This document shows, one piece after another, positions 1 to 64,000 of a stretch of DNA of 64,000 bases. The stretch is from assembly GCA_000004695.1 (NCBI GenBank), contig CM000150.2, positions 3,328,001-3,392,000 on the forward strand. The letters run 5' to 3'. How positions within the stretch are numbered: position 1 is the stretch's first letter; each line of letters opens with the position of its first letter. The translations under genes and the position numbers were made by a program. The notes under the pieces were generated by a model, which worked only from the letters and a program-made list of their open reading frames with translations, was not told the origin of the DNA and did no database searches. Origin of the DNA: Dictyostelium discoideum. Lineage: Eukaryota.

Positions 1-325
1 TTATTTTTTTATTTCTTGTTTTGAGCTTATCATCAATAATAGTTTTTTTTTTTGAATATAATTTTCATTAATTTTTTATTTCTACTAAGTCGGTTATGAA
101 AAAACAAATTTATTATCAAAGAATGTGTTTTGCCACACTTAATTAACCATTAATAATAGTAGATATAAAAAAAAAGAGAAAAAAGAATATATTAATGAGT
201 TGATTATTTTTTGTTTTTGGTAGTGGTTGTTGTTGTGTGGAGTGAGAGAGTTGTTGTGTGAGTGAGCGAGTTGGTGTGCTTTTTTTTATTTTTTTTTTAT
301 TTTTTTTTTTTTTTTGTGTTTTTTG

Positions 326-378
<53 letters not shown>

Positions 379-714
379 TATGTTAGTATTGTTATATATA
401 ATTTTATTTGTGCACGCTTTACAATTAATTTGGCTTTTTTTTATTTATTTTTTTATTTTTTTTTATTTTTTTTTTTTTTGATTACATATTATAGTATTGT
501 TTTTTATATTTTTTATAATAAAAAAGTTGTAATGTTTATAAAAAATCAATTAACTTCCCTTACCCAAAAACCAAAGAATATAAAAAATAAAAAATAAAAA
601 ATAAAAAATAAAAAATGAAATTAAATTTGGAATTGTGATCGCTTATGATTTTTTTTTTTTTTTTCGATTTCACTTTGAGATTGCTAAAAATAACTGAAAA
701 AAAAAAAAATGTGG

Positions 715-748
<34 letters not shown>

Positions 749-823
749 CCCTCAATAACTTTCTATAAAATTTTATTTATCGTATTAAATAAATAAATAA
801 ATAAGAAAATAAATAAAATTAAA

Positions 824-1816
824 ATGGGACATTTAAAAAATATTTTATTTATTTTAATTATAACTGTTTTTGCTGTTAAATCAAGTGAGGTGTCAAAATA
901 TAAAGCCTTTTCAATATCTGGCCCAGGATGCGATTCATCATTAAAAATTAATTTAAATGAGGCAACATGCTCATTAAATTGTGGTGTTTATTTATCAATT
1001 GAAAGTCAAACAGATCAAGATACTTTCAAATCTAGAATTTATTCAACCAGTAAACAATCATCTGAAAGTAAACAAGAAAATTCATCAGAGTTTTTGTCAT
1101 CTGACTCACATCCGTCATCGGATTTATCATCATCGGATTCATTATCGTCATCTGATTTATCATCAGACTCATTATCGTCATCTGATTTATCATCATCGGA
1201 TTCATTATCGTCATCTGATTTATCATCATCGGATTCATTATCGTCATCTGATTTACCATCAGAAACAACACCCTCCCCCACAACACCAGGCCCTTCAACA
1301 CCTGCCCCCACAACACCAGGTCCTTCAACACCTGCACCTGCTGACCCTGCTCCTGCTGATCCTGCACCTGCTGATCCCGCTCCTGCTGATCCTGCACCTG
1401 CTGATCCTGCACCTGCTGATCCTGCACCTGCTGATCCTGCACCTGCTAATCCTGCACCTGCTGATCCTGCACCTGCTGATCCTGCACCTGCTGATCCTGC
1501 ACCTGCTGCCCCTGCACCTGCTGATCCAGCACCTGCTGAACCTTCCACCGCCGCTCCTGCTGCCACTGTTCCAAGTGAAAATTTAGTAGCCTCAGTAACA
1601 AATTGCGTCAGTGAAAATAAATTAGAGGAAGTAGATATTGTTTGTTCCGATAAACCATCAACTTTTACAATTCTTGGACAACAATTCTCTGTTACATGTT
1701 TTGAAAATAGTCTTATTGAGGAAAATGAACAAGATGGTTCAAACTCTCCAAAAATCTCTGTAAAATATTCAACTTTAATTTTTATTTTATTTATTACTTT
1801 TTTAATTTTATATTAA
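824..1816 (+). CDS. Secreted, probably GPI-anchored, repetitive cell-surface glycoprotein (330 aa)
   Basis: N-terminal signal peptide (MGHLKNILFILIITVFAVKSSEV). Cys-containing flanking domains. About eight SSSDSLSSSDL repeats followed by about 16 PAPADP repeats. Hydrophobic C-terminal tail (STLIFILFITFLILY) consistent with a GPI signal. A single ORF with no obvious intron. Confidence 0.6.
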   Translation: MGHLKNILFILIITVFAVKSSEVSKYKAFSISGPGCDSSLKINLNEATCSLNCGVYLSIESQTDQDTFKSRIYSTSKQSSESKQENSSEFLSSDSHPSSDLSSSDSLSSSDLSSDSLSSSDLSSSDSLSSSDLSSSDSLSSSDLPSETTPSPTTPGPSTPAPTTPGPSTPAPADPAPADPAPADPAPADPAPADPAPADPAPADPAPANPAPADPAPADPAPADPAPAAPAPADPAPAEPSTAAPAATVPSENLVASVTNCVSENKLEEVDIVCSDKPSTFTILGQQFSVTCFENSLIEENEQDGSNSPKISVKYSTLIFILFITFLILY

Positions 1817-1858
1817 AAATTCAGTAAAGATCTTTATCCCATTGTATTCTAAAACTAT

Positions 1859-1900
<42 letters not shown>

Positions 1901-2424
1901 AAAATTCTAATCAAACCTTTATACTTTTATGTTTTAAATTGTTTCTTTATTTATTAAATATATATTTAATCTTTATTTCCAGTTTTTATTTTTAAATTTC
2001 TTTTTTTTAATTCCAGTTTTTATATTTTTTTTTTTTTTTTTTATTTTTTTTTTTTTTTTTACTTTTGTTTAAATTGTCACTTCTTAATATTTTATTTGTT
2101 TTTTTTTTATTTATTAATTTTTTATCATTAATTTTTAATATTTAATTATTTATTTTTTACTTTTTTAATTATAGTTAAAAAAAAAATTTTTCCCTTTTTA
2201 AAAGTAATAATAAATAATTAAGAGGTGAAAGAAATAAATAATAAGAAATTTCAACAAATTTTAATATAATAAATATTTATTATTTAATATTTAATATTTA
2301 ATATTTATTATTTTTTTATTTTTTAATTTTTATTTTTTTATTTTTTTTTCATTTTTTTTCAACTTTTTTTTTTTTCATTTTTCATTTTCGTTTTGATCAA
2401 CAAATAGCCACTACAAAAATAAAA

Positions 2425-3198
2425 ATGTTGAATAATTTAATTAATAAAAGATTATTTACTTTAAATAATACAAAGAAATTATTTTTAAATTCTCAACCAA
2501 AATTATATAGTTATAGTAATAAAAACAGACTTTTTTCAACAAATTCAACAAATTCAACAAACCCAACAAATTCAACAAATCCAACAAATCCAACAAACCC
2601 AACAAATTCAACAAATCCAACAAACTCAGCAAACTCAACAAATAATAATGATGAATATGAAGATAGAAATTATGATGAATATATTAAAAAAGGAATTTTT
2701 TTAGAAGATGATGATGGACAAACAAGAATGTATAAAATCTTAAAACATAAAATGCGTGAGACAGAAAAGGAACTTAGAGAAGGATTAAAAATGAGTGATG
2801 AAGAATTTTTTAAAGGTAAATCATCATCAAAACAAATTTTCCTTAGTAGACATGGCACAATTACATTGGCAGTGACATTAGCAATTTTCACAGCAACTGC
2901 AATGTTCTTTTATTTTGGAAAGAGAAAACACATTTTATTATCACAACAAGTCGATTATCATACAACTGCAATCACCAATGAATTAAATCAATTAACAAGT
3001 GATAATCAAAAAATTTACGATTCTTTATCTTCCTCTCAAAATCAAGATCAATTAATAACTTTATTAATTGATAAAATCTTAATTGAAAAAGGTATTCTCA
3101 ATAATAATAATAATAATAATAAATCAATAACCCCAGCTGAATTAAATAAAATAAAATCAGAATTAAAATCAATAATTGTAAATAGTATTAATAAATAA
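2425..3198 (+). CDS. Hypothetical single-pass membrane protein with a presequence-like N-terminus (257 aa)
   Basis: Basic, hydroxylated N-terminus (MLNNLINKRLFTLNNTKKLF...RLFS) that resembles a mitochondrial presequence. (STNPTN)n repeat, one predicted TM helix (TLAVTLAIFTATAMFFYFG) and a coiled-coil-like C-terminus. No family recognised. Confidence 0.4.
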   Translation: MLNNLINKRLFTLNNTKKLFLNSQPKLYSYSNKNRLFSTNSTNSTNPTNSTNPTNPTNPTNSTNPTNSANSTNNNDEYEDRNYDEYIKKGIFLEDDDGQTRMYKILKHKMRETEKELREGLKMSDEEFFKGKSSSKQIFLSRHGTITLAVTLAIFTATAMFFYFGKRKHILLSQQVDYHTTAITNELNQLTSDNQKIYDSLSSSQNQDQLITLLIDKILIEKGILNNNNNNNKSITPAELNKIKSELKSIIVNSINK

Positions 3199-3387
3199 AA
3201 AATAAATAAATAAATAAATAAATAAAAAAAAACAAAAAAAAATCCAAAAAAAAAAAAAAAACAATTGTTTTTTGGTTTTTGATTTGTTTCAACCAAAAAA
3301 AAAAAAATATCTGATTGTGTTGATGGCCATTTTATTTTTATTTTTCATTTTTTTTTTATTTTTATTTTTTTTAATTTTTTTTTTTTT

Positions 3388-3431
<44 letters not shown>

Positions 3432-3674
3432 TAAGCTCAACTTTAGATAATGCTCATCATCGCCAACAAATAATAAATTTATTTATTTATTGTTTTTTGG
3501 TTTTTTTATTTATTTATTTTTTTTTTTTTTTTTGTTTTTTCCACACAACCCACATTTTTTTTTTTTTTTTTTTTTCCCATTTTTTTTTTTATAGCCTCAA
3601 AAAAATAACACACAAAAACAAATAATTTATCTTTAGTAGTATCTATTTATTTTATATTTGTTTTTTTTATTATT

Positions 3675-3710
<36 letters not shown>

Positions 3711-4297
3711 TTATTATTTATTTAAGATTGAAAGTCAAATAATATTGTACATACCAATATATTTTATAAAAAAGCACTTAAAATTTTAACATACACATAC
3801 ACCAACACCACCACACTTATATATACAACCCAAACACCACACTATTCACACAAACTTAATCAATAATTATTATTATTATTTTTTTAATTTTTTAAAAAAC
3901 ATTTTGGAGAAAAAAAAAAAAAACAAAAAAAAAGACAGAAAAAAAAAAAAAAAAAAAACACATCATACAGAAAAGTCATCCATTCATCCATAATTTTTGT
4001 CATTCATTCATTCGTGTATTTACTTTTCATATATAAACTTTTTTTTAATAATAATAATATTAGTTATAAAGCAACTATTATAATAAAATAAGTTACCTTT
4101 ATTATAAATTTGTTTAATTAATTAATCAATTAATTAATTAATTAAAACCAGATTGATTTTAAAAAAAAAAAAACAAAAAAAAAAAAAAATAAAAACAAAT
4201 AAAAAAATCACAAATAAAATAAAAATAAAATATAAGACAATAAAAAAAAAAAAAGTGGTATTGGAGAAATAGTAAATAGAATATAATATATAAAGAA

Positions 4298-5504
4298 ATG
4301 AGTAGAAGGAAAGCAACACCAGTTGGAGAGGATACCCTTTTTAATAAATTTTTAATAGTCGGACTTGACCCAGACACATTCCAATCATCATTAGCTTTCC
4401 AATGGATACCAAAGAAAATTGGTGAAACACCATCACCAAAAGAAATTGAAAGAGAAGATACTGATAATAGAAAAGTTATTGAATTTTGTTTTCCAGAATC
4501 AAGTGATGAATGTTCAAATATTATGAAAAAAAGGTACATACATAATTTATCACATTTTAAACATTTTTTTTTCCTTTTACTAATAATAATAATAATTTTT
4601 TTTTTTTTTTTTTTTTTTAAAAAAAAGTGATACTACAATTAAATTTTTTTCATTTGTTTTAACAGATTCATATGGTAATAAAACAATTGCATATTGTAAA
4701 AGATTTATGAGATCAATTGAACCAATTTGTTATTGTATTATAAGTAGAAAACCATTCTTTAAATTATTTGATAGAGTATTCATTGCAATTCAAGAAAAGT
4801 ATGAAATCAAATCGAAAAATAGTATTCATAATTTACTTTCAGCTTTAATAGCATATCCAATTCCAAAATCTTCAACAACCATTGAATTAACAACTACTGC
4901 TACAAATTCTGCAACTGAAAATTGGGTATTTCCATTTTTAAAACCAAGAACTAATTTTGATCATGTAAGTACATCTATATTAATATATATATATATATAA
5001 TATAAAATATATATATTAAAATATAAAATATTAAATATTAAATTAACATTTATTGTAATTTTTAGATTGATTATGAACTTATACATAAAATGAATCCAGC
5101 ACATATTATTAGATTATTTGAATTTGCAATTACAGAGAGTAGAGTTATATTGTTATCAAAGGATATATCAGTTGTATCCAATGGTATTTTAGCATTATCA
5201 TCATTATTATCACCATTGGTATGGCAACATATTTTCATTTCAATTTTACCAAATGCATTAATGCCATATGTTGCTGCACCAATACCTTTTTTAGTTGGAA
5301 TTTTAGAGTCATCACTTAAATCATTTTATCAACAACCAACTGAACAAGTTATTCTCTACAATTTAGATACTTTGGATTTCATAATAGATCCTGATACAAA
5401 ATCATTATTACCATATCATATTAGAATTTATTTGGATAATTATTTAAAAGAATTTAAAACTCAACATCCAACTTGTATGTAAAAAAAAAAAAAAAACATT
5501 TAAA

Positions 5505-5579
<75 letters not shown>

Positions 5580-6327
5580 TATTAATACTTTTTTTATTAT
5601 TTTTATATTTTTTATTTTAAAATAGATAATAATGATTTTGATTCAGAAATTAGAAAACCATTTTATTCAGTAATTTATCATTTATTTCAACATTATTCTA
5701 ATTTTATGTTAAAGAGTGGAGCAAATTATAGTTTTTTTAAAGATCAATTTTTAGAATCACCATTAAATTCACAAAATAAAAAATTATTAGAAGTTATATG
5801 TAATTCTCAAATGGTTGAAGTATTTTTTGGTGAAAAGGAGAATGAATTCTCTGATAGTGGTGAAGTGAATTGTGAATTCTTGAATGGCGCAAGAGAGAAA
5901 GCCGATGAAATACCATTCTTTTCAAGAAAGAAACTTGGTCAATATGATTGTCCAGCATGTTTAAATTCGACTATATCATTTTCAACTTGGGATTTAAATG
6001 GATTCATAATTCATAGGGAATGTTTAAAATGTCGTACTTGTGAAATGGCCTTTGAAAATCCAACCGATGATAAAGATAAAATTGAAATAAAGAAAATTAA
6101 TGATGGTGAAGCTATAAAAATCTATTGTACAGATTGCAGAAGTAAAACATTTATGAACAAAATTAAAAATACCTCTTCTCATTCAAAACAAAAATTTTAT
6201 AATTTCATTAAAACTGATAATTTATTTCATAATTCAATTGTATTAAATAATAATTATAATTCAAATAATTTAAATGTAAATAAAGATAATAATAATATTA
6301 ATTATAGTAATAACTATAGTAATAATA

Positions 6328-6402
<75 letters not shown>

Positions 6403-6746
6403 GCGTTAATAATTATGGATTTGGACCACAACATCCTTTACCTATGTCAGTGTCTCACGAAATTCATAATTTCAAATTTAAAAATAGTACAAATAGCAAT
6501 AACAATAACAATAACAATAACAATAGCAACTCCAACACCACCACCAACAACAACACCAATAATAATAATAGCAACAACCAACCAACGCAAACATTACATA
6601 TACAAACTCAACAACCATTGACACCATCAAAACTGGTTGTACCAAAACCATTAAATACTCAAAATAAAGGAAAATCACTTTCAAGTGCTCAATTCGCTCA
6701 AATTTTAACTAATCATCATAATCATACGCAACAAAATAATAGTAAT

Positions 6747-6813
<67 letters not shown>

Positions 6814-7301
6814 TTAATAATAATAATATTATTATTAGCAATGGAAAATCAGGATCAGGTGGTATTCCGTTACAAAAATCATCATCTTTAGGTAATAGCT
6901 CAAGTGGTACTGCCAATATTACAAGTGGAAGTTGTATTACTTTTGGAAATAATTATAGTAACAATATTGGCGGTGGCGGTAGTAGTAGTAGTAATAGTAG
7001 TAGTGGTAATAATAGTAGTAGTAATAGTAGTACAAATTTAAATAAACAACTAGTTGATAGATTTAAACCTCCACTACCTCCTACTCCTGGTGAAAGAAAG
7101 GAAAGAGCATTAGAACAAATGAAACAAAGAAATATTCATGTTGTCATTGAGGATTATCAATATACTGCTGATAATAATAATAATAATAATTATAGCAACT
7201 ACAACAACAACACAGATAGTTCAATTCCTTCATTTTCATTTTCATCTAGTCCACAAAATCCACCACCACCAATTTCACCAAGAAGCCAAAACAACAACAA
7301 C

Positions 7302-7392
<91 letters not shown>

Positions 7393-8250
7393 TCAATAGT
7401 AATAATATCACCACATCCAATTTAACTAAATCAGTATCATATAGTGGAACAATTAATAAACCTGCTATACCAGCCCGTAGTTTTAACAAAGATATTGAAA
7501 AAGAAGATTTAACTCAATTTCAAAATAGTAATAAAAAAAATGCACCCCCACCAGTACCAGAGAGATCAAAAACTCCCCCACCTCCCCAATTATCATCGTC
7601 ACCATCATCATCATCTAATGAATCATCAACAAAAATATCACCCCCATTTCTTTCACCAAGAAGAAAATCAAATCCTGCTATTTTACAAGTTTATGCTCAA
7701 CAACATCAACATCAGCAACAACATCAACACCTACAAAAAAAGAGTATACACATTAAATCATCACCTTTAAATCCAGTATCAAATCCTATTCCAATTACTA
7801 GAAAAAATAATAATAATAACAATAACAATAGTAATACATCATATTCACCATCACCACCTGCAATACCACCAAGACAATTACCACCAAAATTATCTAAACC
7901 AACAACTAGTTTCACAAAACTTCCTGATTCAACAATTTTAAAAAAAGCAGCAAAACCAACTCCTCAAATTTTCGAACCATCTTCCTCCTCACCACAACAA
8001 CAACAACCCCCATCTCCCATTAAAAGTTTTAACAAAAATAGTCCAAATAGAAATAATAATAATGGAAATAACAATGGAAATAACAATGGAAATAACAATG
8101 GAAATAAAACACCATCGCCACCTCCACTTCCAACTAGAAAAGTAAATGTTATTAATAATAATAATGGTAATGGAAATAAAACACCATCACCTCCAAAAAG
8201 CAATATTGCTAATCCTTCTTCAATAGCTATAAAACCAATTGTATTTGATG

Positions 8251-8330
<80 letters not shown>

Positions 8331-8461
8331 CCACCTGCAATTCCTGCAAGAACTCCTCCTAAAACATCCCCACGCACAATGGTTAAAGAATACAATAACA
8401 ACAATATTTATTATCACAATCAATTTCAGTATAAACAACCTCCAAAACAACAACCACCACC

Positions 8462-8524
<63 letters not shown>

Positions 8525-8672
8525 CTTATCAACCTCACCCCCAGAAATTAAATCACCAAGAAGACTCAATAAAACATGTCATAATTGTGCAGAACCATTA
8601 AATTGTAAGATACCAATTACTATGTTTGAAAATAATTACTATCATCAACATTGTTTCAATAATAGTTATTAG
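4298..8672 (+). CDS. DENN-domain protein with a C-terminal LIM-type zinc finger and a long polyN/polyQ region
   Basis: Four exons: join(4298..4533, 4628..4964, 5066..5474, 5626..8672), with GTACAT, GTAAGT and GTATGT donors. uDENN motif FSFVLTDSYGNKTIAYCKRF spans the exon1/exon2 junction. Core DENN motif SRVILLSKDISVVSNGILALSSLLSPLVWQHIFISILPNALMPYVAAPIPFLVGI. LIM-like finger CPACLNS..HRECLKCRTCEMAF..CTDCRS, plus a half-LIM near the C-terminus (CHNCAEPLNC...HQHC). Confidence 0.75.
8251..8330 (+). repeat. Perfect (CAA)~27 microsatellite encoding a polyQ tract inside the DENN gene
   Basis: Uninterrupted caa repeats. Similar (CAA)n and (AAT)n tracts recur throughout the window, for example 17503-17578, 19750-20010 and 59341-59580. 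Confidence 0.9.
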
Positions 8673-9064
8673 TTTATGTAAAAAAAAGAAAAAAAAAAAA
8701 AAAACAATTCTTGTTCAAATAAAACTATTTTTATCCTATTATTCATTTAAAACACACTTTATTATAAACCCCACTTTTTTTTATTTTTTTTTTATTTTTA
8801 ATTTATTTTTAATTTTTTCTCTTACACCAACACTTGCTGAAAAATTTTATTTTTTTTTTTATTTTTTTTATTTTTTTTTTGTTTTTTTTTTTTTGAAATT
8901 TGGTTTATTGTAAAAAAAAAAAACCATTTTCGAAAAGTCATTTAATTAGATATATTATTTTTTTTTATTTTAAAAACCCAACTCTACCACCCAACTATTA
9001 TCATGATATAATTTTAAAAGAATTTTTTTTTTTCCCAATAATTTTTTTTTTTTTTTTTTGTACA

Positions 9065-10927
<1,863 letters not shown>

Positions 10928-11031
10928 ATAAAATAAAATAAAAAATGTACATATGTAAACAAAAAAAAAAAAAGACAAGATATAAAATCTAAAAGGGATG
11001 TGTTTTTTTTTTTTTTAACTTTTTTTTTTTT

Positions 11032-12129
11032 TTATTTTTTTTTGTTTTGATTTTGATTTTTTAAAGGAGATTGTGGCGAAGATGTCGCAGTGGTTGTTGT
11101 AGTTGGTGAAACTTGTTGTTTAATTTGATCAAGTAATTGGTTAACAGAAATTGATAAATCAAAATTAAAATTTAAACTATCAATTATACTTGAAGGGATT
11201 TGAGGTAAAGATTGTAGTTCAATATTTGGTTCGGGGACCTTAAAAGAAAGACTTCTTCCGATTTGATAGATTTTGTTTAGAGTTTCATCAAATTCTTTGT
11301 TTCTTACTAATTGAAGGTAAGCTTTATAGAGATCCATTGCAGTCTTTGCATCTTCTACAGAACAATGAGTCTCTGATTGAATATCAATCTTTAGGAGGAT
11401 ATAAGCCAAGAAACGAAGTGAGAGCTTTCTTTGATTCTTTAGTTGAAACAATTCTACGGTATCGATGATTTGATTTGGTGGTACATAAATATTAATGATA
11501 CGGAAATCCTTTTTCAAACCATGTCCAACAAATTTCACACCTTGGTCAACGAGATAACGAAGTTTAAGATAACAACTCTTTAGGGTTATAACATTTTTAG
11601 TGGATAACTTTGGATCTAAATCACCGGGATTAATACCACTGAAACGAGTTAGATAATCTGTTACAGGTTCAATGGATTGAATGTAATCGTCAAAAAATGC
11701 TTCACCATTTTCACGAATGATTGAAACACGTGCTAAACTAAAATTACCAGGTTGAATGATAACTCTTTTACCATCAGAACTAACCTCTGTTTCCTCTGGA
11801 CCAATAGAAACAAATTCTGTATCAATAGCGACGAGATCATTCTCTTTAGGTATGGTATTTGCTGTTGCTGGTGTAAAATTGATTGGTGTTTTACATGTTA
11901 CCATATTATTTTGTAAATAAACTTCTTTAGTAATGGTTGAAATATGTGGTGGTATTGGAATATTTGTTATTGTGGTATCGGTAGAACTATTGCTAACTAC
12001 CTTATTATAGTACAAAATTGATGGTGTCTTCCAATTAGTATCAAAATGTGTTACATCGGTTGGTGAACATTCATTAATTTTGAAATCATTGAAATTAAAC
12101 CATGTTGAATCGATATAATTTGGACGATG

Positions 12130-12200
<71 letters not shown>

Positions 12201-12824
12201 AAGTGGTTGTGTTGTTGGTATTATTTTCATTATCACTATTACTACTATTATTATTTGATCCAAGTAATTCTAATGATTCTTCTTTAAATTCCTTATTATA
12301 AAAATCAGAAACTTTAATTTGAGAAACACAATGACCTTGTTTTGGTATCCTTTTCACTTGATCTTTTATATGTGATACACATGCAGTCAATTCATATAAT
12401 TGACCATCTTTGTTGATTTCTTGTGTTAAATCTTTTGGATCAACATGATGTTTTGATTTCTCTGGATTATTTGGGTATTCTGTAATAAATAATTGACCAT
12501 TATCGTCGATTTTAATTCGAATTTTTAATGGTAACCATGTTATCTCTTCAATTGGAGTTGCAGTGTTGGTAGTTGTTGTTGTTGTTGTAGTTGTTGTTAA
12601 TTGATTATTATTTATTAGTATTGATAAAGATGATGGAGATAATGAAGTTGAAGAATTTGATGAAGTTGAAGAATTTGATGTAGTTATTTGATGTGTTGGT
12701 GTTGAAATCGGCGTTGATGATTGATGGGTTTGATGAGTTGGTGTTGAAAAATTTGGTGGTGATAATGTCTTACCATTTGGTGTTGATATATTTGTATTAT
12801 TAATTGGTTGTGAATTTGTATTAC

Positions 12825-12888
<64 letters not shown>

Positions 12889-15581
12889 AGTTGAGGGTGG
12901 TACTGTTATTGTTGATGTTGATGAAGTTGTCGTTGTTGTTGAAGATTGCGATTGTTGTAAAGGTATTGATGATGGTGTTGCATTAAAAGTTTTCGAACCA
13001 GGAATAATATTTGCAACTTCATATTTCCAATATTCTTCATTTTCTTTTTTTAAACAATTTGCATTTATACATAAAATATTTGGTAATGTTTTGAGTTGTT
13101 TCTTTTGAAAGGTTGATGAAAAAGTTGAACATTTTTCACACCATGCAGGTGACTTAATTTGCTTTGTTAAACTAAGTTTTAGTAAATTACTAAAAGTTGA
13201 ATCACCGCCCAACTCTTGCGGTGTATTTGGATAAACGATATCATATTGGAATTGTCTTGATTGTTTTTCATATTGATGTCCACAATTTATACATTTATTT
13301 GATGAAGTTGTAATTGATCCAAATAATTTATCAATTATCGTATCATTAATATTACTTATACAATTATTATTTGTATTATTTGTATTATTATTATTATTAT
13401 TAGTATCATTATTTGTATTTAAATTATTATTATTATTATTATTATCATCATTGTTATTATTGTAGGTTGGAATTGGAGGAGTTAATTCTTTTTGAATTTG
13501 ATCTAAAAGGAATCTATTAAAATTTGCAATTAATTGAGTTAAAGGTATTTGTGGATCAGGTGAATCACCAGATAAGAAAATACTTAAGGCAGCAGTTTGA
13601 GGAATTTGTTTTAATACTCTAATAAAGTTACTGGTGTCAACAATGTTACCTTGACATTTATCCATCATTTGGAAAACAAAACCAAGTTCACAGCTAAGAC
13701 AATAGTTTCTAGTACATAAATGATTCAACATTGTCTCTTTAATTTGTGGTATGAAATAAAGGTTTTGAATACAACTATTGGTATAACTATTTGGTAATAT
13801 ATTCTCTAATCCTGCAAATTTAGTTTTATTATATTCCACCATATCAAAATCTTCAACTCCAAACTTTTTAAATTTCATTTCTCCCCATCTATATGATTTG
13901 GGTGGTCTAATATGTGACATTGATGATATTGTTAAATTTGATAAAGTTTTTTTGCTACCATCTTCATATGCTTTACCACGAATCTATTTTATTAATTTAA
14001 AAATATAATAATTAATTAACATTTTTTAAAATATTTTATAAAAAATAAAAAACAAAAAAAAAAAAAACTTACCTGTTTTCTTGAAATACCAGTATTTGAA
14101 ATATAACCAACGAAATCATGTTGTTTTAAATGAACTAATAAAGATGAATTAATTGGTCTAGTTGGTAAACCAACGGGATAAGATAAATTTGGTTTCCAAT
14201 AAGAGAGTGGGAATTGATCATAAGGTGGCACAGGGGGTGGTTGATCAAAGATTACATCGCTTAATGGAGAATATTCATCCATTTTCTGAGGTCTTGATAA
14301 TTGGGTGAATGGTACACATTCAGTTGGATAAGGATTAATGTTGACGTGAATATCCTCTTTTTCAGCCCATTGATGAACTAAACCACCACTATCACCAAAT
14401 GCCATACACTCGCCTGTTGGTGCGATATCAAACGATTGTAAATAACCAAACAAAGAATCTATTTGAAGATAAGGTGGTGATTGGGATTGAATATCGCCTT
14501 GAACATCACAAAGGTAAATTTGATTACTAGACTCACTAACAACCACAACCGTTGAATAGAATATTGGATGGAATTTAACGATTGATGGTCTTTTATATTG
14601 AATTGGTGGTAGAGATCTCATGGTCTTTATATCGTATACCCTAACAATTGGATCGATATACATTTGACCCAATCTTGGTGAACAACCACAACTAACCAAA
14701 AGGTCACCTTTAATATCGACACTCTTTATATCGCCTTTATGAGCGGGTAATGAACTTTCAATTCTCCAAGTTCTAGGATCCAACATTGATATCTCACCAT
14801 TGGTTTGACCACACCATAAACTTCTACCCCTGTTGATGGTTTTAACACCTGATGACATCGTCACCTCTTTCACCACTTTACCTGTAAAGAAATCCACAAC
14901 ATATAATGTATTTTGATCTGATCCTATCACTATCTCTGTGTTTTCAAAGTTTGAAAATGAAATTGCATTGAAATCTTTCATCCTATCATTCTTTATTTGA
15001 TAAATGGGTGCTCCACCTCTACTATGATATGATAATGCTGTCTTTGATAATGATATAATACCTTCTGAATCCACTAATAAATCTTTAATCTCTGTTTTAT
15101 CTACAAAAAAACTTGAAAATCTATCTAATGTTGGATTAATTAATGATGATATTTTACCCTTTTTTTTAAAAAAAAAAAATAAAAATAAAAATAAAAAATT
15201 AGATTTTATTAAAATAATAATAATAATATAATAATATTGTTAATAAAAATAACATACATTTTGATAACCAACCCAAAGTAATTCTTCCCAATGATCAAAT
15301 TTTAAACTTGTAATTGGATTTTGAGAATTTGATGACGGATATTCAGGTACAACTCTCATTTCGAACCAAGTACCATCATAATAACCATCATCTTCTGGCT
15401 GATCAATTTCATAACCTGTTTGGTGAGGTGTGTATCCATATAAACCATTATTAGGGTTATATATAGGTTGTGGTGGAGGTGCACCTCCATTTATATTCGG
15501 ATTATAAAATGGTTGATTATTATTTGGTGATGGTGATGGTGATGGTGATGATTGTTGTTGTTGTGTTTGTGGAGGTTGTTG

Positions 15582-15664
<83 letters not shown>

Positions 15665-15830
15665 GCGATTGATTTCCTAAATTATATGATAATGTTTGAG
15701 ATTGTAATGGGGATCCACGAATTAAATGATCTTGTTGGTAATTACTATAGAGTAATCCATGTTGAGGTTGTTGATGATTTTGATTCTTCTCTTGACCACC
15801 ATAGACTCCTGTATTTGAACTACCATACAT
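11032..15830 (-). CDS. pan2: PAN2 poly(A)-specific ribonuclease subunit (WD40 + inactive UCH-like + DEDD exonuclease)
   Basis: Three exons on the minus strand: join(15259..15830, 14067..15166, 11032..13983). Donors are GTATGT (rc 15253-58) and GTAAGT (rc 14061-66). The N-terminus ITSLKFDHWEELLWVGYQN matches human PAN2 SHFDLHEEMLWVG. WD repeats lie in exon 2. The UCH-like region reads NSCIQNLYF.. The C-terminal RNase D-type exonuclease reads LVAIDTEFV..YLTRFSGINPGDLD. The ORF track splits this gene into three ORFs, two of them with GTG/TTG pseudo-starts. Confidence 0.8.
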
Positions 15831-16215
15831 TTATTTTTTTTTTTTATATTTATTTATTTTTTTCAACTATCTATATATACTTTGTATTTCTTCACACTTT
15901 CTCCTCTATTTTTTTTTTTTTTTTTCTATTGTTTTTATTTTTATTTTTATTTTTATTTTTATTTTTATTTTTATTTTTATTATTGTTATTACAAACAAGA
16001 TATAGTTTTATAAATAGATATATATATATATAATATTTATTTAATTGTTATTATTTCTGTATTATTACTGTTTATTCTATTTAAAAATTATTTTTTTTTG
16101 AAAAACAAAAAAAAAACAAAACAAAACAAAAAAATACAATAATGTGGTTTGAGAAAGAATGTTTATATGTTTTTGTTTAAATGTTTGAAAAATACTTTTT
16201 TTTAATTTAATTATT

Positions 16216-16262
<47 letters not shown>

Positions 16263-17213
16263 TTTCCAAACTAATAAGTTTAGTTTTTAAATTATCATAT
16301 GATCTAGTTGAGCCTCTTTTTAAATTATCATATGATTATCTTGTTTAGCTTTAATAAAGAAAAAAAAAAATTAAAAAAAAAAAAAATTTAAAAAAATTCA
16401 AAAAAAATTCAAAAAAAAAAAAATTAAAAAAAAAATTAAAAAAAAAAAAATTAAAAAATCTTGAAAAAGAATTTTAATAAACAAAAAAAATAAAAAAAAG
16501 TAGGAAAATTGAATATTTGTTGTATAAAATAGGGTATTTTTATAAAAAAAAGAAACCCAATTAATCTTTTTTTTACCATTTTTATTATTTTTAAATAAAT
16601 ATTAATATATTAACCAATATATTTAACTTCTTTCTTTTAATAATATATTTTTCCATTATTATTTTTTTATATTTTTTTTATTAAATTTAATAAGAATTGT
16701 ATTAAATAATAAGTTAAGGTAAATATTTTTAATTTAGGGAAAGACAAAATATAGTTTTTTTAATTTTTTATAATTTTTTTTAATTTTTTTTTTATTAGCA
16801 ACATTGACAAAAAAAAAAACAAAAACAAAAACAAAAAAAAAAGAAAAAAAGAAAAATAAAAAAAAAAGAAAAAAAAAAAAAGAAATTCTTTTTTTAAAAA
16901 TAAAAAAAATAAAAAAAGGACCTTAAAAATTTAAAGATATCAATATATATATATCTCAACCAAAATTACATAATTATTTAATTTTTTTTTTTATTTTTTT
17001 TATTTTTTTATTTTTTTATTTTTTTATTTTTTTTATTTTTCAATCAAGATTTGGGGCACCACAAAAGTTTTATCATATTATTCATATATACGCTTATAGA
17101 CAATAGTAATAATAAATATTTGTAAAATTAATTATGATAATAAAAAAAATAACAAATAAAATAAAAAAATAAAAAATAAAATAAATAAAAAAAAAATAAA
17201 TTAAAAAAATATA

Positions 17214-17263
<50 letters not shown>

Positions 17264-17399
17264 AAAAATTCATAAAAAATAAATACAACTATAATAGTAA
17301 TAATATACTTTGAATAAATAAAACAAGAAACAAATAGATAAAATAGAGATTAATAAAAATAAAACATATAATATATATATTTATATACAATAAAGAAGG

Positions 17400-17499
17400 A
17401 TGAGTAGATTACAACCTCAACAACAACAAAGAGGTCGGTCATCATCATTTAAAGATAATTTTCAAATTCAAAAGCCATTACAATCATTAACGCCATCAG

Positions 17500-17576
<77 letters not shown>

Positions 17577-17963
17577 AATAATGCGAACAATAATAATAAT
17601 AATAATAATAATAAATTTAATAACCAATATATACAACAAATGAAGAATGTTGAAAATGATATAAAAAAATGGATTGGAGAGAAATGTAGTTCATCATTAT
17701 CCGATGACTTTTTAGAGAAAGATTTAATGGAATCATTATGTACAGGTACGATATTATGTGTTTTAATTAATATGATTAAACAAGGTACGATTCAAAAGAT
17801 TCATTTACAACCAAATTATTTACAAAGAGTTGAAAACATTAGAAATTATCTTAGAGCTTGTTGGTTATTTGGATTACATTCGAAATATTTCTTTCCAAGT
17901 TCTTATTTACTTAGTATGACTATTGAAAATAATGATAATTCTAATTCATCAAAAACAACTACA

Positions 17964-18042
<79 letters not shown>

Positions 18043-18324
18043 GAGCTATTATCACAAGTCCAAATAAAAATGGGGGTGTTAATACAATGATTGTAAATTT
18101 AGAATATAAAGAAAAGATCATGATAAATTTAACAGAATTATGTAAAATTTCATTAAAAATTAAAAATTTGTAAGTATTTTAAGTATTTCTTTTCAATTGA
18201 AAAGAAATAAAAGTAAATTTAAAAACAAGAATATTCTTTATTAATGTTACATATAATTGTATTATTTAGTGGTAGTTTTTTACAATTATCATCATCATCT
18301 TCTTCAACGCCACCTCCCCCAATA

Positions 18325-18356
<32 letters not shown>

Positions 18357-18723
18357 TAACAATAATAATAATAATAATGATCTTTTAATAAGCAATAACA
18401 GTAGTAATATATCTTCACCAAACTCATTTTCCGATTCACCAATGGGATTTTCATCATCTATTAATTCTAGCTCAAATAATTCAAATTTAAATACACCAAA
18501 TAATTATAATAATACAAATAACAATAACAATAACAACAACAACAACAATAATAATAATAATAATAATATTAATAATCTAACACCACAAATGATTATTTCT
18601 TCACCAACATCGACATCATCAACTCCACCATTACCACCATGTGCAAATAATATAAATAATAATAATTTAAAGAAAAGGACAAAAATACCCAAAAATAATA
18701 ATAATAATAATAATAACAATAAC

Positions 18724-18787
<64 letters not shown>

Positions 18788-19903
18788 TTATAATAAAAAG
18801 AGATTGTAAAAAAGTTTATAGAAAAAGAAAATCATCAAATTGTGATAATGATGATAATGGTTCAAATTCAGATTCAGATTCATCAGATTCATCAGATTCA
18901 TCAGATTCAGATTCGGATTCATTGTTAAGTAGTGATGGTACACCAATTATTTTGTCACAAAGTAGTAATCCAGAATCTGTATCATTTAAATCATTTATAA
19001 AGGAGATATTACATTTAAAGAATATAATATCAAAACAAGATAAAACTATAACTTCTCAAAAACAAACCATTGAAACATTGGAAAAAGATTTAGAATTTCA
19101 AAAACAATTAACAAAGAAATTGTTGAGTTCACCAATTGATCTCTCTAATTTCATTGAAACCTCCTCTGACCCAAATGGTGCTATACCAGTATCTATACAA
19201 GCATTCACTAGACAAATTCAACAGATTCAAACACTTCAACAACAAAATCTATCACTTGAAACTGAATTATCTAAAACCAATGAACATCTTTCAACTAATA
19301 TAAGGAAAAATTCAAAATTAGAGAATGAAGTATTATCAATTGAAACAGAGTTATTAAATTTACGTATGAAATATGCAAATACTCTTTCATCTTCAAATTC
19401 AAATGGAAATAATAATAGCAATAATAATAGTTTAGGTTGTAATAATAGTATAAATGGTAGTAGTAGTGGCGGTGGTGGTAATAATTCATCTACTTCAAAA
19501 GGTACTTTATCACGTACAATTTCACAACCATTTCCATTAAGAAAATCAATTTCTCATTCAAATATAATAACCTCACCTGTCAATTCACATCAACAACAAC
19601 AACAACAAAATCAATTATCTCAATCACAAACGACTTCACCAAAAAATACTTCTGCAAGTTATAATAATGGTATTTTAAGTAAATCTTCAATTGTTAGTAA
19701 TACTAATACTAATAGTACATATAAATTTGGTTCATCTACTGGTATATTAAAAGTTTCTGCAACTCTTCAACAAAAACAACAACAACAACAGCAACAACAG
19801 AATCAGCAACAACAACAGAATCAGCAACAACAACAACAGAATCAGCAACAACAGAATCAACAACAACAGAATCAACAAAAACAGAATCAACAACAACAGA
19901 ATC

Positions 19904-19940
<37 letters not shown>

Positions 19941-19954
19941 GAATCAACAGCAGC

Positions 19955-19997
<43 letters not shown>

Positions 19998-21919
19998 GAA
20001 TCAACAACAACAACAAAATAATCAATTATCACAATCACAACAATTACAACAACAACAAAATCAACAAATAAACAATTTAATAGATTCACCATTAATAATT
20101 TCAAATTCATCAAATCAACAAATTGAATCAGAATCAATTGAATCAGATTCAGATTATGATAAAGATATGGTAGATTTTGGTAAAAAGATAGTATCAGCGT
20201 TAATATCATCAAGTAATCATGTTGAAATGAGTGAAATTTATAAAATGAATGATATACTGACAAATGAAACATCAAGAAGACAAATTTGTATAGTATTGGA
20301 AGAGGAGACAAAAATCAATCAATTAAAATTACCAATGAATGAAAATTCATTCGAAGTTACACTTTATCTTGTAAATACAATACTACAATGTATACACGAA
20401 GCACCAAGTAAAGATTATTTTAGTTTAAAGTTAATAATGGAAAGTAGTAGAATACTTAATAGAAAAAAAGTTAATGGCTCTTGTGAATTCATTCAAGAGT
20501 TTATAAAAGATCATCCAACTTGGAAAGATATTAAATTTTGGGAAGAACAATATTGGGATGAATTAATTATAAAACATCAACAATTTAGTGGTAGTGGTAG
20601 TAGTAGTAGTAGTAATACAGGTGGTTCAATTGTAACAACAATGACAACAACAACAACTGTAACAAGTGCAATTACCTCTTCATCATCTACTACTAGTGAT
20701 GATTTTGATGTTGATTATACTGAATTGGTTAATACACTTTTGATATCATATGTATATAATTTAGCAAGTTGGGGATTATCAAAGAGTGATGTTAAAGAAT
20801 TTACAATTTCAATGTCAAAGAAATCATTCTTAAAATCGAATGAATTGGAGAAACTTATAGAGCAAGTAACTTCAACGGTTGAATTATCATTTACCTCGGA
20901 TCATAATGTTTGTAAAGGACCACATTCATTCGTTTTGAAAAGTTTTAGAATCATATCGGAATGTAATTATTGTAGACAATATATTTGGGGTGTTAGAGGT
21001 ATCGTTGCACGTGAAGCATTTGAATGTGTTGGATGTAAATATAAAACTCATAAGAAATGTTTGAAAGAGGCATCTGAAAAAACATTTTGTTCATCACCAA
21101 ATGTTGGTGCACCATTCAATGTTAAACATGAAATGCATGTTGGTCTTGCAATTCAAGGTTTACCCTCTGGTTGGCGTACTCTCTTACTTCAATCTGGTTT
21201 TCAAGATTATGAAATTCAACAACATCAAGAAGATGTATTAGATGTTTTAGAATTTCATCATGTTTATAATGAAAAACAACAAAATTCAATTAAATTATTA
21301 ACAAATAATAGTAATAATAATAATAATAATAATAATAGTAATAATAATTTACAACAACAACAACAACAAAACCAACAATTAAAACAAAAATTAAATATAA
21401 CTAATAATCAACAAAATAATACAATAATAAATATTAATATAACTTCACCTTCAATTAGTGTTAATAATAATACATATAATAATAATAATAATAATAACAA
21501 TAATAATGAAATAAATCCATCATCACCAAATAATAATAATAATTATTATGATTCATTATTAGAAATTGAAGAACCATCATTTACATTAAAAGATTTAGTT
21601 TCATTAGAAAATCCTATTGATTTATATAAAGTAAGGGAGGTTGTTGGTGGTGGATCAACAGGAAAAGTTTATGTTGGTGAAAATTCAATAACTGGCGAAA
21701 AGGTAGCAATTAAAAAGATGAAAGTAGATAATAATAATATTAAAAATATAATTAATGAAATTAGTACAATGAAAAATTCAAAACATAAAAATGTAATTAA
21801 ATATGTTAGTTCACATTTAGTTATAAATCATATTTGGTTAATTATGGAATATATGTCTTATGGTTCATTAACTGATTTAATTAGTAACTGTATAAATATT
21901 CAATGTAATGGTAATAATC

Positions 21920-21951
<32 letters not shown>

Positions 21952-22536
21952 ACTTATTTTATTGAATCACATATTGCATATATTTGTCAACAAGTTTTAC
22001 AAGGTATGGACTATATTCATAAAGGTCATAGAACTCATAGGGATATAAAGAGTGATAATATTTTATTGGGTAAAGATGGAAGTGTAAAAATTGCAGATTT
22101 TGGTTTCGTTGCAAATTTAACTAGAAAGAAACTTCAAAGAAATAGTGTTGTTGGTACACCCTATTTTATGGCACCAGAATTAATCAGAGGTAATCAATAT
22201 AATCATAAGGTTGATATTTGGAGTTTAGGTATTTTAGCAAGAGAATTATCAGAAGGTGAACCACCCTATGCAAAATATCCACCAGTTAGAGCATTATTTT
22301 TATTAACTTTAGAAGGTGTACCAGATTTTAAAGAACCAAATAAATGGTCATCTGATTTCATCGAATTTGTTAATCTATGTTTAAATTTAGATGATAAAAG
22401 AAGACCTGATGCTCATTACCTTTTAAGACATCCTTTCTTAAAAAAAGCTTGTTCTTCAAGAGAATTTGCTGATAAAGTTGAAGAAATTTATAATACTCGT
22501 AAAAATCAATTCTCTGATATTAATTTTAATTTTTAA
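17400..22536 (+). CDS. PAK-family (STE20) serine/threonine kinase with N-terminal calponin-homology domain, C1 domain and CRIB motif
   Basis: Two exons: join(17400..18169, 18270..22536). Donor GTAAGT at 18170, acceptor tatttAG at 18268-69, phase 2, frame preserved (..KIKNF|GSFLQ..). CH domain IKKWIGEKCSS..LCTGTILCVLINMI. C1 (DAG/phorbol) finger HSFVLKSFRIISECNYCRQYIWGV..CVGCKYKTHKKC. CRIB motif FNVKHEMHVGLAIQGLPSGWRTLLLQS. Kinase motifs GGGSTGKVYVG, VAIKKM, HRDIKSDNILL, DFG, GTPYFMAPE. The architecture recalls a D. discoideum Pak paralogue (possibly PakD, not verified). Confidence 0.8.
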
Positions 22537-22620
22537 AATTAATAAATAAAAAAAAATAAAAAACCAAAAAAAAAAACAAAACAAAACAAATAATAATAAA
22601 AGTAATAAATAAAATTATTG

Positions 22621-22674
<54 letters not shown>

Positions 22675-22708
22675 CATTTTAATTTTAATTTATTTATTTA
22701 TTTATTTA

Positions 22709-23586
22709 TTATATGAAAAAACCTAAAATAAAAGCAATTGGTACAATAATATAAATTGGTATGAATGGAATTGCAATATGACCAATTTTACCAATTAAAT
22801 AAAGGTATAGTAATATTAAGAAAGCACAAACCAAACCAGTTACAGTCATGTCGAAACCAGGTTCATTTAATTTTGTAAGTAAAACCAAAATATTTGTACC
22901 AATGAAAATAAAGAAAGGAATGAATTTAATTGACCATGATAATAAATAAGTTGTTTGAGAAATTAATTCTAAAATCGTATAAATTGTAAAGTAAACTATA
23001 AAACTTGGATAAAAGATTCTAAAATTCTTTTTAAAACCTTTGGTTCTATAATTCTTTTGTTTTCCATTATCATTTCTTGAGTCGTTTCTTAATAACATTG
23101 CTAATCCTAAGAATACCCATAATGGTATTAAAACATAAAATAAATTTACATCTGTATCTGATGGTGAATTTAATTTAACCGATACTAAAACTACAAATAT
23201 ACCTAATGAACATGTTGATAATATTGACCAAATAAAATATCCAATATCTGATGATTTCAATGCTGATGATCCTGCAAAGAATATTAATAAAATAAATGTT
23301 ACATATAATGGTGAAAATATTCTTATCCTATTATTTTTTTTAAAAATTTTGATTGATTATTTTAAAAATGTTTAGAAAATAAAAAAAATAAAAAATTTAA
23401 TAATTAATAATTTAAATTAAAAAAAAAAAAGAATGAATTTTAGATAAAAAAATATAATATTAACACTTACCAACTCCAAGAAGTTAGTTTACCTGATATT
23501 CTCATTAAAAAAAAAATTAACCATATAACAAATGATATATTTAAAAATATCCATGATGAATATTTTATTACTTTTCTTGATGACAT
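22709..23586 (-). CDS. Hypothetical multi-pass membrane protein (about 215 aa, 2 exons)
   Basis: join(23493..23586, 22709..23271). Exon 1 reads MSSRKVIKYSSWIFLNISFVIWLIFFLMRIS-G with a GTAAAC donor. The acceptor is ttctttgcAG at 23272-73. Exon 2 carries four or five hydrophobic helices. The ORF track shows only exon 2, with a TTG pseudo-start. Confidence 0.5.
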
Positions 23587-24106
23587 TTATTTATTATTTT
23601 AAAACTTATTATTTTGTTATTATTATTTGATTTATTATTTTATTATTATTATTATTTATATTACAATTATAATTTTTTTTTTTTTTTTTTTTTTTTTTTT
23701 GTTTTAAAACTTTTAATAAAAAAAATAAAATAAAAATTAAAATAAAAAAAAAAAAAAAAATGGTTTATTTTCAGATTTCAAAAAAAATCAAAAAAAAATT
23801 TTCAAAAAAAAAAAAAATTAAAATTCCCAAAATAAATTCTTTGAAAAAATTTTTTTTTTTTTTTTTTTTATTAATTTATATTTAAGTCGCGCAATAGTTA
23901 AAAGAGAACTTAGGTGTTAATTTGGTTTGGTAAAAAATAATTTTTATATTTATTATTTAAATATATTTTTTTTTTTTTTTTTTCAATAATTTTTTTTATT
24001 TCTTTCTTTTCAATTTTTTACTTTTTTATTTTCATTCATTTTTTTAAAAAAAAAAAAAAAAATTTATTTATTTATTTATTTATTTTACTTATAGATAAAA
24101 AGAAAA

Positions 24107-26728
24107 ATGACATCAAATTATCAATATCCCAATCCAAAAAGTTATACAAATAATAATAAAAATTTCGATCAACATTATGTATGGGGATGGAATGAAGGAC
24201 GACAATTAGGAATTGGTCATTACCAAAATGGTATGGAAATTGTTAAAGAACCCTATAGTTTAGGTGGTTCACATAATTTTGATACGAAATCAATATCAAT
24301 AGGTATGGCTCATTCACTAGCTATCGATAGTAGAGGTCAACTTTATTCATGTGGTAAAACTGCATATGGTAGATTAGGTTTGGGTGATTATTTATCACAA
24401 AATCAACAAAATATAAAAGAATTTACACAAATTAAATTAAATAAAGATGATAATGATGATCATGATAACAGTTATAGTTATAGTTATACTAGTAGTAGAA
24501 TTAATAATAAAATAAATAATAAAATAAATAATTCAATTAATAACTATATTAAAGTTAATAAAATTTCATGTGGTAGTGCACATAGTGCATTTATAACAGA
24601 GAATTTTCAATTATTTACATTTGGTAAAAATGATCAAGGTCAGTTGGGTCAAGGTTTAATAAATGAATTACATTCACCAAAGAGAGTTATTTATATTCAA
24701 TATAGTTTCAATCCAAATGAAATTGATCAAAGTAAAGCAATCACTGAAAAATCTACAAACTATCATGATAATGTCGATTTGGTGGCATGCGGTTTAAATC
24801 ATACTGTATTCAGTTTAAAAGATGGTTGTGTTTATTCAATGGGTAGTAATAAATTTTCACAATTAGGTTATCAGAGTACTATAAATGATAAAGTTTCACC
24901 AATTGTACAACCTGATGGAATTGTACAACCATCACCACCACTACCACTATTAGAACATAGACCAAGATTAATTGAATCTTTAAATTTACCACCACAACAT
25001 TTAGAACAACGTTTTACAAATATAAAATCAATATCATGTGGTTCAAATTTTACTGTTTGTATTAAACAAGGTAATCTTTATACTTGGGGTACAAATAATT
25101 TGGGTCAATGTGGTTTTAATCCAAAAGAAAATGATGATATTATTACAACAACTTCATCGTCATCATCATCAACCACTACCAATAATAATAATAATATAAT
25201 AATTAATAAACCAAAATTATTAATAATTTATGGTGATAAATCAACATTATCAACAGATTCAAATAATGGTAATGGTAAAAGAGTATTTAATTTTACTCAA
25301 GTTTCATGTGGTGTTGATCATTGTTTAGCATTAACTAATAATGGTCAAGTATTTGGATGGGGTGATAATAAGTATGGTCAAATTGGTCAATTAACATTTT
25401 CATCCGTTATAAAGATTGATACAACCACACCAATTAGAATTGGTGAATCATTAACCAATGAATTTATTACACAAATTTCAAGTGGTGCTTATCATTCAAT
25501 GGCATTAACTAAATCAAGTATAATCTATGCATGGGGTTTAAATGATAAGTGTCAAATTGGTGAAATTGGTAAAAATCAACAAGAAATCATTCAAACTCCC
25601 TGTCGTGTTAGATTTACAAATGCCAAAGAAAATTGTGCACCCATTTTACAAATATCTGCAGGTGGTAGATCATCAATGGCTATTAAATATTCACCCTCAA
25701 AAGTTGATATTAGACCATCGACCTATTTCGATGACATTTTAAGAATATTAGAAAATAAAAGTTTTCAAGACTTTAATTTAAACATTACAGATAATGAAGG
25801 TAAAATTAAAGAAATGTTTAAATTAAATAAACTATTTTGGAATAGATCATTGGTTTTACAATCATTGAAATCAAAAGAATTAACATCAACATCCTCAACC
25901 AATGTTGCAATTGAAAAATCAGAATTTATCAAAACTTTTAATGATTACTCAATAAAAGAAATCATTCAAGATCTATATATTGATGCACCAAGTAATCAAA
26001 GTTTTATTACAACTTCAATTTCTGAATATTTATTCTCAATGATTAATCAATCATCATTTTCTGATGTTAAAATTAAAGTAATTTGTAGAAATGATCAAGA
26101 TGATAAAGAAGTGACAAAAATTTTTAATGCACATAAATGTTTATTAGTAAATAGATCAGAGAAATTCAAAACATTATTAGAATCAAACTATTTTAAAGAA
26201 TCTATAGATGGTGTAATTACAATCGATGATTCGCCATCATTTCAAGTTTATGAAACATTTTTAACCTATTTATATACTGATGTATTAAATTTAAATAATG
26301 AAAATGTCATTGATTTATTTTTATTATCACACAGAGAATCTCAAAATAGAATGAAAGATTTAATTGAAGAATATTTATTCAATTCATTAGATATTGATAA
26401 TGTTTCAAACATTTTCGAATTGGCTTTACAATTAAATGATAATGCTATTTCAATCGATTCAAAAGGTATAAATAACTTTCTCATTGGTCAATGTATTTTC
26501 TTTATTGCTAAAAATTTAGAACAAGTTTCAAAAACTGAATCATTCATTAATTTATCTGATAATTCAAAAATAATTTTATCATCAAATTCAATTAATTTAA
26601 ATAATTCAAAATCAAATAAATCTTTAAATAATAATAATAATAATAATAATAATACCAACACTAATGATGATAATAATGATAATGATTTAAATAATGGTAA
26701 TAATGGTAAAAAATGTATTATATGTTAA
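24107..26728 (+). CDS. RCC1-repeat and BTB/POZ domain protein (873 aa)
   Basis: Multiple RCC1 blades (YVWGWNEGRQLGIGH, CGKTAYGRLGLGD, FGKNDQGQLGQG, WGTNNLGQCGF, WGDNKYGQIGQ, WGLNDKCQIGE). C-terminal BTB domain FSDVKIKVICRNDQDDKEVTKIFNAHKCLLVNRSEKFKTLLESNYF..VYETFLTYLYTD. Single ORF. Confidence 0.8.
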   Translation: MTSNYQYPNPKSYTNNNKNFDQHYVWGWNEGRQLGIGHYQNGMEIVKEPYSLGGSHNFDTKSISIGMAHSLAIDSRGQLYSCGKTAYGRLGLGDYLSQNQQNIKEFTQIKLNKDDNDDHDNSYSYSYTSSRINNKINNKINNSINNYIKVNKISCGSAHSAFITENFQLFTFGKNDQGQLGQGLINELHSPKRVIYIQYSFNPNEIDQSKAITEKSTNYHDNVDLVACGLNHTVFSLKDGCVYSMGSNKFSQLGYQSTINDKVSPIVQPDGIVQPSPPLPLLEHRPRLIESLNLPPQHLEQRFTNIKSISCGSNFTVCIKQGNLYTWGTNNLGQCGFNPKENDDIITTTSSSSSSTTTNNNNNIIINKPKLLIIYGDKSTLSTDSNNGNGKRVFNFTQVSCGVDHCLALTNNGQVFGWGDNKYGQIGQLTFSSVIKIDTTTPIRIGESLTNEFITQISSGAYHSMALTKSSIIYAWGLNDKCQIGEIGKNQQEIIQTPCRVRFTNAKENCAPILQISAGGRSSMAIKYSPSKVDIRPSTYFDDILRILENKSFQDFNLNITDNEGKIKEMFKLNKLFWNRSLVLQSLKSKELTSTSSTNVAIEKSEFIKTFNDYSIKEIIQDLYIDAPSNQSFITTSISEYLFSMINQSSFSDVKIKVICRNDQDDKEVTKIFNAHKCLLVNRSEKFKTLLESNYFKESIDGVITIDDSPSFQVYETFLTYLYTDVLNLNNENVIDLFLLSHRESQNRMKDLIEEYLFNSLDIDNVSNIFELALQLNDNAISIDSKGINNFLIGQCIFFIAKNLEQVSKTESFINLSDNSKIILSSNSINLNNSKSNKSLNNNNNNNNNTNTNDDNNDNDLNNGNNGKKCIIC

Positions 26729-26770
26729 ATAAACTAATTTTATTTTTAAATTTTTAATTTTTCCTTAATA

Positions 26771-30939
<4,169 letters not shown>

Positions 30940-31759
30940 CTCTAAATAATTTTTTATCTAGCGCCAATAAAAAAAAAAAAAATTAAAGATTGAAGGGCTC
31001 ATGAAAAAATTTTGAAAAAAATTAAAAAATAATTGTTTTTAAAAAATTTGAATTTACAAGAATTCTATTTAGGAGAAAAAAAAAACAGTTAAAAAATTTT
31101 ATTTTTTTTATTTATTTATTTATTTATGTATTTACTTATTTTATTTATTTATTTATTTATTTATTTATTTGTTTATTTATTTTTTCAATGTGGTGAAAAA
31201 CATGGAAAAAAAAATATAAGAAATTATAAAAAAAATAATAAAGTGAAAAAAAAAATAAAATAAAAAAAAAAAATAAAAAACAATGAAAAAATAAAAAAAA
31301 AAAAGATATTTTTTGATAGTAAAAAAAAATAAAAAAAAAAAAAAAAGGAATAATTTTAAATTTCGAATAAAAATACCAAACTTAATTTTTTTTTTTTTTT
31401 TTTTTTTTTATATTTTTGGATCCAATTATTTCCAATTTTTTTTTTTTTTTTACAAAAATCACAAATTTAGTAAATCAGTCTTAATTTTCGAAATTAAATA
31501 AAATAGTAATAGCAACAATCATAATGGTAAGAGAATAATAATAATAATAATAATAATAAATCACAACAACAAAATAATAATTCAAATAGTGCACCAAATA
31601 CCCAACTTTACCAAGTTTATTTTTTTTTTGTTTTTGTTTATTTTTTTTTTTTTTAAAGTTAAATAAATTGAATATAAACAAAAAAATAAAAAAAAAAAAA
31701 TAAAAAAAAAGCAAACCAAATTTGATTTGATCAACCAATTTTTGATGACCAAAAAAAAA

Positions 31760-31798
<39 letters not shown>

Positions 31799-31877
31799 AA
31801 TAAAAAAAAAAAATAAAAAAAAAAATAAAAAAAAAACTTTTTTTTTTATTTTTTTTTTTTTTTTGGGTTTTTTTCTT

Positions 31878-31925
<48 letters not shown>

Positions 31926-32339
31926 TTTTTTGCCACACTTTTTTCACATTGTAATTCTAAAATTTGTGTGCGTTTTAAAAACCAAATAAAAAATATCTCA
32001 ATCATTTATTTATTAATATTATAGCATATACATATACATATAAAAATATAAACAAAATAATAAAATATTTAATAATATATAATTTTTTAAATTTATAATA
32101 TAGTCACTCACTCACTCTCACTCAAACCACCAACCACTAAATCATCAATAAATTTAGTTGATCTGTAGCATAGTTAACAAAACACACAAAAAAAAAAAAA
32201 AAAAAAATTTTTAAATAAATAAAAAAAAAAAAAAAATTTTTTTAAATAAAAACAAACAAACAAATAAATAAATAAATAATAATAAAAAAAAAAACAAAAG
32301 AAGAAACAACTATAAAGAAAAATAAAATAATATAGAAAA

Positions 32340-32549
32340 ATGGTAAAAGATATTAAAGTAATGGTTGTAGGTGATATGAGTGTAGGTAAGACATGTTTAC
32401 TCATTTCCTACACTACAAATTCATTCCCCGGAGAATATGTTCCAACTGTTTTTGGTATGTTTATTATTTATTATTATTTATTATTTATTATTCATTATAA
32501 TTAATGATTACTTGACACTAATATCCAATAAATCTTAAACAAATAATAA

Positions 32550-32616
<67 letters not shown>

Positions 32617-33265
32617 AATAACAACTACATATATAGATAATTATAATGCAAATGCAATAGTTAATAATACACCAATAAATTTAGGACTTTGGGATACTGC
32701 TGGTAGTGAGGAGTACAATTCATTCCGTCCACTTAGTTATCCAGGTACAGATGTATTTATTATTTGTTTTTCTTTAATTTCACAAACAAGTTTTGAAAAT
32801 GTCATTAAAAAGGTATGAATCACTTTAAACGTTTATCATATGATATAACTATAAATATGGTTGTTTATTTTTTATTATTGTATTATTATTATAATTACTA
32901 ACTTCATCCCTCCATCACCTATATATATTTATTATTATTTCAAAATATTTTAGTGGCACCCAGAAATTATTCAAAATATGGAACAAGTCCCACCAATTAT
33001 TTTAGTTGGAACTAAATTAGATCTTCGTGGTAAAGGTAAAAGTGAAGAAAAAGAAGTTACACCAGAAATGGGTGAACAAATGAGAGCAGCAATTGGTGCT
33101 TATAAATATTCTGAATGTTCTGCACTCACTCAAGATGGTTTAACAACTGTATTCGAAGAAGCAGGTAGAGTTGTACTCTTCCCTCCTTCAAAAGAGGAAT
33201 TGGCTAAATCAAAAAAAGACTCTAAAAAAGGTGATAAAGACTCAAAGGATTGTATAATACAATAA
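32340..33265 (+). CDS. Rho/Rac-family small GTPase with substitutions at the G12/A13 and Q61 positions and a CAAX box (CIIQ)
   Basis: Three exons: join(32340..32454, 32637..32812, 32954..33265). Donors GTATGT and GTATGA, acceptors atatAG and tttAG. The product is [39 protein letters not shown]|[58 protein letters not shown]|[33 protein letters not shown]. This aligns with Rac1 across its whole length. Confidence 0.85.
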
Positions 33266-33679
33266 AATCTTTTTTTTTTTTTTTTAATTGTGTCAAATAT
33301 TAAAAAAAAAAAAAAAAAAAAAAATAAATAAAAAAAAAAAATAAATAAAAAAAAAAAAAAAAATAAACATTTATAATAAATAATAGAAATGAAATAATAA
33401 TTAATAAAAGTAATAATAATAATAATTAATAATAATAAAAAAAAAAAAAAAAAAAAAAATAGAAATAGAAAAAAAAAAAAAAAAAAAAAAGAAATACCAT
33501 ATACAAGAGGTTATAAACAATATCTGTTAAATCAAAATTAATAGATTTTTTTTTTAAAAAAAAAGAATTCTGTAGAAAATAAACATAAACATTAAAAAAA
33601 AAAAAAAAAAAAAAAAAAGAGAATTGATCTTGAACTTATTTATTAATTCATTTATTTATTTAATTTATTTATTCTATTT

Positions 33680-35770
33680 TTAAAATTTTAACTTTTTTTC
33701 AATGGAAGATTTATGATGAGAAGTTGGTAAATGAATGATTGGAGTTAATAATTGTAAAATTTTAGTTTTAACAGATTGTAATTGTTGTGTATCATTTGGT
33801 TTTTCTATTTTTAAAGTTTGGAATAAACGAAAATAATATTGAATTAAAGAGTTTGTAAATACTTGATCAGCAGATACTTTTGATGGATTTGAAATCATTG
33901 ATTGTTCTAAAGCATTGGTGATCTCTTTATAAACTATATGATCAGGCATACCTTTCATTAGATATTCGTTATTTGTATTGAGTAGATTGGTAGCGATTGA
34001 TTGATGACGTTGTTGCATAATGTTAATTAATAAATTAATTTTCTTAAAAGTTCTTTGATCATGTTGAGAAGTGAATACACTTGAAGAGTCGTCTGGGCAA
34101 TTGATTTGTTTATTATCACTATTACATTTTAAACAGTGATAATAAAATCCGGATTCTATACTATCATTACTTGGTATTTTAAAAGAGGTATTTGAGGATG
34201 ATAATTGATTTTTACAAGATAAACATGACTGATCGGTTAATTTTGATTGAAATTTACATTGCTGACATTGGCAAAAGAAGAAATACTGTTTTAATAGATG
34301 TTTTCTACGTTCGGAGCATTCTGTAGTGATGTCAGTGTATGAGGTTAATATTTCTTCACCTTTTTTAATGGGTCTTAGTGTACGGAATACCATCATACCT
34401 TGATCGTCATTATACCAAAACGCATTGGGCAGACATGAATGGTTTAGGTAGCTACCAGTGGGGAATATACCCAAACCATAGGTATGGCAATTCAACGGGT
34501 GTAGCATCTCATGACCATTTGATAATACAATTGAATAGATTTCAATGATTTCATCAATAGTTACACCACATTCATCAAAGAATTTCGGACCACGTAATTT
34601 ATTGAATATTGCAATCACACTTTGTGCCGATCTTTTAAATGCTTCCATTTGCTCAGGTTGTACTTTATCTAATGTTCTAGATAAGTTAATTAAATATTTA
34701 TAACTATCAAATATAAATGGATTTTGATGATTTAACCATTGTTTTGATTGATTTTCCTTTGAAAATGATTTGTTTTTCTTATCTTTTATAACATTTAATA
34801 AAACTCTAAACATGAATCTAAAATCACGAGTTTGTGAAGATGGATAATATTGTTTTAAAAAGTTTAGAATATCACATTCATCTTTATGATAATTAAGAGA
34901 ATATTCATCAACTGAACATTGAGGACAAAGTAAATGATTTTTACAATTTTTACATGTTTGATTGATTCTAATTGATTTATTAATTTTCTTAAAACAAAAA
35001 CCACAATTCTTTTCAATTTTATGATCTTCCAATACTGATGCGAATGGTGACACTCTTAATACCATAGTACCCTTTGGTAAATCTTCTGATGCCAATACAC
35101 ATCTACCAAATCCATCTCTCCATACTAATTCAATTGGAAATTGTTGAAATTGTTCAAAATCTTCTTTAATTCTATCTTGACTTTCTTTTTCCTCTTTTTC
35201 TAATTTTTTTAATTTTTTTTCAATTTCTTTTCTTTCATTTTCAATTATTTGTTTTAAAGATTTATCAATTATAACTTTACCATTATTATTATTATTATTA
35301 ATTGAATTTAATGCATCATTAATTGATTTAAATGATTCTTTAAAATTACACATATATTGATAACATAATGATTTCCTATAATGACATTTTGAATTATCTT
35401 TATCAATTTCAGTACCTTTATTTGCAAATTCTAACGCTTTATCAATTTCATAACCATTTATAAAACATAATGATAAATTTGAATAAATTATTGATACTAA
35501 TTTTTTTAATTCTATTTCATCATCTTTATTATTATTATTATTATTTTTTAATTTTTCAAAATTATCATTAAAACATTCAATTCCTAATGAATAATATGTA
35601 ACTGCTCTTTTATTTAAATTATCATTGGTTTTATCATATTTTGAAAATTCTTGATTTCCTAATTGTTTAAATTCTTCAATTTTTTTAAATAATTGTTTAA
35701 AATTTAAAATTTCATTATTGTTTTTATTATTATTATTATTATTATTATTGTGGTCTGGTATTGAAGACAT
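33680..35770 (-). CDS. SMYD-type SET + MYND zinc-finger protein (696 aa)
   Basis: SET N-region FPIELVWRDGFGRCVLASEDLPKGTMVLRVSPFASV. MYND finger CGFCFKKINKSIRINQTCKNCKNHLLCPQCSVDEYSLNYHKDEC. SET core and post-SET region NHSCLPNAFW..GEEILTSYTDITTECSERRKHLLKQYFFFCQCQQC. TPR-like N-terminus. Confidence 0.8.
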   Translation of the reverse strand: MSSIPDHNNNNNNNNKNNNEILNFKQLFKKIEEFKQLGNQEFSKYDKTNDNLNKRAVTYYSLGIECFNDNFEKLKNNNNNNKDDEIELKKLVSIIYSNLSLCFINGYEIDKALEFANKGTEIDKDNSKCHYRKSLCYQYMCNFKESFKSINDALNSINNNNNNGKVIIDKSLKQIIENERKEIEKKLKKLEKEEKESQDRIKEDFEQFQQFPIELVWRDGFGRCVLASEDLPKGTMVLRVSPFASVLEDHKIEKNCGFCFKKINKSIRINQTCKNCKNHLLCPQCSVDEYSLNYHKDECDILNFLKQYYPSSQTRDFRFMFRVLLNVIKDKKNKSFSKENQSKQWLNHQNPFIFDSYKYLINLSRTLDKVQPEQMEAFKRSAQSVIAIFNKLRGPKFFDECGVTIDEIIEIYSIVLSNGHEMLHPLNCHTYGLGIFPTGSYLNHSCLPNAFWYNDDQGMMVFRTLRPIKKGEEILTSYTDITTECSERRKHLLKQYFFFCQCQQCKFQSKLTDQSCLSCKNQLSSSNTSFKIPSNDSIESGFYYHCLKCNSDNKQINCPDDSSSVFTSQHDQRTFKKINLLINIMQQRHQSIATNLLNTNNEYLMKGMPDHIVYKEITNALEQSMISNPSKVSADQVFTNSLIQYYFRLFQTLKIEKPNDTQQLQSVKTKILQLLTPIIHLPTSHHKSSIEKKLKF

Positions 35771-35808
35771 TTTTTTATTTTTTTTTAATTAAATTAAATT
35801 AAAAAATG

Positions 35809-35840
<32 letters not shown>

Positions 35841-36044
35841 TTCGTTTTTTTTGTTTGTTTTTAGAAATCCTGGTAAAGTTTTTATTTATAATATTTTTAA
35901 TTTTTTATTTTTTAATTTTTTTTTTTTTTAAATTAAAAACTTTTTTTTAGTTTTTTTTTTTTTTTTATTTTCATTTTTTTAGTTTTTTTTATTTATTTAT
36001 TTAAAACGAACGAATTATTTTGTTTAATAATAGTAATAATAAAA

Positions 36045-36296
36045 ATGTCACTTTTATTCACAGATTCTTCAATTCAAGATACAGAAACAGAATTAACTCA
36101 CTTTGTTTTTCAATGGTTAGAAGAAAGAGGATTCACAGAGTCAATTAGATCTTTAGAATCTGAAACTCAAATTACACATAATAAACAAACTGTTAAACTT
36201 GGTGGCCAATTAGAATTTATTTATAATGAACATAAAGAATTACAAGAATCAATGAAAACTATTGAATCAATAGAAGATGAAGATACTGAAATTGTA

Positions 36297-36332
<36 letters not shown>

Positions 36333-37508
36333 TTATTTAATTATTTATTATTATTATTTTCAAAAATAAAAAATACCAAAAAATAAATAAAATAAAATAT
36401 TAATATATATATATATTTTTTTTTTATTTTGAAAAAAAAAATAGGGAATTCTTGGTGATGGTAAAATTCATAAACATTTAAATGATGTTTTAGATAATGT
36501 TCATAGTTCAAATATTTTATGTCTTAGATTTAGTCCAATTAAAGATAGTAATATTATAGTTACAGGTTCAACTGATAAAACATTAAAAATTACAAATTAT
36601 CTAACAAAAGAAGTTTTAAATTCATATACTGGTTTTGCTTCTGCACCATTCATTTCATTAGATTTTAATCCAGTAAATCCGTAAGTTTTAAAAAAAAAAA
36701 AAAAGAAAAAAAAAAAAAAAAACATTTTTACTAATTAATATTAAATAATAAATAAAAAAGTGAATTATTATTAGCATCATCAGTTGATGGTAGTCATTGT
36801 ATAATTAAAATTGATAAAGATGGTAATGGTGAATTAATTCAAAAATTTAATAGACATAAGAAATATGTTGTTAGAGTTAGATGGAGTCCAGATGGTAAGA
36901 TGTTTGCATCATGTTCATACGATAAATCAATATCATTATTTAAAGAGGATGAATCAAATCAAGGTCAATTTGAGTTTGTAAAGAGTTGGGATTTCGTAAC
37001 AACAGTTGAATCATTAATATTCACACCAGATTCAAAGTATGTGATTGCAGCAGTTAAAGAATCAAATTATCTTCATTATTTAGAAACCGAGGGTGATTTC
37101 TCAATTGAACGTTATAATATGAATGTGAATGGTGATGATCATGTCAGTTTCTCTGCAATGGAATTCTCAATTACACCAGATAAAAAATACCTTTTAGTTT
37201 CAACTGATCTCAATCGTTTGATTCTCTTTAAATTGAATTCAAATAAACAAATTCGTAATTTTTATGGAGCTTTCAATGATTCCTATACAACCACTAGAAA
37301 TGCAATTTGTCCATCTGGTAAATACGTATTTTCAACTTCTCAAGATAACTTAATCTATGTTTGGGAAATTGCAAATCAAAAAGTTATCGCAAAATTAGAT
37401 TCTCATCGTTCCTCAGTTCGTGAACTCACTTTTTCACCTGATAACCTTTTATTAGCTTCTTGTGGTTTCGATAAAAGAGTCACTCTTTGGTCAAATATTT
37501 CTGATTAA
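36045..37508 (+). CDS. LisH-motif WD40-repeat protein (about 411 aa, 3 exons)
   Basis: join(36045..36293, 36445..36680, 36761..37508). Both donors are GTAAGT. Acceptors are aaaatAG and aaaaaAG, and the phases match (..NPVNP|ELLLASSVDGSHC..). LisH-like N-terminus LTHFVFQWLEERGFTESIRSLE. WD repeats include TGSTDKTLKI, SCSYDKSISLF, STSQDNLIYVW and SCGFDKRVTLWS. Confidence 0.75.
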
Positions 37509-37691
37509 AAATAAAAAAAAAAACAATAAATTAAAACAACATTTTTTTAATTTTGTGTGTGTGTGTGTGAGTGCGTGGTTAAAAATTTTTTATTTTTTTA
37601 TTTTATTATTTACTCTATCAAAAGAATTAATTAATTGATGGGGGTGATAATGTGCGAATTATTATTATTTATTTATTTGTTTAATTAATAA

Positions 37692-38285
37692 TCTATAAAA
37701 AATTATATGAGATTAAATTTATGCAGTCCAAACTTTTAATGTTGTACTACCAATGTTGGTAACATTCAATCTGAAACCACCAAAACTTCTACTAAAGGAA
37801 GTTTCTCCATTAACATCATTATCTTCATCTGGTGATGCACTTTATTTCCAGAATAAAAAAAAATAATATAAAATAAAAAAATAATTAGAATGTTAGTTTT
37901 AAAGTACGAAACAAAGGGGGTGAGTTTTTTTTTTTTTTTTTTTTTTGTAAATTAAAAAAGTCGTACCCAGCTTGAAAACGAACTCTTCCATTTCCACCTC
38001 CTACAACTTGTACATGTACTGTTGTTGATCTTGGCCATGCCCTGTTAATAATAAAAAAAAAATAAAAAAAAAAAAGTTTAGAAAAAAGTAATAATAATTG
38101 TAAATTAACAGGAAAAAAGGACAATTCTAAAAAAAAAAATAATTACCAAGTTGGGATACCACCGTAATTTTTTCCTGGTTCAAGAGTCCATGGCTTATAT
38201 AATTCATAAAAAATACTATTAGTTAGTTTTTATTAATTTTTTATTTTTTATTTTTTTTTTTTTTTCACAAACATACTCCTGCCAT
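37692..38285 (-). CDS. Candidate unannotated small spliced gene (about 112 aa, 4 exons), function unknown
   Basis: join(38277..38285, 38147..38193, 37967..38041, 37692..37839). Exon 1 is 9 nt (ATGGCAGGA) with a GTATGT donor. GTAATT and GTACGA donors follow. Acceptors are tatataAG, attaacAG and ataaAG. The reading frame stays open across all junctions: MAG|PWTLEPGKNYGGIPTW|AWPRSTTVHVQVVGGGNGRVRFQAG|ASPDEDNDVNGETSFSRSFGGFRLNVTNIGSTTIKSLDCINLISYNFL. The ORF track shows only a 79-aa fragment. Confidence 0.3.
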
Positions 38286-38594
38286 TTTATGATTATATTA
38301 ATTATATATTAAAAAAAAATTTAAAAATAAATGTTTGTATAATGAAAATGAAAAATTAGTTTTGTTTTTTTTTTTTTTTTTTTCAATCTAATTAGATTAA
38401 TTTATACTCTTTTAAAAAAAATAAAAAATAAATTAAAGTAATTTGAATCAAAATTGAATTAAAAAATATACTAACTATTATTATTGTATTATAATAATAA
38501 TTATAATAAATATGTGTAGATGACAAATAAAAATGTATTCTGCATTAATCTAACCACCACACAATTATTAAATTGTAATTTACAAATCTTTTGG

Positions 38595-38642
<48 letters not shown>

Positions 38643-39193
38643 ATAATAATATTATTATATTTATATATTTATTTTTATTTTTATTTTTATTTTTACCCCC
38701 CAATTAAATAATTATTATTTATTTCATTTTTTTTAAAATTATTATAAAAAAATAAATATACGCAAATCATTATTTTTTTGAGTTATTATACCACCCCAAA
38801 TTATTGTATAACTTTATTTATTGTTATTATTATTATTTTAAGATCCCAAACTTAAATTTGTTGTTGAATAGAATGAAAAGTTTTTTGATCTTTATTTAAA
38901 TAATTAAAATACAATGTTTCCATTTCAGTAAATTAAGATAATATATTAAATTATAATGAATTGAAAAAAAAAAAATAACAAATAAATAAAAAATAAAAAT
39001 GAAAAAGAGAAATTGGGCAAAAAGAAGAAAAAAAAAATAAAAAGAAATAATAGTTATAATAATAATAATAATTTGCTAGATAAAAAATTAAAATTAAAAT
39101 AAAACTGACGTTTTAATATTAATTTATAGGTCAAAGTAATTGGAGACAATCTTATGGAATACAATAGTGTGTGATTGTCCTCTTAATAAATAA

Positions 39194-39231
<38 letters not shown>

Positions 39232-39371
39232 AGATCTTGTGTTTAAATAAATTAATATTTTCTATCATTATTAATTTTATTATTAAATTTTATTTATCAC
39301 AAATATTAAAAATTTAACAGTTGGAAAAAAAAAAACAAATAAAAAATAAAAAATAAATAAATAAAAATATT

Positions 39372-40669
39372 TTATTGTTCTAAAGATTGATTACTATTAT
39401 TTGATAGTTGTTTTGTATCAATTTTTAATAATGCTCTAATTGCTATTTTTTTTTTTTAAAAAAAAAAAATAAAAATAAAAAATAAAATAAAATAAAATTA
39501 AATGTTAAAAAAAAATGTACTTTTTTAAAAATAATGAATTAATTAAATAATTAATGTATACTTACGAGTTCTACAAATTGGACATTTTAATGAAACATTT
39601 CTCATAATTTCAGCACATTTACTACATAAACAAAAATGACGACAAGGAATTGCAAGAACTTCTTTTGGTTCGCTTAAACATGCAACACATTCATCGGAAA
39701 TCGAATCCAATCCAAAAATATCATGAACAAGATAAACTTTTTCATTAAACTAAATTTAATATTAATATTAAAAAAAAAAAAAAAAAAAAAGTAAATTAAT
39801 AAATATTGATATTAAAAAAAAAATTTCCTGTTTCACTTTCTCTTTTTTTTTGATTCTACTTACAAATGTTTTTTGTTTTAATGGTTTTAAAGCATATGTT
39901 GAATCATTACATTTTAAAAGTGTTAAAAATGTTAATTGTGCTCTTAAAATTGAATCATCAGGTATTGATGGTGATGTATTTTTAGTAATTTCGGTTGTTG
40001 GTGATGGTAGTGTTGTTTTTGAAGTTTGGTCAGTTGTCTTTGATAAATTTATTGTTACATTATTATCATTGTTATTATTATTACTGCTATTACCACTATT
40101 ATTAATATTTATTGATTCTATATAAGATTTCGTTTTTAAAGAAATTGTCATTGGAAATATTGCTTTTTCTAAATTACAATTTACTATTTCAGATTCATAA
40201 AAATCACCTAAACTTACACTAGTATCAAATGATGATAATACAAATGGTTGATCCAATCCTGAAGGAAATTCAAATGGTCCAAGATGTAATTTTGATGATA
40301 TTCTTTTAAATATATAAAAAAAAAATAAAAAAAATTAATTTTATTAAAATTCGAAAAATGATTTTGATGATTATTCTTTTAAATATTTATATGTATATAA
40401 AAGAGAAAAAGCTTACCTATCATTAATTTTGTTCTCATCTTCACTACAAACAAAATATATATCAACTATACATGGTTCTTCTGAATCAAAAGTAAAAGTT
40501 AAATCATATTCACCTGTTGATCTTTTGGCTGTTGTAGTTGTTGTCGTTGTCGTTGTTGTTGTGGTGGTGGTTGTAGTTGTTGTAGTTGTTGTATCAGTAG
40601 TAGTTGGTGATAAAGCAGTTGCACTATTTTCATCGCCACTACTACCACTATCACCATTATTATTAATAC

Positions 40670-40703
<34 letters not shown>

Positions 40704-40994
40704 TAATTGTTCTTCATTTTTATTATTCATTAGTTCAATTTCTATATTTTCAGTATCTAGCCTATGAAATTTTATTGATTCTTTATGTACATTTACAACA
40801 CTTTTTATTGTATTTGTTGTATAAATTTGAGGTATAATTGAGGATAATTGAATACCATCTCCAGGATTTGCACCTGTACCTTCACCTGCTTCTAAATCTA
40901 TTGTACCACCACCATTATTATTAGCTTCATTTAAACTTCTAATTATATTATTTAATCTATTTGTATCACTATTTACACTTAATGCTGATCCCAT
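39372..40994 (-). CDS. Mahogunin (MGRN1)-like C3HC4 RING E3 ubiquitin ligase, N-myristoylation consensus
   Basis: Four exons: join(40417..40994, 39864..40302, 39566..39749, 39372..39442). Donors GTAAGC, GTAAGT, GTAAGT. Acceptors tttaaaAG, aatttAG, aaaatAG. The N-terminus MGSALS starts with Met-Gly. The MGRN1 core reads DLTFTFDSEEPCIVDIYFVCSEDE. Downstream motifs are LEKAIFPMTISLKT and YALKPLKQKTF. RING finger ECVACLSEPKEVLAIPCRHFCLCSKCAEIMRNVSLKCPICRT|PIRALLKI, compared with MGRN1 CPICRLPFRALLQI. Confidence 0.8.
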
Positions 40995-41164
40995 TTTTTT
41001 TTATTTTTTTATTTTTTTTTTACATATAAAAAAAAAAAAAAACAAATTTATTTTATTTTTTTATTTTTTTTTATTTTTTTAATATAATATGTGAATATAA
41101 TATGTGACAAAACAATAGGAAGTATTTTTAAATAATAAAAAAAAAAAAAAAATTAAAAAAAAAT

Positions 41165-41210
<46 letters not shown>

Positions 41211-41353
41211 AAAAGCGACAGTAAGATGAAACAAAAACAAGAATTAACTGATTCGGTAGGTTTATCTTATTTTCCAAAAAAAAATTATTATTTTATTCTT
41301 TATTTATTTATTTCTTTCTTAATTTTATTTTATTTATTAATAACTTTTTTAGT

Positions 41354-41398
<45 letters not shown>

Positions 41399-41409
41399 CA
41401 TTTATTAAT

Positions 41410-41450
<41 letters not shown>

Positions 41451-41733
41451 TTAATTATAGAGATCTATTTAAGATAATTTTTAAAATTATAGAGTTTAGG
41501 AAATGTTTTCTAAGTATTTATAAATTTATTATTCTTATTTTTTTTTTTTTTTATAATAATAATATTAATTAGAATTTTTTTTTTTTTTTATAATAATAAA
41601 ATAATACTAATTAGTATTTTTTTTTTTAGACACGATTTATCAAAATATTAATAATAATTTTAAAAACATAATTTAGTTTTATTAATTTAAAAATAGTTTT
41701 CTTTATTTATTTATTTATTTAATTAATTTTTTT

Positions 41734-43095
41734 TTATTGACGTTTATCAGCTGGTAAAATTGTACCTTCACAATTACCAAAACCAATTTGATAACCATTA
41801 CCTTTACAAAGACCAGATAAGATAACAGAATCACCATCTTGAATGAATTTTCTTTCTTCATTTGTTTCAGTACCTAATGAGACCACTTTACTACCTTTCC
41901 AAGAGAGTTCCAACATTGAACCATAGCTATCTTCAGTTGGACCACTAATTGTACCAGTACCAAGTAAATCACCAGCATTCATATTACAACCATTTACAGT
42001 ATGATGAGCCAATTGTTGAGTGAGTGTCCAATACATGTATTTCAAATTTGAAGTTGAAACCTTATGAGGTTTTGACATTTTTGGAGATTTAATACTAACT
42101 GATAATTCAATATCAAAGGTAGTATTACCTTGTTCTTGAAGATATTTCATTGGTTGTGGATCTTGAGTTGGTGGTTTTGTAGCAAATGGTTGCAATGCCT
42201 CCATTGTAACAACCCATGGTGATATAGTTGAGCCGAAATTCTTTGCCAAGAATGGACCCAATGGAACGTATTCCCATTTTTGGATATCTCTTGCACTCCA
42301 ATCATTCAAAAGTACCAAACCAAAGATATGATCTTTTGCAGACTCAATTGAAATTGGTTCACCCAATTTGGTTGATTCTCCTCCAATCAAAGCGCCCATC
42401 TCCAATTCAAAATCCAATAATCTACATGGATTAAAAGTTGGTAATGAATCTGGTTCATCCGATTTAGTTTGACCCCATGGTCTTTTCAATGGTGTACCAC
42501 TTACGACTATTGATGATGATCTACCATGATAACCAACTGGTAAATGTACCCAATTTGGCATCAATGCATTCTCTTTACCTCTAAACATAATACCAACATT
42601 GGTTGCATGTTCTTTTGATGCATAGAAATCAGTATAATCTCCAATTCTTGCTGGTAATAACATTGTTACACTTGAAATTGAATGAAATATCTTTTCTCTA
42701 TACTCTTTATTATCTCTAATAGTTGATGTTTCTGATGATAATAAATTTTGAATGGTTTTTCTAGCTTCACTCCATAATTCTTTACCTAATGACATAAATG
42801 AATTTAAATTTTCCTAAAAATGAAAAAAAAAAAAAAATTGATTTTAATAATTTATTTATTTTTATTTTATTTTATTTATATATATACATACTTGATGAAA
42901 AACTTTAGTATCTTTTAATTTACCATCAAAAAGTTTTAAATCTGCTAAAACTGATAAATCACAAACGAAATCACCAATAGCAACACCAATTCTAGCTTGA
43001 TCATTTAGGGTTGGTTTAAAGACACCATATGGAAGATTTTGAATTGGAAAGTGTGAATCTTCACTAACTTCAATAAAACTTTTTAAAATTGACAT
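41734..43095 (-). CDS. fah: Fumarylacetoacetase (FAH, tyrosine catabolism)
   Basis: Two exons: join(42892..43095, 41734..42813). GTATGT donor, tttttAG acceptor, about 427 aa. It aligns end to end with human FAH. Matching segments include [97 protein letters not shown] and [19 protein letters not shown]. The in-frame upstream Met (MIKLFIIFSF..) is probably 5'UTR. Confidence 0.9.
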
Positions 43096-43520
43096 TTGTT
43101 GTTGTTGTTCTTGTTGTGGTTGTTTTGCTTGATGAATTATGACACTAAAAAATAAAAAAAAAAATGAAAAAATAATGAACAGCTTTATCATGCAAAATAA
43201 AAAAATTTTAAAAAAATTAAATTAAAATTTTTTAAATTTCGCAAACATGTTTTAAAAAAAAAAAAATTAAAAATAAATAAATAAAAAAATAAAAAAATAA
43301 AAAAATAAAAATAAAAACAAATAAAAATAAAAATGTATTTAATCTTTAGATTTTAAAAATTAAAGATAAAAATAAATACTTTTTCTCTTTTTTTCACATT
43401 TGAAAAAACCAATTAAATGATTATTATTACCTGTAAATGATTTTTCTTTTTTTCTTTTTTTTTTATATTATTTATTTATTTCCTTGGAAATTTATTTTAT
43501 TTTGTTTTGTTTTATTTTAT

Positions 43521-44496
43521 TTATAATTCACCAGAGTTTGAGATTTTAGCAATTTTACTTGGTGTTCCAGATTGGGAACCAATGGATTCAAGGAGTTTAA
43601 CAATATCCATACCTTCCTATTGATTTTCAATTTTTTAAAAAAAAAATGATGATCAGTATAGATTAAATAAAAATTATTAAAAAAAATTTAAAATTTGAAA
43701 AAACTTACAATAACTTCACCAAAAACAGTATGACGACCATCTAACCATGAAGTAACAACGGTAGTAATCTATTAAAAAAATTATTATATTATTAATAATT
43801 TGATGATTAGACTTGGTTTTTTTATTTTTTTTAAAAAAAAATTAATACATACAAAGAATTGTGAACCATTAGTGTTTGGACCAGCGTTAGCCATTGATAA
43901 AAGACCTGGTTTGGAGTGTTTAATTTTGAAGTTTTCATCATTGAATTTTTTACTAATATTAAAAATAAATAAATAGATAATTAGAATTTGTAATAATTTT
44001 AAAAATTGTTAATTATTATTATTATTATTATTATTATACATACCCATAAATTGATTCACCACCAGTACCATCACCTCTTGTGAAATCACCACCTTGAATC
44101 ATAAAGTTTGGAATGATACGATGGAATTTACTATCTTTATAATGTAATGGTTTACCACTGGTACCTAAACCTTTTTCACCAGTACATAATGCTCTAAAGT
44201 TTTCAACTGTTTTTGGTACTGTCTTTCCATATAAACCAAATACAATTCTACCTGCTGGTTTATTATCAATTTCTATATCAAAGAATACTTTATTGGTAAT
44301 CTTTGGGTCTTTCTGTAAAAATAAAAAAATTAAAAAATTAAAAAAAAAATGAATTATGTAAGAAAAAGTTAACTTTTTTTTTTATTTTTTTTTTTTTTTT
44401 ATTTTAGTTTTTATATTAAATACCTACACCAGCTTCTGATGGCATAGCCCATAATGTAACTAATACAATGGCTAAAACTACGAAAATAACTTTCAT
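43521..44496 (-). CDS. Cyclophilin-type peptidyl-prolyl cis-trans isomerase with signal peptide (cyclophilin B-like, about 197 aa)
   Basis: Five exons: join(44424..44496, 44044..44308, 43853..43952, 43709..43768, 43521..43616). Signal peptide [24 protein letters not shown]. Cyclophilin motifs [111 protein letters not shown] and [14 protein letters not shown]. Donors are GTATTT, GTATGT, GTATGT and GTAAGT. The ORF track missed this gene entirely because the exons are short. Confidence 0.85.
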
Positions 44497-44593
44497 TATG
44501 TTTTTATTAAAATTTGATTGTTCTCTTTGGGGATGAATCATTTATGAAACTAAAAAAAAAAAAAAAAAAACTATTGAATTGTCTAGAAATTCA

Positions 44594-44636
<43 letters not shown>

Positions 44637-44976
44637 TATTTTTAATTTTTTTTTTTTTTCAGGTTTAAAAATTAATTTTATTTTTTTAATTTTTTAAATT
44701 TTCAATTTTTTTTTTTTTTTTAAATTAATCAACTTCAAAATATCTATTTCTAATTGGAAACTTTAATTTATTTGTTATTTTATTTTATTTTTTTTTTAAT
44801 TAAAAAAAACTTTTTTTTTTTTTTTCACCACACATTTTTGGTTTAGTCCTATCTTTTTTTTTTTTTTTTTGTAAATAGTTTTGTTTTTTTTTTAAAAATA
44901 ATTTTTATATCCTTTTATATTATTTTTATTTTATAATTTTTTTTTTTTTTCATTTTATTTTATTTAATATTACTTT

Positions 44977-44978
<2 letters not shown>

Positions 44979-45031
<53 letters not shown>

Positions 45032-45040
45032 TTATTTATT
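44979..45040. repeat. (TTTA)n microsatellite (about 15 units) in the divergent intergenic region between the cyclophilin gene and the 45104 gene
   Basis: atttatttatttattt... is directly visible. Confidence 0.9.
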
Positions 45041-45103
45041 TACCATCAAAATTTTAAATCAAGTTTATAAAGAAAATAATAATAAATAAAATAAATAAAA
45101 AAA

Positions 45104-46984
<1,881 letters not shown>

Positions 46985-47036
46985 TAATTGTATTAATATT
47001 TTTGTAAATTCAAATCCAAAAAACAAAATAAAATCC

Positions 47037-47067
<31 letters not shown>

Positions 47068-47139
47068 AATAAAACATATCTTTAAAACATCATTTAATTT
47101 GATATAAAACTTTTTATTTTTTTTTTTAAAAAAAATCAA

Positions 47140-50478
<3,339 letters not shown>

Positions 50479-50514
50479 TTTTTTTTTTTTTTTTTTTTTT
50501 TCTTTTTTTTATTT

Positions 50515-50547
<33 letters not shown>

Positions 50548-50598
50548 AAAGAATTAAACTGTGGAAATAATAAAATAAATTTAATTTTGGTTAAAAAA

Positions 50599-50634
<36 letters not shown>

Positions 50635-51645
50635 AAAATAAAGGAATATTTTATAAAATTGAGCGGGAAAAAAACGAATTAATTTTTGTCTAAAGGCAGA
50701 GAATTATTTTTTTTTTTCTTTTTTTTTGTTTTTTTTTTTTTTTTTATTATTTAAATGTGAAAATAGTAAGTTATCATTACTATTTTTGTATTTTGTTTTC
50801 AGGTGACTAAAAATAAAAAAAATTATTTTTAATTATAAAATAATAAGAAAATGATTAAAAAGAAATAAAAATAAAAAATAAAATAAAAATAAAAACAAAA
50901 AAAAAAAAAATAACCAGAACAAATGAGATATTTGTTTTCTTTTTTTTTTTTTTTTTTTTTTTTATTAATTAATTAATTTACTCTAAATTTTTTTGTTTTT
51001 TCCTTTTTTTTTATTATTATTATTATTTTTTAATTTTTTTTTTTTTTTTTTACTGATATTTTCAAAAAAATTTCTTAATCGAAATTTGATTGTATTTTGG
51101 TTTTAATTATAACCCATTATAATAAAAATCTAATTATCTTTCGATATGCCCAAAAATTTTTTTATTTTTTTTTTTTTCAATTTTTTTTATTTTTTTTATT
51201 TTTTTTTTTATTTTTTATTTTTTTTTTCAAAAACTTTTTTTTTTTAAATTTTTTTAATTTTTTTTTTATATTTTTATAATCACCTGATTTCTGTTGTATT
51301 TTTAATCATTATTTATTTATTTATTTATTTCAACAAAAAAAGAATTCAGTTTTTTTTTTTTTTTTTTTAAATATCACATTATATAAAAAAATAAAAAAAA
51401 ACTATTTCATTTGTAATACAACACAAACAACACTTTTACCACCCAACAATATATTTATTGAAATTTTTTAAATAAATTTCAAAACTAAATTAAAAAAAAA
51501 AAAAAAACCACACCACAACGATAAAATATAATTATTCTAAAAGCGTTTAGATAATATATATTTAATACACCAAATATAAATAAAAATCAATTTGTAAATC
51601 AGCTTGATAAAACAACACCCACACATATATATATACATATATCAA

Positions 51646-52666
51646 ATGCCACCACCCCCACCACCACCACCTAAAGCACCACCACCCCCAGCAGCTCCAC
51701 CAAAAACTGCTGAAAGAGGTGCTTTACTCAGTTCAATTCAAAAGGGTTCAAAATTAAAAAAAACAGTCACTGTAGATAAATCTGGTCCAGTTTTAACAGG
51801 TATGTAAATCATAAATTTTCAATTATGAAAATAATTAAATTCAAGGAATGAATGAATGAATAAATTACTTATTTTATATTTTTATTTTTTTAAAATTTAA
51901 AGCACCAAAACCATCAGGAGGTGGAGGTATGCCAACTCCAGGTGGAGGAGGTATGCCAAGACCAGGAGGTGGTTCATCAGGAGGTGGTGCACCAGGTCCA
52001 CAATTGGGTGGATTATTTTCAGGAGGTATGCCACAATTGAAACCATCAGGTGGAACATTGAAAAAAGCTGCACCACCACCAATGATGGCACCAGTTCAAG
52101 CTGCCCCACCATCCTATGGTAAACCATCAGCACCAACTCCATCATTTAAAGCACCACCAACCGCTTCACCACCAGCATTCAAAGCACCACCACCATTCAA
52201 GGCACCACCAACCGCCACACCACCAACACCAACTCCATCATTTAAAGCACCACCAACCGCTGCACCACCAGCTTTCAAAGCTCAACCAGCACCACCACCA
52301 TCATTTGGAGGCGGTCCAAAACCAGCACCACCACCAGCAAGACCACCACCACCACCATCAAGAGCTCCATCATCATCTGGTGGTGATGATTCACAAGCAT
52401 TAAGAGACCAAATCTCTCAATTGGAACAACAAGTTAGAGATTATCAAAATAAAGTTCGTCAACTTGAATCTGATTTGGCTGCCGCTAAAAAATCATCTTC
52501 AGGTACTGGTAAGAAAGCTGTTGCTCTCTACGAATATTCTTCAAATGAACCAGGTGATATCAACTTTAAAGCTGGCCAAAATATTGATATTATCTCTGTC
52601 GAAGGTGATTGGTCAACCGGTAGAATAGAGGGTGTATTCCCAACCAATTATACAAAACTTCTTTAA
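51646..52666 (+). CDS. Actin-regulatory adaptor with N-terminal polyproline + WH2 motif, proline-rich core, coiled coil and C-terminal SH3 domain (about 306 aa)
   Basis: Two exons: join(51646..51799, 51903..52666). Donor G|GTATGT, acceptor tttaaAG, phase 1. Exon 1 reads MPPPPPPPPKAPPPPAAPPKTAERGALLSSIQKGSKLKKTVTVDKSGPVLT, where RGALLSSIQKGSKLKKT matches a WH2/verprolin motif. SH3 domain ALYEYSSNEPGDINFKAGQNIDIISVEGDWSTGRIEGVFPTNYTKLL. Confidence 0.75.
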
Positions 52667-52888
52667 TTAATATAAAAAAAAAAAAAAAACGATTTTCAAA
52701 AATACACCTTATAAATAAATATTTGTTTTGTATAATAAAAAAAAAAAAAATAAAAAAAAAAATAAAAAAATTCAAACTTTTAAAAAATATCTATTTTTAA
52801 ATTTTATTTTGGTAATATATATATATATATTATTTATATATTTAAAATATCATTTGACAAAATTTATCATCACCCTGGGAATTTAAGA

Positions 52889-52929
<41 letters not shown>

Positions 52930-53016
52930 CATAAAATTCAAATCCATATTTAAAATAAATATGACAGAATTTAAAACAAGATTTTATGTCTATTAAAATA
53001 TTCTCAAATTTTATTT

Positions 53017-53082
53017 AAACTTTGAGAATATTTTATTTAAACTTTGAGAATATTTTATTTAAACTTTGAGAATATTTTATTT
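53017..53082. repeat. Tandem 22-bp repeat (aaactttgagaatattttattt) in three copies, preceded by one inverted degenerate copy at 52995-53016
   Basis: Directly visible. It lies about 250 bp upstream of the Cys-rich secreted protein gene and next to a GC-richer island. Confidence 0.85.
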
Positions 53083-53177
53083 AAACTTTTAAATAATAAA
53101 AAGTTTTTTATTCAAAGTTAAATGTCTATTTGCTTTTCAAAGAGTTTCAGTCAGAATATGGGATCAAGGGGAATTTT

Positions 53178-53185
53178 TTGTGGGT
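53178..53185 (-). promoter_or_regulatory. Candidate DUSE (Dictyostelium upstream sequence element) motif ACCCACAA on the minus strand, inside a GC-richer intergenic island (53140-53215)
   Basis: Plus-strand ttgtgggt is the reverse complement of acccacaa. This matches the [AT]CCCA[CT]AA element reported about 60 nt upstream of Dictyostelium ncRNA genes. The surrounding segment gagtttcagtcagaatatgggatcaaggggaa is unusually GC-rich for this intergenic context. Confidence 0.3.
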
Positions 53186-53331
53186 TCCAACCGACCAGGA
53201 TTTTTGATTTTCTATTTTTTTTATTTTATTTTATTTTTTTTTTTTAATTTTATTTTGGCATTTTAGAATTTTATTTTTAACTTTTTTTTATTTTTTTTTT
53301 TTTTATTTTATTTTTAAATTCAAGAAAGAAA

Positions 53332-53447
53332 ATGAGAAGTATTTTATCTTTATTAATTGTTGTAATTTTATCATTTGTTGCTTTATCAAATGCAACCGAT
53401 TGTGGAAAATATAAAAATCCATTGACTTGTGCAAGTAATTATCGCTT

Positions 53448-53491
<44 letters not shown>

Positions 53492-53974
53492 TCCAATTTC
53501 ACTAATATTATTTTATTAAAAATGAAAAGATATGGAACCTCCTTGTGTAATTATTAATTTATAAATAATAAAAATAATAAATAATAATTAATAATATTAA
53601 TAGTAATTAAATAACTAATACAATATCACATTTATTGTTCTTAATTTTAAAATAGTTCTGGGATGGTAAGGTTTGTAAAGAAATTTATCCAAAGAACTGT
53701 GCAGAGATGACAGTTGAGGATTGTGAAAGTAACAAAGAAAAGGGATGTTATTTGGAGGGTGAAAACTGTATTCTCTCAAAATGTAAGTTTTTTACTTTTT
53801 TTATTTTTAATTTATTAACCAGAAATATTAATATTTTTTTTTTTCAAATATTTACCAAAAAAAAAAAAAAAATAAAAAAAAAAAATTTATTTAGTCCATT
53901 GTTCATCAATCCACAATGAATTTGATTGCACCATCGAAAATTGTGCATGGAAAGATGGAAAATGTGAAAATTAA
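53332..53974 (+). CDS. Small secreted cysteine-rich protein (about 107 aa, 4 exons including a 17-nt micro-exon)
   Basis: join(53332..53434, 53530..53546, 53656..53782, 53895..53974). Signal peptide MRSILSLLIVVILSFVALSNA. Mature part TDCGKYKNPLTCA|NMEPPC|FWDGKVCKEIYPKNCAEMTVEDCESNKEKGCYLEGENCILSK|FHCSSIHNEFDCTIENCAWKDGKCEN, with 14 Cys. Donors are GTAATT twice and GTAAGT once. The micro-exon is needed to keep the frame between exon 1 (phase 1) and the Cys-rich exon (phase 0). Confidence 0.5.
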
Positions 53975-54047
53975 ATTCTTTTATTAATTTTTTAACAATA
54001 AATTATTGATGAAATTTTAATCATTTAATTATTATTTTATTTAATTT

Positions 54048-54097
<50 letters not shown>

Positions 54098-54641
54098 ATT
54101 AGATTTAAAAATAAAAATTTAAAATAATATTAGATTTTTAAGTTTTAGTTTTTTATTAGAAATTTGGTTAACTTTCTTCAAGGTATTTTTAAAAAAAAAA
54201 AAAAAAATAAAAAATAAAAAATAATAACTTTTTTTAAAGGTAAAAATAGAAGAAAGAAGGATTTTTTTCTTTTTGAGAGGTTTTATAACTATTAAAAAAA
54301 TAATTATAATTTTTAAAAATGATATGGTGTCAACTTTATGTTTGGCCTGACACTGTTTTATATTTTTTTATGAAAAAAATATTTCAAGTAAAATAATTTT
54401 TTTGTTTTTTTTTTCACAACCAACCGAATTTAATCTCCTGTTATTTGCACCAGATCGTCAAAAAGTAAAAAAAAAAATATTATTTTTCATTGCGATATCC
54501 ATTTCCAAAAAAAAAAAAAAATCAAATGCTAAACAAAGTTTTATTTTAATTTTTAAACTTTTTTTTTTTATTTTACATTTTTTGTAAATGTTAAAAAAAA
54601 AAAAAAACAATCAGTTTAAGAATTTGTTTTTTGTTTTGTAA

Positions 54642-54761
<120 letters not shown>

Positions 54762-55679
54762 GTAATTTAAAATAATTAATAAAAAAAAATTAAACAAAAA
54801 AAAAAAAAAAAAAAAAAAACAAAAAAATCAAATTGAAATATCTATTAATCCAAAGCCAAATTTTTCATTGAAAACCAAAAATTTAAATTCTTTTTTTTTC
54901 AGGTAACCAAGAAAAAAAAAAAAAAAAATATAAAAAAAAAAATTTTGTAAAAAAAAATATAAATTAAATATTTAAATCAAAGCAAATTAAATAAATTAAT
55001 ATATAAATAAATTAAAATTTGAAAATGACAGGTATGATTTCATATATAATTTTTTTTTTTTTTTTTGAAAATAATTAAAATAGTTAAACTAATAATTTTA
55101 CATCCAAAAGAATATATAATTGAAGCAGGAAAATCACAAAAAAATGTTAAAACCAATCCAAACCCATCAGCGACATCAATTAACATAGAAAATTTGAGTA
55201 AAAGTGATGATGGAAGAATTAGAATTATTTCAACAGTGAGTTTGAAAATTTATTTAATTTTTTTTTTTTTTTTAAAAAAATATTAAAAACTAATCAATAT
55301 TTATTTATTTATTTTTTTTTTCTAAATTAAAGTCATTCCCTATGGAAGAGGATTTTATTTCTCCTATTTCCAAAATAACCATTAAAAAAAAATATAATAA
55401 AAATCCAATTGAAATAATGAATTTAGGTACAACAGTTTTAAAAATATCAATTGAATAAAAAATAAAAAAAATAAAAAAAAAAGAAAAAAAATGTTATATA
55501 ATAAATAAAACAAAAATATGTAAAATTAAAAAAAAGGACTGGAAAAAAATAAAATAGTTATCCTTTGTACAATAAATATTAAATAAAAAAAAATTTAACA
55601 AATGTTTAAACTAGTTGTGTTTTTGTATTTTATGTTTTTTTTTTTTTTTTTTATTATTTATTTATTTTGTTTATTATTT

Positions 55680-60102
<4,423 letters not shown>

Positions 60103-60869
60103 TCTATTTTATTATTATTTATTATCTATTATTTATAAAGCGTTGATTATTTTTTATTTGTGAAGGGACCCACCAGTGCTATCATTAATACCTGGTTAAA
60201 AAAAAAAAAAAATAATTATGTTTTTTTTTTTTTTTTTTTTAAATTTTTTTATTATTATTATTATGAGTATTTAATAATTTTACAAATCTAATGAAAAAAA
60301 TAATTTTAAAATAAATAAACAAAAAAAATAAAAAAATAATAATAATATTAAATTATTTATTATTGTTATAAAAATTGAAGAGAAAAAAAAAAAAAAAAAA
60401 AAAAAAAGAGTAATTAAACCAATAAAACACTTTTATTGGTTGTACACCCTAGTAACTTTATTATATTATTTGTATTATTGATATTATTTGTATTATTGAT
60501 ATTATTTTTATTTTTATTATTTATGCTTGTATTTGTGTGAGTAAAAAAAAAAAAAATAAAAAAAAAAAATATAAAAAAAATAAAAATAAAAAAAATAAAA
60601 AAATGAAAAAAAATGAAAGAAAAAAAAAATTAAAAAAAATTAAAAAAAAAGGTTTCACCCCAAATTAAATTAAATTAATTATTGAAGAAAAAAAAAAAAA
60701 AAAAATAAAATAAAGTGAAAGATATTTTTTTTATTTATTCGATTATGGAAATAAAAAAATATGTTTAAAAAATAAAATAAAAAATAAAAAAAAAAATAAA
60801 AAATTTTTTTGAAGATATTTTTTTTTTTTTTTTTTTTGTTTTTCTTTTAAAAAATTTTAATTTAATTTA

Positions 60870-62021
60870 TTAAAAGATTTTAGAAGAGTAAGAAAAAGTA
60901 TGTTTTATACGATCTAAAATATTTCTCTTCCAACCTTCTTCAGTTTTTTCAAACTCGTCAATTGGAATTCCAGTTTGAACGATTTCAACATTTGTTAAAG
61001 GTTTACCATCAACACTGAATGTAATGGTAACTTGAGATTCGACACCTTTACTCCAATTATCCAATCTCCAAGTTTGAACAATCTTTGAGCCTGGTGATAA
61101 AGTTTTATTTACACCTTGAATACTACCACCATATAATGAAAATTTACCGCCTTCTTCATTTTCAAAAGTACAATCACTTTGAGTGAATGCTCTTAATTTA
61201 TTAATGTTTACAAATACATCATATGCATCCATTGGTGAACATTGGAATTCTTCTTTTAATTTCAATGTTTTAGTAGTTGGTTTTTTAGTTGGTGTTGAAT
61301 TAAAAATAACAGTTGATGATGTTACCTTTGGTACTGTATTGGTGGTGGTGGTAGTGTTGGTAGTAGTGTTGGCAGTTTGTTGTTGTTGTGATTGTTCAAC
61401 TTGTTTTTTTGAAACAAATTCTTTTTTTAATAATTTAATAAATTCTTGACATTGTGATTGTACAAATGGTACACCGTGTGACTTAAGTAAAGATTGAACC
61501 ATGTTTATGGATTGTTTAGTTTCATCATTATCGGCAGTGGTATTGATAGTGTATCTTACAGTTGGGGCTTCGTCACCATTCTCGTCGGAAATATATGGTA
61601 CTGTGAATTCACCAGAGATGGTTTTCTTTTGAGTTATTATTGGTTCTGCTGGTTTACCGTCGTCATCCTCCTCGTCAATATCATCTGCAGCGCCTTTAGA
61701 TTTAGTGGTTGGTGGTGGTGGTAAAACCTTTTTAGGTTTGAAAACGACTTCCCAATTCATTTTAACATCTAGTTCATATAAAAAGATGGTTTTACCTTTA
61801 CGATTATTTGCTGTACATTCACCTGAAACAACTGGAGTTGATGAGATTTTGAATGTATATTCATCTGTTTCTTGAATAACCTTTTTATCGAATAATCCAC
61901 CAATTGTATTCTTACTCCATGGTAAACAATCTTTCTCTGACCAATGCCAACCATTAACATTATGTCCATCCTCTCTATTTTCAACAATCCATCTTGGGTC
62001 ACCTTCTCCTACTTTTGCCAT
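60870..62021 (-). CDS. Aha1 (activator of Hsp90 ATPase, AHSA1 family) homologue, 383 aa
   Basis: Single ORF. N-domain MAKVGEGDPRWIVENREDGHNVNGWHWSEKDCLPWSKNTIGGLF, compared with human ADPRWIVEERADATNVNNWHWTERD. Start domain ..NNRKGKTIFLYELDVKMNW. C-terminal domain EFQCSPMDAYDVFVNINKLRAFTQSDCTFENEEGGKFSLYGGSIQG..IVQTWRLDNWSKG..TITF..EEGWKRNILDRIKHTF. Confidence 0.9.
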   Translation of the reverse strand: MAKVGEGDPRWIVENREDGHNVNGWHWSEKDCLPWSKNTIGGLFDKKVIQETDEYTFKISSTPVVSGECTANNRKGKTIFLYELDVKMNWEVVFKPKKVLPPPPTTKSKGAADDIDEEDDDGKPAEPIITQKKTISGEFTVPYISDENGDEAPTVRYTINTTADNDETKQSINMVQSLLKSHGVPFVQSQCQEFIKLLKKEFVSKKQVEQSQQQQTANTTTNTTTTTNTVPKVTSSTVIFNSTPTKKPTTKTLKLKEEFQCSPMDAYDVFVNINKLRAFTQSDCTFENEEGGKFSLYGGSIQGVNKTLSPGSKIVQTWRLDNWSKGVESQVTITFSVDGKPLTNVEIVQTGIPIDEFEKTEEGWKRNILDRIKHTFSYSSKIF

Positions 62022-62319
62022 CTTTTAAAAATTAAAAATTAAAAAAAATAAACAAATAGAATATATATAAAAAAAAAAAAAAAAAAAAAATGAATAAATA
62101 AATAAATGAATAATAATAATAAATAATAATAAAAATAAAATAAAATAAAAATAAAAAAAATGTTAATATTAGATATTTATAAAAAAAATAAAAAAAAAGA
62201 AGTTAACCTACTTTTTATTTAATTATTATTTGTTAAGGGGTTTTGGAAAAAATAAAAATAAATAAAAAAAAAAAAAAAATAAAAATAAAAAAAAATATGA
62301 CAAAAAAAAAAAAAAAAAA

Positions 62320-62383
<64 letters not shown>

Positions 62384-62582
62384 AAAATTTTAGCGATTTT
62401 TAAAATAAAATTCAATTAAATATAACGAAAAAGAACTTCGAAAACTTTGGTATTAAATTATTTTACCACTACTTTTTTTTTTTTTTTAAATAATATCCAA
62501 ATTAGCATTTTTTTTTTTTTTTCACAATATTTATTTTAAAAATTATTAACACAAAAAAAAAAAAAAAAAAAAAATTTTTTTA

Positions 62583-62646
62583 TCCCACACAACGACCCTG
62601 ACACTGATAGCTTAAATTAATGGAAATACTAAACTAAGGGTGTCAG
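62583..62646 (+). promoter_or_regulatory. GC-richer intergenic island with a DUSE-like motif (TCCCACAC) and a 7-bp inverted repeat (ctgacac...gtgtcag). Possible small ncRNA promoter or gene
   Basis: tatcccacacaacgaccctgacactgatagcttaaattaatggaaatactaaactaagggtgtcagaagctcgtatatag. This stands out from the flanking homopolymer A/T. A TATA-like tatatag follows at 62654-60. Confidence 0.2.
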
Positions 62647-63068
62647 AAGCTCGTATATAGAATAAAAAAAATTAATTATTTTATTTCTTTTTTAGAGATA
62701 ACAAAAAAAAAAAAAAACTCTGTGTGTTAATAAAAATTTGAAAAAACAAAAAACAAAAAAAAAATTCATTTTTTTTTTTAAAAAAAAAAAAAATAAATAA
62801 AAAATAAAAAAATAAAAAAAAAAAAAAAAATGGAAAAAATAAAAAAAAAAAATTCGTGACAAAACGAACCATTCACTGTTAATCAAATATATATATATAT
62901 TAATTGTATAATAATAATTAGTATAACCAAAGCATCAATAATATAAAATATATTTATATACAAAGATTTTCAAAAATTTAATAATAATAATAATAAAAAT
63001 ATAAAAAATAAAAATAAATAAACCATATAAATATAAAAATAAACAAATAATATAGAAATAGATATACA

Positions 63069-63491
63069 ATGAGAGGAACAGTCAGAGATTTAGCAATTAG
63101 ATATTTAGGTGTTGGTGCCAAAAAAGTTTGGTTAGATCCAACTCAAATGGATAAAATTAGCAAAGTTAAAACAAGTATGTTTATATCATTTTTTTTTTTT
63201 TTATTATTATTGATCATCATCATCATCATCATTATGGTGATGGCATTGGTAATACATACAATGATAATCATAATAATAAAAATTCATTTTTATTTTAATT
63301 ATTAATTCCTTTTTTTTTTTTTTATTTATGAATATTCCCTAGGAGAGGGAATTAGAGAATTAATAGCACAAGGCCTTATTAAAAGAAAGTTTACAATTGG
63401 TGGATCATACAAACCTTCACGTGGTCCCTTTTTATTTCCAAAAGATGAATTTTTTAAATTAAATAAAAACCATATCACTAAAAATGAATAA
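63069..63491 (+). CDS. Short ribosomal-protein-L19e-like protein (about 85 aa, 2 exons)
   Basis: join(63069..63174, 63343..63491). Donor A|GTATGT, acceptor tccctAG, phase 1. Product MRGTVRDLAIRYLGVGAKKVWLDPTQMDKISKVKT-R-EGIRELIAQGLIKRKFTIGGSYKPSRGPFLFPKDEFFKLNKNHITKNE. This parallels the RPL19 N-terminus ([39 protein letters not shown]) but lacks the basic C-terminal half of a real eL19. Confidence 0.55.
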
Positions 63492-63594
63492 ATTAAAATA
63501 AAATATAAAATATAGAATATAAAATATTACTTTTTTTTTTTTTTCCAAAATTTTATTTTAATTTTAAAATTAATATAATTATTATTATTAATAA

Positions 63595-63630
<36 letters not shown>

Positions 63631-63648
63631 TTTTTTTTTTTAAACTTA

Positions 63649-64000
63649 TTACAAAATTGACCAAGCGAAATCCATTTGTTCTTTAACAACTTTTGGTAAT
63701 TGTGGAAGTGTATTTTTTGGAATTAAATAACTGGAAATATTGAATAAATCCAAGAAAATTTTATAACGATCACCAACGGTTGTACGTAAATAATGATAAC
63801 CAGAAGAACCACCAGTACCAATCTTGGCACCAATAATTCTTTGTACCATCATTGTATGACGGAATCTCCACATTGTTAATAATTCATCAATTTCTGTTAA
63901 AAGATTTAAAATAAGGAATGGTGTATGGAAAATTGGTTCATCTTTATATAAATAAATTAAAATTGCTGATTGTAATGCTCTTTTTTTTTTAAAAAAAAAT
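63649..64000 (-). CDS. tdo: Tryptophan 2,3-dioxygenase (TDO), 3' portion of the CDS. The 5' end lies beyond the window
   Basis: The minus-strand ORF ends at 63649. ..[93 protein letters not shown] aligns with human TDO2 ..[86 protein letters not shown]. Confidence 0.8.
   Translation of the reverse strand, partial: [116 protein letters not shown]

Follow-up and report, generated by a model that had tools for sequence, protein, structure and literature searches.

The gene studied here lies at positions 32340-33265 of the + strand in the window (the whole stretch of DNA that was analysed, 64,000 nucleotides long), and its product is a Rac-like GTPase in which the two residues corresponding to Gly12 and Gln61 of human Rac1 are both replaced. 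Judged by these residues (non-Gly12, M13, and non-Gln61, S62) the protein would fall into the atypical class of Rho proteins. The overall explanation that we find rather probable is that this Rac-like GTPase hydrolyses GTP slowly, is attached to endomembranes by a farnesyl anchor and has an output that is set by its abundance and its anchoring. This is the racH gene of Dictyostelium discoideum, already known and named and knocked out years ago, so the gene itself is not new. The additions made here are modest, namely a signature of Ser61, a CxxQ tail and a non-arginine residue at position 66 that is found clade-wide, and the combination of Met12 with a deletion in the Rho insert that is specific to dictyostelids.

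The racH gene and its product

The coding sequence starts with the ATG at 32340 and ends with a TAA that finishes at 33265; after splicing it has 603 nt and gives a protein of 200 amino acids. All parts of the gene are on the + strand. Exon 1 (32340-32454, 115 nt) codes for M1 to F38 and for the first base of codon D39, includes the P-loop and switch I, and ends in a G that is followed by the donor gtatgt. Intron 1 (32455-32636, 182 nt, phase 1, GT..AG) has 20% GC and contains an (AAC)26 microsatellite at 32551-32629. Exon 2 (32637-32812, 176 nt) runs from the remainder of D39 to K97 and includes switch II, intron 2 (32813-32953, 141 nt, phase 0, GT..AG) is placed between K97 and W98, and exon 3 (32954-33265, 312 nt) covers W98 to Q200 together with the TAA stop (33263-33265). 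The window as a whole has 22.6% GC, and three + strand blocks within 32340-33265 stand at 29-34% GC. A tRNA scan of the whole 64,000-nt window found no tRNA.

An exact-sequence look-up gave a residue-for-residue match to UniProt Q9GPR7 (XP_646202.1, EAL71970.1), the "Rho-related protein racH" of D. discoideum AX4, and the public annotation of racH spans the identical 926 bases with the same neighbour genes. The earlier note on this DNA, made from the letters alone, had placed a Rho/Rac GTPase gene at 32340-33265, which the spliced translation and the matches to Pfam and Rac1 confirm; it had missed the named gene and left the paralogue to be identified, the outcome being RacH. The Pfam Ras domain PF00071 is matched with 155 bits (cut-off 21.6, E = 1.6e-45), the cluster representative with E = 6e-129 and human Rac1 with E = 2e-68 (65% identity over the G domain), Rac1/2/3 being the best relatives of solved structure; matches of this quality leave no room for chance. 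Other D. discoideum isolates and sibling species that share a 90% cluster with RacH have 1-3 differences each (V109I, S127G and others), and all of them keep the motifs discussed below.

A good deal is known about what RacH does in the cell. The protein is located at the nuclear envelope, the ER and Golgi membranes, its knockout impairs macropinocytosis, early-endosome acidification, exocytosis and the distribution of vacuolin, and it induces actin polymerisation in a cell-free system (PMC8305917). RacH-null cells are more permissive to Mycobacterium marinum and Legionella and are without ejectosome, and no obvious metazoan homologues are reported for RacH, RacD and RacP (PMC8305917). Overexpression of wild-type RacH alone causes growth and pinocytosis defects that depend on dose (PMC2724381). 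The accessible reviews of RacH do not comment on Met12 and Ser61 or on a possible GTPase deficiency, and in the accessible literature we found no measurement of its GTP hydrolysis, GAP sensitivity, nucleotide state or lipid type.

Deviant residues and conserved motifs

RacH has one extra N-terminal residue when aligned to human Rac1, i.e. M13, S14 and S62 of RacH correspond to G12, A13 and Q61 of Rac1. The P-loop GDMSVGKT (G11-T18, 32370-32393, + strand) carries M13 (32376-32378, ATG) in place of Gly12 and S14 (32379-32381, AGT) in place of Ala13, and the G3/switch II motif DTAGSEEY (D58-Y65, 32693-32716, + strand) carries S62 (32705-32707, AGT) in place of the catalytic Gln61. The claim that both hot-spot positions are replaced (G12M/A13S and Q61S) is thus borne out by the translation and by the alignment to Rac1. 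A further change in switch II is S67 (32720-32722, + strand), which stands at the position of Rac1 Arg66. This arginine of Rac1 and Cdc42 is needed for RhoGDI binding.

The two motifs and the CIIQ tail are all placed in the interior of exons: codon 13 is 76 nt away from the closest splice site, and codon 62 is 68 nt and 105 nt away from its closest ones. A different choice of exon junction that restores G12 or Q61 had been named as something that would overturn the earlier reading; on examination no such junction is possible, and the replacement stands. Alternative splicing as a source of Gly12 or Gln61 is ruled out, given that the two codons are at least 68 nt from the junctions and that none of the three frames of exon 2 provides another reading.

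The remaining motifs are those of a typical small GTPase: GxxxxGKT in G1, T36 in switch I, DTAG at 58-61, TKLD at 117-120 and CSAL at 152-155 are all present. The G4 motif TKLD (T117-D120, 33011-33022, + strand), which confers guanine specificity, is intact and hardly varies, if at all, among 107 relatives, and the G5 motif CSAL (C152-L155, 33116-33127, + strand) is likewise intact. RacH thus keeps every motif needed for the binding of guanine nucleotide and Mg2+, with an effector loop that is near-identical to that of Rac1.

The Rho insert (G123-T133, 33029-33061, + strand) is shortened by about 7 residues in comparison with Rac1 and with the non-dictyostelid members of the clade described below, and the alignment to Rac1 has gaps of 4 and 3 residues in RacH. 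The AlphaFold (AF2) model has a Rac fold that matches Rac1 structures (mean pLDDT 74, switch I below 50) and is uninformative on catalysis; it has no helix at 121-133, where its confidence is low.

The protein ends in the CAAX box CIIQ (C197-Q200, 33251-33262, + strand). Farnesyltransferase accepts CAAX boxes that end in Gln (PMC9141697), and by this sequence rule (X = Gln) residues 197-200 are of the predicted farnesyl type, as had been proposed. The hypervariable region in front of the box (S176-D196, 33188-33250, + strand) had been described as lysine-rich. It does contain 8 Lys; the same residues 176-196 also contain 6 Asp/Glu, and the net charge is only +2.

Dictyostelid orthologues

Orthologues that are 76-89% identical to RacH are present in D. 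purpureum, Tieghemostelium lacteum, Polysphondylium violaceum, Acytostelium subglobosum and Cavenderia fasciculata. All of them read GDMSVGKT, a switch II of the DTAGS[ED]EY type and a CI[IL]Q tail, meaning that the motifs are conserved in independent genomes from five dictyostelid genera. Of the intact dictyostelid sequences, 14 out of 14 have GDMSVGKT, and relatives from outside this group never do.

The orthology is positional, as both the downstream neighbour and the introns are conserved. The neighbour is a SET-domain gene in tail-to-tail (convergent) orientation (window 33680-35770, - strand), which is downstream of racH in D. discoideum, D. purpureum, T. lacteum and C. fasciculata. With respect to the introns, the earlier note had placed them after F38 and K96 and suggested that they be compared with other rac genes. 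The first position is right, except that the intron is in phase 1 and splits codon D39; the second is right in Rac1 numbering and is after K97 in the numbering of RacH itself. Both D. discoideum introns (phase 1 after codon 38, phase 0 after codon 97) are kept in all four orthologous dictyostelid loci that were modelled. The position of intron 1 is common to D. purpureum, T. lacteum and A. subglobosum; exon 1 of D. purpureum is also 115 nt long and is followed by a phase-1 intron, and in Cavenderia there are also 115 nt of coding sequence before the intron 1 position, spread over three exons. The racH genes of T. lacteum and A. subglobosum have additional introns. We note that the public Cavenderia model P0018 is wrong, since 15 residues are missing from it.

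Purifying selection on racH is strong (dN/dS of about 0.1). Usable values came from two comparisons, with D. purpureum (0.098) and with T. lacteum (0.10); the synonymous divergence of Acytostelium is saturated. Ser62 is encoded by AGT in D. discoideum and D. purpureum and by TCA/TCG in T. lacteum and A. subglobosum. A switch between AGY and TCN takes two nucleotide changes, and the residue stayed Ser.

A wider clade with Ser61

About 100 further relatives are found outside Dictyostelia. They combine GDG[NSA]VGKT with DTAGS and are 60-73% identical to RacH; those members of this clade that carry a species name are Amoebozoa (few, Physarum among them), and most members are metagenome or transcriptome sequences. 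In an alignment of 107 clade members every one has Ser62 and every one has T, S or A, never Arg, at the place of Rac1 Arg66; a CxxQ tail is present in most. G11, G16, K17, T18, T36, D58, G61, T117, K118, D120 and S153-L155 are also invariant across the 107 relatives. The combination of Ser61, CxxQ and non-Arg66 thus marks a large clade whose named members are Amoebozoa.

Two features set the dictyostelid proteins apart. Within the clade Met12 occurs in Dictyostelia only, and in all of them, and the Met12 sequences form one cluster nested within the "GDGN" subgroup of a neighbour-joining tree that has no support values and was used for grouping only. The short Rho insert has the same distribution (only in Dictyostelia, in all of them): the spacing from TKxD to ECSA is 28-31 residues in Dictyostelia vs 36 elsewhere, i.e. 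the insert is 5-8 residues shorter. Gly12 is kept in 100 out of 100 Ser61 clade members outside Dictyostelia, which have diverged to 65% identity. Further afield, Gly12 is also lost in the eukprot protein P0092 (GDSNVGKT, Ser at 12), and Entamoeba proteins such as XP_653885 read GDTNVGKT (Thr12) together with DTSGSDDL. Gly12 was lost repeatedly on a Ser61 background, to Met in Dictyostelia, to Ser in P0092 and to Thr in Entamoeba, and this counts in favour of the slow-hydrolysis reading given below.

RacH among the Rac paralogues of D. discoideum

The sequences of the D. discoideum Racs were taken from the supplementary table of PMC8305917. Gly12 and Gln61 are both present in RacC, RacD, RacE, RacG, RacL and RacP. 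The residues are S12/L61 in RacI, Y12/G61 in RacM and V12/G61 in RacN; RacJ has D12, RacO has F61, RacQ has no P-loop and RacI has no DxxG. RacH is therefore not unique in this species, since at least three other Racs (RacI, RacM and RacN) are without both Gly12 and Gln61, and a GTP-locked reading that is based on residue rules also applies to several other D. discoideum Racs.

There is nevertheless a difference between RacH and the other deviant proteins. RacH is 65% identical to human Rac1, vs 40-53% to each of the eleven paralogues compared, and RacI, RacM and RacN, at only 40-43% identity to RacH, are far more divergent. Several deviant paralogues have degenerate DxxG motifs or P-loops, whereas the relatives of RacH extend beyond Dictyostelia. 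RacH is the only double-deviant Rac of D. discoideum that is otherwise well conserved and Rac-like.

How RacH might work

In small GTPases Gln61 positions the attacking water, and the arginine finger of the GAP leaves no room for a side chain at position 12. The bulky side chain at position 12 of RacH would block this finger, and the loss of Gln61 would remove the residue that positions the water; RacH would then bind GTP, and its hydrolysis would be very slow whether a RhoGAP is present or not. The protein would be held on endomembranes by a farnesyl anchor and its weakly basic tail, RhoGDI would not extract it from there, and its output would be set mainly by the amount of protein and the site of anchoring, as in the animal Rnd proteins and RhoH. 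That RacH is a GTP-locked, farnesylated protein of the Rnd/RhoH kind is, in our view, soundly inferred, with a probability slightly better than even. The GTP-locked mechanism is a reasonable reading that follows from textbook rules, and it is not stated in the accessible reviews.

Several observations bear on this. In the passage of PMC6813200 that summarises Seeburg 1984, every substitution of HRAS codon 12 but Pro is activating; Q61S is absent from the Ras substitutions that the same passage gives. The small net charge of the hypervariable region matches an endomembrane rather than a plasma-membrane location. The slow-hydrolysis reading fits the dose-dependent defects, since wild-type RacH suffices to cause them when overexpressed. 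The conservation of Gly12 in the 100 Ser61 relatives is weak counter-evidence: a strict Gly12 on a Ser61 background is hard to explain if Ser61 alone abolished hydrolysis, and this suggests that the geometry of the catalytic site still matters in those proteins.

In evolutionary terms the path probably had two steps. Ser61, CxxQ and non-Arg66 arose before Dictyostelia, in the clade whose named members are Amoebozoa, and Met12 and the insert deletion came later, in the dictyostelid ancestor, and are fixed since. Whether dictyostelid RacH is in every respect a convergent counterpart of Rnd and RhoH, i.e. a farnesylated Rho of the endomembranes that is GTP-locked, insensitive to GAPs, independent of RhoGDI, governed in its activity by abundance and anchoring, and reached by this two-step path, is in our estimate evenly balanced.

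The main competing explanation is that RacH is still a cycling switch. Hydrolysis would be non-canonical, either by a dedicated GAP that brings its own catalytic residue or by a slow intrinsic rate that is sufficient for vesicle traffic, and exchange factors of the GxcC type would set the GTP level. We regard this as possible and on the doubtful side. A precedent is Rap, which has Thr61 and tolerates G12V, and to which RapGAP supplies an Asn thumb; we know of no GAP of the Asn-thumb type for Rho proteins, which speaks against the analogy. The conserved Gly12 of the Ser61 relatives and the strong constraint on the nucleotide-binding motifs and switch I are what one would expect of a cycling protein; in Dictyostelia, however, Met12 should sterically exclude an arginine finger, be it of YopE or of a RhoGAP. 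YopE, a bacterial arginine-finger GAP, counteracts RacH overexpression in that the defects seen at moderate overexpression are reversed (PMC2724381). This result is indirect because YopE also inactivates Rac1 or blocks Rac1 activation, and the effect can be explained by the inactivation of other Racs. Similarly, the DH-PH exchange factor GxcC binds GST-RacH strongly under EDTA, i.e. when it is nucleotide-depleted, which hints at regulated exchange, but GxcC did not act as an exchange factor on any Rac, and it bound RacI as well, a very divergent protein without DxxG. A further point against a cycling RacH is that the GTPase-deficient Rnd/RhoH group is defined by replacement of these two residues (PMC8305018).

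It could also be asked whether RacH is a GTPase at all. If it were a degenerate pseudo-GTPase, it would act as a membrane-anchored scaffold independently of nucleotide, and the Rac family of D. discoideum clearly tolerates such decay, given the degenerate G motifs of RacJ, RacO, RacQ and RacI. We consider this very unlikely, as all residues of RacH that bind nucleotide and Mg are intact and invariant in the 107 relatives, the dN/dS is near 0.1, the identity to human Rac1 is 65% and the protein induces actin polymerisation in the cell-free system (PMC8305917). The chance that sequencing, assembly or the choice of exons has produced the deviant residues as an artefact is close to nil. We found no support for it, even though some public orthologue models are wrong (Cavenderia P0018), and it is refuted by the distance of the residues from the splice sites (at least 68 nt), by the identity of the protein with the reference, by the same motifs in other strains and species of the 90% cluster and by their presence in the independent genomes of five dictyostelid genera. 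Both the nucleotide-independent and the artefact readings are effectively excluded.

The gene and sequence of racH have long been public, whatever the mechanism, and RacH is a genetic handle for endocytic trafficking and for the interaction of the amoeba with Mycobacterium marinum and Legionella, including the ejectosome. If RacH cannot hydrolyse GTP, "active" mutants of the G12V/Q61L kind and the usual GAP/GEF logic would not be applicable to it, and one would have to look to transcription, turnover, prenylation or phosphorylation for its control. The results with YopE and GxcC would then have to be reinterpreted, as would the published view of RacH as a GAP target or a GEF-regulated switch. 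A further consequence would be that GTP-locked Rho proteins of the "atypical" kind evolved outside animals independently, and the non-dictyostelid relatives with Gly12 and Ser61 would be a natural intermediate on the proposed path.

Comparison with Rac1, Rnd3 and RhoH

It is worthwhile to compare the general features of RacH with those of the better known Rho proteins. RacH and Rac1 share a near-identical switch I, Trp56 and the same predicted fold. The differences are G12M, A13S, Q61S, D63E, D65N, R66S and L67F, and they continue at the C-terminus, where RacH has a weakly basic tail with CIIQ (farnesyl type), as opposed to the strongly basic tail of Rac1 with CLLL (geranylgeranyl type).

By its likely mechanism RacH resembles Rnd3 and RhoH in four features, non-Gly12, non-Gln61, non-Arg66 and a farnesyl-type CAAX box. 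RacH and Rnd3 both have a non-Gly residue at 12, Ser at 61, a non-Arg residue at 66, a farnesyl-type CAAX box and intact nucleotide-binding motifs; Rnd3 has Ser at both the 12 and 61 equivalents and Asn at 66, as checked in the sequence of PDB 1m7b. On the other hand, Ala59 is changed to Ser in Rnd3 (DTSGS), its insert is of full length and its identity to RacH is 40%. Rnd1-3 and RhoH are regarded as GTPase-deficient for the very reason that Gly12 and Gln61 are absent from them, and the Rnd proteins are farnesylated (PMC8305018). The precedent that the earlier note had drawn from Rnd/RhoE and RhoH for lost hydrolysis is therefore well founded, both in the Ser/Ser pair of Rnd3 (PDB 1m7b) and in the description of the class (PMC8305018). 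GTPase deficiency has been measured for Rnd proteins, whereas for RacH it is predicted from the residues.

RhoH, which is confined to vertebrates, carries mainly a farnesyl anchor and is regarded as a protein controlled through its expression level (PMC2565660). Like RacH it has neither Gly12 nor Gln61 (PMC8305018). It differs in having Asn at 61 and an ITAM-like motif, and the two proteins are not orthologous. The insert of RhoH is presumably also about 7 residues shorter than that of Rac1, which would make a fifth feature in common with RacH.

Membership of RacH in the Rnd/RhoH subfamily by descent is ruled out, since RacH is 40% identical to Rnd3 vs 65% to Rac1, RhoH occurs in vertebrates only, and the clade in which RacH is nested has Amoebozoa as its named members. 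These comparisons argue that the resemblance of RacH to Rnd and RhoH is a product of convergence and not of common descent.

Gene structure and codon usage in the RacH orthologues

The codon for the serine that RacH carries at the position of Gln61 of Rac1 (Ser62 in RacH numbering, window 32705-32707) is AGT in both D. discoideum and D. purpureum, whereas T. lacteum and A. subglobosum use TCA/TCG. A change between the two serine codon families at this invariant residue takes two nucleotide changes. In the Acytostelium subglobosum orthologue (DF837581.1, L005:3451-3545) an additional phase-1 intron lies within the Gly61 codon, i.e. directly before the Ser62 codon, and a second additional intron is found after K17 in the P-loop.

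The public model of the Cavenderia fasciculata orthologue (P0018) is 185 aa long and lacks 15 residues, which are nevertheless encoded in the genome (GL883010.1, L004:3001-3314). Exon 1 (L004:3001-3083), an 8-nt micro-exon, CTTTCCAG (L004:3157-3164), and a further exon (L004:3291-3314) jointly give 38 residues. Gaps resembling that of P0018 are present in the relatives P0022 and P0027, and they probably have the same cause. Another model that needs to be mentioned is P0092 (eukprot, record label m51a1_g2293), a relative from the clade with Ser at the Gln61 position that has Ser also at position 12 (GDSNVGKT). Its sequence contains a 34-residue segment twice in tandem, probably an artefact of assembly or annotation.

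Genomic neighbourhood and repeats

The racH gene is arranged tail-to-tail with a single-exon ORF on the minus strand (window 33680-35770) that encodes a SET-domain protein of 696 aa. The same order is seen in D. purpureum, T. lacteum and C. fasciculata, and among the dictyostelid loci compared it is absent from that of A. subglobosum. Upstream of racH there are two genes, one for an RCC1-repeat/BTB protein of 873 aa (window 24107-26728, plus strand) and one on the minus strand (window 26995-30939) whose product is 1350 aa according to the public annotation. Within the window, uninterrupted reading frames of this second gene reach at most 1314 aa, and Pfam has no match on record for its product.

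Intron 1 of racH harbours an almost perfect (AAC)26 microsatellite (window 32551-32629, 94% matches). The intergenic regions on either side of racH contain very long homopolymer A tracts, of 86 and 45 bases upstream of the gene (window 31751-31923) and of 25 bases downstream (window 33296-33618), the latter region also containing 1.8 copies of an A-rich 137-bp unit.

Comparison with other Rac proteins

The CAAX box is missing in one subgroup of the Ser61 clade, which includes P0015 (from Physarum), P0025, P0033-P0037, P0039, P0041-P0043, P0045, P0047-P0048 and others, as well as Entamoeba XP_653885. Since these proteins have a hydrophobic-basic C-terminal tail, e.g. GGLFGKLFGGKKKEGKK or GSIFKKIFGK, their sequences suggest another, prenyl-independent mode of membrane binding.

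Within D. discoideum, RacH is one of several Rac proteins with deviant catalytic or nucleotide-binding positions. According to the published sequences (PMC8305917, supplementary file 2), RacI has S12/L61 and DSSA in place of DxxG, RacM has Y12/G61, RacN has V12/G61, RacJ has D12 and no DxxG, RacO has F61 and ENDG, and RacQ has no P-loop. Judged by sequence, roughly one in three Rac proteins of D. discoideum is 'atypical'.

What the first reader, a model, noticed from the sequence alone, without database searches (positions are those of the whole stretch)
52995..53215. Intergenic island with an inverted + tandem 22-bp repeat array and a perfect minus-strand DUSE motif: possible ncRNA gene or complex promoter
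Between the WH2/SH3 gene and the Cys-rich gene, the otherwise homopolymeric spacer holds two unusual elements. The first is one inverted copy plus three perfect direct copies of aaactttgagaatattttattt (52995-53082). The second is a GC-richer 75-bp block (53140-53215) containing ttgtgggt. That is the reverse complement of the ACCCACAA upstream element found about 60 nt 5' of Dictyostelium snRNA, class I and other ncRNA genes. An ncRNA transcribed on the minus strand would start near 53120 and run toward the repeat array.
Basis: partly seen in the sequence, partly recalled or inferred. Interest (0 to 1): 0.5.

Follow-up and report, generated by a model that had tools for sequence, protein, structure and literature searches.

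The report
Conserved promoter box, chance DUSE match
The small GC-richer island is most likely an ordinary conserved upstream control element of the neighbouring secreted-protein gene, while the "ncRNA promoter" motif inside it and the 22-bp repeats beside it occur in only some strains of this species and are probably accidents of mutation.

Summary
There are three perfect 22-bp direct copies (53017-53082), a partial inverted copy (52991-53012), a GC-richer island (about 53120-53209) and an exact ACCCACAA on the minus strand (53178-53185).

The ncRNA reading does not hold. The window is Dictyostelium discoideum, upstream of DDB_G0270922, which encodes a 108-aa secreted 12-Cys protein. I fetched the orthologous loci from other D. 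discoideum isolates, D. cf. discoideum, D. citrinum, D. dimigraforme, D. firmibasis, D. purpureum and Cavenderia.

- **What is conserved.** Only a bipartite box is conserved: GTCAGAATATGGGATCAAGGGGAA (53150-53173), a 15-21 nt variable spacer, then CCAGGAT (53195-53201). It always sits 109-172 nt upstream of that gene's ATG and stays with the gene after rearrangements.
- **The DUSE 8-mer.** It lies in the variable spacer. It is ACCCAAAA in three other D. discoideum-clade assemblies and is absent in the other species.
- **The 22-bp array.** It is found only in the window's haplotype.
- **RNA tests.** There is no Rfam hit, no class I features, no TGTG box and no conserved RNA structure on either strand. 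The island folds worse than shuffled sequence.
- **Background.** Exact DUSE 8-mers occur about once per 10 kb of intergenic DNA.

Best reading: an ordinary conserved cis-regulatory element, a chance derived SNP, and a haplotype-specific minisatellite. Interest is low.

The parts
53150..53173 (+). Conserved box 1, GTCAGAATATGGGATCAAGGGGAA. The invariant positions are GT, GGGA.C and GGGA.
   Evidence: Alignment A2 covers 8 haplotypes from 4 species plus D. cf. discoideum. A single-sequence nhmmer search hits only the syntenic spot in D. citrinum, D. firmibasis and D. dimigraforme. The GGGATC core that opens box 1 (53160 in the window) lies 145-172 nt upstream of the ATG in all of them.
53174..53194 (+). 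Variable spacer of 15-21 nt between the two conserved boxes. In this haplotype it carries the DUSE-like 8-mer and CCAACCGA.
   Evidence: The spacer sequence and length are not conserved between species. Its lengths are not multiples of three, so it is not coding.
53178..53185 (-). Exact ACCCACAA, a match to the DUSE consensus. Judged a chance, derived variant.
   Evidence: Located. It reads ACCCAAAA in L009, L010 and L011, and is absent in L003-L006.
53195..53201 (+). Conserved box 2, CCAGGAT. It is invariant in all 8 aligned haplotypes and is followed by a T-rich run.
   Evidence: A possible inverted copy, ACCAGGATTT, lies about 190 nt upstream of the D. purpureum orthologue, but the hit is not significant (E = 3.4).
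53017..53082 (+). Three perfect tandem copies of the 22-bp unit AAACTTTGAGAATATTTTATTT. TRF places the array at 53008-53089 with 3.7 copies. It is a haplotype-specific minisatellite.
   Evidence: The array is present only in the window and L002/L012. In L009-L011 it is replaced by about 125 nt of single-copy sequence, and it is absent from D. citrinum and the other species.
52991..53012 (-). Partial inverted copy of the repeat unit, with a 15-nt perfect core at 52996-53010. It forms a 15-bp AU-rich hairpin with the first direct copy.
   Evidence: The left arm, tattaaaatattc(c/t)caaa, pre-exists in L010, which has no array.
53083..53122 (.). Short 8-bp palindrome, AAACTTTT...AAAAGTTT (53083-53106), and a weak second inverted partial unit, attcaaagttaaa (53110-53122). 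Conserved only within D. discoideum.
   Evidence: Read directly.
53332..53974 (+). DDB_G0270922, the gene the island most likely regulates. It has four exons (53332-53434, 53530-53546, 53656-53782, 53895-53974) and encodes a 108-aa secreted 12-Cys protein conserved across Dictyostelia.
   Evidence: The gene was called in L002/L012. The exact 108-aa product is on record and is named.

Best explanation
The GC-richer island is a conserved upstream cis-regulatory element of the downstream gene DDB_G0270922, which encodes a small secreted cysteine-rich protein. It has two sequence-constrained boxes, GTCAGAATATGGGATCAAGGGGAA and CCAGGAT, separated by a freely evolving spacer of 15-21 nt. The boxes sit about 110-170 nt upstream of the ATG.

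I infer, but have not shown, three things. The boxes are bound as double-stranded DNA by one or more sequence-specific transcription factors. Those factors control when or where the gene is transcribed. Transcription starts after the long T-run, about 20-40 nt before the ATG.

The exact ACCCACAA on the minus strand is a by-product. A single T-to-G change in a T-run of the unconstrained spacer, in this haplotype only, happens to spell the DUSE consensus. The 22-bp array is a recent, haplotype-specific tandem duplication built from local AT-rich sequence. It has no conserved role.
For: **Shown**
1. Between 52710 and 53300, the island is the only stretch with detectable similarity to D. citrinum, D. 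firmibasis and D. dimigraforme (tiled nhmmer).
2. A search with the window's island alone hits only the syntenic site in each species, at E = 0.006-0.013 in about 150 kb.
3. Alignment A2 has 19 invariant columns, clustered in the two boxes. The spacer between them varies in sequence and length.
4. The GGGATC core of box 1 lies 145-172 nt from the ATG, and box 2 ends 109-131 nt from it, in 9 sequences (the window, its duplicate L012 and seven others).
5. The element stays next to the Cys-rich gene when the intergenic region expands to 1.1-1.2 kb. This holds even when D. firmibasis has an extra gene between it and the WH2/SH3 gene.
6. There is no conserved reading frame. Spacer lengths are 21, 15, 16 and 20 nt, and the ATG is lost in D. 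firmibasis and L009.
7. There is no consensus RNA structure or covariation on either strand.
8. The island folds less well than shuffled sequence, with z = +0.8 to +1.7.
9. The exact DUSE and the array are confined to the window/L002 haplotype.
10. Other conserved upstream islands exist nearby, at 51480-51609 and 54400-54549, so this kind of element is ordinary here.

**From established knowledge, inferred**
Dictyostelium promoters typically place GC-richer regulatory boxes within a few hundred bp upstream. An oligo-dT run typically lies just before the transcription start.
Against: - No expression, TSS or binding data could be consulted, so function as a DNA element is inferred from conservation alone.
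- The binding factor is unknown. The GATC core resembles the in-vitro preference reported for the GATA factor GtaC, but this is only a lead.
- Conservation is demonstrated only within the D. discoideum clade. In D. purpureum and C. fasciculata only short motif recurrences (TGGGAT, CCAGG(G)AT) are seen. These are not statistically significant.
- A transcribed but unstructured role, as a 5' leader or short RNA, is not excluded.
Confidence: 0.75

Rival explanations
1. The minus-strand ACCCACAA is a working DUSE. It drives a small ncRNA that starts near 53120 and runs into the repeat array.
For: - The 8-mer is an exact match to a form that scores well in the published DUSE model (FIMO 11.97, against 13.9 for the best).
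- It is the only intergenic DUSE-type match in the 64-kb window.
- DUSE normally sits about 60 nt upstream of ncRNA starts.
Against: - The C at position 6 is specific to one haplotype. Three other D. discoideum-clade assemblies have ACCCAAAA, a weak form with FIMO 8.6.
- The motif is absent in D. citrinum, D. dimigraforme and D. firmibasis, although both flanking boxes are conserved.
- The predicted transcript region has 12-15% GC and a T5 run at 53098-53102 about 20 nt after the predicted start.
- There is no TGTG box at +60, no CTTACAGC or GTTGA class I features, and no Rfam hit at E <= 10.
- That region is replaced by unrelated sequence in other isolates and is unconserved between species.
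- Exact DUSE 8-mers occur about once per 9-13 kb of intergenic DNA.
- In the published screen, two weak class I candidates with an ACCCACAA upstream, 76 and 41 nt from the predicted start (outside the 57-75 nt seen for most expressed genes), had zero reads.
Confidence: 0.04
2. The conserved island is transcribed on the plus strand and acts as RNA. It could be the start of a long 5' leader of DDB_G0270922, or a short unstructured clade-specific RNA ending at the T-run after CCAGGAT.
For: - The box order and orientation are fixed in all four close species.
- A T-rich run follows CCAGGAT in each species.
- The conservation evidence is the same as for the DNA-element model.
Against: - There is no consensus structure or covariation, and the sequence folds worse than shuffles.
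- No DUSE lies about 60 nt upstream on the plus strand in any species.
- T-runs are everywhere in these spacers, so the 'terminator' carries no information.
- The T-rich 110-130 nt between the island and the ATG looks like the usual pre-TSS oligo-dT region, not an A-rich Dictyostelium leader (established knowledge).
- The possible inverted CCAGGATTT in D. purpureum would fit a DNA site better (weak).
Confidence: 0.12
3. The 22-bp array, with its flanking inverted copies, is a functional multimerised binding site. On this reading it changes expression of DDB_G0270922 in this strain. Alternatively, it is a hairpin small-RNA precursor.
For: - There are five TTTGA(G)AAT cores in a <- -> -> -> <- arrangement.
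- TTGA-containing repeats are reminiscent of STAT-type sites in Dictyostelium promoters. This is from memory and was not tested.
- The hairpin is far more stable than shuffles, with z = -7.4 and -5.9.
Against: - The array is present only in the window/L002 haplotype. Other D. discoideum isolates and all other species lack it.
- The perfect identity of the copies indicates a very recent duplication, not selection.
- The hairpin stem is only 15 AU-rich bp and follows by construction from the inverted copy.
- The sequence is not found in the supplementary file of the D. discoideum miRNA survey that is held as text.
Confidence: 0.08

Closest known systems
DUSE (Dictyostelium upstream sequence element) promoters of class I RNAs, snRNAs and other small ncRNA genes
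   Same: An exact 8-mer, ACCCACAA, fits the consensus [AT]CCCA[CT]AA. It lies in an intergenic region of D. discoideum.
   Different: - No RNA gene, TGTG box or class I features lie about 60 nt downstream.
- The motif is polymorphic within the species and is not conserved in sister species.
- Published work reports DUSE sequence and position as highly conserved across Dictyostelia.
- The motif is embedded in a GC-richer block that is conserved for other reasons.
GC-richer upstream regulatory boxes of Dictyostelium protein-coding promoters, such as G-box/CA-rich elements bound by GBF and GATA-type sites (GtaC prefers GATC in vitro)
   Same: - It is a short GC-richer island in otherwise extremely AT-rich upstream DNA.
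- It sits 100-200 nt before the ATG and is followed by a T-run.
- It is conserved in sequence but not in RNA structure.
- It contains G-triplets and a GATC core.
   Different: - The sequence GTCAGAATATGGGATCAAGGGGAA...CCAGGAT is not a described element, and no factor has been assigned.
- Its activity is untested.
- The TGTGGGT that most resembles a GBF half-site is the non-conserved part.
AT-rich minisatellites or tandem-duplication polymorphisms in Dictyostelium intergenic DNA
   Same: - It has perfect head-to-tail copies of a 22-bp AT-rich unit.
- It shows presence/absence polymorphism between isolates.
- It is built from pre-existing flanking sequence.
   Different: One flanking inverted partial copy gives it a hairpin-forming geometry. 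This is unusual but can be explained by the pre-existing left-arm sequence.

Membership tests
DUSE-dependent small ncRNA gene | An 8-mer matching [AT]CCCA[CT]AA | tested here: met
   ACCCACAA lies at 53178-53185 on the minus strand. This holds only in the window/L002 haplotype. Other isolates have ACCCAAAA.
DUSE-dependent small ncRNA gene | The DUSE lies about 60 nt (57-75 for most expressed D. discoideum class I genes; DdR-56 and DdR-32 are at 87-88) upstream of the mature RNA start or of a TGTG box (AAATGTG) | tested here: not met
   No AAATGTG lies on the minus strand near 53110-53125. The sequence there has 12-15% GC and a T5 run about 20 nt downstream. Distances are taken from the published tables.
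DUSE-dependent small ncRNA gene | The DUSE and the downstream RNA are conserved in related dictyostelids | tested here: not met
   The motif is absent at the homologous position in D. citrinum, D. dimigraforme and D. firmibasis. The downstream region is unconserved.
DUSE-dependent small ncRNA gene | A discrete small RNA is detected by northern blot or RNA-seq | not testable with these tools
   No read data are available.
Class I RNA | The conserved 11-nt motif (CCTTACAGCAA, core CTTACAGC) next to a 5' stem | tested here: not met
   CTTACAGC has 0 matches in the whole window.
Class I RNA | A 5' G plus a short terminal stem (GTTGA... in D. discoideum), a 3' CUGU, and a length of 42-65 nt at GC well above intergenic | tested here: not met
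   The minus strand from 53125 to 52990 was read directly. It has no GTTGA and no stem/CUGU arrangement, and its GC is 12-15%.
Any Rfam family (snRNA, snoRNA, SRP, RNase P/MRP, miRNA and others) | A covariance-model match | tested here: not met
   There are no hits at the gathering threshold in the window. The only hit in 52650-53350 at E <= 10 is an irrelevant lncRNA match at E = 0.92. Nothing relevant appears at E <= 1 window-wide. ARAGORN finds no tRNA.
Structured ncRNA (unclassified) | A thermodynamically unusual fold and/or compensatory base changes across orthologues | tested here: not met
   The island gives z = +0.8 to +1.7. RNAalifold gives -1.33 kcal/mol on the plus strand and 0 on the minus strand, with 0 compensatory pairs.
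Conserved promoter-proximal cis-regulatory element | Sequence conservation above the neutral flanks in orthologous loci | tested here: met
Conserved promoter-proximal cis-regulatory element | A fixed position relative to the regulated gene, kept after neighbouring rearrangements | tested here: met
   It lies 109-172 nt from the ATG in 9 sequences. It stays with the Cys-rich gene despite an inserted gene in D. firmibasis and a 1.1-kb spacer in D. dimigraforme.
Conserved promoter-proximal cis-regulatory element | Not explained by coding potential | tested here: met
   Spacer lengths of 21, 15, 16 and 20 nt break any reading frame. The ATG is not conserved. The 41-aa ORF has no Pfam hit.
Conserved promoter-proximal cis-regulatory element | Factor binding, and an effect on transcription when mutated | not testable with these tools
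   This needs reporter, EMSA or ChIP experiments.
Minisatellite / tandem-duplication polymorphism | Head-to-tail near-identical copies, with presence or copy number varying between individuals | tested here: met
   There are 3.7 perfect copies. The array is present in the window and L002/L012. It is absent in L009, L010, L011 and in all other species.

The most novel reading that the evidence does not exclude
In the laboratory-strain haplotype, a single T-to-G change created a perfect DUSE inside a conserved promoter box. This may have given birth to a new, strain-specific minus-strand transcript running into a newly formed hairpin and repeat array. That would be a snapshot of de novo origin of an ncRNA promoter. 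A milder version is that the conserved bipartite box is the binding site of a still undescribed Dictyostelium transcription factor specific to the D. discoideum clade.
Probability: 0.04. Interest if true: 0.5.

Novelty: new member of a known kind. Interest (0 to 1): 0.15.

Why it matters
It matters little beyond annotation, for three reasons.

- It shows that a lone DUSE 8-mer is a poor predictor of an ncRNA gene in this genome. The background is about one per 10 kb of intergenic DNA.
- Comparison with the newly available close relatives (D. citrinum, D. dimigraforme, D. firmibasis) and with other isolates quickly separates constrained promoter boxes from neutral sequence.
- The conserved box (53150-53173 plus 53195-53201) is a concrete, testable regulatory element for a dictyostelid-wide secreted Cys-rich protein of unknown function.

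Tried and rejected
- **tRNA or B-box remnant.** GTGGGTTCCAACC resembles a T-arm. However, ARAGORN finds nothing, there is no Rfam tRNA hit at E <= 10, and that part is not conserved.
- **Small coding exon or uORF.** The candidate is the 41-aa ORF at 53122-53247. It has no Pfam hit, and neither the frame nor the ATG is conserved.
- **Box C/D or H/ACA snoRNA.** No C/D boxes are visible on either strand by reading, and there are no Rfam hits.
- **miRNA hairpin from the inverted plus direct copy.** The stem is only 15 bp and is haplotype-specific. The sequence is absent from the one supplementary file of the miRNA survey that is held as text.
- **P. violaceum orthologue of the WH2/SH3 gene (L001).** The downstream neighbour differs and nothing is alignable.
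- **blastn with permissive scoring.** It was swamped by low-complexity AT matches, so I replaced it with nhmmer.
- **Metagenome scans.**
  - The D. discoideum-specific 22-mer gave 0 hits.
  - The degenerate box-1 pattern gave 65 hits. None extends into box 2, and the number is near chance expectation by my own rough estimate.
- **Literature.** A search for DDB_G0270922 returned no papers.
  - The AX4 115-aa model is not on record.
- **Published class I candidates.** I could not tell whether either of the two unexpressed candidates with ACCCACAA upstream is this locus. The supplement gives no coordinates for them.

Full report
**1. What is in the sequence**

The region between the stop codon of a WH2/SH3 gene (52666) and the ATG of a Cys-rich gene (53332) is extremely AT-rich. 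Within it:
- Three perfect 22-bp copies of AAACTTTGAGAATATTTTATTT lie at 53017-53082. TRF reports 3.7 copies with 100% matches at 53008-53089.
- An inverted partial copy lies at 52991-53012, with 3 mismatches and a 15-nt perfect core. It forms a 15-bp hairpin with the first direct copy.
- A short 8-bp palindrome (53083-53106) and a weak second inverted fragment (53110-53122) follow.
- A GC-richer island spans about 53100-53209, at GC 0.35-0.40 against 0.05-0.15 in the flanks.
- ACCCACAA lies on the minus strand at 53178-53185.

An independent assembly reproduces everything except homopolymer lengths.

**2. Where the window comes from**

- The 1112-aa ORF at 47140-50478 is found exactly in NCBI assembly GCA_054883475.1.
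- The downstream gene encodes a 108-aa secreted protein with 12 cysteines in four exons (53332-53434, 53530-53546, 53656-53782, 53895-53974).
- Its exact product is on record as a D. discoideum protein. It clusters with AX4 DDB_G0270922.
- The protein is conserved from D. discoideum to Cavenderia fasciculata. Pfam has no family for it.

**3. Direct tests of the ncRNA idea**

- ARAGORN finds no tRNA.
- Rfam gives no hit at gathering thresholds, no relevant hit at E <= 10 in 52650-53350, and none at E <= 1 window-wide.
- The published criteria for class I RNAs and DUSE genes are: DUSE about 60 nt upstream of the RNA start or of an AAATGTG box, a 5' G with a short terminal stem, the CCTTACAGCAA motif, and a 3' CUGU.
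- None of these except the 8-mer is present. CTTACAGC has 0 matches in the window, and no TGTG box lies at the right place or strand.
- The minus-strand sequence from about 53125 downward has 12-15% GC, with a T5 run about 20 nt after the predicted start.
- The island itself folds less well than shuffled sequence on both strands, with z = +0.8 to +1.7.
- The only well-folding piece is the hairpin, which follows by construction from the inverted repeat.

**4. Comparative evidence**

This is the decisive part. Homologues of the Cys-rich protein let me fetch the orthologous loci:
- D. citrinum, two assemblies (L003, L004)
- D. firmibasis (L005)
- D. dimigraforme (L006)
- D. purpureum (L007)
- C. 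fasciculata (L008)
- D. cf. discoideum (L009)
- Two further D. discoideum assemblies (L010, L011); a third, L012, is the L002 assembly again and carries the window's haplotype

The WH2/SH3 to Cys-rich gene order is kept in the D. discoideum clade.

*Conservation of the island*
- Tiled nhmmer searches of 50300-55900 against D. citrinum, D. firmibasis and D. dimigraforme show exons and a few non-coding islands as conserved.
- Between 52710 and 53300 the only conserved stretch is 53120-53209.
- The window's island alone, used as query, hits only the syntenic site in each species at E = 0.006-0.013.

*Anatomy of the element (alignment A2)*
- Box 1 is GTCAGAATATGGGATCAAGGGGAA (53150-53173).
- The spacer is 15-21 nt and varies freely in sequence.
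- Box 2 is the invariant CCAGGAT (53195-53201).

*Position*
- The GGGATC core of box 1 lies 145-172 nt upstream of the ATG, and box 2 ends 109-131 nt upstream, in all nine sequences measured.
- The element stays beside the Cys-rich gene where the intergenic region has grown to 1.1-1.2 kb. This holds in D. firmibasis, where an extra 77-aa gene lies between it and the WH2/SH3 gene.

*Coding and structure*
- Spacer lengths of 21, 15, 16 and 20 nt, and loss of the ATG in two lineages, rule out coding.
- RNAalifold finds no consensus structure and no compensatory changes on either strand.

**5. The DUSE match in that light**

- The 8-mer lies in the unconstrained spacer.
- It is ACCCACAA only in the window and the L002/L012 assembly.
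- L009, L010 and L011 read ACCCAAAA, an uninterrupted T-run on the plus strand. By parsimony the G at 53180 is therefore a derived single-base change.
- D. citrinum, D. dimigraforme and D. firmibasis have nothing resembling it there.
- In the supplementary tables of Kjellin et al. 2021 (PMC7919456), real D. discoideum DUSEs are mostly TCCCACAA, TCCCATAA or ACCCATAA.
  - ACCCACAA scores well (FIMO 11.97).
  - Two weak class I candidates with ACCCACAA upstream had zero reads.
  - ACCCAAAA is a weak form (FIMO 8.6), seen at the lowly expressed DdR-56.
- In about 27 kb of non-redundant intergenic DNA from the fetched loci there are three exact [AT]CCCA[CT]AA matches, including this one. That is roughly one per 10 kb.

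**6. The 22-bp array**

- It is absent from D. citrinum, whose whole intergenic region is about 400 bp, and from all other species.
- It is also absent from other D. discoideum isolates. They carry about 125 nt of single-copy sequence in its place.
- Those isolates do contain the left-arm sequence and a diverged single version of the unit.
- The perfect identity of the copies, together with this presence/absence polymorphism, marks a very recent tandem duplication.
- The sequence is not in the supplementary file of the D. discoideum miRNA survey that is held as text. This is weak negative evidence.

**7. Most likely mechanism**

- Shown: the island is a position-locked, sequence-constrained, non-coding element without conserved RNA structure, tied to DDB_G0270922.
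- Inferred: it is an upstream transcription-factor binding module acting as DNA. Transcription would start after the oligo-dT run close to the ATG, which is the usual Dictyostelium promoter layout (established knowledge).
- Conserved upstream islands are ordinary in this neighbourhood, for example at 51480-51609 and 54400-54549.
- The factor is unknown. The box contains three RGGA(T/A) repeats and a GATC core.
- A GATA factor's DNA-binding domain is reported to prefer GATC in vitro (PMC4506546). This is a lead only.
- In D. purpureum a GC-richer patch about 160-210 nt upstream of the orthologue carries TGGGAT and an inverted CCAGGATTT. This would fit orientation-independent DNA sites, but it is not statistically significant.

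**8. Rivals**

- A working DUSE RNA in this haplotype: about 0.04.
- A plus-strand transcribed role for the island, as a leader or short RNA: about 0.12.
- A strain-specific regulatory or small-RNA role for the array: about 0.08.

Each could be settled by read mapping and reporter constructs.

**9. Verdict**

The 'DUSE ncRNA' interpretation is not supported. The 'promoter' alternative is supported, but for the two boxes flanking the DUSE-like 8-mer, not for the 8-mer or the repeats. This is a new instance of an ordinary kind of element, and interest is low.

Noticed in passing
window 54400-54549: A second conserved non-coding island: AACCAACCGAATwTAATCTC ... TGCACCAGATCGTC ... TCATTGCGATATCC. 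It is better conserved than the finding's island, with tile E-values of 1.8e-9, 5e-6 and 2.6e-7 against D. citrinum, D. firmibasis and D. dimigraforme. In D. dimigraforme it stays with the downstream gene (exons at about 55026-55440) after a septin gene was inserted. It shares CCAACCGA and ACCAG(G)AT with the D. discoideum spacer of the finding's island, probably by chance.
   Followed up: partly
window 62583-62660: An isolated GC-richer island in a very AT-rich spacer. TCCCACACAA is followed by an inverted repeat (CCTGACAC / GTGTCAGG-like). It folds well above shuffles, with z = -4.8 on the minus strand and -2.6 on the plus strand. There is no Rfam hit. No orthologous loci were fetched.
   Followed up: partly
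window 54326-54356: A small hairpin, GGTGTCA...TGACAC, followed by TGTTTT. It superficially resembles a class I 3' end, but it has no 11-nt motif and no upstream DUSE, and it is not conserved in the other species.
   Followed up: partly
L005 (D. firmibasis) 3133-3140, minus strand: D. firmibasis has its own exact ACCCACAA in the same intergenic region. It lies about 720 nt upstream of the conserved island, at a non-homologous position, with an ATGGGAT about 80 nt away. No Rfam hit or RNA-like sequence lies downstream. It counts towards the background rate of the motif.
   Followed up: partly
L005 3315-3648: D. firmibasis carries an extra called gene of 77 aa, with a Gly/Ser-rich region and a poly-Q tail. 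It lies between the WH2/SH3 gene and the conserved island and is absent in the other species.
   Followed up: no
window about 53245-53262 and orthologous positions: A promoter-proximal box about 75-85 nt before the ATG reads CCGTTGGA in D. citrinum, CAGTTGG in D. firmibasis and CCATTGGC in D. dimigraforme. The first two are the reverse of a Myb-type YAACNG site. The box is degenerate in D. discoideum (TTTTGGCA), whose island spacer instead carries CAACCG, or CAACTG in L009. This may be binding-site turnover, but that is speculative.
   Followed up: no
window 53783-53894 (last intron of DDB_G0270922): The AX4 reference model of DDB_G0270922 (115 aa, XP_646212.1) reads through the last intron into a Lys/Phe-rich tail. 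The 108-aa model, conserved in all orthologues, ends ...FHCSSIHNEFDCTIENCAWKDGKCEN. The reference annotation is probably mis-spliced.
   Followed up: partly

Follow-up and report, generated by a model that had tools for sequence, protein, structure and literature searches.

A 17-nucleotide coding micro-exon in DDB_G0270922, a growth-phase gene of Dictyostelium discoideum for a predicted secreted protein of three four-cysteine modules

Micro-exons that arise by intron gain in short-intron eukaryotes share a simple arrangement, in which a tiny coding exon lies between two short introns and relatives carry one longer exon in its place. The gene described here resembles such cases in these respects and differs from them in that four intron positions fall within about 20 nt in a small gene family. 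Its product invites comparison with two known protein modules. The PSI (plexin-semaphorin-integrin) domain (PF01437) is a small extracellular module rich in disulfides, and its core motif C...C-x-W...C recurs in the four-Cys module encoded here; PSI domains contain more Cys than that module does. The C-terminal domains of VSGs are described as containing one or two structured regions, in each of which four Cys, an aromatic residue and the fold are conserved (PMC12226131); the regions S, S1 and S2 of Trypanosoma brucei (PDB 5m4t, 2jwg, 6z8g and 1xu6) are the system with which the module is compared below.

The window, by which we mean the whole 64,000 nt stretch of DNA that was analysed, is extremely AT-rich (GC content approximately 22%), and the locus of interest within it is the D. 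discoideum chromosome 1 gene DDB_G0270922 (Table 1). We explain this locus as a four-exon gene with a constitutive coding micro-exon, a secreted growth-phase protein of three modules as its product, and gain of the second intron, and we give this reading as a whole a probability of roughly 0.88. The spliced coding sequence (103 + 17 + 127 + 80 = 327 nt) specifies a 108 aa product, MRSILSLLIVVILSFVALSNATDCGKYKNPLTCANMEPPCFWDGKVCKEIYPKNCAEMTVEDCESNKEKGCYLEGENCILSKFHCSSIHNEFDCTIENCAWKDGKCEN. Exon 1 encodes the signal peptide, Cys24 and Cys33 of the first module, and the first base of codon 35. The micro-exon completes this codon (Asn) and then encodes Met-Glu-Pro-Pro-Cys40, and exon 3 encodes the sequence FWDGKVC that closes module 1 together with the whole of module 2 (Cys55-Cys78). 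An earlier reading of the same DNA, hereafter the preliminary description, gave neither of the boundaries at which exons 3 and 4 meet intron 3.

Table 1. Coordinates of the DDB_G0270922 gene model, of neighbouring features in the window and of related loci on other contigs (prefix L). A slash marks an exon boundary.
Feature	Position	Strand	Length	Details
Exon 1	53332..53434	+	103 nt	ATG at 53332; phase-1 end at GCAA/GTAATT
Signal peptide (codons 1-21)	53332-53394
Intron 1	53435..53529	+	95 nt	GTAATT...AAAAG; 12% GC
A38 run	53452-53489			inside intron 1
Micro-exon	53530..53546	+	17 nt	ATATGGAACCTCCTTGT; 41% GC; between gaaaAG and GTAATT
Intron 2	53547..53655	+	109 nt	GTAATT...AATAG; 8% GC
Exon 3	53656..53782	+	127 nt	after aaaatAG; phase-0 start, phase-1 end; 53782/GTAAGT
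Intron 3	53783..53894	+	112 nt	GTAAGT...TTTAG; phase 1
Exon 4	53895..53974	+	80 nt	TTTAG/53895; module 3, (F)HCSSIHNEFDCTIENCAWKDGKCEN; includes TAA at 53972-53974
AX4 model exons	53332-53434, 53530-53546, 53656-53786, 53823-53919	+
AX4 model intron	53787-53822		36 nt	GTTTTT...CAG
22 nt tandem repeat	53008-53089			ATTTTATTTAAACTTTGAGAAT; 3.7 copies; ~245-325 nt upstream of ATG
GC-rich upstream block	~53148-53200			TCAGAATATGGGATCAAGGGGAAT...CCAGGAT; ~130-185 nt upstream of ATG
Upstream neighbour	51929-52666	+		ALYEYSSNEPGDINFKAGQNIDII...
Downstream neighbour	55680-57683	-		YEYKFVIDGNWEYDP
D. discoideum paralogue ACTFIR_011752 (P0016)	L009:2001-2599; also L010:1001-1702			139 aa
C. fasciculata tandem paralogue	L004:2157-2584			115 aa
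D. dimigraforme model KAN... (P0003)	L006:3451-3913			113 aa
True last exon, D. dimigraforme	L006:3834-3913			restores 108 aa protein

The preliminary description held that exon 1 ends in phase 1, that the exon beginning at 53656 starts in phase 0, and that the 17 nt segment restores the frame between them. Both phases were confirmed on the window sequence, and in silico translation bears out the third point. When position 53434 is joined directly to 53656, the product ends ...TCAILGW and a stop follows after 38 codons; reading through intron 1 instead yields a poly-Lys tract and then a stop. With the 17 nt in place, (N)MEPPC is added and the frame stays open through to the TAA. We enumerated every GT/AG combination between 53332 and 53700, and the chain 53435/53530-53546/53656 is the sole one that keeps the entire exon 1 ORF in frame. 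All other in-frame chains rely on cryptic GTs within the signal peptide or the first Cys pair, and each of them truncates the signal peptide or removes at least one of the first two Cys.

The splice sites of the micro-exon are canonical, with an AG acceptor and a GT donor (gaaaAG/ATATGG...CTTGT/GTAATT), its flanking introns are of normal size (95 and 109 nt), and its GC content contrasts with the 8-12% of those introns. As had been claimed, its donor hexamer is identical to that of exon 1, and this shared GTAATT differs from the ideal GTAAGT. The one extra Cys that it was said to contribute is Cys40, the third Cys of module 1, which the first four-Cys unit would miss if the micro-exon were left out. 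The translation of the micro-exon is identical to the D. purpureum sequence ANMEPPCFWDGKVC, and chance is therefore excluded. On this sequence evidence the 17 nt micro-exon is confirmed as real and as required for the reading frame, and its inclusion appears to be constitutive. With a separate GT...AG pair in each, the flanking introns could be removed one by one, which would leave the micro-exon spliced in, presumably through intron-by-intron recognition in a short-intron genome; its omission would shift the frame into the stop after 38 codons.

The inclusion junction has the sequence TGTGCAAATATGGAACCTCCTTGTTTCTGGGATGG and the skipping junction the sequence TGTGCAATTCTGGGATGG. The spliced-junction pattern gave no matches in metagenome contigs, and the exact 108 aa protein was found on genomic contigs only, with no transcript-derived contig among them. 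At the protein level, the predicted tryptic peptide NPLTCANMEPPCFWDGK straddles both micro-exon junctions, and the C-terminal peptides of the predicted product lie in FHCSSIHNEFDCTIENCAWK; the supplements of a whole-life-cycle proteome paper (PMC12821622) contain neither DDB_G0270922 nor its UniProt accession Q55DB9. The A38 run within intron 1 is 10 nt shorter in another D. discoideum assembly (L002) and is interrupted in L001.

Orthologues were sought among 5.8 billion proteins, and their genomic loci were then used to solve each exon chain exactly. They were found in D. citrinum (94% identity), D. firmibasis (81%), D. dimigraforme, D. purpureum (69%) and Cavenderia fasciculata (62%). The motif xxEPPC is present at the micro-exon position in all orthologues found, and all 12 Cys are invariant among five of them. 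Two D. discoideum assemblies, two D. citrinum assemblies and D. dimigraforme have an identical structure of 103 + 17 + 127 + 80 nt. D. firmibasis has intron 1 at the same phase-1 site and no intron 2, and its 144 nt exon corresponds to 17 + 127 nt. The D. purpureum gene has a single intron here, 8 nt further downstream (NME/PPC, phase 0). In the C. fasciculata orthologue the whole region lies in an uninterrupted first exon of 256 nt, and the region is likewise within one uninterrupted first exon in a tandem paralogue of that species; the segment matching the micro-exon is CAGEEPPCFWDGKVC in both copies. The residues of the micro-exon thus belong to ordinary exons in three further species. The position of intron 3 is kept throughout the orthologues, and the paralogue shares it.

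Among the three species that have the micro-exon, its length is constant and free of indels (D. citrinum, ACATGGAACCTCCTTGT; D. dimigraforme, ATATGGAACCACCATGT). All changes within it are synonymous, namely AAT to AAC in the split codon and CCT to CCA twice. The flanking introns of these three species, by contrast, have diverged and are 70-89% identical, with 5-21 gap columns.

Several further family members came to light in this comparison. The C. fasciculata tandem paralogue lies about 420 nt upstream of the orthologue and has the same single-intron structure; the Group-4 species checked have one copy at this locus, unlike C. fasciculata. No paralogue was found within the window. D. discoideum does have a paralogue on another contig, ACTFIR_011752, which comprises a signal peptide, three four-Cys modules and a 20-residue acidic insert, and this second family member may be unannotated in AX4.

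The micro-exon is already known in public annotation. The exact 108 aa product is present in GenBank as the D. discoideum hypothetical protein ACTFIR_004556 (KAM9941111.1/KAM9961698.1), there are near-identical entries for other strains and for D. citrinum, and all public entries of the gene are named hypothetical or uncharacterized protein. The newer assemblies stem from one study (PMC12745789). The AX4 entry (EAL72811.1, XP_646212.1, UniProt Q55DB9) includes NMEPPC and shares residues 1-82 with the 108 aa product. The micro-exon occurs in XP_646212.1, in three more D. discoideum-group proteins from the newer assemblies, and in the D. citrinum and D. dimigraforme models, that is, in every public model found for genomes that have it, and the statement that it would be easily missed by gene predictors does not hold.

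The AX4 model probably goes astray at its 3′ end. It predicts 115 aa with an unconserved 33-residue C-terminus, and it reads on into intron 3, giving a tail of translated AT-rich intron. Were this RefSeq/UniProt entry the true product, the protein would contain only two and a half Cys modules, followed by a tail rich in Lys and Phe. The window reproduces the model exactly, and does so only with a 36 nt intron, about half of the minimum intron length of 70 set in one D. discoideum RNA-seq pipeline (PMC5295588) and far below this working minimum of the field. Its tail is conserved in no orthologue, and the alternative exon 4 product, FHCSSIHNEFDCTIENCAWKDGKCEN, is near-identical in all of them, following FHCSSI[HK]NEFDCTIENC[AV]W from D. 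discoideum to C. fasciculata. The alternative also has a GTAAGT donor and a phase-1 intron position in common with the paralogue. The AX4 model has next to no chance of being the true product; the last 33 residues of AX4/UniProt Q55DB9 are probably wrong, with loss of the third Cys module, and judged by sequence the four-exon model improves on the AX4 reference in its 3′ part.

The 3′ end of the public D. dimigraforme model is also wrong, using a distant exon, and the true last exon listed in Table 1 restores a 108 aa protein. Intron 3 of D. dimigraforme is approximately 383 nt long, compared with 96-121 nt in the other species compared.

The preliminary description had tied its model to expression of the gene, and the transcript proves to be abundant in vegetative cells, at 866 and 931 TPM (roughly 900 TPM) in cell-type RNA-seq data, compared with 6.4-7.0 TPM in cup, 6.0-7.6 TPM in stalk and 1.5-10 TPM in spore cells (PMC6198379 suppl. 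2). In a filter time course, raw counts were 998/3970 at 0 h, 594/922 at 4 h, 35/75 at 12 h and 21/41 at 24 h, and in suspension they went from 1217/4050/9797 at 0 h to 36/32 at 12 h (PMC4403905). The transcript is thus abundant during growth, and starvation switches the gene off. Exposure to Klebsiella lowered the transcript about 2.5-fold relative to the control (log2FC -1.35, adjusted P 5e-8; PMC7078664 Table S1), and there is therefore no sign of induction by food bacteria.

This level of mRNA bears on the possibility that the micro-exon is often skipped in regulated unproductive splicing, with a mostly truncated 38-codon ORF acting as an on/off switch. Skipping is mechanically feasible and yields a premature stop, but about 900 TPM would be unusual for a premature-stop transcript. 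Furthermore, conservation extends to the coding capacity of the micro-exon and to all 12 Cys, and relatives carry the same residues within longer exons, where they are not separately skippable. We consider frequent skipping highly unlikely and retain constitutive inclusion as the probable state.

The time courses also speak to function. Developmental profiling, which had been proposed as a check, reveals a growth-phase rather than a developmental gene, highest at 0 h and falling about 50- to 100-fold. A developmental signalling peptide or a component of the extracellular matrix or spore coat might have been expected from a small, Cys-rich protein with a signal peptide, and Dictyostelium matrix and spore-coat proteins are likewise Cys-rich. 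The growth-phase peak and developmental shut-off make a poor fit with a developmental signal or matrix protein. The transcript remains near 7 TPM in spore, stalk and cup, and the product matches no Pfam family, Dictyostelium Cys-repeat families included. Such a role is improbable, and the view that this is a typical secreted signalling or matrix peptide is not upheld. Full-text literature searches gave no mention of DDB_G0270922 or Q55DB9, a search for Dictyostelium microexons returned only a TopHat parameter line, and the Dictyostelium secretome literature searched yielded nothing usable.

The 108 aa pre-protein would consist of a 21 aa signal peptide and an 87 aa mature part ending ...KCEN. 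As the preliminary description stated, exon 1 encodes a predicted signal peptide, judged here by inspection: a positive n-region (MR) is followed by a hydrophobic h-region (SILSLLIVVILSFVAL) with a core of 16 residues and by SNA/TD, with small residues at -3 and -1. Ala21 is invariant in the orthologues. These features suggest that cleavage occurs after Ala21 (SNA/TD) and that the product is secreted. The mature part had been described as a 14-Cys peptide, but it contains 12 Cys, which are all the Cys of the product and form three modules of four.

The three repeat units (CGKYKNPLTCANMEPPCFWDGKVC, CAEMTVEDCESNKEKGCYLEGENC and CSSIHNEFDCTIENCAWKDGKC) are tandem modules of 22-24 residues with a spacing of roughly C-x8-C-x4-7-C-x6-C, usually with a Trp two residues after the third Cys. 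In an AF2 prediction of moderate confidence (pLDDT 65), each module forms a short helix and then a beta-hairpin from the third Cys. This model tentatively suggests a fold of short helix plus beta-hairpin, in which the micro-exon would supply the Pro-Pro-Cys that opens the hairpin of module 1; tentatively, six disulfides would form in total. Our best guess is that feeding cells would export a stable, disulfide-stapled protein that might serve as a spacer or binding module, either extracellularly or within the endo-lysosomal lumen.

The distribution of introns across the species bears on how the micro-exon arose. D. discoideum, D. citrinum and D. dimigraforme have intron 2, which D. firmibasis, D. 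purpureum and C. fasciculata lack. Beyond the first three species, intron 1 occurs in D. firmibasis only, and D. purpureum and C. fasciculata are without an intron at that site. The published species order places the discoideum clade, the citrinum clade and D. dimigraforme before D. intermedium plus D. firmibasis, with D. purpureum further out (PMC12745789, PMC6430600), and the ranking of DDB_G0270922 orthologues by identity agrees with it. Under this order, intron 2 would have entered a 144 nt exon after D. firmibasis had branched off, in the common ancestor of the three species that have it, and the micro-exon would be the result. Such a gain is favoured because one gain is more parsimonious than at least three losses. 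On parsimony, then, a recent gain is the most likely origin of intron 2 as the maker of the micro-exon.

The paralogue complicates this picture. ACTFIR_011752 and its D. dimigraforme orthologue carry an intron whose site is 2 nt 3′ of that of intron 2 (PPCF/W, phase 2), which leaves room for an older intron that may have moved. Within approximately 20 nt the family has introns at four positions. One interrupts codon 35 (phase 1), two of phase 0 follow codon 37 (in D. purpureum) and codon 40, and that of the paralogue lies one codon further on in phase 2. These look like repeated gain or sliding rather than a single clean event. Similarity between introns 2 and 1 is not significant, with about 9% of shuffles reaching the same level. 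Within the window, matches to intron 2 consist of (TAA)n-like simple sequence only, with no sign of tandem duplication or of a mobile 'introner'.

The protein matched no Pfam-A family, Dictyostelium Cys-repeat and VSG families included. With hmmscan at E <= 10, the only hit was Ragweed_pollen (E 1.9, 9 bits against a cut-off of 25). A comparison with known Dictyostelium families had been suggested; the protein is small, Cys-rich and has an N-terminus of signal-peptide shape, and no known Dictyostelium Cys-rich family in Pfam-A was matched. Foldseek returned nothing with E < 3 against the PDB. A likeness to a glucanase, seen when a whole-protein profile was compared with the PDB, was rejected as spurious; the match lies over the signal peptide.

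When the orthologue profile was run with HMMER against the full set of 1.84 billion representative proteins, only seven matches were obtained, comprising the orthologues, the paralogue P0010, the proteins P0011 and P0015, and three large proteins. P0011 and P0015 are small signal-peptide proteins from JGI metagenomes. The large proteins P0012-P0014 (840-1794 aa, E-values 1e-8 to 2e-5) hold 10-27 tandem copies of the four-Cys/Trp unit by regular-expression count. One such copy is CEELLNEFDCTRYGCYWYDGAC, to be compared with the third module of the DDB_G0270922 product given above. These proteins are probably bacterial, because two of the three start with lipoprotein-like signal sequences. An alignment of 49 units gave the consensus xxC-x8-C-x4-GC-x-W-x5-C, with the four Cys invariant and the Trp conserved in at least 90%. 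The repeats of P0012-P0014 are likewise not covered by Pfam, and nothing scored in a homology search with a 400 aa repeat stretch of P0013.

Of the relatives, P0011 (JGI/IMG) matched the PSI domain weakly and below the gathering score (E 0.061; 14.1 bits against 23.1), and neither the DDB_G0270922 product nor the relatives with 10-27 repeats matched it. The Dictyostelium module does show the four conserved Cys and conserved aromatic residue in a module of about 25-40 residues that characterize the structured region of the VSG C-terminal domain. Two independent weak pointers agree on this likeness, with neither score significant and the AF2 model only moderate, and they tentatively suggest a VSG-CTD-like fold. 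The Dictyostelium protein differs in being without the VSG N-terminal domain, its 87 aa mature part consisting of the three modules alone. We regard the relationship as a weak resemblance only, with homology unproven.

Taken together, these data permit a wider joint reading that we find tentative and on balance doubtful. The four-Cys module would be an undescribed extracellular domain family, possibly a true homologue of the VSG-CTD, and PPC/FW would be a hot spot of intron gain or sliding. The module may be 22-28 residues long with the consensus C-x8-C-x4-5-GC-x-W-x4-6-C, and it may be common to two small secreted dictyostelid proteins and to the large, probably bacterial lipoprotein-like proteins of 10-27 copies. 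The hot spot may have produced the micro-exon within the last 50-100 million years or so.

Two features were noted upstream of the gene. The first is a perfect 22 nt tandem repeat, which the window shares with one D. discoideum assembly (L002); a second assembly, L001, and the other species checked lack it, and this repeat is a strain polymorphism in the promoter region. The second is a relatively GC-rich block that is conserved in D. discoideum, D. citrinum and D. dimigraforme amid unalignable AT-rich sequence, and it may serve growth-phase expression as a promoter or transcription-factor element. ARAGORN found no tRNA gene in the window, this block included. The upstream neighbour encodes a Pro/Ala-rich protein with an end that is SH3-like by eye, and the downstream neighbour an Asn-rich protein with a C-terminus that by eye resembles a carbohydrate-binding module. 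Both neighbouring genes appear unrelated to the micro-exon finding.

The finding is correct and largely ordinary, and it leaves current understanding unchanged. Its annotation value is small: a 17 nt exon in a very AT-rich genome is confirmed, and Q55DB9 is flagged as probably wrong over its last 33 residues. No paper on the gene was present in the literature searched, and the analysis draws attention to an abundant growth-phase protein, predicted to be secreted, that is conserved across Dictyostelia in five Group-4 Dictyostelium species and Cavenderia fasciculata. For the gene family, the locus offers a small, neat case of a micro-exon that, on parsimony, would have been born by intron insertion.
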